DNA from: a virus | DNA: 42,956 nt | Virus record (IMG/VR): IMGVR_UViG_3300045988_080709 | Strand: one strand, 5' to 3' | Shown: one piece after another, positions 1-42,956 of the stretch | Position numbering within the stretch: position 1 is the first letter of the stretch | Layout of the letters: each line of letters begins with the position of its first letter | Made by a program: the position numbers and the translations under genes | The notes under the pieces: generated by a model | The model's database searches: none | What the model saw: only the letters and a program-made list of their open reading frames with translations | Told to the model about the DNA's origin: nothing

Positions 1-99
1 AATGGCACCAGGGGTGAATGGCAGGCGGCAGCCTGACAGAGGGGCTTTCCCCTCTTAAATTCAGATTCCAACTACTTCAAAGCGAAGTATGGAATAGAG
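1..99. repeat. Terminal direct repeat copy 1 (identical to 42858-42956)
   Basis: Compared base by base: 99/99 identical. Bases 1-36 are the duplicated 3' end, including TGA, of the tail-fibre CDS 40941-42893. Confidence 0.95.
38..55 (+). terminator. Hairpin after the tail-fibre gene (duplicate of 42895-42912)
   Basis: AGAGGGG-cttt-CCCCTCT, a 7-bp perfect stem 1 nt after the stop. Only a weak T tract follows. Confidence 0.45.
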
Positions 100-133
100 C
101 AGCTGATGAAATACGCGAAAAGGAGGGTAAGCA

Positions 134-490
134 TTGAAAGCAAGATTCGTAGCAGAACAACCAGCAGTACGCTGGCAGCCGCTTGACAATGGCATGGTAG
201 ATGTGACGATCTGTCTTAACGGTCAGGAGGTAACTGATGAAAGCTCCCAGGTGGACGAGTTTGGAGAGACACACACAACCAAGGACGCCTACTGGGAATA
301 TGATTTCAACCAGTTCCGTGATTCCACGGATAACATAACCAGAGAGGGCGTGGAGAGCAATCCGGAAAGATATCTGGACTACACGCCATCACAACCCAAA
401 AGCCTTGAGGAACAGGTGCAGGAACAGGCAGAAACAATCCAGATTCTGACAGAATGCCTGCTGGAAATGTCGGAGGCGGTCTATGTGTAA
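134..490 (+). CDS. Hypothetical protein, tail-fibre-adjacent (XkdW-like position)
   Basis: TTG start 6 nt after AGGAGGG (121-127); 118 aa; acidic C-terminal helix SLEEQVQEQAETIQILTECLLEMSEAVY. Confidence 0.7.
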   Translation: MKARFVAEQPAVRWQPLDNGMVDVTICLNGQEVTDESSQVDEFGETHTTKDAYWEYDFNQFRDSTDNITREGVESNPERYLDYTPSQPKSLEEQVQEQAETIQILTECLLEMSEAVYV

Positions 491-539
491 CTTATTAACC
501 AATCTCATGATTATGATAACAGGAAAGGACGGTAAAGAA

Positions 540-671
540 ATGATGGCAATGTTATGGGCACAGCAGATCATGCTGGGAAAGAAAACTTATGAACAGGTTC
601 CGCGCCTGCTGAAAGAAAAAGTAAAAGAGATTCTGGCGGACTCTGGCATGGAGGAACTGGTTGAGGAGTGA
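540..671 (+). CDS. Small XkdX-like protein (43 aa)
   Basis: ATG 540 follows AGGAAAGGA (521-529). MMAMLWAQQIMLGKKTYEQVPRLLKEKVKEIL resembles small XkdX-type proteins found after tail fibres. The track ORF start at 483 has no RBS. Confidence 0.55.
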   Translation: MMAMLWAQQIMLGKKTYEQVPRLLKEKVKEILADSGMEELVEE

Positions 672-880
672 TGACGAAACTAAGTATCATCACCAGGCTC
701 TGGTCTCACATCACAGACCTGAGGATGCTCATCCGTGGCCAGGGGAATAAAACCCTGGCCCAGATCGAGGAGGAATTGGATATAACGGAATACTACTGCA
801 GGCCATATGCCGATGCAGATGATGTGGATAAACATAATGAGATCAGAGCAGGACCGGAAACGGTCTTATTTTATTTATAA
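668..880 (+). CDS. Hypothetical protein
   Basis: Track ORF of 70 aa, GTG 668 / ATG 671 overlapping the upstream stop. No well-spaced RBS and no recognisable motif. Confidence 0.45.
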   Translation: MMTKLSIITRLWSHITDLRMLIRGQGNKTLAQIEEELDITEYYCRPYADADDVDKHNEIRAGPETVLFYL

Positions 881-903
881 AAATCATGAAGGAGACAGGA
901 TAC

Positions 904-1131
904 ATGGAAACAATCATATCAGCCTGCATCTCTGCATGTGTTACTCTAATTGTCTGCTTGATCAGTAACCGGAGCCAGCAGGAAAAAACGCGGGCATTGA
1001 TGGAATATAAGCTGGAAGAGCTTACAAAAAAGGTGGAGAAGCATAACTCGGTCGTGGAAAGAACCTACATTTTGGAAGAGAAAATGAAGGTTGCCAACCA
1101 CAGGATTGAGGATTTGGAAAAGGAGAGATGA
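904..1131 (+). CDS. Membrane-anchored coiled-coil protein, lysis-module associated
   Basis: ATG 904 lies 9 nt after AAGGAG. It has an N-terminal TM segment (IISACISACVTLIVCLI) and then a heptad-like coiled coil. It sits just upstream of the holin. Confidence 0.65.
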   Translation: METIISACISACVTLIVCLISNRSQQEKTRALMEYKLEELTKKVEKHNSVVERTYILEEKMKVANHRIEDLEKER

Positions 1132-1135
1132 AAAA

Positions 1136-1396
1136 ATGAATAATGAAGAATTTTTAGCATTATGCAAGAAAACCGTTATGGATTATTTTAATGAGCACGC
1201 TGACAAAACGGATCGGAAACAGATCACCGAAGAGGATGTATTTATTGTGTGGAGCTGTAAAACGTTGCAGAACAATAAAGCCCTGGTAAGCACTACGGTG
1301 TCGGATGGCATGTATTACGAGATCACTCACAACGGGGATAAAAAAGAAACGTATGTAGATGCATATAAAAAATGGGAGAACTTTGTTGTACGATAG
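1136..1396 (+). CDS. Hypothetical protein (86 aa)
   Basis: ATG 1136 follows AAAGGAGAG. The ORF is in frame with track ORF 1091-1396, whose TTG start lies inside the upstream gene. Confidence 0.65.
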   Translation: MNNEEFLALCKKTVMDYFNEHADKTDRKQITEEDVFIVWSCKTLQNNKALVSTTVSDGMYYEITHNGDKKETYVDAYKKWENFVVR

Positions 1397-1408
1397 GAGG
1401 TATTAATC

Positions 1409-1696
1409 ATGGATTTAAGCTTTTTGACAAATTATATCAACCCGGTGATCTTAGGCATCTGCCTGCTGGTGGGGTATGTGATCAAGACAGCAATACCGGC
1501 AATCAAGAACAGGTACATACCGTTGGCAGCATTGGCAATGGGTACTATCATTGCGATACTCATCAACATGAGCAGCGGCATTAATGCAGAAGTGATCCTG
1601 GGTGGAATGATATCCGGATTGGCGAGCACCGGATTGTATGAAATGCTGCGGAACTTGATAAGCAAGGATGGTAAAAAGGAGACAGAGGGCGAGTAA
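1409..1696 (+). CDS. Holin
   Basis: 95 aa with multiple TM helices (PVILGICLLVGYVI, LAALAMGTIIAILI, ILGGMISGLASTGLY) and a charged C-terminus. AGGAGG RBS. Located upstream of the endolysin. Confidence 0.85.
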   Translation: MDLSFLTNYINPVILGICLLVGYVIKTAIPAIKNRYIPLAALAMGTIIAILINMSSGINAEVILGGMISGLASTGLYEMLRNLISKDGKKETEGE

Positions 1697-1742
1697 AATC
1701 GCTCTCTTTTTGCGCCGGCGAACCGGCAGAAAGGAGAAATAT

Positions 1743-2237
1743 ATGAAATTTGAACAGGCTTTAAAAGAAATGAAAAGAGGAATACCCATGAAGTTGCCAT
1801 CTTGGGGAGGATATTGGTGCTGGGATGATGATGTACAAAGCATAATTATGTATACAAAGGATAATCAGAGGTTGGATATCAGGGAAACGCAGAGAGTGGA
1901 ATACACCCTCATGAATGTGCTGTCAGATGAGTGGATATCTGCTGATGGAAATAATACAACAATCCTTGGCGGTACACCGACATTTAATTTCGGCGAAGCG
2001 ATTAAATACCTGAAACGGGGCATGAGGGTATCCCGTAAGGGATGGAATGGTAAAAAGCAGTACATTCAGCTTGCTACTGGCATCTCTTACAAATCTGCGT
2101 CTGGTGACATTGTAAACTGTGAGCACGAAGCAATTGGTAACATGGCTATTGCATTTGTGGGTACATCTGGTGTACAGATGGGATGGCTGGCGTCTCAGGC
2201 AGATATGCTGGCAAATGATTGGATGTTCGTAGATTAA
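1743..2237 (+). CDS. Tandem DUF2829 (Tad2-like) protein
   Basis: ATG 1743 follows GAAAGGAG. The C-terminal half, FNFGEAIKYLKRGMRVSRKGWNGKKQYIQL...GWLASQADMLANDWMFVD, matches the DUF2829 signature as I recall it. The N-terminal half, MKFEQALKEMKRGIPMKLPSW...LSDEWISAD, is a shorter second copy. Confidence 0.8.
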   Translation: MKFEQALKEMKRGIPMKLPSWGGYWCWDDDVQSIIMYTKDNQRLDIRETQRVEYTLMNVLSDEWISADGNNTTILGGTPTFNFGEAIKYLKRGMRVSRKGWNGKKQYIQLATGISYKSASGDIVNCEHEAIGNMAIAFVGTSGVQMGWLASQADMLANDWMFVD

Positions 2238-2273
2238 TTTGCGCCGGCACAATACCGGAGAAAGGAGTAACAC

Positions 2274-3290
2274 ATGACGAAGACAGAAGCAATCAATAAG
2301 ATGATTCAGACCGCAAAAGCAGAGGTTGGGTACCTGGAAAAGCGAAGCAACAGTAATCTGGACAATAAGACCGCAAACGCCGGGGATAGCAACTACACCA
2401 AATACTGGCGTGACATTATGCCATCTTACCAGGGCCAGCCGTGGTGTGCTGCATTTGTGAGTTGGGTATTGATGCAGGCGTTTGGGCAGGCCAACGCCAA
2501 AAAGCTGTTGAAACACTGGCCCTATGTATATGTACCCACGCTGGCCGGGGATTTTACCAACTATGCCAATCCGCAGGTTGGTGATATCGTGATGTTTAAG
2601 CGTGGCGGCGTATTTACTCATACAGGCATTGTAACGGGTGTTAATGGTGATTATTTTACAACTGTAGAGGGTAATACCAGCGGTGGCAGTACGATCATTG
2701 CCAATGGCGGCGGTGTATGCAGTAAAGGGTATTACAACAGCAATCTGCCGGGGACTAAGTTTGCACGGCTTGATTGGAGTATCGTAGCTGGACAGGCCTC
2801 TTCTGGCACATCCACTGTGGCAGATATACCAATCAGCATGGGTGCGAATGGCCTTACAATCACAGGTAATAACCTCAACGTCAGGAGGGAGCCGGGTGGC
2901 CAAATTGTTGGACAGCTGAACAAAGGTGACCGCATCGGATGTGATAAGCGCCGCTGGGTAGGCGGTACATGCTGGTTCCATTACGCAGATGGCTGGGTAT
3001 CTGGAGATTACCTGGACGGCTGGATCTGCGAGGCCGGGAAGTGGTGGTACATTACTGCCGGTTATAAGTATCCAAAGAACGACTGGAAGCAAACTGGCGG
3101 AGCCTGGTACTATTTCGATAAAGAAGGATGGATGGTGACGGGCTGGATTGAGTGGAAAAAGAACTCGTATTATTTAAAACCGTCAGGAGCAATGGCGGCG
3201 GATGAGCTGGTAAGGACAGGCGGCAAGGTCTACTACGTGGACAAGTCTGGTAAGATGTGTTATACTGATAAAACAGGAGCACTACTGTAA
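2274..3290 (+). CDS. Endolysin: CHAP/NlpC-P60-type amidase plus SH3-like and choline-binding-like wall-binding repeats
   Basis: Catalytic-Cys context QPWCAAFVSWVL and His context FTHTGIV. C-terminal GW/YY repeats (GAWYYFDKEGWMVTGW, NSYYLKPSGAM, GKVYYVDKSGKM). Confidence 0.9.
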   Translation: MTKTEAINKMIQTAKAEVGYLEKRSNSNLDNKTANAGDSNYTKYWRDIMPSYQGQPWCAAFVSWVLMQAFGQANAKKLLKHWPYVYVPTLAGDFTNYANPQVGDIVMFKRGGVFTHTGIVTGVNGDYFTTVEGNTSGGSTIIANGGGVCSKGYYNSNLPGTKFARLDWSIVAGQASSGTSTVADIPISMGANGLTITGNNLNVRREPGGQIVGQLNKGDRIGCDKRRWVGGTCWFHYADGWVSGDYLDGWICEAGKWWYITAGYKYPKNDWKQTGGAWYYFDKEGWMVTGWIEWKKNSYYLKPSGAMAADELVRTGGKVYYVDKSGKMCYTDKTGALL

Positions 3291-3325
3291 CTATCAACGC
3301 ACAGAGGGCAACTGTAAAACGCTGT

Positions 3326-3356
3326 AAGGTCCCTGGTTTCCCGCCGGGGCCTTTTT
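3326..3356 (+). terminator. Intrinsic terminator of the lysis operon
   Basis: AAGGTCCC / GGGGCCTT stem with one U-G wobble that exists only in plus-strand RNA, followed by TTTTT (3352-3356). Confidence 0.7.
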
Positions 3357-3361
3357 AGTGC

Positions 3362-3433
3362 CATAAATAAAGAGACTATACATAAAGTATAGCCTCTCAG
3401 ATAAAGAAGGAAATGGTGGAAGTATTACCAGTT
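3362..3433 (-). ncRNA. Candidate ~70-nt sRNA (promoter-to-terminator unit)
   Basis: Begins about 7 nt after the -10 of promoter 3440-3468. Pyrimidine-rich 5' part CUUCCACCAUUUCCUUCUUUAUCU. 11-bp terminator hairpin (3371-3397) whose single non-Watson-Crick pair is G-U on the minus strand but A-C on the plus strand. It is followed by UUAUUUAU. Confidence 0.5.
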
Positions 3434-3439
3434 TTTTCA

Positions 3440-3468
3440 ATAATAACGCTTGGAAGCTCTGATGTCAA
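3440..3468 (-). promoter_or_regulatory. Sigma-A-type promoter TTGACA-17-TATTAT
   Basis: Minus strand reads acTTGACAtcagagcttccaagcgtTATTATtgaaaaaac. It lies immediately downstream of terminator 3471-3501. Confidence 0.55.
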
Positions 3469-3470
3469 GT

Positions 3471-3501
3471 ACAAAACAGCCGACACCATTACAGTGCCGG
3501 C
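3471..3501 (-). terminator. Intrinsic terminator of the 61-aa/75-aa cassette
   Basis: Minus-strand RNA GCCGGCAC-uguaaug-GUGUCGGC, 8 bp with one G-U that would be A-C on the plus strand, followed by UGUUUUGU. Confidence 0.6.
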
Positions 3502-3602
3502 CGCCGTATAAGATTAGAGGATGCAAGCTCCCCCTGGTTGCGTTTTAATAATACAACATAATGGGGATTAGTGCAATAGATAATCGTTGACAATTTTCGA
3601 CG

Positions 3603-3830
3603 TTAATCCTCTTTTAGTAGCCCACGTTCGTGTGCTTCTTTTACTATACGTTCAAATAATTCATCTGTAGGCTCAAATTTGCCCAGATCCGCTTCATTGT
3701 CCATTTCTTTTGCATTTCCTGCAGCTTCATCCCTGACACGCTGGCATATCCATTCAAGAAATCCTGGGTCCTGTTCAAATTCTGGGTTAGCCTCAAAATC
3801 TGGGTCATATGTTTTCTTTCTGTTTGACAT
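3603..3830 (-). CDS. Acidic 75-aa hypothetical protein
   Basis: The ATG at 3830 (MSNRKK...) is 8 nt after GGAGG; the track ORF extends to GTG 3839. Very acidic (DPDFEANPEFEQDPGF..., EMDNEADLGKFEPTDELFERIVKEAHERGLLKED). No family recognised. Confidence 0.7.
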   Translation of the reverse strand: MSNRKKTYDPDFEANPEFEQDPGFLEWICQRVRDEAAGNAKEMDNEADLGKFEPTDELFERIVKEAHERGLLKED

Positions 3831-3835
3831 TTTCA

Positions 3836-3868
3836 TCACCTCCGAATTAAGTTTAATATCGGAGGTGA
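3836..3868 (-). promoter_or_regulatory. Perfect 10-bp hairpin sequestering the Shine-Dalgarno of CDS 3603-3830
   Basis: TCACCTCCGA (3836-3845) and TCGGAGGTGA (3859-3868) form a perfect inverted repeat with a 13-nt loop. In the minus-strand mRNA the 3' arm UCGGAGGUGA contains the GGAGG used by the ATG at 3830. Confidence 0.65.
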
Positions 3869-3895
3869 TAATAGGCTACTGGTAAATGTTGGAAG

Positions 3896-4081
3896 TTATG
3901 CGGAGGCGTGCTGCCTGTACCGGTATCCCTTGGGGCGTTCCTCTGGATAAGTCCGATAATAGAGGTATAAAGCATATTGCACAGATACGTTCCCGTGTGC
4001 TGGCAGATTTGGGTTCCGGTCCAATGCCGCCCTATATAATAGGTAGGCATCGTGATTCTCAAAAATAATATTCTCTTTCAT
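3896..4081 (-). CDS. Possible 61-aa basic, Tyr-rich protein (first ORF of the cassette)
   Basis: ATG 4081 lies 8 nt after GAAAGAAGG and about 43 nt after the predicted TSS of promoter 4131-4159. Sequence MKENIIFENHDAYLLYRAALDRNPNL...YRTYPEERPKGYRYRQHASA. Two other frames are also open here, so a long structured leader remains an alternative. Confidence 0.4.
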   Translation of the reverse strand: MKENIIFENHDAYLLYRAALDRNPNLPAHGNVSVQYALYLYYRTYPEERPKGYRYRQHASA

Positions 4082-4130
4082 TCGTGCAACCTTCTTTCAA
4101 AAAACAGAACATTTGTTTGTTGTATACTTA

Positions 4131-4159
4131 ATTATACGAACGTATATTCTGTTTGTCAA
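4131..4159 (-). promoter_or_regulatory. Perfect TTGACA-17-TATAAT promoter with a Cheo/LexA-box-like palindrome in the spacer
   Basis: Minus strand reads TTGACAaacaGAATATACGTTCgTATAAT. On the plus strand 4137-4150 is CGAACGTATATTCT, 12/14 to CGAACRNRYGTTYC. Confidence 0.65.
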
Positions 4160-4175
4160 CTGTATAAAATCACCA

Positions 4176-4204
4176 TTGACAGATATCGCAAAATACTATA
4201 AAAT
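4176..4204 (+). promoter_or_regulatory. Divergent promoter TTGACA-17-TAAAAT reading into the attP core
   Basis: TTGACA at 4176-4181, a 17-nt spacer, TAAAAT at 4199-4204. It stands back-to-back with promoter 4131-4159; the -35 boxes are 16 bp apart. Confidence 0.5.
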
Positions 4205-4210
4205 TGTAAT

Positions 4211-4228
4211 GTGTCAATCTCGTGTCAT
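4211..4228 (+). repeat. P-arm GTGTCA(A/T) direct repeats (candidate integrase arm sites)
   Basis: GTGTCAA at 4211-4217 and GTGTCAT at 4222-4228. The same heptamer family recurs at 4427-4474. Confidence 0.4.
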
Positions 4229-4278
4229 AGAGATAGGCAAGACACCAGCATTTATGCGGTTCCGTGGCAGTAAGGTAA

Positions 4279-4325
4279 CATGACTTTTAATCAAGTTGTC
4301 CGGGGTTCGAATCCCCGATGCTTCA
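4279..4325 (+). other. attP core: 3' part of a tRNA-Lys(UUU) gene (anticodon arm to discriminator)
   Basis: CATGA-CTTTTAA-TCAAG anticodon arm, TTGTC variable loop, CGGGG-TTCGAAT-CCCCG T arm, ATGCTTC acceptor 3' strand plus A. No matching 5' acceptor strand or D arm at canonical spacing. It lies 145 nt from the integrase gene. Confidence 0.7.
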
Positions 4326-4336
4326 CTCTCAGTATA

Positions 4337-4378
4337 TGGCTTGAACCCCAGTGTTTACAAGGGTTTCGGCCATTTTTT
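4337..4378 (+). terminator. Intrinsic terminator downstream of the tRNA-like core
   Basis: TGGCTTGAACCC / GGGTTTCGGCCA: a 12-position stem with one mismatch and two U-G/G-U wobbles valid only on the plus strand, then TTTTTT (4373-4378). Confidence 0.65.
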
Positions 4379-4424
4379 GTTGTCTAAAAAGTATGGCAAA
4401 GTATACGAAAGTAATGCAGTTTAA

Positions 4425-4474
4425 ATGTGTCATTTTGGTGTCATGGAAGAGGTAATGTATCATTTTCGTATCAC
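4425..4474 (+). repeat. P'-arm direct repeats ATGT(G/A)TCATTTT plus GT(G/A)TCA(T/C)
   Basis: ATGTGTCATTTT at 4425-4436 and ATGTATCATTTT at 4455-4466, exactly 30 bp apart. GTGTCAT at 4438-4444 and GTATCAC at 4468-4474. Confidence 0.5.
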
Positions 4475-5574
4475 ATCTCAAAGGCTTTGTCTGCCGCTCC
4501 GGCAGCGTCTTCCTTATCCAGTACAATATGGTTATACACCTCCATGACCATCCTCTCAGTATCCCCCAACATCTCAGCAATCTTTTTGATGGAGATCATT
4601 GGTATCTGGTAGCAGAGGTTGGTGCAGTAATTGTGCCTGAATACATGGGCTGTAAGACCTGTAATAGGCTCCTCAGAGACCGCCTGCATGGCTTTGATGA
4701 TACGTGCCCACATCTTATCATAACTGCTCTTTGTGATCGGCTGACCATTGCGCATGACAAAGAGCTGGGTGCGCTTTAGTGATTTGACATAAGCCTCAAT
4801 GACCGGGAAAACTACTGCCGGTATGGGGACAGTACGATACCCATTGTCCGTCTTTGGGCATTTGGGTGCAGGCTTGTCATTTACAAATCCTATAGCTTTG
4901 TTAACGGTCAGTGTGCGCCGCTTGAGGTCTACGTCAAATTTGGTGAGTGGCAGGGCTTCTCCACGCCGTAGACCACAACCGTACAGGATATACACAAATG
5001 CCTGGTCTTGTGTGGATAACTCAGCCGCAAACAGAGCTTTTTGTTCATAATTGGTCAGTGGCCGCTTTTCAGCCGGACGATATTTGATCGTATCCATATT
5101 ATTGAAAATATCCTCCATGACATTGGCTGCAAAAAGCTGATCAGAGACAGCGGAGCGCAATACTTGCTTAAATGTGAGCTGGATTTGCTGCTGAGTGCGC
5201 TTTTTATCACTGGTGTTGGTCATCAGCATTTGATAGTGCACCCGGCCTATGTCCTGCAGCTTGACGCCTTTTAAAATCACAAAATGCTTGTCTATGATGT
5301 TTTTATACATTGCCTGAGTATTGGTCTCCTTCCCGGCCTTGTAGACATCCATCCACGCCTTTGCATAATCGTAAAAGGTTACGTCTGATATACGCAGGTG
5401 TTTACGCGTCTCCACGTCCTGGTTGAACTGGTTTACTTTGTTCTCCAGGTCCTTACTGCTCTTTTTACTGCGCAAGGTCACGTAGTGCTTTGTGCCGTCA
5501 TCATTGTAACCACCGTCCCAGACGCGTGTCTGGAAGTATCCGTTTTTCTGCTTGGTATATTTTGCTTTTGCCAT
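4471..5574 (-). CDS. int: Tyrosine recombinase / phage integrase
   Basis: 367 aa. Catalytic contexts GLRRGEAL (Arg), HVFRHNY (His-x-x-Arg) and a C-terminal ...MVMEVYNHI (Tyr). N-terminal SAM-like arm/core-binding region. AGGAGG RBS. Confidence 0.95.
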   Translation of the reverse strand: MAKAKYTKQKNGYFQTRVWDGGYNDDGTKHYVTLRSKKSSKDLENKVNQFNQDVETRKHLRISDVTFYDYAKAWMDVYKAGKETNTQAMYKNIIDKHFVILKGVKLQDIGRVHYQMLMTNTSDKKRTQQQIQLTFKQVLRSAVSDQLFAANVMEDIFNNMDTIKYRPAEKRPLTNYEQKALFAAELSTQDQAFVYILYGCGLRRGEALPLTKFDVDLKRRTLTVNKAIGFVNDKPAPKCPKTDNGYRTVPIPAVVFPVIEAYVKSLKRTQLFVMRNGQPITKSSYDKMWARIIKAMQAVSEEPITGLTAHVFRHNYCTNLCYQIPMISIKKIAEMLGDTERMVMEVYNHIVLDKEDAAGAADKAFEM

Positions 5575-5695
5575 GATATCATCCTCCTTGTGGTAAAAAT
5601 GGGTGCAAAAAAGACAGATGGTCTCTTGCCACCTGTCACCGAAGATGATACAATATAGGTGCGAATCTATATGTGTATCTCTTCGGAGATATGGT

Positions 5696-5726
5696 CCGGT
5701 TCCTGTTGGCGCAGGGGCCGGTTTTT
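5696..5726 (+). terminator. Plus-strand intrinsic terminator with no plus-strand gene upstream
   Basis: CCGGTTCCTG-ttggcg-CAGGGGCCGG, 10 bp with two U-G wobbles that become C-A mismatches on the minus strand, followed by TTTTT (5722-5726). Confidence 0.55.
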
Positions 5727-5730
5727 AATT

Positions 5731-6462
5731 TTACTGCAATTTTATTATCTGCGTATCCTTATCGTCACTAAGGCTTATAAGTTCTGATGCCTGTAGGGTG
5801 ACATCTGAAGGTCCACTGATTTTGAAGGCTTCACAGACATTTACTGTTGTGCCTGGCTGTATTTCCTTCATATAGTTTTCCATTGAGTCGTTTGAATCCA
5901 ATGTAATTGCGCTATCACATTCGACGCCGCCCTGAAAAGCTTTGAAATAACAATCCGTCATTGCGCTAGAATTTTCAGACCCATTATTTGTGTAATCATA
6001 ATATACTAACAGGCATGGATTGCCTTCATAGTCTGTACTGGTTTCATAACTTGTCAGTTTAACAGCAAAGGTATCAGTAGAGAAATCTATCACCCCATCG
6101 TCTTCTGGTTCCGCTTTACTATCATCCGTTTTTTGATCGGATTTGCTATCGTCTTTCTTTTCTGTTTCTGTAGCAGAGGCACCGCCTTTGTTTAACTTTT
6201 TATTAGACTCCGCATCTAATGCTTCAGATACTCCAGCACCCATGATTAAAATAATCACTGCTATAGCCACTGCAATGGCAGATGTGACGACCCCGGCAAT
6301 AGCCATTCCGTGCCCTCCACGATGCGTCGCTAATGAGACGATTCCCAATGCAAGGCCGATTATTGCCGGGAATAAGCCAATTGATAGACAAGCAAGAACA
6401 AGTCCAATAATTCCCAATACCATAGATGCTATGGCAAGCCCTCTCTTATTGCTAGTTTCCAT
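5731..6462 (-). CDS. Membrane protein, DUF4190-like TM region plus DUF5067/DUF4352-like extracellular domain
   Basis: ATG 6462 follows AGGAGG; the track ORF start at 6606 lies inside the upstream gene. Gly/Ala-rich TM helices, a low-complexity K/D/S linker, then ...NPCLLVYYDYTNNGSENSSAMTDCYFKAFQGGVECD. Confidence 0.8.
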   Translation of the reverse strand: METSNKRGLAIASMVLGIIGLVLACLSIGLFPAIIGLALGIVSLATHRGGHGMAIAGVVTSAIAVAIAVIILIMGAGVSEALDAESNKKLNKGGASATETEKKDDSKSDQKTDDSKAEPEDDGVIDFSTDTFAVKLTSYETSTDYEGNPCLLVYYDYTNNGSENSSAMTDCYFKAFQGGVECDSAITLDSNDSMENYMKEIQPGTTVNVCEAFKISGPSDVTLQASELISLSDDKDTQIIKLQ

Positions 6463-6511
6463 ATCTTTTTCCTCCTGAATGTTATTTATTAAAACGCCGA
6501 AGCGAATTAAC

Positions 6512-6952
6512 CTATTTAAGGCGTAACTCAATAAGTTCCTCCGGATATCCTGTGCACCGACAAAATTGTTCACGGGTATATCCGGCATATTCTTGTAGCA
6601 TATCATCAGCTATCAAGAGATAAGCCGCAAACTCATTGGCCTGGCGCTCCACGCGTGATGTAAGTAGTAGCGTGTGATGAGCCATAAAGCAACAGTTTTC
6701 TTTACAATGTAATAAAGCGTGTCCCAGCTCATGAGCCATTACGACCCTTAGCAGCACCTCATTGTCTAAGATATCTTCATTAATAAAAATCCATCGGATA
6801 CGTTTCAGATATCGGTAATTCCCCAAAACATTCCCCATTGGAAGGACTGCAATATGTACGCCCAGCATTTTTGCTATTTTCCAAGGGTCATTTGTTCCGC
6901 ACAAGCGGATATAATAAGCGACAATTTTTTTTATATCATTGTTATTTGCCAA
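6512..6952 (-). CDS. ImmA/IrrE-family zinc metallopeptidase (anti-repressor protease)
   Basis: HELGHALLH (HExxH) motif, 146 aa, immediately downstream of the XRE repressor in the same operon. Confidence 0.9.
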   Translation of the reverse strand: MANNNDIKKIVAYYIRLCGTNDPWKIAKMLGVHIAVLPMGNVLGNYRYLKRIRWIFINEDILDNEVLLRVVMAHELGHALLHCKENCCFMAHHTLLLTSRVERQANEFAAYLLIADDMLQEYAGYTREQFCRCTGYPEELIELRLK

Positions 6953-6962
6953 CTAAAATCAC

Positions 6963-7385
6963 CTACTTTTTGTTCTTGTACGGGTTGTATTTAACTTTAT
7001 TCTCCTTCTTTGATTCTCTCAAAGCATACTCTATGGCATTTTCCAAAAGAATTAAAGACTTTTCGTCCATTTCAACGCCATTGTAAAACAGTGGCCCGTC
7101 TTCTCCATTTCGTATTTCCTTCATTATTCGGTCTAAATCCCTCCCTATTTCACGTTTGTCTTTTGCGGTTAATTCGGCTTTATCAAAGGAACTGTTCTTT
7201 CCTGTCATAAGATATTCAATTGATGCGTCCAAATAATCAGCAATTTTTTTTAATCTATCAGCAGGAAAAACCCCCTTTTTCAATTGGCTAATATAGCCAT
7301 TAGAAAAGCCTAAATCTTTTTCTAACTTTGAAATTGGTATTTTCCGTTCTTTACAAATGTTTTTAACTATTTCCACACTTGTCAT
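6963..7385 (-). CDS. XRE-family HTH repressor (ImmR/CI-like)
   Basis: ATG 7385 follows AGGAGG. HTH ISKLEKDLGFSNGYISQLKKG. 140 aa. Divergent from the Cro-like gene. Confidence 0.9.
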   Translation of the reverse strand: MTSVEIVKNICKERKIPISKLEKDLGFSNGYISQLKKGVFPADRLKKIADYLDASIEYLMTGKNSSFDKAELTAKDKREIGRDLDRIMKEIRNGEDGPLFYNGVEMDEKSLILLENAIEYALRESKKENKVKYNPYKNKK

Positions 7386-7426
7386 AGAGCACCTCCTAAA
7401 ATTTAGAGAAAAATCTAAAAATAAGC

Positions 7427-7455
7427 TTGACAAATTAGAGGTTACTCTATATAAT
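7427..7455 (+). promoter_or_regulatory. Perfect TTGACA-17-TATAAT early (Cro-side) promoter
   Basis: TTGACA at 7427-7432 and TATAAT at 7450-7455. The palindrome TAGAGgttaCTCTA fills the spacer. Confidence 0.7.
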
Positions 7456-7518
7456 GGGCTTAGGATTTAGAGTAAAGCCTAAATAAAGAAGTAACCTAAA
7501 TATGTTCTGGTAAAATAT

Positions 7519-7547
7519 ATTTTAGACTATTCTCTAAAAAAAGTCAA
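7519..7547 (-). promoter_or_regulatory. Repressor-side promoter TTGACT-17-TAAAAT, face-to-face with 7427-7455
   Basis: Minus strand reads TTGACTttttttagagaatagtcTAAAAT. The operator palindrome 7520-7539 overlaps its spacer and -10. Confidence 0.6.
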
Positions 7548-7589
7548 TAGATTTTACTCTAAATCCATATAAATAAACATGTACTGGAG

Positions 7590-7781
7590 GTGATTAAAAT
7601 CCTTGAGAAAGTAAAGAAACTAGCAGATGAAGAAGGAATCAGTATTGCGGCACTAGAAAAAGAATGCAACATTGGAAACGGCACTATTGGTCGTTGGGAA
7701 AGTTCTTTCCCGTCGTTAAGGAATTTAAAAAAAGTAGCTGAACATTTCGGCGTGCCAATTGAGTATTTCTTGGAAGAGTAG
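7590..7781 (+). CDS. Cro-like XRE HTH protein
   Basis: 63 aa with HTH ISIAALEKECNIGNGTIGRWE. The GTG start abuts GGAGG with no spacer, so the exact start is uncertain. Confidence 0.8.
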   Translation: MIKILEKVKKLADEEGISIAALEKECNIGNGTIGRWESSFPSLRNLKKVAEHFGVPIEYFLEE

Positions 7782-7829
7782 AAGGTCAGATGGACAGAAT
7801 GACAAAAAGAAATGAATGAGGTGAGGAGG

Positions 7830-7952
7830 ATGGAAGATTTGCCGTGGGATGACAACTTGAGCAAAGCACATAAGTGGAGCAAACAAGCAAAGGTTATATC
7901 TATATGTGCTTTGCTGATAAGTGTTACATCTTTGTTTATAAGACTATGGTAA
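7830..7952 (+). CDS. Possible 40-aa membrane-anchored peptide
   Basis: MEDLPWDDNLSKAHKWSKQAKVISICALLISVTSLFIRLW. GAGGTGAGGAGG lies upstream. It is below the ORF-track size cutoff. Confidence 0.3.
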   Translation: MEDLPWDDNLSKAHKWSKQAKVISICALLISVTSLFIRLW

Positions 7953-7970
7953 ATAGAGGAGGTGAGAGAA

Positions 7971-8183
7971 ATGGAAATCAGGAAACTAGAGATAGATTTT
8001 GATACTGGAGTTTTAAAAATTAACGACAGGGAGATAAATGAATATCCTATTCTTGCAACTCTTCCCGGCCCCGACGGATGGGGGCAGCGAAAATTGTTTA
8101 ATCCAGAACTTGCCACCGGGAACAAGGAAGAGTGTGATCGGTTAGATGTCACTTACAGGCCGTCTAAAAGTACGCTTTTATAA
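7971..8183 (+). CDS. Hypothetical protein
   Basis: ATG 7971 lies 8 nt after GAGGAGG; 70 aa; in frame with track ORF 7962-8183. Confidence 0.6.
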   Translation: MEIRKLEIDFDTGVLKINDREINEYPILATLPGPDGWGQRKLFNPELATGNKEECDRLDVTYRPSKSTLL

Positions 8184-8376
8184 AAGCTACTTTTCCATCA
8201 ACTATTTGGTAGTCAACCTGTTGAATCCAGCGACCACCAATAAAAGTGCCACAAATATCAGAAATATCCTTTTCTGCATTCGGCGGTATGGCAATCAAAA
8301 GATGTTTTCCAACATCATCTTGTGATTCAACAAAGTAAGTGTCATAGCCATTAACATTTATAGACGTAAGATTCAT
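8164..8376 (-). CDS. Counter-oriented 70-aa hypothetical protein with its own promoter
   Basis: RBS GAAAGGA. Its 3' end overlaps the convergent CDS 7971-8183 by 20 nt. Promoter at 8423-8451. Confidence 0.6.
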   Translation of the reverse strand: MNLTSINVNGYDTYFVESQDDVGKHLLIAIPPNAEKDISDICGTFIGGRWIQQVDYQIVDGKVAFIKAYF

Positions 8377-8422
8377 AACATCATCCTTTCTATGTACTCA
8401 GCCTGGCGGGGCCTGTAAGTAC

Positions 8423-8451
8423 ATTATAGACAGGAGGGAAAAATAAAACAA
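8423..8451 (-). promoter_or_regulatory. Promoter TTGTTT-17-TATAAT for CDS 8164-8376
   Basis: Minus strand reads TTGTTTtatttttccctcctgtcTATAAT, leaving a leader of about 40 nt. Confidence 0.45.
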
Positions 8452-8465
8452 GAGGAGGCATAAAC

Positions 8466-8726
8466 GTGCAACCAGTTTTTATTAAGATCAATGGAGACAT
8501 ATTTAATGTAAACAAAATTCAGTCTGTCAGCTATGAGGACCAGAAAAACTGCCTTGGCAACAACTCTGGTGTTTATATCTTACATATTTATATGGAAGAT
8601 AACATAGGTAGCCAGCACAAGGCTTATGCAACGAAAGAGAAGAGAGACAAAGACTTCTTAAAGGCATCAAAACAACTTTCAGAATACAGTATTTCAAAAT
8701 ATGTGAAAAAGGAGGAGACGCCATGA
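8466..8726 (+). CDS. Hypothetical protein
   Basis: GTG start 7 nt after GAGGAGG; 86 aa. Confidence 0.6.
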   Translation: MQPVFIKINGDIFNVNKIQSVSYEDQKNCLGNNSGVYILHIYMEDNIGSQHKAYATKEKRDKDFLKASKQLSEYSISKYVKKEETP

Positions 8727-8953
8727 ATTTTCCAAGAGAACTTATGAGGATAACAGAGATAGAGCGTGAGTGTAAGGTGTCCAGAAAACTGTTGCTCCAA
8801 GCCTATCTGACACCTGGGCAGAACTTTGCATTTAAAATGGATCCGCTCAAAAGTAACAGTCCTATAGTCTTCCAGACAGATGGGCTGAAAAAATGGATGG
8901 ATAAGAGGCCAGAGGTAGAGCAGAGGGCGAGGAGAAGAAGCTGTGTAATGTAG
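8723..8953 (+). CDS. Putative DNA-binding protein (excisionase/MerR-like HTH)
   Basis: AGGAGG RBS and an ATGA overlap with the upstream stop. ITEIERECKVSRKLL looks like an HTH. The function call is tentative. Confidence 0.6.
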   Translation: MNFPRELMRITEIERECKVSRKLLLQAYLTPGQNFAFKMDPLKSNSPIVFQTDGLKKWMDKRPEVEQRARRRSCVM

Positions 8954-8966
8954 GGGAGGTGACACA

Positions 8967-9155
8967 ATGCACTACACCACAATAAAAGATGCCGCAATCT
9001 GCACAGCGCTGGCGGCCTTGACAGGGTTTTGGCAGCCGCGGGATGCACCGCAGGCAGTTATGTGCTACATATTTATATTTATCCTACTGGTGGTTGGATT
9101 TGAGATTGCCAGAGATTACCAAAAAAGAAGAAAAAGAAAGGAGATGCAGAAATGA
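8967..9155 (+). CDS. Small membrane protein
   Basis: GGGGAGG RBS. TM segment [15 protein letters not shown] followed by a KRRKRK tail. Confidence 0.6.
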
Positions 9156-9712
9156 AACAAGAGGAATTGCAAGAAATATTAGACGCGCACGGGAAATGGA
9201 TAGATGGCGAATATGGCGGTGCAAGAGCCGACCTGAGAGGAGCCAACCTGAGAAGAGCCGACCTGAGAGATGCCAACCTGAGAGGAGCCAACCTGAGAAG
9301 AGCCGACCTGAGAGATGCCAACCTGAGCGGAGCCGACCTGAGCGGAGCTGACCTGAGAAGAGCCGACCTGTTCGGAGCCGACCTGTTCGGAGCCAACCTG
9401 AGAGATGCCAACCTGAGAGGAGCCGACCTGAGAAGAGCCAACCTGAGAAGAGCCGACCTGAGAAGAGCCGACCTGGACTTTTCCTGCTGGCCATTGTGGT
9501 GTGGAGGTCTTGCGGTCAAGGTGTGCAAGCGTATTGCCGTGCAATTGGCATACCACTTTTGCAAGCTGGATTGTGATGACCCAGAGTATATAGCGGCCCG
9601 CAATGCGATACTTGACTTCGCAAATCAGTTCCACCGCGTAGGCGAGTGCGGAAAATTAGAAAAAATAGACATTGCAAAAGCCCCTGGCGCCGGGAAGCAA
9701 TCAGGGACTTGA
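9152..9712 (+). CDS. Pentapeptide-repeat protein with a Cys-rich C-terminal domain
   Basis: About 17 consecutive A(D/N)L(R/S/F)(G/R/D) pentapeptides ([23 protein letters not shown]...), then [35 protein letters not shown]. Confidence 0.9.
9227..9476 (+). repeat. Tandem 15-nt coding repeats (GCCGACCTGAGARGA family)
   Basis: This is the DNA image of the pentapeptide repeats. It creates spurious long ORFs in other frames and on the minus strand. Confidence 0.9.
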
Positions 9713-9760
9713 AAATATTAACTCACCCTCATTATAGAGGGAAGACGGGAGGAAAGTCAA

Positions 9761-10252
9761 GTGAGAAACGAAGATCTTGTCTTAAACAACATGAAATTAG
9801 CCTATAGCACGGCCTGGAAAATGAGAGACACAGGGATTGAAATGGATGACTTGCAGTCTTTGGCATTACTGGGTCTTGTAAAAGCAGCGAAGGCCTTTGA
9901 CGAAGAGCGAGGGTACAAATTTCCAACTCTCGCGATTACGGTCATGAGGAATGAAATCCTGCAGGAGGTACGAAGACAGAGAAAACAGAGAAATCAGGTA
10001 TCACTCAATAGCCCAATCGTAGATGGCTTATTTACCTTGGGTGATGTGCTGGAAGATAAACGGAATGTATTTGCCGAGGCAGAGATACAAGCTTTGATTG
10101 AGGACCTGGAAGAAAATGAGAAGAAAGTTGTCCGGATGATCCTCTTTCAGAACATGAAGCAGACGGAGGCGGCGGAAGTCATAGGTGTGTCACAGTGTAT
10201 GATAAGTCGTTATTACCGTTCAGGGATCCAGAAGCTGAGACAGTGCATTTGA
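9761..10252 (+). CDS. Sigma-70-family sigma factor (regions 2 and 4 only)
   Basis: GTG start 8 nt after GGGAGG. Region 2-like LLGLVKAAKAFDEERGYKFPTLAITVMRNEILQEVRR. Region 4.2-like QTEAAEVIGVSQCMISRYYRSGIQKLR. Confidence 0.85.
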   Translation: MRNEDLVLNNMKLAYSTAWKMRDTGIEMDDLQSLALLGLVKAAKAFDEERGYKFPTLAITVMRNEILQEVRRQRKQRNQVSLNSPIVDGLFTLGDVLEDKRNVFAEAEIQALIEDLEENEKKVVRMILFQNMKQTEAAEVIGVSQCMISRYYRSGIQKLRQCI

Positions 10253-10269
10253 TAGGAGGAAAAGTCAAG

Positions 10270-10554
10270 ATGAATAATGAATTGTACGCAAAGGCTGGTA
10301 AGGTTACCAGAAGAATTGAGGACCTTAGAAAGGTTATCCATAACTGTGAAAGATCAATCGTGGCAATTGGACACGGTGCCGACTTTAGAATTTTAGACAA
10401 CCACCGTGATATAGATATCAGCGATTGTTGTCTGGATGACGGACAGGAAAAGCTGATGCAGGACATGTTTGTAACCATTTTGCAAAATCGGATGGAAGAG
10501 GCTGAGGCGGAGTTAGAAGCATTGTTGCCAAAGGAGGAAGAGGATAATGAGTAG
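10270..10554 (+). CDS. Hypothetical protein (94 aa)
   Basis: ATG 10270 follows TAGGAGGA; in frame with track ORF 10195-10554. Confidence 0.6.
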   Translation: MNNELYAKAGKVTRRIEDLRKVIHNCERSIVAIGHGADFRILDNHRDIDISDCCLDDGQEKLMQDMFVTILQNRMEEAEAELEALLPKEEEDNE

Positions 10555-11044
10555 ATTATATGAATTAACTGAGGAATGGGAATCTGTTGCTGAAATGTTA
10601 TATGACGGTGAGACAGATGAGCAGGTGATCTTAGACACCCTGGAATCCATAGATGGAGAGATTGAGGACAAGGCAGATAACTTCGCAAAGCTGATACGGA
10701 GCATGAAGGCAGATGCGGAAGCTTTGAAAGCAGAGGAGGACCGTATCCACTGCCGCAGGATGTCCCTGGAAAACAGGGCGCAGCGCCTAAAGGACACCCT
10801 GCAGGCAAATCTGGAGTTCATTGGTAAGACAAAATTTAAGACTGTGCTATTCAGCTTTAGCGTTTCTAAAAACGGCGGAAAGCAGCCGCTGGAGATTACG
10901 GACAACCTGGATGACATACCAGGCAGATTCCTGATCCCACAGCCTCCGGTAGTAGACAAGGACAAGGTAAGGGAACTCTTAAAGGAAAAAGAAGTGGAGT
11001 GGGCTTCCCTGAAACCATATGGGACCCACCTTAATATCAGGTAA
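10547..11044 (+). CDS. Siphovirus Gp157-like protein
   Basis: MSRLYELTEEWESVAEMLYDGE...IEDKADNFAKLIRSMKADAEALKAEEDRI... is the typical Gp157 N-terminal pattern. It sits at the head of the recombination module. Confidence 0.8.
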   Translation: MSRLYELTEEWESVAEMLYDGETDEQVILDTLESIDGEIEDKADNFAKLIRSMKADAEALKAEEDRIHCRRMSLENRAQRLKDTLQANLEFIGKTKFKTVLFSFSVSKNGGKQPLEITDNLDDIPGRFLIPQPPVVDKDKVRELLKEKEVEWASLKPYGTHLNIR

Positions 11045-11049
11045 CGCTT

Positions 11050-11232
11050 ATGGATGAGAAGATTGAGATGACACCATACCGGATGGGCCAGCTTATGGAT
11101 CTATCAGCAAAGCTTACCAAGACCATGGTCTCATCTGTGTGGCATCTGTCATTTGATGAAATGGAGTTTGTGCTGGACGGGATCCGGCATGGGATTGAAA
11201 AAGGTAAGGAGGAGAGAGATGTTCCTAAATAA
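11050..11232 (+). CDS. Hypothetical protein
   Basis: Track ORF of 60 aa with a weak RBS. Confidence 0.45.
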   Translation: MDEKIEMTPYRMGQLMDLSAKLTKTMVSSVWHLSFDEMEFVLDGIRHGIEKGKEERDVPK

Positions 11233-11809
11233 GACAATGTTCAAGAAATGGATAAAAGATGCTTTTAATCACGGCGGATTGACCGTAGGCTACATATATG
11301 ACGGCCTTGTGATGTCCGGAAGCACATGGGTCGTATGGGTGGATGAAGGCTCTATCCCTAATTGGGTGAAGGCCGCCGTAATGGAATACACGGGTGAACT
11401 CCCAAAAATCGGGTGCGTGTTTAAAGCTGAGAAGAATAGCCCTATACAATACGAGATTTCGGAAAATGCGTATCTCGATCTACCAGAACGTTTCATGGAA
11501 GCGAAGCTCCCATTCATTGTAACGCCAGTCGTATTTGATACGAACTGGAGCGCCTACAGGATCCTGCAGTCCAAAAAGACAGGCAGTCTGATCGCCTTAT
11601 CAGAGAGTTTATATAGGATCATAGATCTGAAAGAGCTGGAAGACGAGAGCGCACCTATGGGACCATCGGCCAGGAATGAGCAGGGGGATCTGCTGATCTG
11701 GAAGAATCAGAATTCTGCTCTGGCTGTTTGTTCCAGCAAGCTGGGAGATGATGGAAACCGTGTACTGGAAGCTCTTGAGAGTATAGATTTCCGGAAGGAG
11801 GATAAATAA
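11219..11809 (+). CDS. Hypothetical protein (196 aa)
   Basis: ATG 11219 follows GGAGGAGAG; in frame with track ORF 11153-11809. Confidence 0.65.
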   Translation: MFLNKTMFKKWIKDAFNHGGLTVGYIYDGLVMSGSTWVVWVDEGSIPNWVKAAVMEYTGELPKIGCVFKAEKNSPIQYEISENAYLDLPERFMEAKLPFIVTPVVFDTNWSAYRILQSKKTGSLIALSESLYRIIDLKELEDESAPMGPSARNEQGDLLIWKNQNSALAVCSSKLGDDGNRVLEALESIDFRKEDK

Positions 11810-12493
11810 ATGGGAATCCCAGTATTGATCATAGGAAAGTCCGGTACAGGAAAAAGCCGGAGCATGAAAGATTGTGTAGGTAAAGATTTTGGACTCATCA
11901 GGGTACTGAACAAACCACTTCCATTTCGGGGAAAATTACCAGGAAACGTATGCTGTGATTATGGAAAGATAAAGGCTGCAGCGAAGAGTAAACAGTGGCC
12001 AAAATCAATCATTATTGACGATGCAGGTTATCTGATCACTGGACAGTTTATGGACGGGCATAACACCACGGGCAAGGGGAACGCCGTCTTTTCCCTGTAT
12101 AACCAGCTTGCCGATGATTTTTACAGACTGGTGAAATGCATTGCAGATGAAGCTCCGGAGGACAGGATCGTTTATGTCATCATGCATGAGGACACCAACG
12201 ATTTCGGGGATATCAAGCCCAAAACCATCGGGAAGCTGCTGGATGAGAAAGTCTGCCTGGAAGGCATGTTTACGATCGTGCTCCGGGCGGTCAAAGGTGA
12301 ACGGTATGCGTTTGTAACCCAGTCCAGGGACGGGGCAGTAAGCAAGGCACCGGATGACATGTTTGCTGATATTGAGATTGACAATGACCTCCTGATGGTG
12401 GATAACACCATTCGGGAATACTACGGGATAGAAAACCCGAAGAATAAAGAAAGCGAGGAAAAGAAAGATGATAAAGAAACCACAGGGGTATGA
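11810..12493 (+). CDS. P-loop ATPase, AAA_24 / Sak4-like recombination protein
   Basis: Walker A IIGKSGTGKS, Walker B SIIIDDAG. Placed between the Gp157-like and DUF669 genes, as in Sak4 modules. Confidence 0.8.
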   Translation: MGIPVLIIGKSGTGKSRSMKDCVGKDFGLIRVLNKPLPFRGKLPGNVCCDYGKIKAAAKSKQWPKSIIIDDAGYLITGQFMDGHNTTGKGNAVFSLYNQLADDFYRLVKCIADEAPEDRIVYVIMHEDTNDFGDIKPKTIGKLLDEKVCLEGMFTIVLRAVKGERYAFVTQSRDGAVSKAPDDMFADIEIDNDLLMVDNTIREYYGIENPKNKESEEKKDDKETTGV

Positions 12494-13091
12494 TGAGGCA
12501 CAGGCTTATACGGGGGAATCCATGCAGCTCCCGGCAGGGCTATATATCTGTAAGATAAGACAGGTCAGTGAGACACAATCACAGAACGAAAGACCGCAGA
12601 TAGCGATCCTGTTTGATATTGCCGAAGGAGAGCATAAGGATTTTTACCAGTCCCAGTATGAACTGGCAAAGAGCATGAGCGGAGATAAAGCAAAATGGAA
12701 AGGCGTTTATAAGCAGATCATGGACGGCTCCAGCCTGCCGTTTTTCAAGGGGCTGATGACCAGCATCGAAAGGTCGAACCCTGGTTATCAGTTCCCTTGG
12801 GGCCAGGAGGGAAATGAAAAAACTCTCATCGGAAAGAAATTCGGTGCGGTGATGGGGCGTGAGCAGTTTGAAACAGATGACCATAGGATGGCATTCGCTA
12901 CAAAGATATTTCAGATCCGTAGTATTGACGGCCTGAAGGATGCAAAGATACCAGAAGATAAGCTGTTGGAAAACACAGCAAGCGCTGCAGTATCTGCTCC
13001 TGTTTCGGCCCCGTCTTCAGATCCGCAACTCGCAGGCAGGGGATTTATGGGCATCCCGGATGATATTGATGAAGAGCTTCCATTTATGTAA
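12468..13091 (+). CDS. DUF669 protein (phage SSB-like partner of Sak4)
   Basis: N-terminus ...LPAGLYICKIRQVSETQSQNERPQIAILFDIAEGEHKDFY and an acidic C-terminal tail DDIDEELPFM. Confidence 0.75.
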   Translation: MIKKPQGYDEAQAYTGESMQLPAGLYICKIRQVSETQSQNERPQIAILFDIAEGEHKDFYQSQYELAKSMSGDKAKWKGVYKQIMDGSSLPFFKGLMTSIERSNPGYQFPWGQEGNEKTLIGKKFGAVMGREQFETDDHRMAFATKIFQIRSIDGLKDAKIPEDKLLENTASAAVSAPVSAPSSDPQLAGRGFMGIPDDIDEELPFM

Positions 13092-13686
13092 AGAAGATTA
13101 CCAGGAGATCAAACAGCAGGTGGGTATGCGTCAGGCGGCTGATTTTTATGGATATCCGGTGGACAGGCAGGGGCGGTGCCTCTGCCCTTTCCATAATGAC
13201 AAAAAGCCCAGCATGAAGATATATCCGAATGATAAGGGGTATTATTGTTTTTCCTGCGGTGCGGGAGGGGATGTTATCACATTTGTCTCCAGGCTGTATG
13301 AGATCAATAATGAGGGCGCGGCCAGAAAGCTGATAGAAGACTTTTCCCTGCCCATAAAAACAGAAGGGCTTTCCTACCGGGAAAAGAGAGAAAGGGAACA
13401 GCGGATCCGGGAGAGAAAGCGGCGGGAACAGTTCCGGAGGGAAGCTTATACCGTGCTAGAAGTGTATAGACGGCTCCTGTGTGAGGCGATAAGGGACCCG
13501 CGGGACCGGCATTTTGTAGAGGCAGCACAGGAGCTCACGATCGTAGAGTACCGCCTGGATTGCCTGAGGAACGACCTGGAGGATTATTTTAACGATGAAA
13601 AGGCGGTGAAGAAGGTTGGAGAGATCCGAAAACGAGTTATTGACTGGTATGGAAGCTTTGACGGCGGGGGAGCCATTTCCAGATGA
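13060..13686 (+). CDS. CHC2 zinc-finger protein (primase zinc-binding domain)
   Basis: CLCPFHNDKKPSMKIY...YYCFSCGAGGDVITFV. The start is ATG 13060 or 13069; the track start at 12940 lies inside the upstream gene. Confidence 0.8.
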   Translation: MILMKSFHLCKEDYQEIKQQVGMRQAADFYGYPVDRQGRCLCPFHNDKKPSMKIYPNDKGYYCFSCGAGGDVITFVSRLYEINNEGAARKLIEDFSLPIKTEGLSYREKREREQRIRERKRREQFRREAYTVLEVYRRLLCEAIRDPRDRHFVEAAQELTIVEYRLDCLRNDLEDYFNDEKAVKKVGEIRKRVIDWYGSFDGGGAISR

Positions 13687-15538
13687 AATCTTTTATAAGA
13701 TCTTCGAGATAGAAGGCAATGTGGAACGCGCCCAGTACATAGAAGCTCTGAAAAATAAGGCAAGGCAGATGAAACGGGCAAATGAGTTCAATTCTATCCT
13801 AAAAGCCTTCTTTATGGATTACAGCCAGAAGATGAAGGAAACGGGCAATACTACGAATTTCACCGGCCAGGTGCTGGAACTGCAGTGCGGACCCTGGAGA
13901 GCGAATGACCTGGGGGTATCCATGCAGAAATTTGACAATCATGGACAGCCAGTCTTTGTCAACGCATGTACCCACCCAATCCTGCCAATAGAGATCTACA
14001 AAAATGTGGATACCGGAAGGGAACGGGTAAAACTGGCCTATTTTAAATATGGACAGTGGCAGAATGTAACCGTGAACCGTAAGGTATGTGCGGATAATTC
14101 CGCCATTGTTGATGTGCTGAGTGATATCGGCATTGAGGTCACATCTGAGAACGCAAAGCCTCTTGTCAAGTATATCAGTGACTGCATCGGGCTTAATCCG
14201 GCTAAACTGGCACCAAGAAAGTCCATCAACCGTCTGGGATGGGCAGGGAGTGAGTTTATGCCCTACGCAGATGATATTGTATATGACGGAGACGAAACTT
14301 TTGACGTGATCTATAAAAACATCAAGGAAAACGGCAGCTATGCCGTCTGGAAAGAGCACTGCAGCATCCTGCGGCAGAATAAGATCGTGCGCATGGCGTT
14401 TGCTGCTAGTTTTGCAAGCTGTCTGATCGAGCTGGTGAATGCGCTGCCATTTGTGTTCCATATCTGGTCAGGGGAATCAGGTACATGCAAGACGGTTGCT
14501 ATTATGGCAGCTATGTCCATTTGGGGTAATCCTAAGATGGGCGGGCTTGTCAAGACCATGAACACCACAAAGGTAAATATCATGCGGACATCTGCGTTTT
14601 TGTACTCGATCCCATATGCGGGTGATGAACTGCAGACAATGAAGGACAAGTGGACGACAAATTTTGATCAACTGATATATCAGATAACGGAAGGTATTGA
14701 CCGTGGGCGCGGCAGGGCTACAGGCGGCGTGGAAGAAACAAAGACATGGCGGTGCAGTTACCTATTTACAGGGGAAGAACCGATCACAAAACAAAACAGC
14801 CGTGCAGGCTCTAAGAACCGTGTCATTGAGATTGAAGTGGAAGGGAAGCTGCTGGAGGACGGAAACCGGACGGTGGGTATCCTGACAGAAAATTATGGAT
14901 ATGCCGGAAAAATACTGGTTGAATATCTCCAGGGAGTGGAAAAGAAAGAACTGCAGGAGGAGTACAAGAGATATTTTGATGTCATGTGCAAACTGGACAC
15001 CACAGAGAAGCAGGCAATGGCAATGGCCTGTATCTTATTGGCGGACAGGATCCTAACGGAAGTTGTTTTTACAGGTGAGAGGCCGCTCACGGTTGATGAT
15101 GTAAAAATGTATCTGCGTAGCGCAAATGAGGTAGATGTTGCAGAACGGTCTTATCAGTCAATCTTGAACTGGATTGCAAAAAACCCGGTACGCTTTCAGA
15201 ACCCAAATGAGGAGGATTCCGCGAACAAAGGGGAGGTATGGGGCCGGATTGATGATGATGGAGAGCATCCAGAGACACCGCCGGTGGCTGTCATCAACAA
15301 GGATGTACTGTGTGAGTTCCTGGAAAAAGGCGGGTTCGACTATGCTGCAGTTAGCAAGAAGTGGGCTAAAAAAGGGTATTTGGTGAAGAATACCCAGGGG
15401 AAATGTGTGCATCAGACTAAGGTATACGGGATAAAAGCCAGTTACATCAAGATAGTTATGAAATCAGATACAGATAAAGATGGATTTATGCAGGCGGAGG
15501 ATATTGAAGATGGACAGATGGAACTGCCGTTTGATTAA
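13649..15538 (+). CDS. SF3-type replicative helicase (DUF927 / VirE-like)
   Basis: About 629 aa with Walker A HIWSGESGTCKT. It follows the CHC2 protein. The start is uncertain (TTG 13616 or ATG 13649). Confidence 0.8.
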   Translation: MEALTAGEPFPDEIFYKIFEIEGNVERAQYIEALKNKARQMKRANEFNSILKAFFMDYSQKMKETGNTTNFTGQVLELQCGPWRANDLGVSMQKFDNHGQPVFVNACTHPILPIEIYKNVDTGRERVKLAYFKYGQWQNVTVNRKVCADNSAIVDVLSDIGIEVTSENAKPLVKYISDCIGLNPAKLAPRKSINRLGWAGSEFMPYADDIVYDGDETFDVIYKNIKENGSYAVWKEHCSILRQNKIVRMAFAASFASCLIELVNALPFVFHIWSGESGTCKTVAIMAAMSIWGNPKMGGLVKTMNTTKVNIMRTSAFLYSIPYAGDELQTMKDKWTTNFDQLIYQITEGIDRGRGRATGGVEETKTWRCSYLFTGEEPITKQNSRAGSKNRVIEIEVEGKLLEDGNRTVGILTENYGYAGKILVEYLQGVEKKELQEEYKRYFDVMCKLDTTEKQAMAMACILLADRILTEVVFTGERPLTVDDVKMYLRSANEVDVAERSYQSILNWIAKNPVRFQNPNEEDSANKGEVWGRIDDDGEHPETPPVAVINKDVLCEFLEKGGFDYAAVSKKWAKKGYLVKNTQGKCVHQTKVYGIKASYIKIVMKSDTDKDGFMQAEDIEDGQMELPFD

Positions 15539-15539
15539 A

Positions 15540-15816
15540 AGTCTTACCGGAATATTTTTGGTAAGACGCTTGGTAAGACCATAAAACCCGCTTAAAATGC
15601 GGCTTTAAGATATATAGTCTTACCGTCTTACTAGTCTTACCGGTTACCATACGAAGAACCCCAGTAAAGAAAAATGATATTTTTTTTTGTGTTGTAAAAA
15701 AGTGCGTCTATGTTCCCGGTTTTTAGGTAAGATGGTAAGACCCCTTGATTTTACTGGGGTTTCGGGCTGTTTTTTGGCAAAAACGGCGTAAGACAAAATC
15801 GGAAAATGGTAAGACC
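15540..15816. repeat. Iteron cluster / putative replication origin
   Basis: GGTAAGAC occurs 4 times forward (15560, 15572, 15734, 15808) and 3 times as GTCTTACC (15541, 15617, 15634), plus three 7/8 copies. The 12-bp inverted repeat AACCCCAGTAAA (15657-15668) / TTTACTGGGGTT (15750-15761) brackets an AT-rich run. Confidence 0.6.
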
Positions 15817-15837
15817 TTATGATTGGAGTGATAAGAA

Positions 15838-16248
15838 ATGAGCAATAAAAGTAATGGGACAGCCTTTGAAAAGGAATTTGCACAGATGCTTTCAGAACAT
15901 GGATTCTGGGTACACAGGATGCAGGACAACCAGAACGGCCAGCCATTCGATGTGATAGCGGCCAGGGACGGGGAAACGTTGGTATTTGACTGTAAGGATT
16001 GTCGGTCCGGCAACTTTTATTTACGCAGAATAGAGGAAAACCAGAAAAACGCTATGAAGCTATGGATGGAATGTGGCAACTCGGAAGGAATCTTTGTGGT
16101 GAGATTTCCGGATGGGGAGGCATTCCTCATGGCAATCAGTGACCTGGAAGAAGCATGGTCCAATGGGATACGGCATATGGACCGCGGACATGCGAAATAT
16201 TATGGAGCGCCTTTGGGTGCATGGCTTGAAAGGATTGAGCAGTTATGA
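15838..16248 (+). CDS. Holliday-junction resolvase (RecU/Hjc-like PD-(D/E)xK nuclease)
   Basis: GTAFEKEFAQML...PFDVIAARDGETLVFDCK is a motif pattern typical of phage resolvases. Confidence 0.75.
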   Translation: MSNKSNGTAFEKEFAQMLSEHGFWVHRMQDNQNGQPFDVIAARDGETLVFDCKDCRSGNFYLRRIEENQKNAMKLWMECGNSEGIFVVRFPDGEAFLMAISDLEEAWSNGIRHMDRGHAKYYGAPLGAWLERIEQL

Positions 16249-17627
16249 AAGTAACCATCAGCAACGAAATACGGATACAAGACCCGCCCCAGGAACTGAT
16301 TGAGACGGTAAGGCAGGAGCTCACCATGCCGAACCCGGATTATATCAAGAAGCAGCGTATGGGACTCTGGACCGGAAGTACGGACAAGGAGTTATATTTC
16401 TACTACGTTGATGGCCTAAACCTGGTCATTCCCTGTGGCGCCGGAAAACTTGTAAGACCATATATGTCCAAGGACACACAGATAGAACAGGACCTGGCGG
16501 ATAATGGAGTGCTGACTTATCCAGGGCAGATCCCATTATATGATTACCAGGAGCAGGCAGTGCTGGCGATGGAAAAGGCAGGCTGCGGTATCCTACAGAG
16601 TCCCTGTGGAAGCGGGAAAACACAGATGGGGATTGCGCTTGCTGCGAAACTGCAGAGGAAGACGCTCTGGGTGACGCATACCGCTGATCTGTTAAATCAG
16701 TCCTATGACCGGGCAAAGCAATACTTTTCGGACAGCATCCTGGGCAAGATAACTGCAGGGAAAGTACATATTGGTAGTCACATGACATTCGCAACCGTGC
16801 AGACACTTAGCAAACTGGACCTGCTGAAATATAAATACACTTGGGATGTGGTGATCGTGGATGAATGCCACAGGGTATCCGGTACGCCGGCAAGCGCAAA
16901 GATGTTTTACCGGGTGATCAGCTCCCTGGCAGCAAGATATAAATATGGCCTGAGTGCCACGGTACACCGTGCAGATGGGCTGATAAAGAGCACATTTGCT
17001 GTTCTTGGGGAGGTGCAGTACCAGGTACCGGATGAGGCAGTGGCCGAAAAAACCATGCAGGTACAGATCCTTCGCAGGGATACAAAGATCAAGATCAACC
17101 GTGTGTGTTTGGACACGGATGGAACACTGGCATATAGTAAACTGATTCCTTATTTGACTGAAAGCTTAGAAAGAAACCAGATGATTGCGGGAGATTTGGC
17201 GGCGAACAGGGGACATTACAACCTGATACTGTCAGACCGGCTGCAGCACTTGCAGCAGCTGCGCGCCATGCTTCCAGCAGAGCTCTGGGAACTGACCGCC
17301 ATGATCGACGGTAAGATGACAAGCAAGTCGGCAAAGGCCAAAAGGATCCAGGCCATAGAGGATATGCGTTCGGGCAGGATACGGTATCTGTTCGCTTCCT
17401 TCAGCCTGGCAAAAGAGGGGCTGGACATCCCGAGGCTTGACCGCTTATATCTTACAACACCGAAAAAGGATTATGCGGTGGTGACACAGAGCATCGGACG
17501 AATCGCCAGGACTTTTGAAGGCAAGGGACAGCCGGTTTGTTATGACTATGTGGATGAGATTGGATTTTGTGAAAACCAGTGGAAACGGCGTTGTACAAGT
17601 TATCGGAAAGCGGGGTGTATCTTATGA
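16245..17627 (+). CDS. SF2 DEAD/DEAH-box helicase (ResIII-like)
   Basis: Motif I SPCGSGKT, motif II VIVDECH, C-terminal helicase motifs (LAKEGLDIPRLD, QSIGRIAR). Confidence 0.9.
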   Translation: MKVTISNEIRIQDPPQELIETVRQELTMPNPDYIKKQRMGLWTGSTDKELYFYYVDGLNLVIPCGAGKLVRPYMSKDTQIEQDLADNGVLTYPGQIPLYDYQEQAVLAMEKAGCGILQSPCGSGKTQMGIALAAKLQRKTLWVTHTADLLNQSYDRAKQYFSDSILGKITAGKVHIGSHMTFATVQTLSKLDLLKYKYTWDVVIVDECHRVSGTPASAKMFYRVISSLAARYKYGLSATVHRADGLIKSTFAVLGEVQYQVPDEAVAEKTMQVQILRRDTKIKINRVCLDTDGTLAYSKLIPYLTESLERNQMIAGDLAANRGHYNLILSDRLQHLQQLRAMLPAELWELTAMIDGKMTSKSAKAKRIQAIEDMRSGRIRYLFASFSLAKEGLDIPRLDRLYLTTPKKDYAVVTQSIGRIARTFEGKGQPVCYDYVDEIGFCENQWKRRCTSYRKAGCIL

Positions 17628-17965
17628 CAGATGAACTTTTAAAAGAAGCAATGAGACTGCAGGAGATCAAAAAGAAGAATGAATGCCAGGTGCCTGCAGA
17701 ACTCTTACAGACGAAGTATAAGAACTCTTATGACAGGCTGTGTGCAGAGCTGAAGGAGAAGCAGTGCCAGCTCCGTGCGGAATATATGAAGCGGGTACGG
17801 ATCCTGGCTGATATCCTAGCAAACAGCGTATATGCGGAAGAGCCAAAGGAATTTCTGGAAGCGATAAAGGAGCAGTATAAAGAGACTATGCTTCCGGATA
17901 ATCTGGATGTTATCTTCCTGGAAGCATTTGAGGATTATTTGGATATGATTAAAAAAACAAAATAA
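17624..17965 (+). CDS. Hypothetical protein (113 aa)
   Basis: ATGA overlap with the helicase stop; in frame with track ORF 17579-17965. Confidence 0.6.
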   Translation: MTDELLKEAMRLQEIKKKNECQVPAELLQTKYKNSYDRLCAELKEKQCQLRAEYMKRVRILADILANSVYAEEPKEFLEAIKEQYKETMLPDNLDVIFLEAFEDYLDMIKKTK

Positions 17966-18025
17966 TAAATTTAAGAAAGGAGCCAGCCTCCTGCAGGGGT
18001 AAGGGTATACCGGGCTTCTAGGAAA

Positions 18026-18508
18026 ATGAAAAAAAGAATTTTAGATGCATGTTGTGGAAGTAAGATGTTTTGGTTTGATAAGGATAATAAAGATGTGCTT
18101 TTCATGGATTGCAGGGAATTAGAAGATACTCTTTGCGACGGGAGAAAGCTCAATATTAAGCCTGATATTGTTGCAGATTTTCGTTGTATGCCATTTAAGG
18201 ATAATTCGTTTTATATGGTTGTATTTGACCCACCACATTTGCTACATATCGGAGAAACATCATATATGTGCAAGAAGTATGGAAAGCTGTCAAATGATTG
18301 GAAGAATGATATACTGAATGGCTTTACAGAGTGTATGAGAGTGTTGAAACCAAATGGCACATTGATTTTCAAATGGAATGAGGAACAGGTCAAATTGAAT
18401 GAAATTTTATCGATCATTCCATTCAAACCTCTTTTTGGAAATCGTCGTTCTAAAACACATTGGATCTGTTTTATGAAGGATGAGGACATACCGGGGGTGA
18501 TGCCATGA
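18026..18508 (+). CDS. SAM-dependent methyltransferase with a DPPH motif (DNA N6A/N4C-type)
   Basis: Motif I ILDACCGS and motif IV VVFDPPHL; 160 aa. Confidence 0.8.
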   Translation: MKKRILDACCGSKMFWFDKDNKDVLFMDCRELEDTLCDGRKLNIKPDIVADFRCMPFKDNSFYMVVFDPPHLLHIGETSYMCKKYGKLSNDWKNDILNGFTECMRVLKPNGTLIFKWNEEQVKLNEILSIIPFKPLFGNRRSKTHWICFMKDEDIPGVMP

Positions 18509-18660
18509 CCAGAATGTGTAGCATATGCCATGAACCAAAAGCAGAAACAGAGTTCCGGCTAATGAGGAGGCAAAACCGCCGGAACAGTTATTGCCGTGAG
18601 TGTGAGCGGTGGTACATGCGGAATTATATGAGAGCATACAGGGAGAGGATTGGAGGATAG
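18505..18660 (+). CDS. 51-aa zinc-ribbon protein
   Basis: ATGA overlap with the methyltransferase stop. MTRMCSICHEP...YCRECERWY has CxxC...CxxC. It is below the track size cutoff. Confidence 0.5.
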   Translation: MTRMCSICHEPKAETEFRLMRRQNRRNSYCRECERWYMRNYMRAYRERIGG

Positions 18661-18817
18661 CCTATAAAAGTAGGAGGGCCGGGTCAGCAGGCCCGGCAGT
18701 ATGAAAAAGAAAAGTCTATATGAAAAAGGTTATCGCCCTTTGTTGAGTATTACTATACCGGGAAAATGTGATGAAACTGTGGTGAAAAGATAAAAGAATT
18801 GTGAAAGGAAAATAAAA

Positions 18818-19102
18818 ATGAATGAAAATGAGTTTAATAAAAGAGTAGAAAAGTTTGCGACAGCATTGAGAGACTTATATTTAGATGTAGATGAAAGAGA
18901 AGGAACGGAAATGCCCAAAATAGAACTGGAAGAGGAGAACCTTACAGATGACTTTACTGCAATGATTATGGCAGTACATCTCTTGTATATTTCAATTACA
19001 GGGGATGACGAAGTGGACCTTATAGGGTTTACGCATATGGTCAACCGTCTGGTATTCCAGTGGTTAATGGAAAACGGTGACAAAGAGAAAGGCGAATCAT
19101 GA
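18818..19102 (+). CDS. Hypothetical acidic protein
   Basis: Track ORF of 94 aa with RBS GAAAGGAAA. Confidence 0.6.
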   Translation: MNENEFNKRVEKFATALRDLYLDVDEREGTEMPKIELEEENLTDDFTAMIMAVHLLYISITGDDEVDLIGFTHMVNRLVFQWLMENGDKEKGES

Positions 19103-19257
19103 AGTGCAAGAAATGCGGCGGCAAAACGCAGGTAACGGATACAGAGGAGAGCTTAGACGGTTTTGCAGTATTGAGGCGGAGGCAGTGCCCGATCTGCGGA
19201 TACCGGTTCAAGACCATAGAAACTATATGGGAGGGCATGAGACCACGGAAAAAATGA
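19099..19257 (+). CDS. NrdR-like zinc-ribbon-only protein (52 aa)
   Basis: ATGA overlap with the upstream stop. MKCKKCGGKTQVTDTEESLDGFAVLRRRQCPICGYRFKTIE follows the NrdR N-terminal pattern M.C..C....V.D.R.....RRRR.C..C..RFTT.E. There is no ATP-cone. Confidence 0.6.
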   Translation: MKCKKCGGKTQVTDTEESLDGFAVLRRRQCPICGYRFKTIETIWEGMRPRKK

Positions 19258-19397
19258 CAGTTTTGGAATACCTAGAAAGGAGAAAGATAGATGGTAAGAA
19301 ACGGATCAGGCTGCCCGGACCCCACATACGAGCAAGCATTACCAGCGATCAGGCGGGAGGAAAAATCATGAGGAGATATTTTGAGTTAATTGGATAA
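19254..19397 (+). CDS. Possible 47-aa protein
   Basis: ATGA overlap with the stop of 19099-19257; this is the 3' part of track ORF 19077-19397. It competes with a 26-aa ORF at 19291-19371 that has a better RBS. Confidence 0.3.
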   Translation: MTVLEYLERRKIDGKKRIRLPGPHIRASITSDQAGGKIMRRYFELIG

Positions 19398-19537
19398 CGG
19401 ATAGTAGCTCAGTTTTCAATAGTGGACGGTAGTCCGGCTGAAAAAGCACCATCAGACAAGTTCGAGGAATACTTCCACTGTGAAGTTAGAGAAATTGGAC
19501 GGATTGAATATGAGCGGTTAGCGGAGGAATACACCAA

Positions 19538-19762
19538 ATGATGGATGACAGAGAGCGGAGGATCACAGACCTCCAGCACTACCTGGATGGCTGGCGGCGG
19601 CGCTGGCATGGGCTGCATAAGAGACAATTACTGAGGGCGAGGGCGCCCGAGACGTGCAGGGATTGTCCAAAGGCAGGAGTGATAGACATGCATGGAAAAT
19701 TAATATATGGATGTAATATGGGCTTTTGCATCATAATGGATTTTAGCGGAGGTATGAAGTGA
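19538..19762 (+). CDS. Hypothetical Cys-rich protein
   Basis: GGAGGA RBS; 74 aa. Confidence 0.6.
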   Translation: MMDDRERRITDLQHYLDGWRRRWHGLHKRQLLRARAPETCRDCPKAGVIDMHGKLIYGCNMGFCIIMDFSGGMK

Positions 19763-19971
19763 AAAGAACGGAGTTGGAAAAACATTTAGGAGAGAATGTT
19801 GAGATAACGATATTTGATGGAAAAACAATAAAAGGCGAGCTGCATAAGACAGGCGAGGAACGCTTTAAAAACGATGCGAACTTATTTCTTCCGAGAAATC
19901 TTTACTTTTTAGTACCTCAAACATTTTTATTTCGGTGTAGCCATGTAAAAAAATTAATAAAACTGAATTAG
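19759..19971 (+). CDS. Hypothetical protein
   Basis: GTG start 6 nt after GGAGG, overlapping the upstream stop; 70 aa. Confidence 0.55.
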   Translation: MKRTELEKHLGENVEITIFDGKTIKGELHKTGEERFKNDANLFLPRNLYFLVPQTFLFRCSHVKKLIKLN

Positions 19972-19990
19972 AATCTATGGAGGTACGAGT

Positions 19991-20179
19991 ATGAAAAACG
20001 CAGAAGGTTATCCCGATCCGACAGCCGGTAAGGCAATTTACCAGGCAGACAAGCTGCCGAAGCCAATCGCTGATGTGGTACATATCCTGCGGCTGGTTGC
20101 CGGGATGGTGGGATTGAGGATTAAAAGTGTAGAGCTGGAGGATCGGAAGAGCGGGAAACGGTACTGGTATGGGAGGTGA
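19991..20179 (+). CDS. Small protein with a GYPDPTA motif
   Basis: GGAGG RBS. MKNAEGYPDPTAGKAIYQA... is a motif I recall from small Firmicutes-phage proteins upstream of late regulators. Confidence 0.65.
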   Translation: MKNAEGYPDPTAGKAIYQADKLPKPIADVVHILRLVAGMVGLRIKSVELEDRKSGKRYWYGR

Positions 20180-20184
20180 TGCCA

Positions 20185-20388
20185 ATGGATGCAATGAAGT
20201 GTGATAGATGCGGTAATTATTTTGACAGCAATAAATTAAAGATTAAAGGAGGCAATTGCAGTGGCGAACCGTTCGGGCACATAAGCGTAAGAGGAGAGAA
20301 GAACTATTGCTGTCAATATGATTTGTGCGATGATTGTGTTGTTGACTTTTTCCAATGGGTTAATGATCCGGGTAGGTTGAGGAGGTGA
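20185..20388 (+). CDS. Zinc-binding hypothetical protein
   Basis: ATG 20185 lies 8 nt after GGGAGG. CDRCG...CDDC. Track ORF 20176-20388. Confidence 0.6.
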   Translation: MDAMKCDRCGNYFDSNKLKIKGGNCSGEPFGHISVRGEKNYCCQYDLCDDCVVDFFQWVNDPGRLRR

Positions 20389-20393
20389 GGCCG

Positions 20394-20837
20394 ATGGACA
20401 AGCAAAAGTTGGAGAGGTATAAGCCCTTAAAACGGGAGTTACTAATGCTTGACAAGCAGATAAGCAAGCTGGAGGAACGCCGGGAGGAGCTTCCGGTGGT
20501 GATGGGGAAAGTACAGTCCTCAGACCATGAGTTTCCTTATACAGCACGTAGAGCTACTGTGCAGATGCTAGAGCCAAAGGCGGCAGATAAGATAGACAAA
20601 GAGATTGCTAGAAAACAGGCCAGAAAGAGCCAGATTGAAGCTGAATTGAAGGAAGTAGAGGACTTTATCTGTAGCATACCAGAAGGAGAAGAACGACAGG
20701 TATTTGAATTGTATTATCTGGAAGGAATGAAGCAGAGAGAGGTTGCGGACATAGTGGGATTAGAGAGGAGTAGCATATCAAAAAAAATTAGTGATTATCT
20801 GCAACTTTCACACAATTCACAAAAAAATATGCTATAA
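20394..20837 (+). CDS. Late-gene regulator, sigma-70 region-4-like (DUF1492 / ArpU-RinA class)
   Basis: ATG 20394 lies 8 nt after GAGGAGG. ERQVFELYYLEGMKQREVADIVGLERSSISKKI is a region-4 HTH. It is the last gene before the packaging module. Confidence 0.8.
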   Translation: MDKQKLERYKPLKRELLMLDKQISKLEERREELPVVMGKVQSSDHEFPYTARRATVQMLEPKAADKIDKEIARKQARKSQIEAELKEVEDFICSIPEGEERQVFELYYLEGMKQREVADIVGLERSSISKKISDYLQLSHNSQKNML

Positions 20838-21042
20838 TTAAAATAGAACGAGTATAACAAAAAGACAATATCCTCCTCTTTGTTATCCGGCTGCGGGGTG
20901 TCACAGCTCCGCGGCTGATTTGCCGGTTCCAGGTAATCCAGCAGGTTTGCCCCATTAGTGGGAAACATAGCATGGATGCCGGGACGTAACCGTATGTCCC
21001 AGGTCTGGGATAAATAAATGGTCGTTGAATAAAATGACTGGT

Positions 21043-21114
21043 AGTGCAATGATGTAATAGGGAGCATACCTGGCATGTGGCTAGGAAGCGCCGGTTCGAG
21101 TCCGGTTTGCACTA
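21043..21114 (+). tRNA. 72-nt tRNA with a canonical cloverleaf but A33 in the anticodon loop (nominal anticodon UGU, Thr)
   Basis: Acceptor AGTGCAA/TTGCACT (7/7). U8. D arm ATGT-AATAGGGA-GCAT. Anticodon arm CCTGG-CATGTGG-CTAGG. Variable loop AAGC. T arm GCCGG-TTCGAGT-CCGGT. Discriminator A. No encoded CCA. Confidence 0.65.
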
Positions 21115-21220
21115 TAGCTTATCTGCCGCCGGATCACCGGAGAGGCAGGGAGTACGACAGCATAATGTGCACTGAGTGCTGCGTGGCCTCCAGGATTATC
21201 CCCTGGGGTAAGCAATAGAG

Positions 21221-21253
21221 AGCGTCTGGTCAGATAACTGGCTGGGCGCTTTT
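21221..21253 (+). terminator. Intrinsic terminator closing the untranslated tRNA region
   Basis: AGCGTCTGGTCAG-ataa-CTGGCTGGGCGCT, 13 bp including 4 G-U/U-G pairs that are valid only in plus-strand RNA, followed by TTT. Confidence 0.6.
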
Positions 21254-21281
21254 ATAATGGGTTTATGGCATGGAGGTTAGT

Positions 21282-21617
21282 ATGAGAGTTAATATACTTG
21301 GGACTAAATACAGAATAATTATAGCCACAAATGAGGAAAAACCTAAGCTGAATGAATGCGACGGTTATATAGACCAAACTATAAAAGAGATAGTGGTCGG
21401 TAAATTCGAGAAATGCCATATGAGTGTGGAGGACCTTCAAACCCACACAAAGAATGTAATGCGGCATGAAATCATACATGCATTCTTGTACGAAAGTGGA
21501 CTATGGACGAATAGCGGGAATGTAGAGAATTGGGGGCAATCTGAGGAAATCACCGACTGGATTGCTCTTCAGTTCCCAAAGATGCTGAAAGTATTCCAGG
21601 AAGCGAAATGTATTTAG
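21282..21617 (+). CDS. Small HExxH zinc metallopeptidase-like protein (111 aa)
   Basis: ATG 21282 follows GGAGG. Motif VMRHEIIHAFLYESG. Track ORF 21270-21617. Confidence 0.75.
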   Translation: MRVNILGTKYRIIIATNEEKPKLNECDGYIDQTIKEIVVGKFEKCHMSVEDLQTHTKNVMRHEIIHAFLYESGLWTNSGNVENWGQSEEITDWIALQFPKMLKVFQEAKCI

Positions 21618-21642
21618 TAGATTAACTGGAAAATCTATCCAT

Positions 21643-21671
21643 TTGACACTATGAAACATATGTTCTATAAT
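21643..21671 (+). promoter_or_regulatory. Perfect TTGACA-17-TATAAT promoter with a Cheo/LexA-box-like palindrome in the spacer
   Basis: TTGACActatgAAACATATGTTCTATAAT. The segment 21654-21665 (AAACATATGTTC) is 11/12 to GAAC-ATAT-GTTC. Confidence 0.7.
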
Positions 21672-21703
21672 TAGCATAAGAACAAATGTTTGGAGATGAT
21701 AAA

Positions 21704-21937
21704 ATGAATACCGGACCAACAAAAAGGCAGATGGATGTATATAACTTCATTGTCGATTATATAACCAAGAATATGTATTCCCCGTCTGTGAGGGATATAT
21801 GCAAGGCAATAGGGATTAGCTCCACATCAACAGTATGGAAGCATTTAGAGGCGTTAAAGCGTTGGGGACTGATTGATTATAAGCCAGCACAGACGAGGAG
21901 TATAGTATTAAAGGGCTATAAACTGGTAAAAGAGTAA
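21704..21937 (+). CDS. LexA-like winged-helix DNA-binding domain only (77 aa, no S24 peptidase domain)
   Basis: ATG 21704 follows GGAGATGA. PTKRQMDVYNFIVDYITKNMYSPSVRDICKAIGISSTSTVWKHLEALKRWGLI matches the LexA N-terminal pattern. The protein ends 20 aa later. Confidence 0.8.
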   Translation: MNTGPTKRQMDVYNFIVDYITKNMYSPSVRDICKAIGISSTSTVWKHLEALKRWGLIDYKPAQTRSIVLKGYKLVKE

Positions 21938-21959
21938 GAGGCACTTCGGTGTCTCTTTT
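21937..21959 (+). terminator. Intrinsic terminator after the LexA-like gene
   Basis: AGAGGCAC-ttcg-GTGTCTCT (8 bp, one G-U, UUCG loop), then TTT. Confidence 0.6.
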
Positions 21960-21985
21960 ATATTGCAAAACGAAACGATTGAGAG

Positions 21986-22792
21986 GTGGTGAGGGTGCCG
22001 CGGAAACTGGATGAACGAGCTGTGAAGGCGAAGGAGATGTATCTGAACGGCAAGAAATTAGTTGAGATTGCAAGTCAACTAAATTTGCCAGAAGGGACTG
22101 TTCGGCGTTGGAAGAGCACATATAAGTGGGGAAGTGAGCGCTCGTTAAATAAAAGCGAACGTTCGCAAAGGAGGAAGGGCGGGCAGCCTGGCAACAGAAA
22201 TGCCGTAGGTCACGGTGGAACAGGTCCGCCGGGAAATAAGAATGCGGTGAAGACGGGAGAGTTTGAGACTCTCTTTTTTGATACCCTGGACGCCGAAGAA
22301 AAGGAACTTCTGGAGATGGTGCAGCTAGACAAGGAACAGCTCCTTCTGCAGGAGATACAGCTTCTTACCGTCAGAGAGCGACGGATGCTGAAACGCATAG
22401 ATAGCCTGCGCGAATTGGAAGAATGCACACCGGAGGAAGAAGATGACGAGCCAGGCGTCATCTCAACAAAAGTTCCGCCGGGCATGACAGTGACAAAATA
22501 CACTGCAGGATTTGAAAAAGGCAAGATCACAGACTTGCGGGAATTTACGGGTATCCTTGGGCAGATACAGGCAGTTGAGGATGCCCTTACCAGAGTACAG
22601 GCCAGACGCCAGAGGGCTATTGAATCACTGCATAAGTTTGGTTATGATGATGCACGTCTGGAGCTGGAAGCCATGAAGTTTGAATTGGAGCTGACGAAAC
22701 AGGACGGTTCGGGAGAAGAATCAGAAGATGATGGCTTTATAGATGCCATGAACGCCACTGCATCGGAAGTCTGGGGTGATGCGGATGTATGA
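21986..22792 (+). CDS. terS: Terminase small subunit
   Basis: N-terminal HTH KLVEIASQLNLPEGTVRRWK and repeated GNRNAVGHG/GNKNAVKTG motifs typical of this terS family. The GTG start is uncertain. Confidence 0.85.
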   Translation: MVRVPRKLDERAVKAKEMYLNGKKLVEIASQLNLPEGTVRRWKSTYKWGSERSLNKSERSQRRKGGQPGNRNAVGHGGTGPPGNKNAVKTGEFETLFFDTLDAEEKELLEMVQLDKEQLLLQEIQLLTVRERRMLKRIDSLRELEECTPEEEDDEPGVISTKVPPGMTVTKYTAGFEKGKITDLREFTGILGQIQAVEDALTRVQARRQRAIESLHKFGYDDARLELEAMKFELELTKQDGSGEESEDDGFIDAMNATASEVWGDADV

Positions 22793-24194
22793 GAAGATAC
22801 AGAAGCTGAAAGCCCAGGTTGAAAAGATGAAAAAGAGGAGAAAACGGCCAGCAGGTTCCCTGACTTTCCAGTTCAAACCATTCTCTGAAAAGCAAAAGCA
22901 AGTCCTCACATGGTGGTGTCCGGAATCTCCGGTTAAAGATATGGACGGTATCATTGCAGACGGGGCCATCCGGTCAGGAAAGACGGTCTGTATGTCTTTG
23001 TCGTTTGTCATGTGGGCAATGGCTACCTTTAGTGGTCAGAACTTTGGCATGTGTGGCAAGACCATCGGCAGCTTCCGGCGTAACGTGGTGTTTTGGATGA
23101 AACTTATGCTCAAGTCAAGAGGATACGCTGTAGCTGACCACAGGGCGGATAATCTCCTGACGGTTGCCAAAAACGGTGTTGAGAACTATTTTTATATCTT
23201 TGGTGGGAAGGATGAACGTTCCCAGGATCTTATCCAGGGTATTACCTTGGCAGGTGTCTTCTTCGATGAGGTTGCCTTGATGCCGGAGTCCTTTGTCAAT
23301 CAGGCAACAGGCCGTTGCTCTGTAGATGGCAGTAAATACTGGTTCAACTGTAATCCGGACGGACCATATCATTGGTTCAAACTTAAATGGATTGATAAGT
23401 CAGTCGGATATCTGGGAAAAGACAGAGTGTCCGAGCTGTTGGCAAAAGGAGAGGTGTTGAAACAGATTCTGTATCTGCATTTCACAATGGATGATAACTT
23501 GAGTCTGTCGGAGAAGATTAAAGCCAGATACCGGGCAATGTATACAGGCGTGTTCTACAAGCGGTATATCCTGGGATTATGGGCAATGGCGGAGGGGATT
23601 ATCTACGATATGTTCTCTGAGGATGCACATGTGCAACCCATAAAAGATTTCTTTCAGAAGCTCATAGATAACGGAAGATACGTGAGTATCGACTACGGTA
23701 CTCAGAATGCCACGGCTTTCTTGCTTTGGAATAAAGGAGTGGATGGTAAATGGTACTGCATACGTGAGTATTATTATTCCGGCCGGGATAAAGGTGTCCA
23801 GAAAACAGATGCTGAATATGCAGACGATTTGAAAAAATGGCTTGATGGAACCAGGATAAAAGCAGTTATCGTAGACCCTTCGGCTGCTTCATTTATCGCA
23901 GAATTGCGGAAGAGAGGATATAGTGTACTGAAGGCCAAGAATGACGTGGAAGATGGCATCCGGCTCGTTGGGACGCTTCTCAACCAGAAGAAGATAGTAT
24001 TCAGCTCATCTTGTGTGAATACTATAATGGAGTTTTCTTCCTACATCTGGGACGAGAAGGCAGCGGAACGGGGCGAGGACGCACCAATCAAGCAGCATGA
24101 CCACGCAATGGATGCTGTTAGATACTTCTGCTATCTGGTGCTTAATAATAATGTGGCAAAAATCAGGAACAAGGCGAAAGCCGGATTTTACTAG
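22779..24194 (+). CDS. terL: Terminase large subunit
   Basis: Walker A ADGAIRSGKT, Walker B-like GVFFDE, a C-terminal nuclease region, and an overlap with terS. The start is ATG 22779 or 22785. Confidence 0.93.
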   Translation: MRMYEKIQKLKAQVEKMKKRRKRPAGSLTFQFKPFSEKQKQVLTWWCPESPVKDMDGIIADGAIRSGKTVCMSLSFVMWAMATFSGQNFGMCGKTIGSFRRNVVFWMKLMLKSRGYAVADHRADNLLTVAKNGVENYFYIFGGKDERSQDLIQGITLAGVFFDEVALMPESFVNQATGRCSVDGSKYWFNCNPDGPYHWFKLKWIDKSVGYLGKDRVSELLAKGEVLKQILYLHFTMDDNLSLSEKIKARYRAMYTGVFYKRYILGLWAMAEGIIYDMFSEDAHVQPIKDFFQKLIDNGRYVSIDYGTQNATAFLLWNKGVDGKWYCIREYYYSGRDKGVQKTDAEYADDLKKWLDGTRIKAVIVDPSAASFIAELRKRGYSVLKAKNDVEDGIRLVGTLLNQKKIVFSSSCVNTIMEFSSYIWDEKAAERGEDAPIKQHDHAMDAVRYFCYLVLNNNVAKIRNKAKAGFY

Positions 24195-24206
24195 GAGGTG
24201 ATGAAA

Positions 24207-25604
24207 ATGCATGTATTTACAATGCCTGCGGCAGAATGGGATGAACTGAATATTGATAAGCAGGCAGTAAGACACCTAATCATGAAGCATAGGTCGCATG
24301 TGACAGACCTTGCGAAGCTAAAAGCCTATTATGAAGGACAGCATAAGATTCTGACAGATTCGGAGCGGCAGAACAAGCTTGTCTGCAACCATGCAAAGGA
24401 TATTTCAGATACAGCCACATCGTATTTTATCGGCAATCCGGTGTCTTATAAAAGTAAAGGAGATATCACGGATTTGACGGATGCTCTGGAGCTGGCTGGA
24501 GCTGATGAGGCTGACGGAGATAATGGCCTAGATCTGAGTATATATGGACGGGCCTATGAATACATATATACCAAACAGGATGCTACAGATTTGCAAATAA
24601 AGAATCTTGAGCCAGAAAATACATTTATGGTATACGATGACAGCATTGAGCAGAATGAACTCTTTGCTGTCTATTATTATGCAAAAGTGGATTCCAGGGA
24701 TAAAAGGAACACAGTGTACGTAGCTACAATCCTGACGGAGAATTATAGATATGTGGCAAATATTGAGGACATAGAGGGGCCGCAGGGGATACTGGATGGA
24801 CCAGAGGCGCATTTTAAAGGTGAAGTGCCGGTCATAGAGTACTTGAACAACAAGCTGGCTATCGGAGATTATGAACTGCAAATACCACTGATAGATGCCT
24901 ACAACGCTCTGATGAGCGACCGGATTACAGATAAAGAACAGTTTATAGATGCTATCCTTGCTATTTATGGTACATTACTGTCTGATGAAGACGCTGAGGA
25001 AGAAGGAGATGGTGAAGGTATCCAGGAAGCAATGAAACGATTAAAAGAAAAAAAGTTGATTGAAATGCCAGCGGCAACAAAGGCGGAATACTTGACGCGA
25101 ACCTTTGATGAGACTGGAGTGGAAATCTTAAAAAAGGCTATTGAACAGGATATCCATAAATTTTCTCATATTCCTTGTATGACGGATGAGAGCTTCGGCG
25201 GAAACGTTTCTGGTGTGGCAATGGAATTTAAATTGCTGGGCATGGAGAATATAACTAAGATAAAAACCAGATATTATAAAAAAGGACTCAGAAAGCGTCT
25301 CCGTATTTTTGCAAACTTTCTCAATACCAGATCAGGAATACACATTGATGTATCAGGCATTGCGCCGACATTTACACGGGCCATGCCGAAGAACCTCCTG
25401 GAAATCAGCCAGTATGTAGCGAACCTCTGGGGCAAGGTAAGCCGTAAGACATTGCTGTCTCAAATCCCGTTTGTGGAGGACCCAGACGAAGAGCTGAAGG
25501 CCGTGGAAAAGGAGGAGCAGGATAGTTTGAAGAAACAGAAGGAGTTATTTGGGAATCAGCCAAATGAGCCGCCAGAGGACGGTGACATAGACGATGAAGA
25601 GTAA
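24207..25604 (+). CDS. Portal protein (SPP1 gp6-like)
   Basis: ATG 24207 lies 8 nt after AGGAGG (the track start is 24198). About 465 aa, directly after terL, with the ...KAYYEGQHKIL... pattern of SPP1-type portals. Confidence 0.9.
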   Translation: MHVFTMPAAEWDELNIDKQAVRHLIMKHRSHVTDLAKLKAYYEGQHKILTDSERQNKLVCNHAKDISDTATSYFIGNPVSYKSKGDITDLTDALELAGADEADGDNGLDLSIYGRAYEYIYTKQDATDLQIKNLEPENTFMVYDDSIEQNELFAVYYYAKVDSRDKRNTVYVATILTENYRYVANIEDIEGPQGILDGPEAHFKGEVPVIEYLNNKLAIGDYELQIPLIDAYNALMSDRITDKEQFIDAILAIYGTLLSDEDAEEEGDGEGIQEAMKRLKEKKLIEMPAATKAEYLTRTFDETGVEILKKAIEQDIHKFSHIPCMTDESFGGNVSGVAMEFKLLGMENITKIKTRYYKKGLRKRLRIFANFLNTRSGIHIDVSGIAPTFTRAMPKNLLEISQYVANLWGKVSRKTLLSQIPFVEDPDEELKAVEKEEQDSLKKQKELFGNQPNEPPEDGDIDDEE

Positions 25605-26709
25605 TGCTTATTGGGAGCAGAGGCAGGTACAGGATGCCTTTAATACGTTCCAGAAAGCGGAAGATACGGCTAATCAGATAGCAAGCCTATACCTAAAATC
25701 GTCACGGTATCTCAGCCTGCAGGCAGATGATGTCTTTGAGAGATATAAAACAAAGCATGGGTTATCAGAGACAGAGGCCAGACAACTGATTAGCACCATG
25801 CAGGATAGGACGTCACTGGATGAACTCCTGCAGAAGCTGCGAAATGGTGATAAGGACGAATCAAAACGTCAGCTTTTGTCAAAACTGGAAGCACCGGCGT
25901 ATCAGGCAAGGCTGGAACGACTTAGACAGATACAGTCACAGCTTGATGTGATTATGACGAATGTATACCAGCAGGAAAAACTCATAAGCGCCAATTTCTA
26001 TACTGGTCTTGCCAGCGAATCCTACTATCGGAGCATATACAATATCCAGCAGCGTGCAGATGCAGCATTTTCCTTCAGCCATGCATCGGCCAAAGTGATT
26101 GACAAAGTAGTCAATAGCCGTTGGTCCGGGAAAAATTATTCGGAGCGTATCTGGGGTAATACGCAAGCGCTGGCAGAAGATCTGAAAGAGGAACTGCTTA
26201 TCAACCTGGTGACAGGCCGTACAAACCGGGAAGCTGCTGCTATCATTGCCAATAAGTTTGGTCAGGGGACGAGCAATGCCAGGAGGCTTGTGCGAACAGA
26301 AAGCAATTACGTATCAACAGAACTGAACTTTAAGGCATGTGAGGAATGCGGGATTGAGGAATATCAGTATCTTGCAACCCTGGACATTAGAACCTCAAAA
26401 ATCTGCCGAGAACTGGACGGGAAAACATATCCCATCAAGGAACGCCAAATCGGGAAAAACTGTCCTCCGATGCATCCCTGGTGCCGCTCTACAACTATTC
26501 CCGTAGTGGACAGAACACTGATAGACAAGATGCAGCGCTCTGCAATCGACCCGGCCACGGGTAAGCGTATCAAGGTGCCCAGGAGCATGACATATCAGCA
26601 GTGGTATGATAAGTATGTCAAGGGCAAGCCGGAGGTCGCCGGCGCAACAAAGGAGGTGAGCAGCATGGCTTGTAAAGGAAAAGGCGGCAAGAAAGGCAAA
26701 GGAAAGTAG
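25594..26709 (+). CDS. Head morphogenesis / minor capsid protein (SPP1 gp7, Mu F-like)
   Basis: NYSERIWGNT...ARRLVRTESNYV...TLDIRTSKICRELDGK...PPMHPWCRSTT, the gp7/MuF signature. Confidence 0.9.
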   Translation: MKSNAYWEQRQVQDAFNTFQKAEDTANQIASLYLKSSRYLSLQADDVFERYKTKHGLSETEARQLISTMQDRTSLDELLQKLRNGDKDESKRQLLSKLEAPAYQARLERLRQIQSQLDVIMTNVYQQEKLISANFYTGLASESYYRSIYNIQQRADAAFSFSHASAKVIDKVVNSRWSGKNYSERIWGNTQALAEDLKEELLINLVTGRTNREAAAIIANKFGQGTSNARRLVRTESNYVSTELNFKACEECGIEEYQYLATLDIRTSKICRELDGKTYPIKERQIGKNCPPMHPWCRSTTIPVVDRTLIDKMQRSAIDPATGKRIKVPRSMTYQQWYDKYVKGKPEVAGATKEVSSMACKGKGGKKGKGK

Positions 26710-26894
26710 AAAGGCGGTGGTCCTGAATCTCCCTCTGGGCGGCGGGGTGAAGCTGCTTGTAAAAGATATAGTTAGAGACGCGCAGGTTATCCTGGGCGTT
26801 ATTTTTGTGCCCGGAATGGCTTAAAACTATAATCTAATGCAATGGCCTGGGCTTATGAATGGGCTGGGGCAGAAAGGATAGAAAGGATAAAAAA

Positions 26895-27581
26895 ATGAGA
26901 AATAAGTATTTTAAATTTGCATGTTGTGCCTTACCGATGGATTTGCAGTTTTTTGCAGAACCAGGAGACGGTGCTGGGGCCAATGGTGGCAATGGCGGCG
27001 GAGCTGAAGGAGGAGAAGGCGGAACTAGCGGAGACGATGGCACAGAGCCGCCATCTTTTGATGACCTTCTGAAAAACGGTCACCAGGCAGAATTTGACCG
27101 TAGAGTGCAGAAAGCTATTGATACAGCAGTAGGAAAGGCACAGGAAAAGTGGCAGGCACTTACAGATGATAAGTTGTCTGAGGCCGAAAAGCTGGCAAAG
27201 ATGACCAAAGAAGAAAAAACACAGTACCTTGCGCAGAAACATGAGAAAGAACTGGCAGAGCGGGAGGCAGGGATCACACGCAGGGAACTGATGGCTGAGG
27301 CAAAGAATACCCTGGCTGAAAAGAAACTTCCCGCAGGACTTGCGGAAGTGCTCAATTACACAGATGCGGATTCTTGTAATAAGTCTATTGCGGCTGTGGA
27401 AAAGGCTTTTCAGGAAGCCGTAGAAGAAGGGGTACAGGAACGTTTGAAGGGCGGGACACCGCCAACAAAGGCACCGGGAAGCGGAGGCGTGTACACAAAA
27501 GAGCAGGTCAATGCCATGACACCTGATGAGATTAATAAAAACTGGGATTCTATTTCAGAATCTATGAAAAATTGGAAATAA
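26895..27581 (+). CDS. Capsid scaffolding protein (DUF4355-like)
   Basis: ATG 26895 follows AAAGGA. It has the MDLQFFAE motif, a Gly-rich linker and a coiled-coil body. It lies upstream of the major capsid gene. Confidence 0.85.
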   Translation: MRNKYFKFACCALPMDLQFFAEPGDGAGANGGNGGGAEGGEGGTSGDDGTEPPSFDDLLKNGHQAEFDRRVQKAIDTAVGKAQEKWQALTDDKLSEAEKLAKMTKEEKTQYLAQKHEKELAEREAGITRRELMAEAKNTLAEKKLPAGLAEVLNYTDADSCNKSIAAVEKAFQEAVEEGVQERLKGGTPPTKAPGSGGVYTKEQVNAMTPDEINKNWDSISESMKNWK

Positions 27582-27598
27582 GAAAGGATGAGTGATAT

Positions 27599-28447
27599 AT
27601 GTCAGTAACAAATTTTATTCCGACCATTTGGAGTGCCAGGCTGCTGAGGCACCTGGATAAGAAACATGTATACGCCAATCTCTTGAACAGGGATTATGAG
27701 GGAGAAATCAAAAATTATGGTGATACGGTGAAAATCAACCAGATTGGTGATGTTGAAATCAAAGACTACACCAGAAATCAGGATATAGAGGCACCGGATG
27801 ATTTAAGCGGCAAGCAGCTCATGCTTACCATTGATCAGGCTAAATATTTTAACTTTGCCGTAGATGATGTTGACAATGCGCAAACGAATCCGAAACTGAT
27901 GGATAAAGCTATGCAGAGAGCCGGTTATGGGATGAACGATGTAACCGATCAGTTTGCGGCTAATCTGCTGTACGTTGGTGTGGATGCAGGAAATGTACTG
28001 GGTACAGATGAGTCCCCTATTGTACCGACTGCCGATGATGCTTATGATGCCTTGGTTGACCTTTCTACTCTTCTGACTGAGGCAAATGTACCGATGGATG
28101 GACGCTGGGCAGTTATCCCGGCTTGGTATCATGGGATACTGCTGAAAGACAAGCGTTTTGTTGGCAATGGTACAGATTACAATAAAGCAATTCTGGAAGG
28201 TGGAGAGGTTGGAATTGCTGCAGGATTTCGTATCCTTTTATCTAACAATGTTCCAAACACGACAGGTACAAAATATAAAATTATTGCTGGGACCAATGAA
28301 GCGGGGTCTTATGCGGAGCAGATTTTAAAGACTGAGGCGTACCGTCCAGAGAAGCGGTTCAGTGATGCCATTAAAGGACTGCATGTATATGGAGCCAAAG
28401 TATTACAGCCGAAATGCCTTGCTGTACTTACTGCAAACAGGAAATAG
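27599..28447 (+). CDS. Major capsid protein
   Basis: 282 aa. N-terminus FIPTIWSARLLRHLDKKHVYANLLNRDYEGEIKNYGDTVKI is typical of this coat family. It follows the scaffold gene. Confidence 0.9.
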   Translation: MSVTNFIPTIWSARLLRHLDKKHVYANLLNRDYEGEIKNYGDTVKINQIGDVEIKDYTRNQDIEAPDDLSGKQLMLTIDQAKYFNFAVDDVDNAQTNPKLMDKAMQRAGYGMNDVTDQFAANLLYVGVDAGNVLGTDESPIVPTADDAYDALVDLSTLLTEANVPMDGRWAVIPAWYHGILLKDKRFVGNGTDYNKAILEGGEVGIAAGFRILLSNNVPNTTGTKYKIIAGTNEAGSYAEQILKTEAYRPEKRFSDAIKGLHVYGAKVLQPKCLAVLTANRK

Positions 28448-28459
28448 GAGGGAAGATAC

Positions 28460-28729
28460 ATGTTTATTAGAAATATCAAGTCCGGATTGGTACAGGAATG
28501 TCACAACCTGGATGTCATAAAGGTATGTCGGAAGGACACAGAGCATTTTGAAGTATTTGAGAAGAAACCGGAAATAAAGCGGGAAGTTCTGAATGAAGAG
28601 GAGCCGGTAAAAATAATTGAAGAAATGACCGTGCCTGAACTGAAATCCTTGGCAAAAGAGAATGGCATTGAAGGTGCAGCATCTTTGAACAAGGAGGAGC
28701 TGCTGGCCGTTCTGAAGGATGTGGTCTGA
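28460..28729 (+). CDS. Rho-N/SAP-like domain protein (head module)
   Basis: C-terminus MTVPELKSLAKENGIEGAASLNKEELLAVLKD. Confidence 0.7.
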   Translation: MFIRNIKSGLVQECHNLDVIKVCRKDTEHFEVFEKKPEIKREVLNEEEPVKIIEEMTVPELKSLAKENGIEGAASLNKEELLAVLKDVV

Positions 28730-29044
28730 TTGACTGAAATCGAAAAACTGAAAAAACTGACTGGGGAGAGCGATGAAGAATTGCTCTTTCTTTTGTTGTC
28801 GGATGCGGAAGAGTATGTTTTGAGTTATACAAACCGTACGGTACTCCCTGATGGTCTCAAAAAGACAGTCAGGGATTTGGCCGTCATTACCCTTAACCGT
28901 AGAGGTACCGAGGGCGAAAACAGCCGCAGTGGGGCAGGAGAATCTTATAATTTTGATAATGCCCCGAAGCAAATATATGATGTGCTGAACCGATATCGTC
29001 TTGCAAGGATAGGGGGAAAGGCTCATGAGGCTAAAGCAGAATAG
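28730..29044 (+). CDS. Head-tail connector (gp6-like)
   Basis: TTG start. IEKLKKLTGESDEELLFLLLSDAEEYVLSYTNR is the typical gp6 pattern. Confidence 0.8.
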   Translation: MTEIEKLKKLTGESDEELLFLLLSDAEEYVLSYTNRTVLPDGLKKTVRDLAVITLNRRGTEGENSRSGAGESYNFDNAPKQIYDVLNRYRLARIGGKAHEAKAE

Positions 29045-29399
29045 GCTGGCTGAGTATCAACACCGGAAAGCTATTGTAGCGAGAGACTCAGAGGGCGGCA
29101 GCTATATAGAGTATGGACCTGCAGTGCCTATTTTGGCAGAGATGTGGACGGGTGGTGGAAAGTTGCAGACGGAAATATACGGAAACCGTCTGCCGAATAT
29201 CCGCAACCTGCGGCTCCAGGGAAAATACAAGGAAGTGCCAGGGATGAATGGAAAAGTCAGTTATCAGCTCGACAACGGGCCTGAGATTGCGGCGGGAGAC
29301 GGAATCTGTATCTATGCTGCAGTGGATCAGGAGCCAGACTACCATGTTGTTGCTGTTTATCCTTATACCCATCTAACATTGGAGGTGGAAAAGAGATGA
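29025..29399 (+). CDS. Head closure / head-tail adaptor protein
   Basis: Assigned by position and size (124 aa) in the connector block. Confidence 0.7.
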   Translation: MRLKQNRLAEYQHRKAIVARDSEGGSYIEYGPAVPILAEMWTGGGKLQTEIYGNRLPNIRNLRLQGKYKEVPGMNGKVSYQLDNGPEIAAGDGICIYAAVDQEPDYHVVAVYPYTHLTLEVEKR

Positions 29400-29893
29400 T
29401 CTTAGGCATTACTGACCTGAACAAACATTTTGGCAGGTTGTCAAAGGTAGAGCTTAAAAGTGGTATAAACAAAGGGATATCTTTTGTGCAGGAGGCTGCA
29501 AAAGCAAACTGTCCAGTATTTGACGGGGAACTCCGCAGCAAGATAATGACAGAAGTTACCGAGGAAGGTGATACTATCCGTGGTGTCTGTTGGCCTGCAG
29601 TAGAGCATGGCACCTATGTGGAACTGGGAACCGGCCCGAAAGGGCAGGCAAACCATGAAGGTATATCTCCAGATATTACAGTGGCTTATGCGCAGTCCCC
29701 GTGGTGGATACATGAGAGCCAGATAGATAGAAAGGTGGCAGAGCACTACCATTTTTTCCATATTGACACACCGCAAGGCCGCTTCTACCAATGTACAGGG
29801 CAACCGGCACAGCCATATCTGTATCCCGCACTAAAGGAGAACGAGGACGCAGTTTTGGAGATTATAGCAGAGGAGATTAAGAGACAACTATGA
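29396..29893 (+). CDS. HK97 gp10-family tail component
   Basis: ...FVQEAAKANCPVFDGELRSKI... is the gp10 pattern; ATGA overlap with the upstream stop. Confidence 0.8.
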   Translation: MILGITDLNKHFGRLSKVELKSGINKGISFVQEAAKANCPVFDGELRSKIMTEVTEEGDTIRGVCWPAVEHGTYVELGTGPKGQANHEGISPDITVAYAQSPWWIHESQIDRKVAEHYHFFHIDTPQGRFYQCTGQPAQPYLYPALKENEDAVLEIIAEEIKRQL

Positions 29894-30249
29894 AGAATGT
29901 AAAAGACCAAATCTATACAGCCCTGGATGCAGTGTTCGAGAATGTGACTGATCAGTACCCAAAGGACTGGGCAGAACTCCCTGCCGTTCAATACACGGAG
30001 GAAGACAACAAGGTGTACGAGCACACTTCCGAAGGAGAATGCAAGTCATATGTCAGATACCGCATTGATATCTGGCACAACAGGTCAACGTCGCAGACGG
30101 CGCTGGATACCGACAAGGCATTATCAGCCTTGGGGCTTGTCCGCACACTGTGTCAGGATGCGCCCGACCCATCGGGCTTGAAACATAAAGTTATGAGGTA
30201 TGAGGCTATTATCGACATGGAGTCTGATCATGTCTATTGGCCGAACTAA
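29890..30249 (+). CDS. Tail terminator / tail completion protein
   Basis: Assigned by position before the tail tube gene; 119 aa; ATGA overlap. Confidence 0.7.
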   Translation: MKNVKDQIYTALDAVFENVTDQYPKDWAELPAVQYTEEDNKVYEHTSEGECKSYVRYRIDIWHNRSTSQTALDTDKALSALGLVRTLCQDAPDPSGLKHKVMRYEAIIDMESDHVYWPN

Positions 30250-30265
30250 AAAGGAGAGTGATCAC

Positions 30266-30685
30266 ATGTTAGCAAACGGAGCAAAGCTTGGCTATAAGAA
30301 AAAAGGAGGGTCTGCGTTCACAGACCTCCCTGGATTGAAAGAAATCCCTGAGATCGGTGTAGAGCCGGAGAAAGTGGATAACACCTGCCTGACTGATCCA
30401 CATAAAACATATGAAATGGGTATTGGTGACCTTCCGGAAATGACATATAAATTCAGATATGATAACACTAAGGAGGATTCCCCGTACAGGGTGATGCGAA
30501 AAGCTCAGGAATCTATGGAAGTCTTAACGTTCCAGGATAAAGCAATAGACGGTACTACAATAGAGTATGATGCCCAAGTAACGGTAAAACGTACAGGTGG
30601 TGGAGTAAACGGTGCCATTGAATTTGACCTAACAATGATAGTACAGAGCGATTTAAATTACACGGACCCCACTGCAGCACTGTAA
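30266..30685 (+). CDS. Major tail (tube) protein
   Basis: ATG 30266 follows AAAGGAGAG; 139 aa; directly precedes the chaperone pair. Confidence 0.8.
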   Translation: MLANGAKLGYKKKGGSAFTDLPGLKEIPEIGVEPEKVDNTCLTDPHKTYEMGIGDLPEMTYKFRYDNTKEDSPYRVMRKAQESMEVLTFQDKAIDGTTIEYDAQVTVKRTGGGVNGAIEFDLTMIVQSDLNYTDPTAAL

Positions 30686-30706
30686 GCATAAGGAGGATAA
30701 AAGAAC

Positions 30707-31168
30707 ATGGTAAATTTAGGCGGACTTGATGAAGAAGTAAATCAGGAAATCAGAGACGAAGAGCAGGAAGGGAAAATTACAGCTCTGGTGGAGAAAAAGC
30801 CCAAGAGACGGCCCTTTCATTACTGGAAAGTAGGAAACAGAGAATACAAACTGAAACTAATAACAGGCATGATTGAGAAGTTAGAGAATAAATATCGACA
30901 GAATATCCTTAATCTGGTTGCTGTAGATGGAATCCCGCCTTTATCAACTATGCTGACTGTCATTCAGGCAGCAATATATCCCTGGGAGCATGGCATCAGC
31001 TACAATGACATCAAAGCTATGTATGATCGCTGGGTCGAAGAAGGCGGTAACCAAATGGAATTTTACACCAATGTACTAATGCCTACACTGGCAGTATCCG
31101 GTTTTTTTACGCAGCAACAGGCGGAGTCAATGATGGAGAGCCTGGAAAATATGGACGAATTGCTTTAA
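30707..31168 (+). CDS. Tail assembly chaperone (G-like)
   Basis: 153 aa, between the tube and tape-measure genes, containing the slippery site at 31102-31108. Confidence 0.85.
   Translation: MVNLGGLDEEVNQEIRDEEQEGKITALVEKKPKRRPFHYWKVGNREYKLKLITGMIEKLENKYRQNILNLVAVDGIPPLSTMLTVIQAAIYPWEHGISYNDIKAMYDRWVEEGGNQMEFYTNVLMPTLAVSGFFTQQQAESMMESLENMDELL
31102..31108 (+). promoter_or_regulatory. Programmed -1 frameshift heptamer T TTT TTT
   Basis: The zero frame reads GGT TTT TTT ACG, so the heptamer is in X XXY YYZ phase. The -1 frame is open from 31108 (TAC GCA GCA ...) through 31533. Confidence 0.7.
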
Positions 31169-31533
31169 CAAAAACATATGACTTGCAGGAACTGTATGAA
31201 CAAGCTCTTGACTGTGATATATCACCCGAAGAGTTTTGGGGTTATTCGCCAAATGAGATATCTGACATTATAGAAAGTTACTTTAGAAAGAAGAGCCGCG
31301 ATATTAAATGGCAGGTGACTCATGACTTCATCATTGCCGAGGTTGAAGCCAGATATATGTTTGGTAAAAAAGAGCAAGACACACCACACCCGTGGGATTA
31401 CTACGACGAACTGTTCGCAGAAGATAAGATTAAGTATGAAAAGCAGAAGGAACAAAAGGCGTTTGAAGATTATAAAGAGAAACGTAGGCTTTATGTAGAA
31501 GCATTTAACAAACGTAGGAGGCAGGGAACATAA
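31108..31533 (+). CDS. -1 frame extension giving the GT-like chaperone fusion (30707-31108 joined to 31108-31533)
   Basis: Checked codon by codon: there is no stop in the -1 frame between 31108 and track ORF 31183-31533, which has only a TTG start and no RBS. Confidence 0.65.
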   Translation, partial: YAATGGVNDGEPGKYGRIALTKTYDLQELYEQALDCDISPEEFWGYSPNEISDIIESYFRKKSRDIKWQVTHDFIIAEVEARYMFGKKEQDTPHPWDYYDELFAEDKIKYEKQKEQKAFEDYKEKRRLYVEAFNKRRRQGT

Positions 31534-31571
31534 CCCCTGCCTCCTATTTATTTAAGGGAGGAGGTGAATGT

Positions 31572-34500
31572 GTGGGAGATACGTTAGAAACGTTGAAAGT
31601 CCAAATAGAAGGCAATGCAGAGCCATATAAGAAGTCATTGAAAGATGCCAAAACCGCTACAAATCAAACTGCTAGTTCGATAGATCAGGACCTTAAGAAG
31701 TTCAAGAACCCTCTTGCGGGAATAAGCAACTCCGGAGCTATGAAGAAGATACAGGAGTTGCAGAACGGAATCAAGAAAGCTATATCAACGGCTACGGGGG
31801 GATTTAAAGGCAAAATGAAGGACTTCCAATTAAGTTCTGGTATAAAAGTCAAGTCAGATGACTTCAAGGCAGTAGAAAGCGATATAGAGAAGACAAATGC
31901 CAAGCTTGACTCTTACTATGAGAAAAGGGACAGGTTGGAAGAATTGGGCACAGACAAGGAGAGCCGGACCTGGAAGGCATTGGAATATGATATAAAAAAT
32001 GCAGAAGAAGCTCTGTCAAGATACAACAAGAAGCGTGATAACATGGCTAAGAACGGTTCCGATGTGCAGAGGCCAGTGACCATTCCAAAACAGTTTGGCA
32101 ACCTATTCAAAACAATAGGTTCCAAAGGCTGGGGCGGGATCAAGAAGATTATGGGAGGCTTACGGTCGACATTTTCTAAGATAACACCTGTGATTAAGAA
32201 GGCAGGTGGTGCGTTTTCAGCTCTCATACAGAAGTTTGCGACAGGTATCCCGGGCATTAATCGATTAAATAACTCAATGAAACGTACCAGTAATACCGGT
32301 AGCCGTATGGGCGGTATATTCAGGACATTGGGAATGACGGCAAGGTTTATGTTTGCTTCATTTCTGATCAGAGGCGCTCTGGATGGCGCTAAAGAGGGGA
32401 TGCAGAACCTCGCGCAGTATAGTGGCACAACGAATGCAAGCCTTTCTATGTTGATGTCCTCTTTAACACAGCTTAAGAACGCTCTGGCTACAGCATTTGC
32501 ACCAATACTTAACGCAGTAGCGCCACTATTGAATACCATGATCCAGAAAGTTACACAGGCTGTGTCAGCACTTGGCATGTTATTCGCATCACTTACGGGA
32601 CAGAAAACATTCACTGCAGCCAAGAAAGTAAATCAGGACTATGCAGCAAGTCTGAATAATAATGCAGAGCAGGCTAAGAAGGCAAACAAAGAGAACCAGA
32701 AGCTACAAAAGACACTACTTGGATTTGATCAGATTAATAAGCTCGATGACCAGTCAGGTTCAAATGATACGGAGGCAGAGAATCCGGCAGGGCTTACACC
32801 CGCTGATATGTTCGAGGAAGTCCCTATCCTTAATAGTATTAGTGATTTTGCTAATAAAGTTAAAGAGGCATGGCGTAACGCAGACTTCACAGAGATAGGC
32901 CAAATCGTTGGCAACAAGCTCAATAAGGCATTAGAAAGCATACCGTGGGACAATATAAGGAACACACTGAATAAGGTCGCCAAAAGCGTTGCAACGTTCT
33001 TAAACGGCTTTATAGAGGCAGTAGACTGGAAGCTGGTAGGTGCCACACTATCAAAAGGTGTGAACACAGTATTTGAAGCGGCAAACACATTCGCTAAAAA
33101 CTTCCACTGGGGATCTCTTGGTATCGCTGTAAGCAATGGTATAAACGGTGCAATTAATAAGCTTGATTGGGACCTTATCAAAGAGACGGTACACAACGTG
33201 GCATCCGGATTGATAGATGCACTCAACAACTTCATTGCTAACGCAGAGTGGGAGAAGATAGGTAAGACCATCACAGAGTACTTCAATGCGAAGCTTGAGT
33301 TCTTCTACACAGCAGTAACGGAGTTCAAGTGGAAAGAGCTAGGTCAGTCCATAGGTGATATGCTGAATGGGGCTATCAAAGCCGCAGACTTCAAGAAAGC
33401 TGGTACATCACTGGGTAGAGCAGTAGCAGGTGTTGTGTCCATGATAAGAGAGACAGTTAAGAAGACTAAATGGAATAAGCTTGCAAAAGACCTGGCTAAT
33501 GGACTGAATACAGCAGTGAAGGAGATAGACCTACCATCCATCGGGGATGGCTTGGCTGAGGTTGTAAACTCTGCACTGTCAATGCTCAAGAAGTTCATCA
33601 AAACATTCGATTGGAAGACACTCGGTAAAGAGATCGCAACAGGTGTAAGCAATGCAATCACTGGAATCAAGTGGGAGGACGTATGGAAGACCCTCTCAGA
33701 TGCCGTAAAGGGCATTTTAGACTTCCTAATCGGGCTCGTGCAGGGTATTGACTGGAAGGAGCTCGGAAAGACGATTATAAAGGCTGTTTTGGACTTCTTT
33801 ACAAAGACAGACTGGGGAGACATACTCAAGAAGATCGGCGAGTTAGGGTTAGCGATTGTACAGGGACTCCTGGAAGGTATACTGAGTGGAGTGAAGGAGA
33901 TAGGCGAGTGGCTGAAGGAAAATTTGGTTGACCCTATCGTCAACAAGGTAAAGGAGTTTTTCGGTATTCATAGCCCGAGTACAGTGTTTGCAGATATCGG
34001 GTCACAATTGATGGCAGGTATGCTCGGCGGTCTTGTGGACAGCGTTACGAGCGTTATAGCATGGTTTAAGGACCTTCCAGGCAAGATTAAGGAAGCTCTT
34101 GGCAATGCGAAAGAGTGGCTGAAGCAGAAAGGTAAAGACGCAATCGAGGGATTAAAGAATGGTTGGGAGTCTGTGAAGGAATCAAAGCTTGGTAAGACAG
34201 TGAGTGCTGTTGGCAAGTATGTGAAAGACAAAGCAGGAGATGCTAAGGCATGGGTCAAAGAGAAGGGTTCTGCAGCAATAGAGGGTATTAGGAACGGGTG
34301 GGAATCTGTCAAGGATATGTCACTCGGTAATGCAGTATCAAAGATTGGCGGATATGTGAATACCAAAATTGGTAATATCAAATCCGCTGTCACGAACAAA
34401 GGTAAGGACATCATAGAGGGTGTTAAAAACGGATATGAGAACAGCAAGCAGAGCGGACTGCTCCAGAAGGTATCAAGTCTGAAAGAAAACGTATTCTCAG

Positions 34501-35102
34501 CGATTGGCAACGTATCCTCAAAGGTAAAGAGTAAGGGATCTGATATCGTTTCAGGTATTAAAGGTGGTTTTGAATCAAAGAAAAATACGTTGCAGCGCTC
34601 TGTATCCACAATTCCTAATATGATTGCATCCGGTATTGGGAACTTATTCAGTATAGGTAGAGACGCCATTTCATCTTTTGCGGATGGATTCTTGTCTATA
34701 GATATTCCGTTACCTCATATTAAGACATCATGGAACAGGCACTATATTGGAAATACAAGTTTTTCAACACCAAGTTTTGGTATTAGCTGGTATGAAAAGG
34801 GTGGATTCCCAGGCATGGGTGAGATGTTCATAGCGAGAGAGAACGGGCCTGAGCTTGTTGGAAAGATGGGTAACCATACAGCCGTAGCAAACAATAATCA
34901 GATTGTTGAGGGTATTGAATCGGGAGTGTTTAGGGCTGTAATGGATGCTTTCAATGCATCTGGATATTTAGGGAAATCTAACAATGAAAACCCTGTATAT
35001 ATTGAATTCACAATGAAATGCGGGGAAGAAACTCTATATCGTTCACTAAAAAAAGGTGAAGAGAAATATAATGGAAGATTTATGGTACTTGAAACAGTAT
35101 AG
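31572..35102 (+). CDS. Tape measure protein
   Basis: 1176 aa, GTG start after GGGAGGAGG. It has hydrophobic central segments and many ...W..LG/...DW..I repeats. Confidence 0.93.
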   Translation: MGDTLETLKVQIEGNAEPYKKSLKDAKTATNQTASSIDQDLKKFKNPLAGISNSGAMKKIQELQNGIKKAISTATGGFKGKMKDFQLSSGIKVKSDDFKAVESDIEKTNAKLDSYYEKRDRLEELGTDKESRTWKALEYDIKNAEEALSRYNKKRDNMAKNGSDVQRPVTIPKQFGNLFKTIGSKGWGGIKKIMGGLRSTFSKITPVIKKAGGAFSALIQKFATGIPGINRLNNSMKRTSNTGSRMGGIFRTLGMTARFMFASFLIRGALDGAKEGMQNLAQYSGTTNASLSMLMSSLTQLKNALATAFAPILNAVAPLLNTMIQKVTQAVSALGMLFASLTGQKTFTAAKKVNQDYAASLNNNAEQAKKANKENQKLQKTLLGFDQINKLDDQSGSNDTEAENPAGLTPADMFEEVPILNSISDFANKVKEAWRNADFTEIGQIVGNKLNKALESIPWDNIRNTLNKVAKSVATFLNGFIEAVDWKLVGATLSKGVNTVFEAANTFAKNFHWGSLGIAVSNGINGAINKLDWDLIKETVHNVASGLIDALNNFIANAEWEKIGKTITEYFNAKLEFFYTAVTEFKWKELGQSIGDMLNGAIKAADFKKAGTSLGRAVAGVVSMIRETVKKTKWNKLAKDLANGLNTAVKEIDLPSIGDGLAEVVNSALSMLKKFIKTFDWKTLGKEIATGVSNAITGIKWEDVWKTLSDAVKGILDFLIGLVQGIDWKELGKTIIKAVLDFFTKTDWGDILKKIGELGLAIVQGLLEGILSGVKEIGEWLKENLVDPIVNKVKEFFGIHSPSTVFADIGSQLMAGMLGGLVDSVTSVIAWFKDLPGKIKEALGNAKEWLKQKGKDAIEGLKNGWESVKESKLGKTVSAVGKYVKDKAGDAKAWVKEKGSAAIEGIRNGWESVKDMSLGNAVSKIGGYVNTKIGNIKSAVTNKGKDIIEGVKNGYENSKQSGLLQKVSSLKENVFSAIGNVSSKVKSKGSDIVSGIKGGFESKKNTLQRSVSTIPNMIASGIGNLFSIGRDAISSFADGFLSIDIPLPHIKTSWNRHYIGNTSFSTPSFGISWYEKGGFPGMGEMFIARENGPELVGKMGNHTAVANNNQIVEGIESGVFRAVMDAFNASGYLGKSNNENPVYIEFTMKCGEETLYRSLKKGEEKYNGRFMVLETV

Positions 35103-35111
35103 GAGTGGCGT

Positions 35112-35471
35112 ATGGATGAACTGATTTTAGTTGACGGACGGGCATTCAAATGCCCTTCCGGTTTTAAATGGAAGAAACAAGATGTGAGTTCAAGCCAAGC
35201 AGGTAGAACAGACGACGCTATTATGCATAAAAACAGAGTGGCAAAGAAAAGAGCGCTGTCTCTTACCTGGACTTGCTTGACGAAGAGAGAGATACACGAG
35301 ATACTCGTAGCATTTGACCCCGAATATGTGAACGTCACATATTGGGACCCCCTTGATGGAGGCGATGTAACAAAGACATTTTATACAGGAGATATGGAAG
35401 CAGATGTCAAGTGGTGGGCAAAAGGAAGGGAAAGATATTCTACGTTAAGTTTTGATGTGATAGAGAGGTAA
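35112..35471 (+). CDS. Distal tail protein-like (small Dit)
   Basis: 119 aa, between the tape-measure and Tal genes. Confidence 0.7.
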   Translation: MDELILVDGRAFKCPSGFKWKKQDVSSSQAGRTDDAIMHKNRVAKKRALSLTWTCLTKREIHEILVAFDPEYVNVTYWDPLDGGDVTKTFYTGDMEADVKWWAKGRERYSTLSFDVIER

Positions 35472-35475
35472 CCAA

Positions 35476-38400
35476 ATGCAAAAGGTATCAGTGGATTTTA
35501 TCAAAGAGCTCAATAAAGATAATAGAAATTATATATTGAGTTGCAAAATTGTTCTATCTGATAATACAGAACTAGATATTGATAATACAAAACTATGGTC
35601 GGATAGTTTTAAAATAGAGGATGCCGTTTCTAATCCTGGTAAATTTGATATTGGTGCAGTTGTCTCAAATAAGTTAACATTTACTTTGAGCGATATATAC
35701 GATGAATATACAGAGTATGACTTTACTGACGCCGTGATAACAAATGTTCGCGTTGGACTCGAACTGCCGGATGGAACAGAAGAGTATGTGAAAAAGGGAG
35801 AATATACTGTAGACGAAACATCGTATAACGTTTCTTTGATCACACTTGAATGTCTGGATAACATGGCAAAGTTTGATGTATCGTACGGCAAGAGCAAGTT
35901 AGTATATCCTGCAACGATTGGGACCATAGTACGGGATGCTTGCTCTATATGTGGAGTAATGTTAGGAACATATGAGTTCCCAAATCATGCTTACATTGTC
36001 CAAGAAAGGCCAGCCGACGAAGCCCTGACTTTCCGACAGGTACTTAATTGGTGCGCACAGATTGCAGGTTGCTTTGCCCGGTGTAATGCGGAGGGAAAGT
36101 TAGAGATCAAATGGTTTCAGACAGGTTTCCTGGAAGACGAACTGAACGGCGGCGTGTATGATGATGGAACTCCAAAATTCCAGACAGGCGATAACGCGGA
36201 TGGCGGGTCCTATGCGCCGTGGAGCGAAGGCGACGTACACAGCGGAGGGACGTTCAAGGATTTATTGTCCAGTCATCATTTCATATCATACACAAGCCCT
36301 GAGATATCCACTGATGATGTTGTAATAACTGGCATTCTGGTGAAGGAGTATTCACCGGATGTCAATAAGGACGAGGTTGTACCATATCTCACAGGTACAG
36401 AAGGATATGTGCTATCAATAGAAGAAAACAGGTTTATACCGCCGGGGAGAGGCCAGGAGGTTGCAGCATATTTAGGAAGTCGATTGATTGGGCTGCGCTT
36501 CAGGCCTCTTTCTTTTTCCTGTCTGAGTGATCCGACCATTGAAGCTGGTGACGTGGGTTTCTTCACTGACCGAAAATGTAAGACATATAAGTTTTTGGTA
36601 ACGAACACAGTATTCTCTTCCGGAAATTATCAAACAGTAACTTGCGACGCGCAGACCCCGGCCAGGAATAAAGCTACAAGATATTCCGCCGCAACACAGG
36701 CTTATGTAGAATTAAGGAAACAGATCCGCAAGGAGAGGACAGAACGGGAGAAGGCCCTGGAAGAATTGGGCAACCGGTTAGCTGCATCCTCCGGACTCTA
36801 TACAACTATAGAAACAGTGGAGCCTGGAGGCAATATCTTTTACCTGCATGACAGGCCAAATCTGAAGGATTCCAGCATTGTGTGGAAGATGAACGCAGAA
36901 GCCTGGGGCGTATCCACAGACGGAGGGAAGAACTGGAATGGTGGGATGACGGTTGATGGTGACGCGATTGTAAGGATATTGACCGCTATAGGAGTGAATG
37001 CCTCATGGATTGATACAGGTCGCATATCGGTGAAGGATAATGATGGAAATGTAATATTCCTGGTTGATATGGACACAAGGGAGATTGTAATCTCAGGTGA
37101 TTGCGTCCGTATCGGTGGCAAGTCAGTTGCAAAGGCAATCGAGGAAGCGAATACCACAGCAAACAAAGCTCTGCAGGAAGCAGAGAAAATGAGGGCTTTA
37201 AATATCCAACTTGAAAACGATGCTCATGTAATTCCCACGGACTCCGACGGTGATAACGGGAAGTATACAGGGTGCGACACTACGGTATATGTGTTATGGG
37301 GGCAGACGGATATATCTGCCGATGTACCTATCATTGTGTCAAAAAGTGCTGGTGTTGTTGGTACATGGAGCGCTGATACCAGAAAGTATACCGTAACAAA
37401 CATGACAACCGATGCCGGATATGTCGATTTTAAGGTTAGATACATGGAAATCACCGCAACCAAACGCTTCAGTATCTCCAAGAATAAGCAAGGAGAGCGA
37501 GGGGAGCAAGGCATCCAGGGAATCCCGGGTAGAGATGGAGGGGACGGTGCCGACGGGAGAACAAGTTATTTTCATGTGATGTATGCCCCTGTTGATAATC
37601 CTACAGCATCCCAGATGACAAAGGAACCGGATGCCTATATCGGAACCTACGTTGATTTTTCAGAAACAGATTCCAGGGATCCGCTGGTATATGACTGGGT
37701 GAAGATAGAAGGCGTCGATGGAAAAGACGGGACAAACGGTATTCCAGGTAAAAATGGTATAGACGGAAAGACTTCCTATCTCCATATAAAGTATTCAGAT
37801 GACGGAAGTACATTTACCGGCAATGGCGGGGAAGACCCTGGGAAGTGGATGGGACAGTATGTGGACTTCACCCAGGCAGACAGCACGGTATTTTCTGATT
37901 ACACTTGGACAAAAGTTCAGGGGCCGCAGGGAATACAAGGACCTAAAGGGGCAGACGGAAAACAGTATTATACCTGGCTGAAGTATGCAGACACTCCTAC
38001 AAGCGGCATGAGTGATACGCCCACAGGTAAAGCTTACATTGGTCTGGCTTATAACAAGGAGACTGCAACAGAGAGTAATAATTATTCCGATTACACATGG
38101 TCCCTTGTCAAAGGTGAGAAGGGAGACACAGGTATATCTGGCCCTAAGGGGGCAGATGGGAAAACATATTACACATGGCTGAAATATGCTGATAACAGTT
38201 CAGGCAGCGGTATGAGTGACAGCCCGGAAGGAAAAGCATATATTGGGCTTGCATACAACAAAGATACAGAGGCAGAAAGTAATAATCCGGCAGATTATGT
38301 GTGGTCTCTGATAAAAGGCGATAAGGGAGATAAAGGAGATCAGGGGATTCAGGGTCCGATTGGTCCCTCCGGTAAATCGTCTTATTTTTTTGTCCGGTAT

Positions 38401-40203
38401 TCACAGCATTCTGACGGTAATCCAATGGTCACAAACCCGGATGGCGCGGTTTATATGGGCGTGGCAGTCACAGATACAATCACAGCGCCTACATCGTTCA
38501 AAAGTTATACCTGGGCTAAAATACTGGGAGATGATGGCGCACCCGGAGCACAGGGAGAGAAAGGTACACCCGGAGCAAAAGGAGAGGATGGTCTGACACC
38601 GTACCTGCATATCAAATACTCCAACGACGGGAAAACATTTACAGCGAACATTGGAGAGACACCAGGAGCCTGGATGGGTACCTATGTGGATTTTACAGAG
38701 ACCGATTCTTCTATATTTTCCACGTATGCCTGGAAAAAGATTGAAGGTGACAAAGGCGAACCTGGTATTGCCGGGAGAACATATTTTATTGATGCGTCAA
38801 CTGTGATCATTAAAAAAGGTCAGAATGGACATATGTCACCTACTTCTGCCACTTTCAGTGCATATTACCGGGACGGCGATAGCTCAGAGAGAACTCCGTA
38901 TTATGGTAGATTCATAATTTCCGAAAGCATAGATGGCGATATCTGGGAAGCCAAATATACATCTGAAATAGATGAAATCAGCAAGGAATATGTGCCTACA
39001 GAGACCGCTACTGCAGTGAAGTGTGTTTTATATGCCCCCGGCGGTACACAGACTGAAATAGACCAGCAAACAGTGTCTATAGTGGTTGATGTATCAAATC
39101 TTACACAGGAGATAATCTTTGATACTCTGACAAATAATGGAGAGAATCAAGGGGTATACCTGAAGGATGGAAAGATTTATATAAACATGACCTATGCAAA
39201 AGGTGGAACACTGGTACTTGGAGGGCTGAATGACACTAACGGGCTCTTACAGGTAAGAGATGAATCGGATCAGGAAATAGGACACTGGGGAAGTGATGGA
39301 GTTGTAATTGAAAAAGGCTCTTTTACTACAAAAACCGATACATCTACAGCCAGTGTTAAAGGCGGAAAGATGCGGGTGTCATTTCAGGATGTAGAAATTG
39401 GAAATATAGGCGCGAACAGGTTTATAAATGGGGATCAATACTCCGGCCTTGTGTTTGATCTGGAGGCTGAAGGGTCATATGTGGGGTGGGCAGCCAAAAA
39501 CAAAAGCACTGATACCTCTTACGCCATAAAATTTATGTATATGCATAAAAATTATTCGGGTTATACAGCGGGTAATTTGTATTTAGGGGCAAAACTTAAT
39601 ACAAAAGGGAACGATGTTTTATTAAATACAGGAGGAATCCTAAAATCCTGGACCGATGCGTCAGGATTTAAAACAGATGAGTTTTCGATTGTACCTTCCA
39701 GTAGTAATACATCATATTTCACGGCAAGGCCATCAGAGATTGACTGTTATGCCGATTTAGATATGAACAGACATAGCATTTATAACCAATCTGATGCGAG
39801 ACTGAAAGATAATATCACAGATGCGGCAAGTGCATTAAATGCAATTAACAGTATTAAGATTAAATCTTTTGACTGGCTGGCCGACAATCGGCACGTAAAT
39901 GCCGGTATCATAGCTCAACAGCTCCAGCAAGTTTTACCAGAACTGGTCCGCGAGGATGAGCAGGGTCTGCTTAGTGTAAACTATATCGGACTCATCCCGT
40001 ATTTAGTTAAAGCAATACAGGAGTTGCGTTCCGCAGTCGTTCCGGACAAACGCATGAGTTTAAGGAGTATGGACATGGTAGAAGATATTCGATCCCTTTA
40101 TAATTTTACCGAGGAGGAGAGAAATGAGGCCGTAAAAAGGGCGGAGCCGCCAACGTTTGAGGACGTGAAACCAGAAAACATAATTATAGAGGAGAATATT
40201 TGA
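35476..40203 (+). CDS. Tail-associated protein / tail fibre with collagen-like repeats and a C-terminal S74 intramolecular chaperone
   Basis: 1575 aa. Tal-like N-terminus. Seven G-x-y runs. C-terminus SDARLKDNI...IKSFDWLADNRHVNAGIIAQQLQQVLPELV...LLSVNYIGLIPYLVKAIQEL is the S74 pattern. Confidence 0.92.
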   Translation: MQKVSVDFIKELNKDNRNYILSCKIVLSDNTELDIDNTKLWSDSFKIEDAVSNPGKFDIGAVVSNKLTFTLSDIYDEYTEYDFTDAVITNVRVGLELPDGTEEYVKKGEYTVDETSYNVSLITLECLDNMAKFDVSYGKSKLVYPATIGTIVRDACSICGVMLGTYEFPNHAYIVQERPADEALTFRQVLNWCAQIAGCFARCNAEGKLEIKWFQTGFLEDELNGGVYDDGTPKFQTGDNADGGSYAPWSEGDVHSGGTFKDLLSSHHFISYTSPEISTDDVVITGILVKEYSPDVNKDEVVPYLTGTEGYVLSIEENRFIPPGRGQEVAAYLGSRLIGLRFRPLSFSCLSDPTIEAGDVGFFTDRKCKTYKFLVTNTVFSSGNYQTVTCDAQTPARNKATRYSAATQAYVELRKQIRKERTEREKALEELGNRLAASSGLYTTIETVEPGGNIFYLHDRPNLKDSSIVWKMNAEAWGVSTDGGKNWNGGMTVDGDAIVRILTAIGVNASWIDTGRISVKDNDGNVIFLVDMDTREIVISGDCVRIGGKSVAKAIEEANTTANKALQEAEKMRALNIQLENDAHVIPTDSDGDNGKYTGCDTTVYVLWGQTDISADVPIIVSKSAGVVGTWSADTRKYTVTNMTTDAGYVDFKVRYMEITATKRFSISKNKQGERGEQGIQGIPGRDGGDGADGRTSYFHVMYAPVDNPTASQMTKEPDAYIGTYVDFSETDSRDPLVYDWVKIEGVDGKDGTNGIPGKNGIDGKTSYLHIKYSDDGSTFTGNGGEDPGKWMGQYVDFTQADSTVFSDYTWTKVQGPQGIQGPKGADGKQYYTWLKYADTPTSGMSDTPTGKAYIGLAYNKETATESNNYSDYTWSLVKGEKGDTGISGPKGADGKTYYTWLKYADNSSGSGMSDSPEGKAYIGLAYNKDTEAESNNPADYVWSLIKGDKGDKGDQGIQGPIGPSGKSSYFFVRYSQHSDGNPMVTNPDGAVYMGVAVTDTITAPTSFKSYTWAKILGDDGAPGAQGEKGTPGAKGEDGLTPYLHIKYSNDGKTFTANIGETPGAWMGTYVDFTETDSSIFSTYAWKKIEGDKGEPGIAGRTYFIDASTVIIKKGQNGHMSPTSATFSAYYRDGDSSERTPYYGRFIISESIDGDIWEAKYTSEIDEISKEYVPTETATAVKCVLYAPGGTQTEIDQQTVSIVVDVSNLTQEIIFDTLTNNGENQGVYLKDGKIYINMTYAKGGTLVLGGLNDTNGLLQVRDESDQEIGHWGSDGVVIEKGSFTTKTDTSTASVKGGKMRVSFQDVEIGNIGANRFINGDQYSGLVFDLEAEGSYVGWAAKNKSTDTSYAIKFMYMHKNYSGYTAGNLYLGAKLNTKGNDVLLNTGGILKSWTDASGFKTDEFSIVPSSSNTSYFTARPSEIDCYADLDMNRHSIYNQSDARLKDNITDAASALNAINSIKIKSFDWLADNRHVNAGIIAQQLQQVLPELVREDEQGLLSVNYIGLIPYLVKAIQELRSAVVPDKRMSLRSMDMVEDIRSLYNFTEEERNEAVKRAEPPTFEDVKPENIIIEENI
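37492..38778 (+). repeat. Six tandem modules (collagen-like G-x-y run plus a ~50-aa beta module) inside the fibre gene
   Basis: GERGEQGIQGIPGRDGGDGADG, GKDGTNGIPGKNGIDG, GPQGIQGPKGADG, GEKGDTGISGPKGADG, GDKGDKGDQGIQGPIGPSG and GAPGAQGEKGTPGAKGEDG are each followed by (S/Y)Y(L/F/T)(H/W)(I/V/L)(K/M/R)Y...Y.W.K(I/V).G. A seventh run, GDKGEPGIAG, closes the block. Confidence 0.9.
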
Positions 40204-40499
40204 TGGGAGAGAAAGAACTGAAAAAGACGCCAGTAGTCGTGCCTGTAGGAATGATGATGGATGTCATCCAGAATGAAATCCTTAACCACGCTATTGCTCT
40301 TATGAAGAATAATAATGTCCCAATGGAATTGCTGCCTTATATATTAGACAGTGTCGAGAATAAGTTACTGAAAAACAACAACAAGGACTATGCGATTAAA
40401 TACATGGAAGCAAATGGATTGTTGGGAAATGAGGTGGTGAAAGACGGAACCAATAATAACATTTCGTGTGGAGAACCAGAAGATAAGCAGAACGGATAA
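40200..40499 (+). CDS. Hypothetical protein
   Basis: ATGA overlap with the fibre stop; 99 aa. Confidence 0.65.
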   Translation: MMGEKELKKTPVVVPVGMMMDVIQNEILNHAIALMKNNNVPMELLPYILDSVENKLLKNNNKDYAIKYMEANGLLGNEVVKDGTNNNISCGEPEDKQNG

Positions 40500-40623
40500 A
40501 TTTACGGTAGTAGCAAACAGCTATGATTATCTCCGGGCGCACTTTACATTTGTGACAGAAGAGTGGCGAGGGATAAAGACAGCTATTTTTAGGCGCGGCA
40601 CCACTAAAACTGGCAATCCTTGA
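40468..40623 (+). CDS. 5' segment of a split ORF (frame A)
   Basis: Open from 40441; the only start candidate is GTG 40468. Protein-like ...KFTVVANSYDYLRAHFTFVTEEWRGIKTAIFRRGTTK. Ends at TGA 40621-40623. Confidence 0.35.
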   Translation: MENQKISRTDKFTVVANSYDYLRAHFTFVTEEWRGIKTAIFRRGTTKTGNP

Positions 40624-40678
40624 CAATGACGAATGCTATGTACCCTGGGAGTTTTTAAATGGAAAAGGCATTGGTTAC

Positions 40679-40939
40679 GTGTCAGTGTTCTGCGGGGCGT
40701 TGGTGACCGCAAATGAGGCACCAATGGAGATTAATATATCCGGATATGGTGATGGTAATGAAATGCAGGTACCAACTCCAGGCGTATATGAACAAGTCAT
40801 AACGAAGCTTGACAGTAAGGCCGATGGTGTGGCTATAACGGGAAATAAAATCCGTCTGTTTTCCGAAAACAAAATCATTTACGAAAGTGAATTTGATATA
40901 AACGGCGGTAGTTTTGAAGAATGGAAGGGGGCACAGTAA
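40679..40939 (+). CDS. 3' segment of the split ORF (frame B, track ORF)
   Basis: Frame B is already open from 40577 (...LAILDNDECYVPWEFLNGKGIGY before the GTG at 40679) with no RBS or start there, suggesting continuity with frame A. Confidence 0.5.
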   Translation: MSVFCGALVTANEAPMEINISGYGDGNEMQVPTPGVYEQVITKLDSKADGVAITGNKIRLFSENKIIYESEFDINGGSFEEWKGAQ

Positions 40940-40940
40940 A

Positions 40941-42893
40941 ATGGCAATCACAATGCGAATCGGTCTTGAAAAAGACTTTATCCCTGAAAGAATGAGTGTC
41001 GGTGAGCTGGCTATCTCAACGGATACAGGTTTGATGCGGTACTGTCATGGACCAAATAAAATCAAACTGATAGCAACAGATGAAGACATTGCTGAAATGA
41101 GGAAGATGGTAAGTGACTTTGACTTGACGGTTCAGCAGGCGCTTGCGGATATCGGAAATCTGGGGCAATCACAGACCAACAGAGTAAACAGTGCAGGCAA
41201 TACCCAGACCCAGCGTGTAAACACCACCGGAGACACCCAGGTATCCCGCATCCAGGCGGAGGGTACAACACAGGTAAAAAATGTCCAGACAGCCGCGGCA
41301 GAGTCAATCAAAAACATAGAGACGATTGGGAGAGCCCAGATTGACGCGATCAAAGAGGCAGGTGGCGGCATTGAGCAGGCTCTTTCCAATTATTTTGCCC
41401 TCCGCAGAAATGGGCTGGTATTTACCACAAAAATCTATAAATACGCAACATCAACCAGTCCGGTGGGCGTAAAAATGAACGCCAATGAAAACATGGTCTG
41501 TGAGCCATCTGTGGGACGTGCTAAAGGCCGGGATGACTATGAACAGTACGGCCTGTTCCACCATTTCACCTGCAATTTTTCCGTGGACGAAAATGGATTC
41601 AATCATGTGGACACCCTGGAGGGGCAGACTGGATTTACAAAGTATGGCAAGGTACAAGTGGGCGAGGTAACCATGAGCGCATGGTTTGGTATTGAGGACA
41701 CGGCGGAGGCAGTTCTCTATCATTATTCTGACAGCCAGACGGAACTAACGCCGCACCCTATGAAAGAGTCCATTAACCCGGATGGAACGCTCAGCCCATT
41801 CATGATCCACGCGAAGTATGTAGCAGGAGACATTGAGGGCGCACCATACTCATCAAAGGGACTGGCTCCGGCTAACGGGTGCCAGGCTGAGGAAGCAAAG
41901 AACCCGGTCAGCTACACCGGCATGATCGTCTACATGCACAAGCTGGGCGGACATTACTGCGGTACAACGAGCTGGGATTTATTCTATAGGCAGCTGATGA
42001 TGATTATTAAATACGGCACCACACACAGCCAGAGTATCATGGCCGGATGTACAAGCTACTCCGCGCAGTACATGAACCTGGTGACGGAAACCGGCGTGAC
42101 CAGAGTGATCCTCACAAAGTCACAGGCGGCATCCTATGTGGTCGGATCATATGTTTCCATTGGAGAAATGGGCGAAGCCACAAACAATGATAGATATTAC
42201 GCATATATGCACAACCTGGCATACTGTGTAAAAGTGCTGAAAATTGAGGACGTGGATGATGCAAATGCGGCGGTTTATGTAGATGCTCCGGAGGCTTTTG
42301 ATACGACACTGACAACCTGTATCTCTACCATGCCCTGGCGTTCCGGATCCACAGATGAGGTGGCCGGATCGGATGGCTCCCTGGGCAACAATACCAATGG
42401 GAAATACGCCTTTAAAATTCAGGGTATTGAGACCGGCGTGGGAGCTTATGAGGTGCTGGGCAATGTGGTAATGGATATTGTGGCAGGAGCAGACGGGAAC
42501 CCGGCCAGAGATGTCTATGCGTGCGAGGATGCCAGCACGCTGTCCAGCAACATTGCAACAATCCGGACAAATTACCGGAAAGCAGCGGCGCAGGTGGCAT
42601 ATACAGCGGCAAGCTGGAAGTATATCTCCGAGGAGACAACGGACATGGACCTGTGCGTCATGATACCTACTGGGGTTGCCGCAGGCTCAACAACGGGATT
42701 TGCAGACGGACTCTACACGGATACAATAACATCTGGACAGAGAGAGTGGCTTGCGCTGGGCGGTTTGGACCGTGGGACGGTTTCTGGTCTCTGGTTTCTC
42801 TCTGCGAACTATGGCTGGTTGAATGCGAGCTGGTTTATCGTCTCCGGCGTTTCACCCAATGGCACCAGGGGTGAATGGCAGGCGGCAGCCTGA
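40941..42893 (+). CDS. Tail fibre / receptor-binding protein
   Basis: ATG 40941 (track start 40914). The N-terminus ITMRIGLEKDFIPERMSVGELAISTDTGLMRY resembles fibre N-terminal (Mtd_N/HylP-like) motifs. It also has a Q/T-rich repeat (NTQTQRVNTTGDTQVSRIQAEGTTQVKNVQ). 650 aa. Confidence 0.85.
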   Translation: MAITMRIGLEKDFIPERMSVGELAISTDTGLMRYCHGPNKIKLIATDEDIAEMRKMVSDFDLTVQQALADIGNLGQSQTNRVNSAGNTQTQRVNTTGDTQVSRIQAEGTTQVKNVQTAAAESIKNIETIGRAQIDAIKEAGGGIEQALSNYFALRRNGLVFTTKIYKYATSTSPVGVKMNANENMVCEPSVGRAKGRDDYEQYGLFHHFTCNFSVDENGFNHVDTLEGQTGFTKYGKVQVGEVTMSAWFGIEDTAEAVLYHYSDSQTELTPHPMKESINPDGTLSPFMIHAKYVAGDIEGAPYSSKGLAPANGCQAEEAKNPVSYTGMIVYMHKLGGHYCGTTSWDLFYRQLMMIIKYGTTHSQSIMAGCTSYSAQYMNLVTETGVTRVILTKSQAASYVVGSYVSIGEMGEATNNDRYYAYMHNLAYCVKVLKIEDVDDANAAVYVDAPEAFDTTLTTCISTMPWRSGSTDEVAGSDGSLGNNTNGKYAFKIQGIETGVGAYEVLGNVVMDIVAGADGNPARDVYACEDASTLSSNIATIRTNYRKAAAQVAYTAASWKYISEETTDMDLCVMIPTGVAAGSTTGFADGLYTDTITSGQREWLALGGLDRGTVSGLWFLSANYGWLNASWFIVSGVSPNGTRGEWQAAA

Positions 42894-42956
42894 CAGAGGG
42901 GCTTTCCCCTCTTAAATTCAGATTCCAACTACTTCAAAGCGAAGTATGGAATAGAG
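42858..42956. repeat. Terminal direct repeat copy 2 (identical to 1-99)
   Basis: 99/99 identity with the window start. Confidence 0.95.
42895..42912 (+). terminator. Hairpin after the tail-fibre gene
   Basis: AGAGGGG-cttt-CCCCTCT, 1 nt after the TGA. The T tract is weak. Confidence 0.45.

What the first reader, a model, noticed from the sequence alone, without database searches (positions are those of the whole stretch)
20838..21270. 433-nt untranslated region between late regulator and late genes holds a tRNA with a non-canonical A33 anticodon loop
No credible ORF spans 20838-21270. At 21043-21114 there is a textbook cloverleaf: 7/7 acceptor stem, U8, A14, GG in the D loop, TTCGAGT T loop and a 4-nt variable loop. 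The anticodon loop, however, is CAUGUGG, which puts A where the near-universal U33 belongs and G at positions 37 and 38. The nominal anticodon is UGU (Thr). The tRNA is flanked by about 200 nt of hairpin-rich upstream sequence (for example CTGCGG...CCGCGG at 20892-20915 and GGGAC...GTCCC at 20980-20999). About 105 nt of stem-loops lie downstream (CTGCC...GGCAG with an inner CCGG/CCGG). The region ends in a 13-bp terminator (21221-21253) whose four G-U pairs exist only in plus-strand RNA. Possible readings: a decoy or nuclease-resistant tRNA variant (phage tRNAs with altered anticodon loops can escape anticodon nucleases), or a tRNA-like module of a larger structured RNA. A third reading is a lambda 6S-like leader (promoter, leader, terminator) through which the upstream region-4-like regulator acts by antitermination.
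Basis: partly seen in the sequence, partly recalled or inferred. Interest (0 to 1): 0.65.

Follow-up and report, generated by a model that had tools for sequence, protein, structure and literature searches.

The report
tRNA-like cassette in modular phage RNA
The odd "tRNA" is real in shape but is probably not a working decoder: it is one interchangeable tRNA-like cassette inside a mosaic structured noncoding RNA of Blautia gut phages that matched no Rfam family, laid out much like the enigmatic GOLLD RNAs that also carry embedded tRNAs.

Summary
The cloverleaf at 21043-21114 is real: ARAGORN calls tRNA-Thr(UGU), and it scores 47.9 bits on Rfam tRNA. Its anticodon loop is CAUGUGG (A33, G37, G38).

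About 60 related phage, prophage and metagenome loci show that the whole 20845-21257 stretch is one plus-strand noncoding RNA unit. It starts at a promoter overlapping the regulator's stop codon and ends at a terminator. It is built from exchangeable modules and is 254 to about 840 nt long in relatives.

The tRNA sits in a fixed slot. Among 33 distinct loci that carry the 3' block, the slot is empty in 9, holds a canonical tRNA in 9 (8 Asn, 1 Phe), and holds a non-canonical tRNA-like element in 15.

Sister copies of the window's cassette have a 6-nt anticodon loop, mismatched anticodon stems, or no anticodon arm at all. Their acceptor, D and T stems stay paired through compensatory changes. 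So this is most likely not a decoder.

The best reading is a tRNA-derived "top-half" module kept as an RNase P/RNase Z processing or end-stabilising element of the larger RNA. That mechanism is inferred, not shown.

No Rfam 15 family other than tRNA matches, including GOLLD and ROOL.

The parts
20816..20844 (+). Promoter-like site. TTCACA-17-TAAAAT overlaps an extended -10, TGcTATAAT (20830-20838), which spans the regulator's stop codon.
   Evidence: Found by the consensus scan. All 33 distinct relatives have a -10-like hexamer, mostly TG-extended, 25-55 nt before the CCUCC leader, whichever family the upstream regulator belongs to. L021 and L022 have a perfect TTGACA-17-TATAAT there.
20870..20887 (+). 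M0: 5' leader AUCCUCC...UUUG.
   Evidence: The CCUCC...UUG motif is kept in nearly all relatives just 5' of M1. Its pairing partner was not identified.
20888..20917 (+). M1: 12-bp hairpin CGGCUGCGGGGU / GCUCCGCGGCUG with loop GUCACA.
   Evidence: In 19 distinct sequences 98.2% of cells are paired. One pair switches G-C to C-G in 7 sequences. Three G.U pairs are invariant and a fourth is U.G or U-A. Slid controls give 27-57% paired. Stability -22.6 kcal/mol, z -4.4.
20918..20992 (+). M2a: variable central domain. This is the site where relatives carry 0 to about 550 nt of other modules.
   Evidence: Shared with L001, L002 and L016. Montmirail has a 270-nt insertion between GGGACGU and AACYGYAUGUCCC. 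Its internal fold was not resolved.
20997..21010 (+). Py: hairpin UCCCA-GGUC-UGGGA, found in every family locus whose sequence reaches that far; in the L077/L080 branch it is replaced by a diverged hairpin (GCGCCCGAAUGUGGGCGC).
   Evidence: In 17 distinct sequences 98.8% of cells are paired, with one A-U to G-C switch (L019) and one to G.U (L079).
21020..21039 (+). M4w: A/U-rich hairpin GGUCGUU-GAAUAA-AAUGACU. It always travels with the window-type tRNA-like cassette and replaces the usual M4 hairpin GCACCG-UUNC-GGCGGUGC.
   Evidence: It is predicted in the full-length MFE fold.
21043..21114 (+). tRNA-like cassette with a nominal Thr-UGU anticodon. The loop at 21074-21080 is CAUGUGG (A33, G37, G38). 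No CCA is encoded, and U follows the discriminator.
   Evidence: Detection. Sister copies in L015, L005, L017, L018, L057, L060 and L016 keep the acceptor, D and T stems 100/100/96% paired, with 5 compensated pairs, while the anticodon arm degenerates.
21117..21216 (+). M5: 100-nt four-way junction. H0 is GCUUA/UAAGC, H1 is CUGCC..GGCAG with the inner CCGG/CCGG, H2 is ACGACAGCA../..UGCUGCGU, and H3 is CCUCCAGG-AUUAUCC-CCUGGGG.
   Evidence: Consensus fold from RNAalifold. In 24 distinct sequences 98.4% of cells are paired, and 4 pairs carry compensatory changes (for example A-U to G-C in 9 sequences). Slid controls give 38-50%. The module is optional: it is absent in L067, L071, L077-L080, L079/L084 and L083.
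21218..21257 (+). Intrinsic terminator: a 16-bp stem with several G.U pairs, followed by UUUUAUAAU.
   Evidence: -23.2 kcal/mol (z -7.0) on the plus strand against -6.2 on the minus strand. The same module ends relatives L004, L007, L016, L018 and L028, and it ends a protein-coding gene in L072.

Best explanation
Positions 20845-21257 form one plus-strand noncoding RNA gene of a Blautia-type temperate phage. It is transcribed from the promoter that overlaps the stop codon of the sigma-70-region-4-like regulator and ends at the terminator at 21218-21257.

The RNA is a mosaic of autonomous folded modules: leader, M1 hairpin, variable central domains, Py hairpin, a hairpin, a tRNA slot, the M5 four-way junction, and the terminator.

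The cloverleaf at 21043-21114 occupies the tRNA slot. It descends from a tRNA but is most likely no longer a decoder. Only its top half (the 7-bp acceptor stem stacked on the 5-bp T arm, plus the D/T elbow) is maintained.

Inferred mechanism: host RNase P cuts at its 5' end and RNase Z cuts after the discriminator. No CCA is encoded and a U follows the discriminator in nearly every cassette type (not determinable for L062). These cuts would split the precursor into a 5' structured RNA, a small tRNA-like RNA, and the M5-plus-terminator RNA, and would give the pieces stable structured ends.

What is shown: the cloverleaf, the modular RNA, the slot, and the selective upkeep of the top half. What is inferred: transcription, processing, and any downstream role.
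For: Homology and modularity:
- Blautia phage Montmirail has the same 5' and 3' blocks, but with a 270-nt insertion and a canonical tRNA-Asn in place of the window's cloverleaf.
- Pattern scans recovered 52 loci, 33 of them distinct, that carry the 3' block. Three lie in the Blautia producta DSM 2950 chromosome.
- RNA length runs from 254 to about 840 nt.

Slot census among the 33 distinct loci:
- 9 empty, 8 tRNA-Asn, 1 tRNA-Phe, 15 non-canonical.
- Further non-canonical lineages turned up in loci without M5.

The window's own cassette lineage:
- The anticodon loop has 7 nt with A33 (window, L015) or 6 nt (L005, L017, L018, L057, L060).
- The anticodon stem has an A.C mismatch in L015 and an A.G mismatch in L018.
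- The whole anticodon arm is deleted in L016.
- Pairs 4:68, 7:65, 10:25, 48:64 and 49:63 change on both sides and stay paired.

Other cassette lineages:
- All but L062 (a bulged 3' strand) and L080 (5 of 7 pairs) keep a 7/7 acceptor stem, and all keep at least 4/5 of the T stem, followed by N73 and then U.
- The segment between them varies from 26 to 54 nt, against 40-41 nt in a canonical tRNA.
- In the L014 lineage the T stem changes by compensation while the anticodon stem carries mismatches.
- Rfam tRNA scores fall from 68 bits (Asn) to 48, 39-41, and then undetected.

RNA structure on the plus strand:
- Covariation in M1, M5 and Py.
- The window RNA folds at -140.5 kcal/mol (z -3.8) on the plus strand against -109.3 (z -1.2) on the minus strand.
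- The terminator is strand-specific.
- A promoter is conserved in all families.
Against: - No expression or end-mapping data could be consulted, so transcription and RNase P/Z cleavage are inferences.
- The slot is empty in about a quarter of loci, so cleavage cannot be essential to the flanking modules.
- M5, M1 and M4 are each dispensable in some relatives. The 'one RNA' could therefore be a string of independent elements.
- One lineage member, L080, also has acceptor-stem mismatches (5 of 7 pairs), which looks like plain decay.
- Covariation rests on closely related sequences recovered by exact-word scans. Few pairs show double changes, and shared ancestry inflates the shuffle statistics.
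- The window's own copy, with a 7-nt loop, could still be charged and used even though its sisters are not.
Confidence: 0.55

Rival explanations
1. It is a working tRNA-Thr(UGU) whose unusual anticodon loop (A33, G37, G38) lets it decode ACA while escaping a host anticodon nuclease.
For: - It has a full cloverleaf with canonical D/T tertiary positions, and it scores 47.9 bits, above the Rfam gathering score.
- The same slot holds bona fide tRNAs (Asn-GUU, Phe-GAA) in relatives, and a tRNA-Ile(UAU) often follows the RNA.
- Phage tRNAs that evade tRNA-targeting defences through anticodon-loop changes are documented (PMC10264068).
Against: - U33 is replaced by A.
- C32 and G38 can pair, closing the loop to 5 nt.
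- The closest sister cassettes have a 6-nt loop (ARAGORN calls them 'tRNA-???'), mismatched anticodon stems, or no anticodon arm at all, yet they persist in several different RNA backgrounds.
- The nominal anticodon is not conserved.
- tRNA-Asn copies are identical across divergent loci, whereas this lineage drifts.
Confidence: 0.07
2. It is a dead passenger: a tRNA gene that landed in a recombination-prone slot of the phage RNA locus and is decaying, with no function of its own.
For: - The slot can be empty or hold a canonical tRNA.
- Anticodon arms are damaged in several unrelated ways.
- L080 also has acceptor mismatches.
- Modules in this locus are shuffled freely.
Against: - In every lineage the damage is concentrated in the anticodon or D region.
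- The acceptor and T stems keep pairing through double changes.
- 15 of 24 occupied slots hold such elements.
- The 6-nt-loop version recurs with different 5' domains, M5 subtypes and tails.
- Phage genomes rarely retain useless DNA. This last point is general knowledge and was not tested here.
Confidence: 0.25
3. The unit is chiefly a cis-acting leader of the late operon, in the style of lambda 6S or HK022 put. The upstream activator fires the promoter, the structured RNA or its terminator controls read-through into the late genes, and the tRNA is incidental.
For: - The RNA always follows a small sigma-r4/DUF1492-type regulator and its promoter, whichever regulator family is present.
- In L072 the same promoter drives a protein-coding gene directly.
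- In the window only about 17 nt separate the terminator from the Shine-Dalgarno sequence of gene 21270-21617, and no promoter lies between them. That gene therefore needs read-through.
- M0+M1 alone persist in L073 and L074.
Against: - Downstream genes differ widely between relatives and often have their own promoters. The window has a perfect promoter at 21643-21671 ahead of the terminase genes.
- A leader role does not require 250-840 nt of mosaic folds, a tRNA slot, or a four-way junction.
- L021 and L022 drive the RNA from a perfect constitutive-type promoter.
Confidence: 0.2
4. The anticodon-less tRNA-like cassettes are decoys or sponges for host tRNA-directed defence nucleases or tRNA-binding proteins that recognise the acceptor/T-arm half of tRNA.
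For: - Selective upkeep of the top half in at least five lineages.
- tRNA-targeting phage defences, and phage tRNA countermeasures, are widespread in recent literature (PMC10264068, PMC11555353, PMC13056530, PMC12851939).
Against: No defence system or binding partner is identified here. The idea is a pure analogy, and an empty slot is common.
Confidence: 0.1

Closest known systems
GOLLD RNA (Rfam; Weinberg et al. 2009; cryo-EM in PMC12286853; review PMC12990946)
   Same: Both are large structured noncoding RNAs encoded by phages and prophages and found next to tRNA genes. Both are built from a conserved part plus a variable part. Both can carry a tRNA embedded in the linker between domains; for GOLLD, tRNA-Phe in J13/15 is reported in PMC12990946.
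   Different: - cmscan gives no GOLLD match, even at E<=10 on the 931-nt stretch that holds the 840-nt version.
- Here the most constant parts are small (the M1 and Py hairpins) and lie 5' of the slot, and the 3' block is only 100 nt and optional.
- Most embedded elements are non-canonical tRNA-likes.
- The hosts are Blautia (Lachnospiraceae).
- Oligomerisation is unknown.
ROOL RNA (PMC5737381; PMC12286853)
   Same: A large ornate RNA of Firmicute phages and prophages, near tRNA islands, of unknown function.
   Different: No cmscan match. ROOL has a single conserved fold of about 580 nt, not a mosaic. Embedded tRNA-like cassettes are not a described feature of ROOL.
MALAT1 / MEN-beta with mascRNA: a tRNA-like element used for RNase P/Z end formation (eukaryotic; from general knowledge)
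   Same: A cloverleaf with an intact acceptor/T-arm half and a poorly conserved anticodon arm lies directly downstream of a structured noncoding RNA, where it would serve as a processing signal.
   Different: That system is eukaryotic and nuclear. Processing is proven there and untested here. No Rfam mascRNA match was found.
Phage tRNAs with anticodon-loop mutations that evade host tRNA nucleases (PMC10264068)
   Same: A phage-encoded tRNA-shaped gene with an altered anticodon loop.
   Different: Those remain decoders. Here sister copies have 5-, 6-, or 15- to 19-nt loops, or no anticodon arm.
Candidate structured RNAs of Blautia phages, DNAVirus_6425 and DNAVirus_6426 (PMC10690425)
   Same: Short covarying RNA motifs (64 and 81 nt) from Blautia-infecting Caudovirales. 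They are highly expressed in human stool small-RNA-seq and could be pieces of this RNA.
   Different: That study capped motifs at 151 nt and did not describe a large modular RNA or a tRNA slot.

Membership tests
tRNA (RF00005), as a functional decoder | Cloverleaf scoring above the family's gathering score | tested here: met
   47.9 bits against a gathering score of 29 at 21043-21114. ARAGORN calls tRNA-Thr(tgt).
tRNA (RF00005), as a functional decoder | 7-nt anticodon loop with U33 and a purine at position 37 | tested here: not met
   The loop is CAUGUGG: A33, G37, G38. C32-G38 pairing is predicted.
tRNA (RF00005), as a functional decoder | Anticodon and anticodon arm conserved among orthologues | tested here: not met
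   Sister copies have a 6-nt loop CAUGCG, stem mismatches, or a deleted arm.
tRNA (RF00005), as a functional decoder | D-loop/T-loop tertiary positions (U8, A14, G18 G19, U54 U55 C56) | tested here: met
   Read from the sequence and from the model alignment.
tRNA (RF00005), as a functional decoder | 3' CCA addition and aminoacylation | not testable with these tools
   No CCA is encoded; the discriminator A is followed by UAG. Testing needs tRNA-seq and charging assays.
GOLLD RNA | Match to the Rfam covariance model (the conserved 3' domain) | tested here: not met
   No hit at E<=10 on window 20700-21400 or on L005 3470-4400. No hit at E<=1 on 14 related loci.
GOLLD RNA | Phage or prophage location near tRNAs, with a tRNA sometimes embedded between domains | tested here: met
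   The GOLLD feature is described in PMC12286853 and PMC12990946.
GOLLD / ROOL RNA | Homo-oligomeric cage assembly | not testable with these tools
   Palindromic loop sequences exist (GUGCAC or GGAGCUCC in M5 H2; CGGCCG in the L014-type loop). They are not strictly conserved: L016 and L062 break them.
ROOL RNA | Match to the Rfam covariance model | tested here: not met
   No hit in the same four evalue-mode scans: E<=10 on window 20700-21400 and L005 3470-4400, E<=1 on 14 related loci.
Intrinsic terminator | G+C-rich hairpin followed by a U tract on the transcribed strand | tested here: met
   A 16-bp stem at -23.2 kcal/mol, then UUUUAUAAU. The U tract is short, and the simple consensus scan did not list it.
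Lambda 6S / HK022 put-type late leader | Promoter, short leader and terminator directly ahead of the late genes, with regulated read-through | tested here: inconclusive
   The layout is present. Read-through and dependence on the regulator cannot be tested in silico.
RNase P / RNase Z substrate (tRNA-like processing element) | A 12-bp acceptor/T-arm coaxial helix with a T loop, no encoded CCA, and U after the discriminator | tested here: met
   Met for the window and for 13 of the 14 other cassettes examined; L062 could not be parsed because its 3' acceptor strand carries an extra base. Actual cleavage was not tested.

The most novel reading that the evidence does not exclude
This is a previously undescribed class of large, mosaic phage noncoding RNA. 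It would be a functional counterpart of GOLLD and ROOL in gut Lachnospiraceae phages. In it, embedded tRNAs have repeatedly been domesticated into anticodon-less tRNA-like modules. These could serve as RNase P/Z punctuation, as stabilising ends, or as decoys for tRNA-directed host defences. The RNA would be made at the very start of late transcription.
Probability: 0.3. Interest if true: 0.8.

Novelty: new variant of a known kind. Interest (0 to 1): 0.62.

Why it matters
Large phage RNAs that sit among tRNAs (GOLLD, ROOL) are among the most conspicuous bacterial RNAs with no known function. A third, unrelated family with the same habit points to a general link between such RNAs and the tRNA-processing machinery, not a coincidence of gene neighbourhood. 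This family has a tRNA embedded between structured domains, and at least five of its cassette lineages keep only the acceptor/T-arm half.

The system is also tractable:
- Montmirail is an inducible prophage of Blautia coccoides YL58, a member of the OMM12 mouse consortium (PMC10197239).
- Blautia producta DSM 2950 carries three copies.

For annotation, the result warns that tRNA predictors will call isotypes (Thr, Ala, Arg, Pro, '???') for elements that are probably not decoders.

Tried and rejected
- **Whole-window Rfam scan.** The gathering-mode scan returned nothing, not even the tRNA. I therefore relied on evalue-mode scans of short stretches, which recover the tRNAs.
- **GOLLD, ROOL or any other Rfam family.** No match.
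- **Protein coding.** Minus-strand ORFs of 61 and 105 aa overlap the region. Open frames in relatives differ in strand, frame and position, and modules are inserted or deleted at will. Rejected.
- **Nearest real tRNA.** blastn of the 72-nt element against 50,697 phage records gave only a 24-nt chance match, so the ancestral isotype is unknown.
- **Kissing-loop dimerisation.** The idea rested on palindromes in M5 H2 (GUGCAC or GGAGCUCC). L016 (GUACAC) and L062 (GGAGCUAC) break them. In the second type the palindrome is simply the centre of a long hairpin. Left as a weak idea.
- **Pairing of the CCUCC leader** with the downstream Shine-Dalgarno sequence, with GGAGAGG in M5, or with the ACUUUAA loop. 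None holds across architectures.
- **Anticodon loop UGUGG pairing with the M1 loop UCACA.** The complementarity is lost in the 6-nt-loop sisters, so it is probably chance.
- **Full-length MFE folds.** They disagree between relatives and were not used for long-range structure. The z-scores for the 841-nt version are not significant with only 20 shuffles.
- **Supplementary data of PMC10690425** are not held, so a link to DNAVirus_6425/6426 could not be tested.
- **The blastn-short module matrix** has false negatives and some doubtful positives. It was used only qualitatively.
Full report
**1. The observation**

The cloverleaf is real.
- ARAGORN finds exactly one tRNA in the 42,956-nt window: tRNA-Thr(tgt) at 21042-21115.
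- The Rfam tRNA model scores 47.9 bits at 21043-21114, against a gathering score of 29.
- The sequence shows acceptor AGUGCAA/UUGCACU, U8, A14, GGG in the D loop, T loop UUCGAGU and a 4-nt variable region.
- The anticodon loop at 21074-21080 is CAUGUGG: A33, nominal anticodon UGU, G37, G38.
- Thermodynamic folding reproduces the cloverleaf but pairs C32 with G38, leaving a 5-nt loop. No fold gives a canonical loop.

The flanking hairpins and the strand-specific terminator are also confirmed. The terminator folds at -23.2 kcal/mol (z -7.0) on the plus strand against -6.2 on the minus strand.

**2. What surrounds it**

The neighbouring genes:
- 20394-20837 encodes a small sigma-70 region-4 protein.
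- 21270-21617 encodes a small HExxH protein.
- A LexA-DNA-binding-domain protein, terS and terL follow.

The only annotated relative of the intergenic region is Blautia phage Montmirail. Its alignment is the key result:
- The first ~130 nt and the last ~100 nt are 88-95% identical to the window.
- Montmirail has a 270-nt insertion in the middle.
- At the position of the window's cloverleaf it has a different, canonical tRNA-Asn(GUU).

Pattern and protein-anchored scans then brought in about 60 related loci. They come from IMG/VR, gut metagenomes and genomes, and include three prophage copies in Blautia producta DSM 2950.

**3. A mosaic RNA**

The stretch is built from modules that are present or absent in many combinations:
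- a leader, AUCCUCC..UUUG (M0);
- a 12-bp hairpin with loop GUCACA (M1);
- 0 to about 550 nt of central domains (M2a-e);
- hairpins Px and Py;
- a hairpin M4, GCACCG-UUNC-GGCGGUGC;
- a tRNA slot;
- a 100-nt block (M5);
- one of several tails with a terminator.

From leader to M5 the RNA measures 254 nt (L020, L028) to about 840 nt (L005, L006). The window's version is 346 nt.

Each module except Py is missing somewhere:
- L021 and L031 lack M0 and M1.
- L067, L071, L077-L080 and L079/L084 lack M5.
- L083 ends right after Py.
- L073 and L074 keep only M0+M1.
- L072 and L076 have the regulator but no RNA at all.

**4. Evidence that it is structured plus-strand RNA**

- M1: 98.2% of cells paired in 19 distinct sequences. 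One pair switches G-C to C-G. Three G.U pairs are invariant and a fourth is U.G or U-A; all would be C.A (or U-A) on the other strand.
- M5: RNAalifold predicts a four-way junction, H0 to H3. It is 98.4% paired in 24 sequences, 4 pairs carry compensatory changes, and slid controls give 38-50%.
- Py: 98.8% paired, with one A-U to G-C switch.
- The window RNA is 31 kcal/mol more stable on the plus strand than on the minus strand, with z -3.8 against -1.2.
- Open reading frames in the region are not conserved.

The covariation is modest because the sequences were recovered by exact words and are closely related.

**5. Transcription unit**

An extended -10, TGcTATAAT (20830-20838), overlaps the regulator's stop codon. 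The consensus scan also finds TTCACA-17-TAAAAT at 20816-20844.

All 33 distinct upstream regions have a -10-like element 25-55 nt before the leader. This holds even though the upstream regulators fall into at least four or five unrelated small sigma-r4/DUF1492-like families. L021 and L022 have a perfect TTGACA-17-TATAAT.

The RNA is therefore the first thing transcribed after the late regulator. In the window only ~17 nt separate the terminator from the Shine-Dalgarno sequence of the next gene, so that gene probably depends on read-through.

**6. The slot**

Among the 33 distinct M5-bearing loci the slot between UGGGAUAA and GCUUAUCUG is:

| Occupant | Loci |
|---|---|
| Empty | 9 |
| Identical canonical tRNA-Asn (68.4 bits) | 8 |
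| tRNA-Phe(GAA) with an odd T loop (62.5 bits) | 1 |
| Non-canonical tRNA-like | 15 |

The non-canonical lineages:
- (a) The window type.
- (b) The L014/L022 type, with a 15-19-nt anticodon loop (about 40 bits). ARAGORN calls it Ala or Arg inconsistently.
- (c) The L062/L067/L071/L079 type, with a short D arm, a 5-nt anticodon loop and, in L067/L071, T loop UCCGAUU. The tRNA model does not detect it.
- (d) The L077/L078/L080 type, with only 15 nt where the anticodon and variable arms should be.

**7. The window's own lineage**

- The window and L015 share the loop CAUGUGG. L015 has an A.C mismatch in the anticodon stem, and ARAGORN rejects it.
- L005, L017, L018, L057 and L060 have a 6-nt loop, CAUGCG. 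ARAGORN calls them 'tRNA-???', and they score 38.8 bits.
- L016 has lost the whole anticodon arm.

Across these copies the acceptor, D and T stems are 100/100/96% paired. Five pairs changed on both sides (4:68, 7:65, 10:25, 48:64, 49:63). Slid controls give 31-40%.

Across all lineages, except L062 (bulged 3' strand) and L080 (5/7 acceptor pairs):
- A 7/7 acceptor stem abuts a T stem that is at least 4/5 paired.
- N73 follows, then U. No CCA is encoded.
- The segment in between ranges from 26 to 54 nt.

The 6-nt-loop version recurs with different 5' domains, M5 subtypes and tails.

The part of the tRNA that decodes is therefore free to decay. The part that RNase P, RNase Z and CCA-adding enzyme recognise is kept. 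That recognition is established knowledge of tRNA processing, not something tested here.

**8. Most likely mechanism**

This part is inferred. The late-regulator-dependent or extended -10 promoter makes a ~410-nt precursor. RNase P and RNase Z excise the tRNA-like element. That releases a 5' structured RNA (M0 to M4w) and a 3' RNA (the M5 four-way junction plus terminator), each with a structured end.

Where the slot holds tRNA-Asn or tRNA-Phe, the same processing yields a useful tRNA. Where decoding has been lost, the processing or stabilising role would keep the top half under selection.

The function of the flanking RNA itself is unknown. Its position at the head of late transcription leaves a leader or antitermination role open.

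**9. Comparison with known systems**

GOLLD is the closest in kind. It is a large RNA of phages and prophages, lies near tRNA islands, has variable and conserved domains, and sometimes carries a tRNA embedded in the inter-domain linker (PMC12286853, PMC12990946). ROOL shares the context (PMC5737381).

Membership in either family fails the one test available. cmscan finds no GOLLD, ROOL or any other non-tRNA family at E<=10 on the window region and on the 840-nt version, or at E<=1 on 14 loci.

By function the slot resembles the MALAT1-mascRNA arrangement; this comparison rests on general knowledge.

Literature searches found no description of this RNA.

**10. Verdict**

- The nuclease-resistant decoder reading is unlikely.
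- The 'module of a larger structured RNA' reading is right.
- The larger RNA is a mosaic, tRNA-hosting phage RNA family absent from Rfam 15, and it is the more interesting finding.
- Transcription, processing and function remain to be shown.

Noticed in passing
window 21643-21691: A perfect sigma-70 promoter, TTGACA-17-TATAAT (21643-21671), is overlapped and followed by two Cheo/LexA-box-like palindromes: AAAC-ATAT-GTTC and GAAC-AAAT-GUUU-type. It sits just upstream of an 83-aa protein that consists only of a LexA DNA-binding domain (21686-21937). L071 has a perfect CGAAC-ATAT-GTTC in the equivalent place. This suggests SOS or LexA-type control inside the late region.
   Followed up: partly
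L061 5323-5389 (metagenome contig OKSH01000356.1); matches window 21183-21217: A CRISPR array with at least 17 repeats (ATTTCAATCCACGTCACCGCGAAGGTGACGAC; type I-C-like by the reviewer's recollection, not tested) carries a 35-nt spacer identical to the M5 block of the RNA. A host has therefore acquired immunity against exactly this locus.
   Followed up: partly
L043 1-150: This contig begins with a similar CRISPR array (repeat ATTTCAATCCACACCACCGCGAAGGTGGTGAC) that runs straight into RNA module M2c. It is probably a chimeric assembly joined through a spacer that matches the RNA, which would be a second spacer against this locus.
   Followed up: no
window 1-42956 (tool behaviour): The whole-window Rfam 'gathering' scan listed no match. 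Yet the tRNA scores 47.9 bits, above the gathering score of 29, in the 701-nt evalue-mode scan. Negative gathering-mode results on long inputs should not be trusted on their own.
   Followed up: partly
L001 4627-4701, L003 5071-5145, L005 5530-5604, L018 11630-11703, L004 4059-4119: A tRNA-Ile(UAU) lies downstream of the RNA in several relatives: directly after the terminator in L018 (and its remnant at 28.7 bits in L004), and about 1 kb downstream, after small ORFs, in L001, L003 and L005. The locus is a small tRNA/ncRNA island. The window has no such tRNA.
   Followed up: no
window 20839-20850 and the equivalent place in 33 relatives: A shared AAUAGAG/AAUAGGA motif follows the -10 element in front of the RNA, whatever the family of the upstream sigma-r4-like regulator. 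It may be part of a common late-promoter signature or the transcription start region.
   Followed up: no
window 21270-21617: A 115-aa protein with an HEIIH metallopeptidase-like motif has only sub-threshold Pfam hits (BSP, Peptidase_M13). It follows the RNA's terminator directly in the window, in L007 and L008, and probably in L028 (only its Shine-Dalgarno sequence was seen there). It has no promoter of its own.
   Followed up: no
L014 1336-1423, L022 3688-3773, L039 1633-1718: The L014-type tRNA-like elements have a 15-19-nt anticodon loop that always contains the palindrome CGGCCG (GCGGCCGC or CGGCCGCGG). This could be a loop-loop contact site or a protein site. ARAGORN assigns them Ala or Arg inconsistently.
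   Followed up: no
L067 about 5300-5400 on the strand shown: In L067 the RNA is followed by a promoter and a ParA/Soj-like ATPase gene (MKRNVVAFLNMKGGVCKTS...). This hints that some carriers are phage-plasmids.
   Followed up: no
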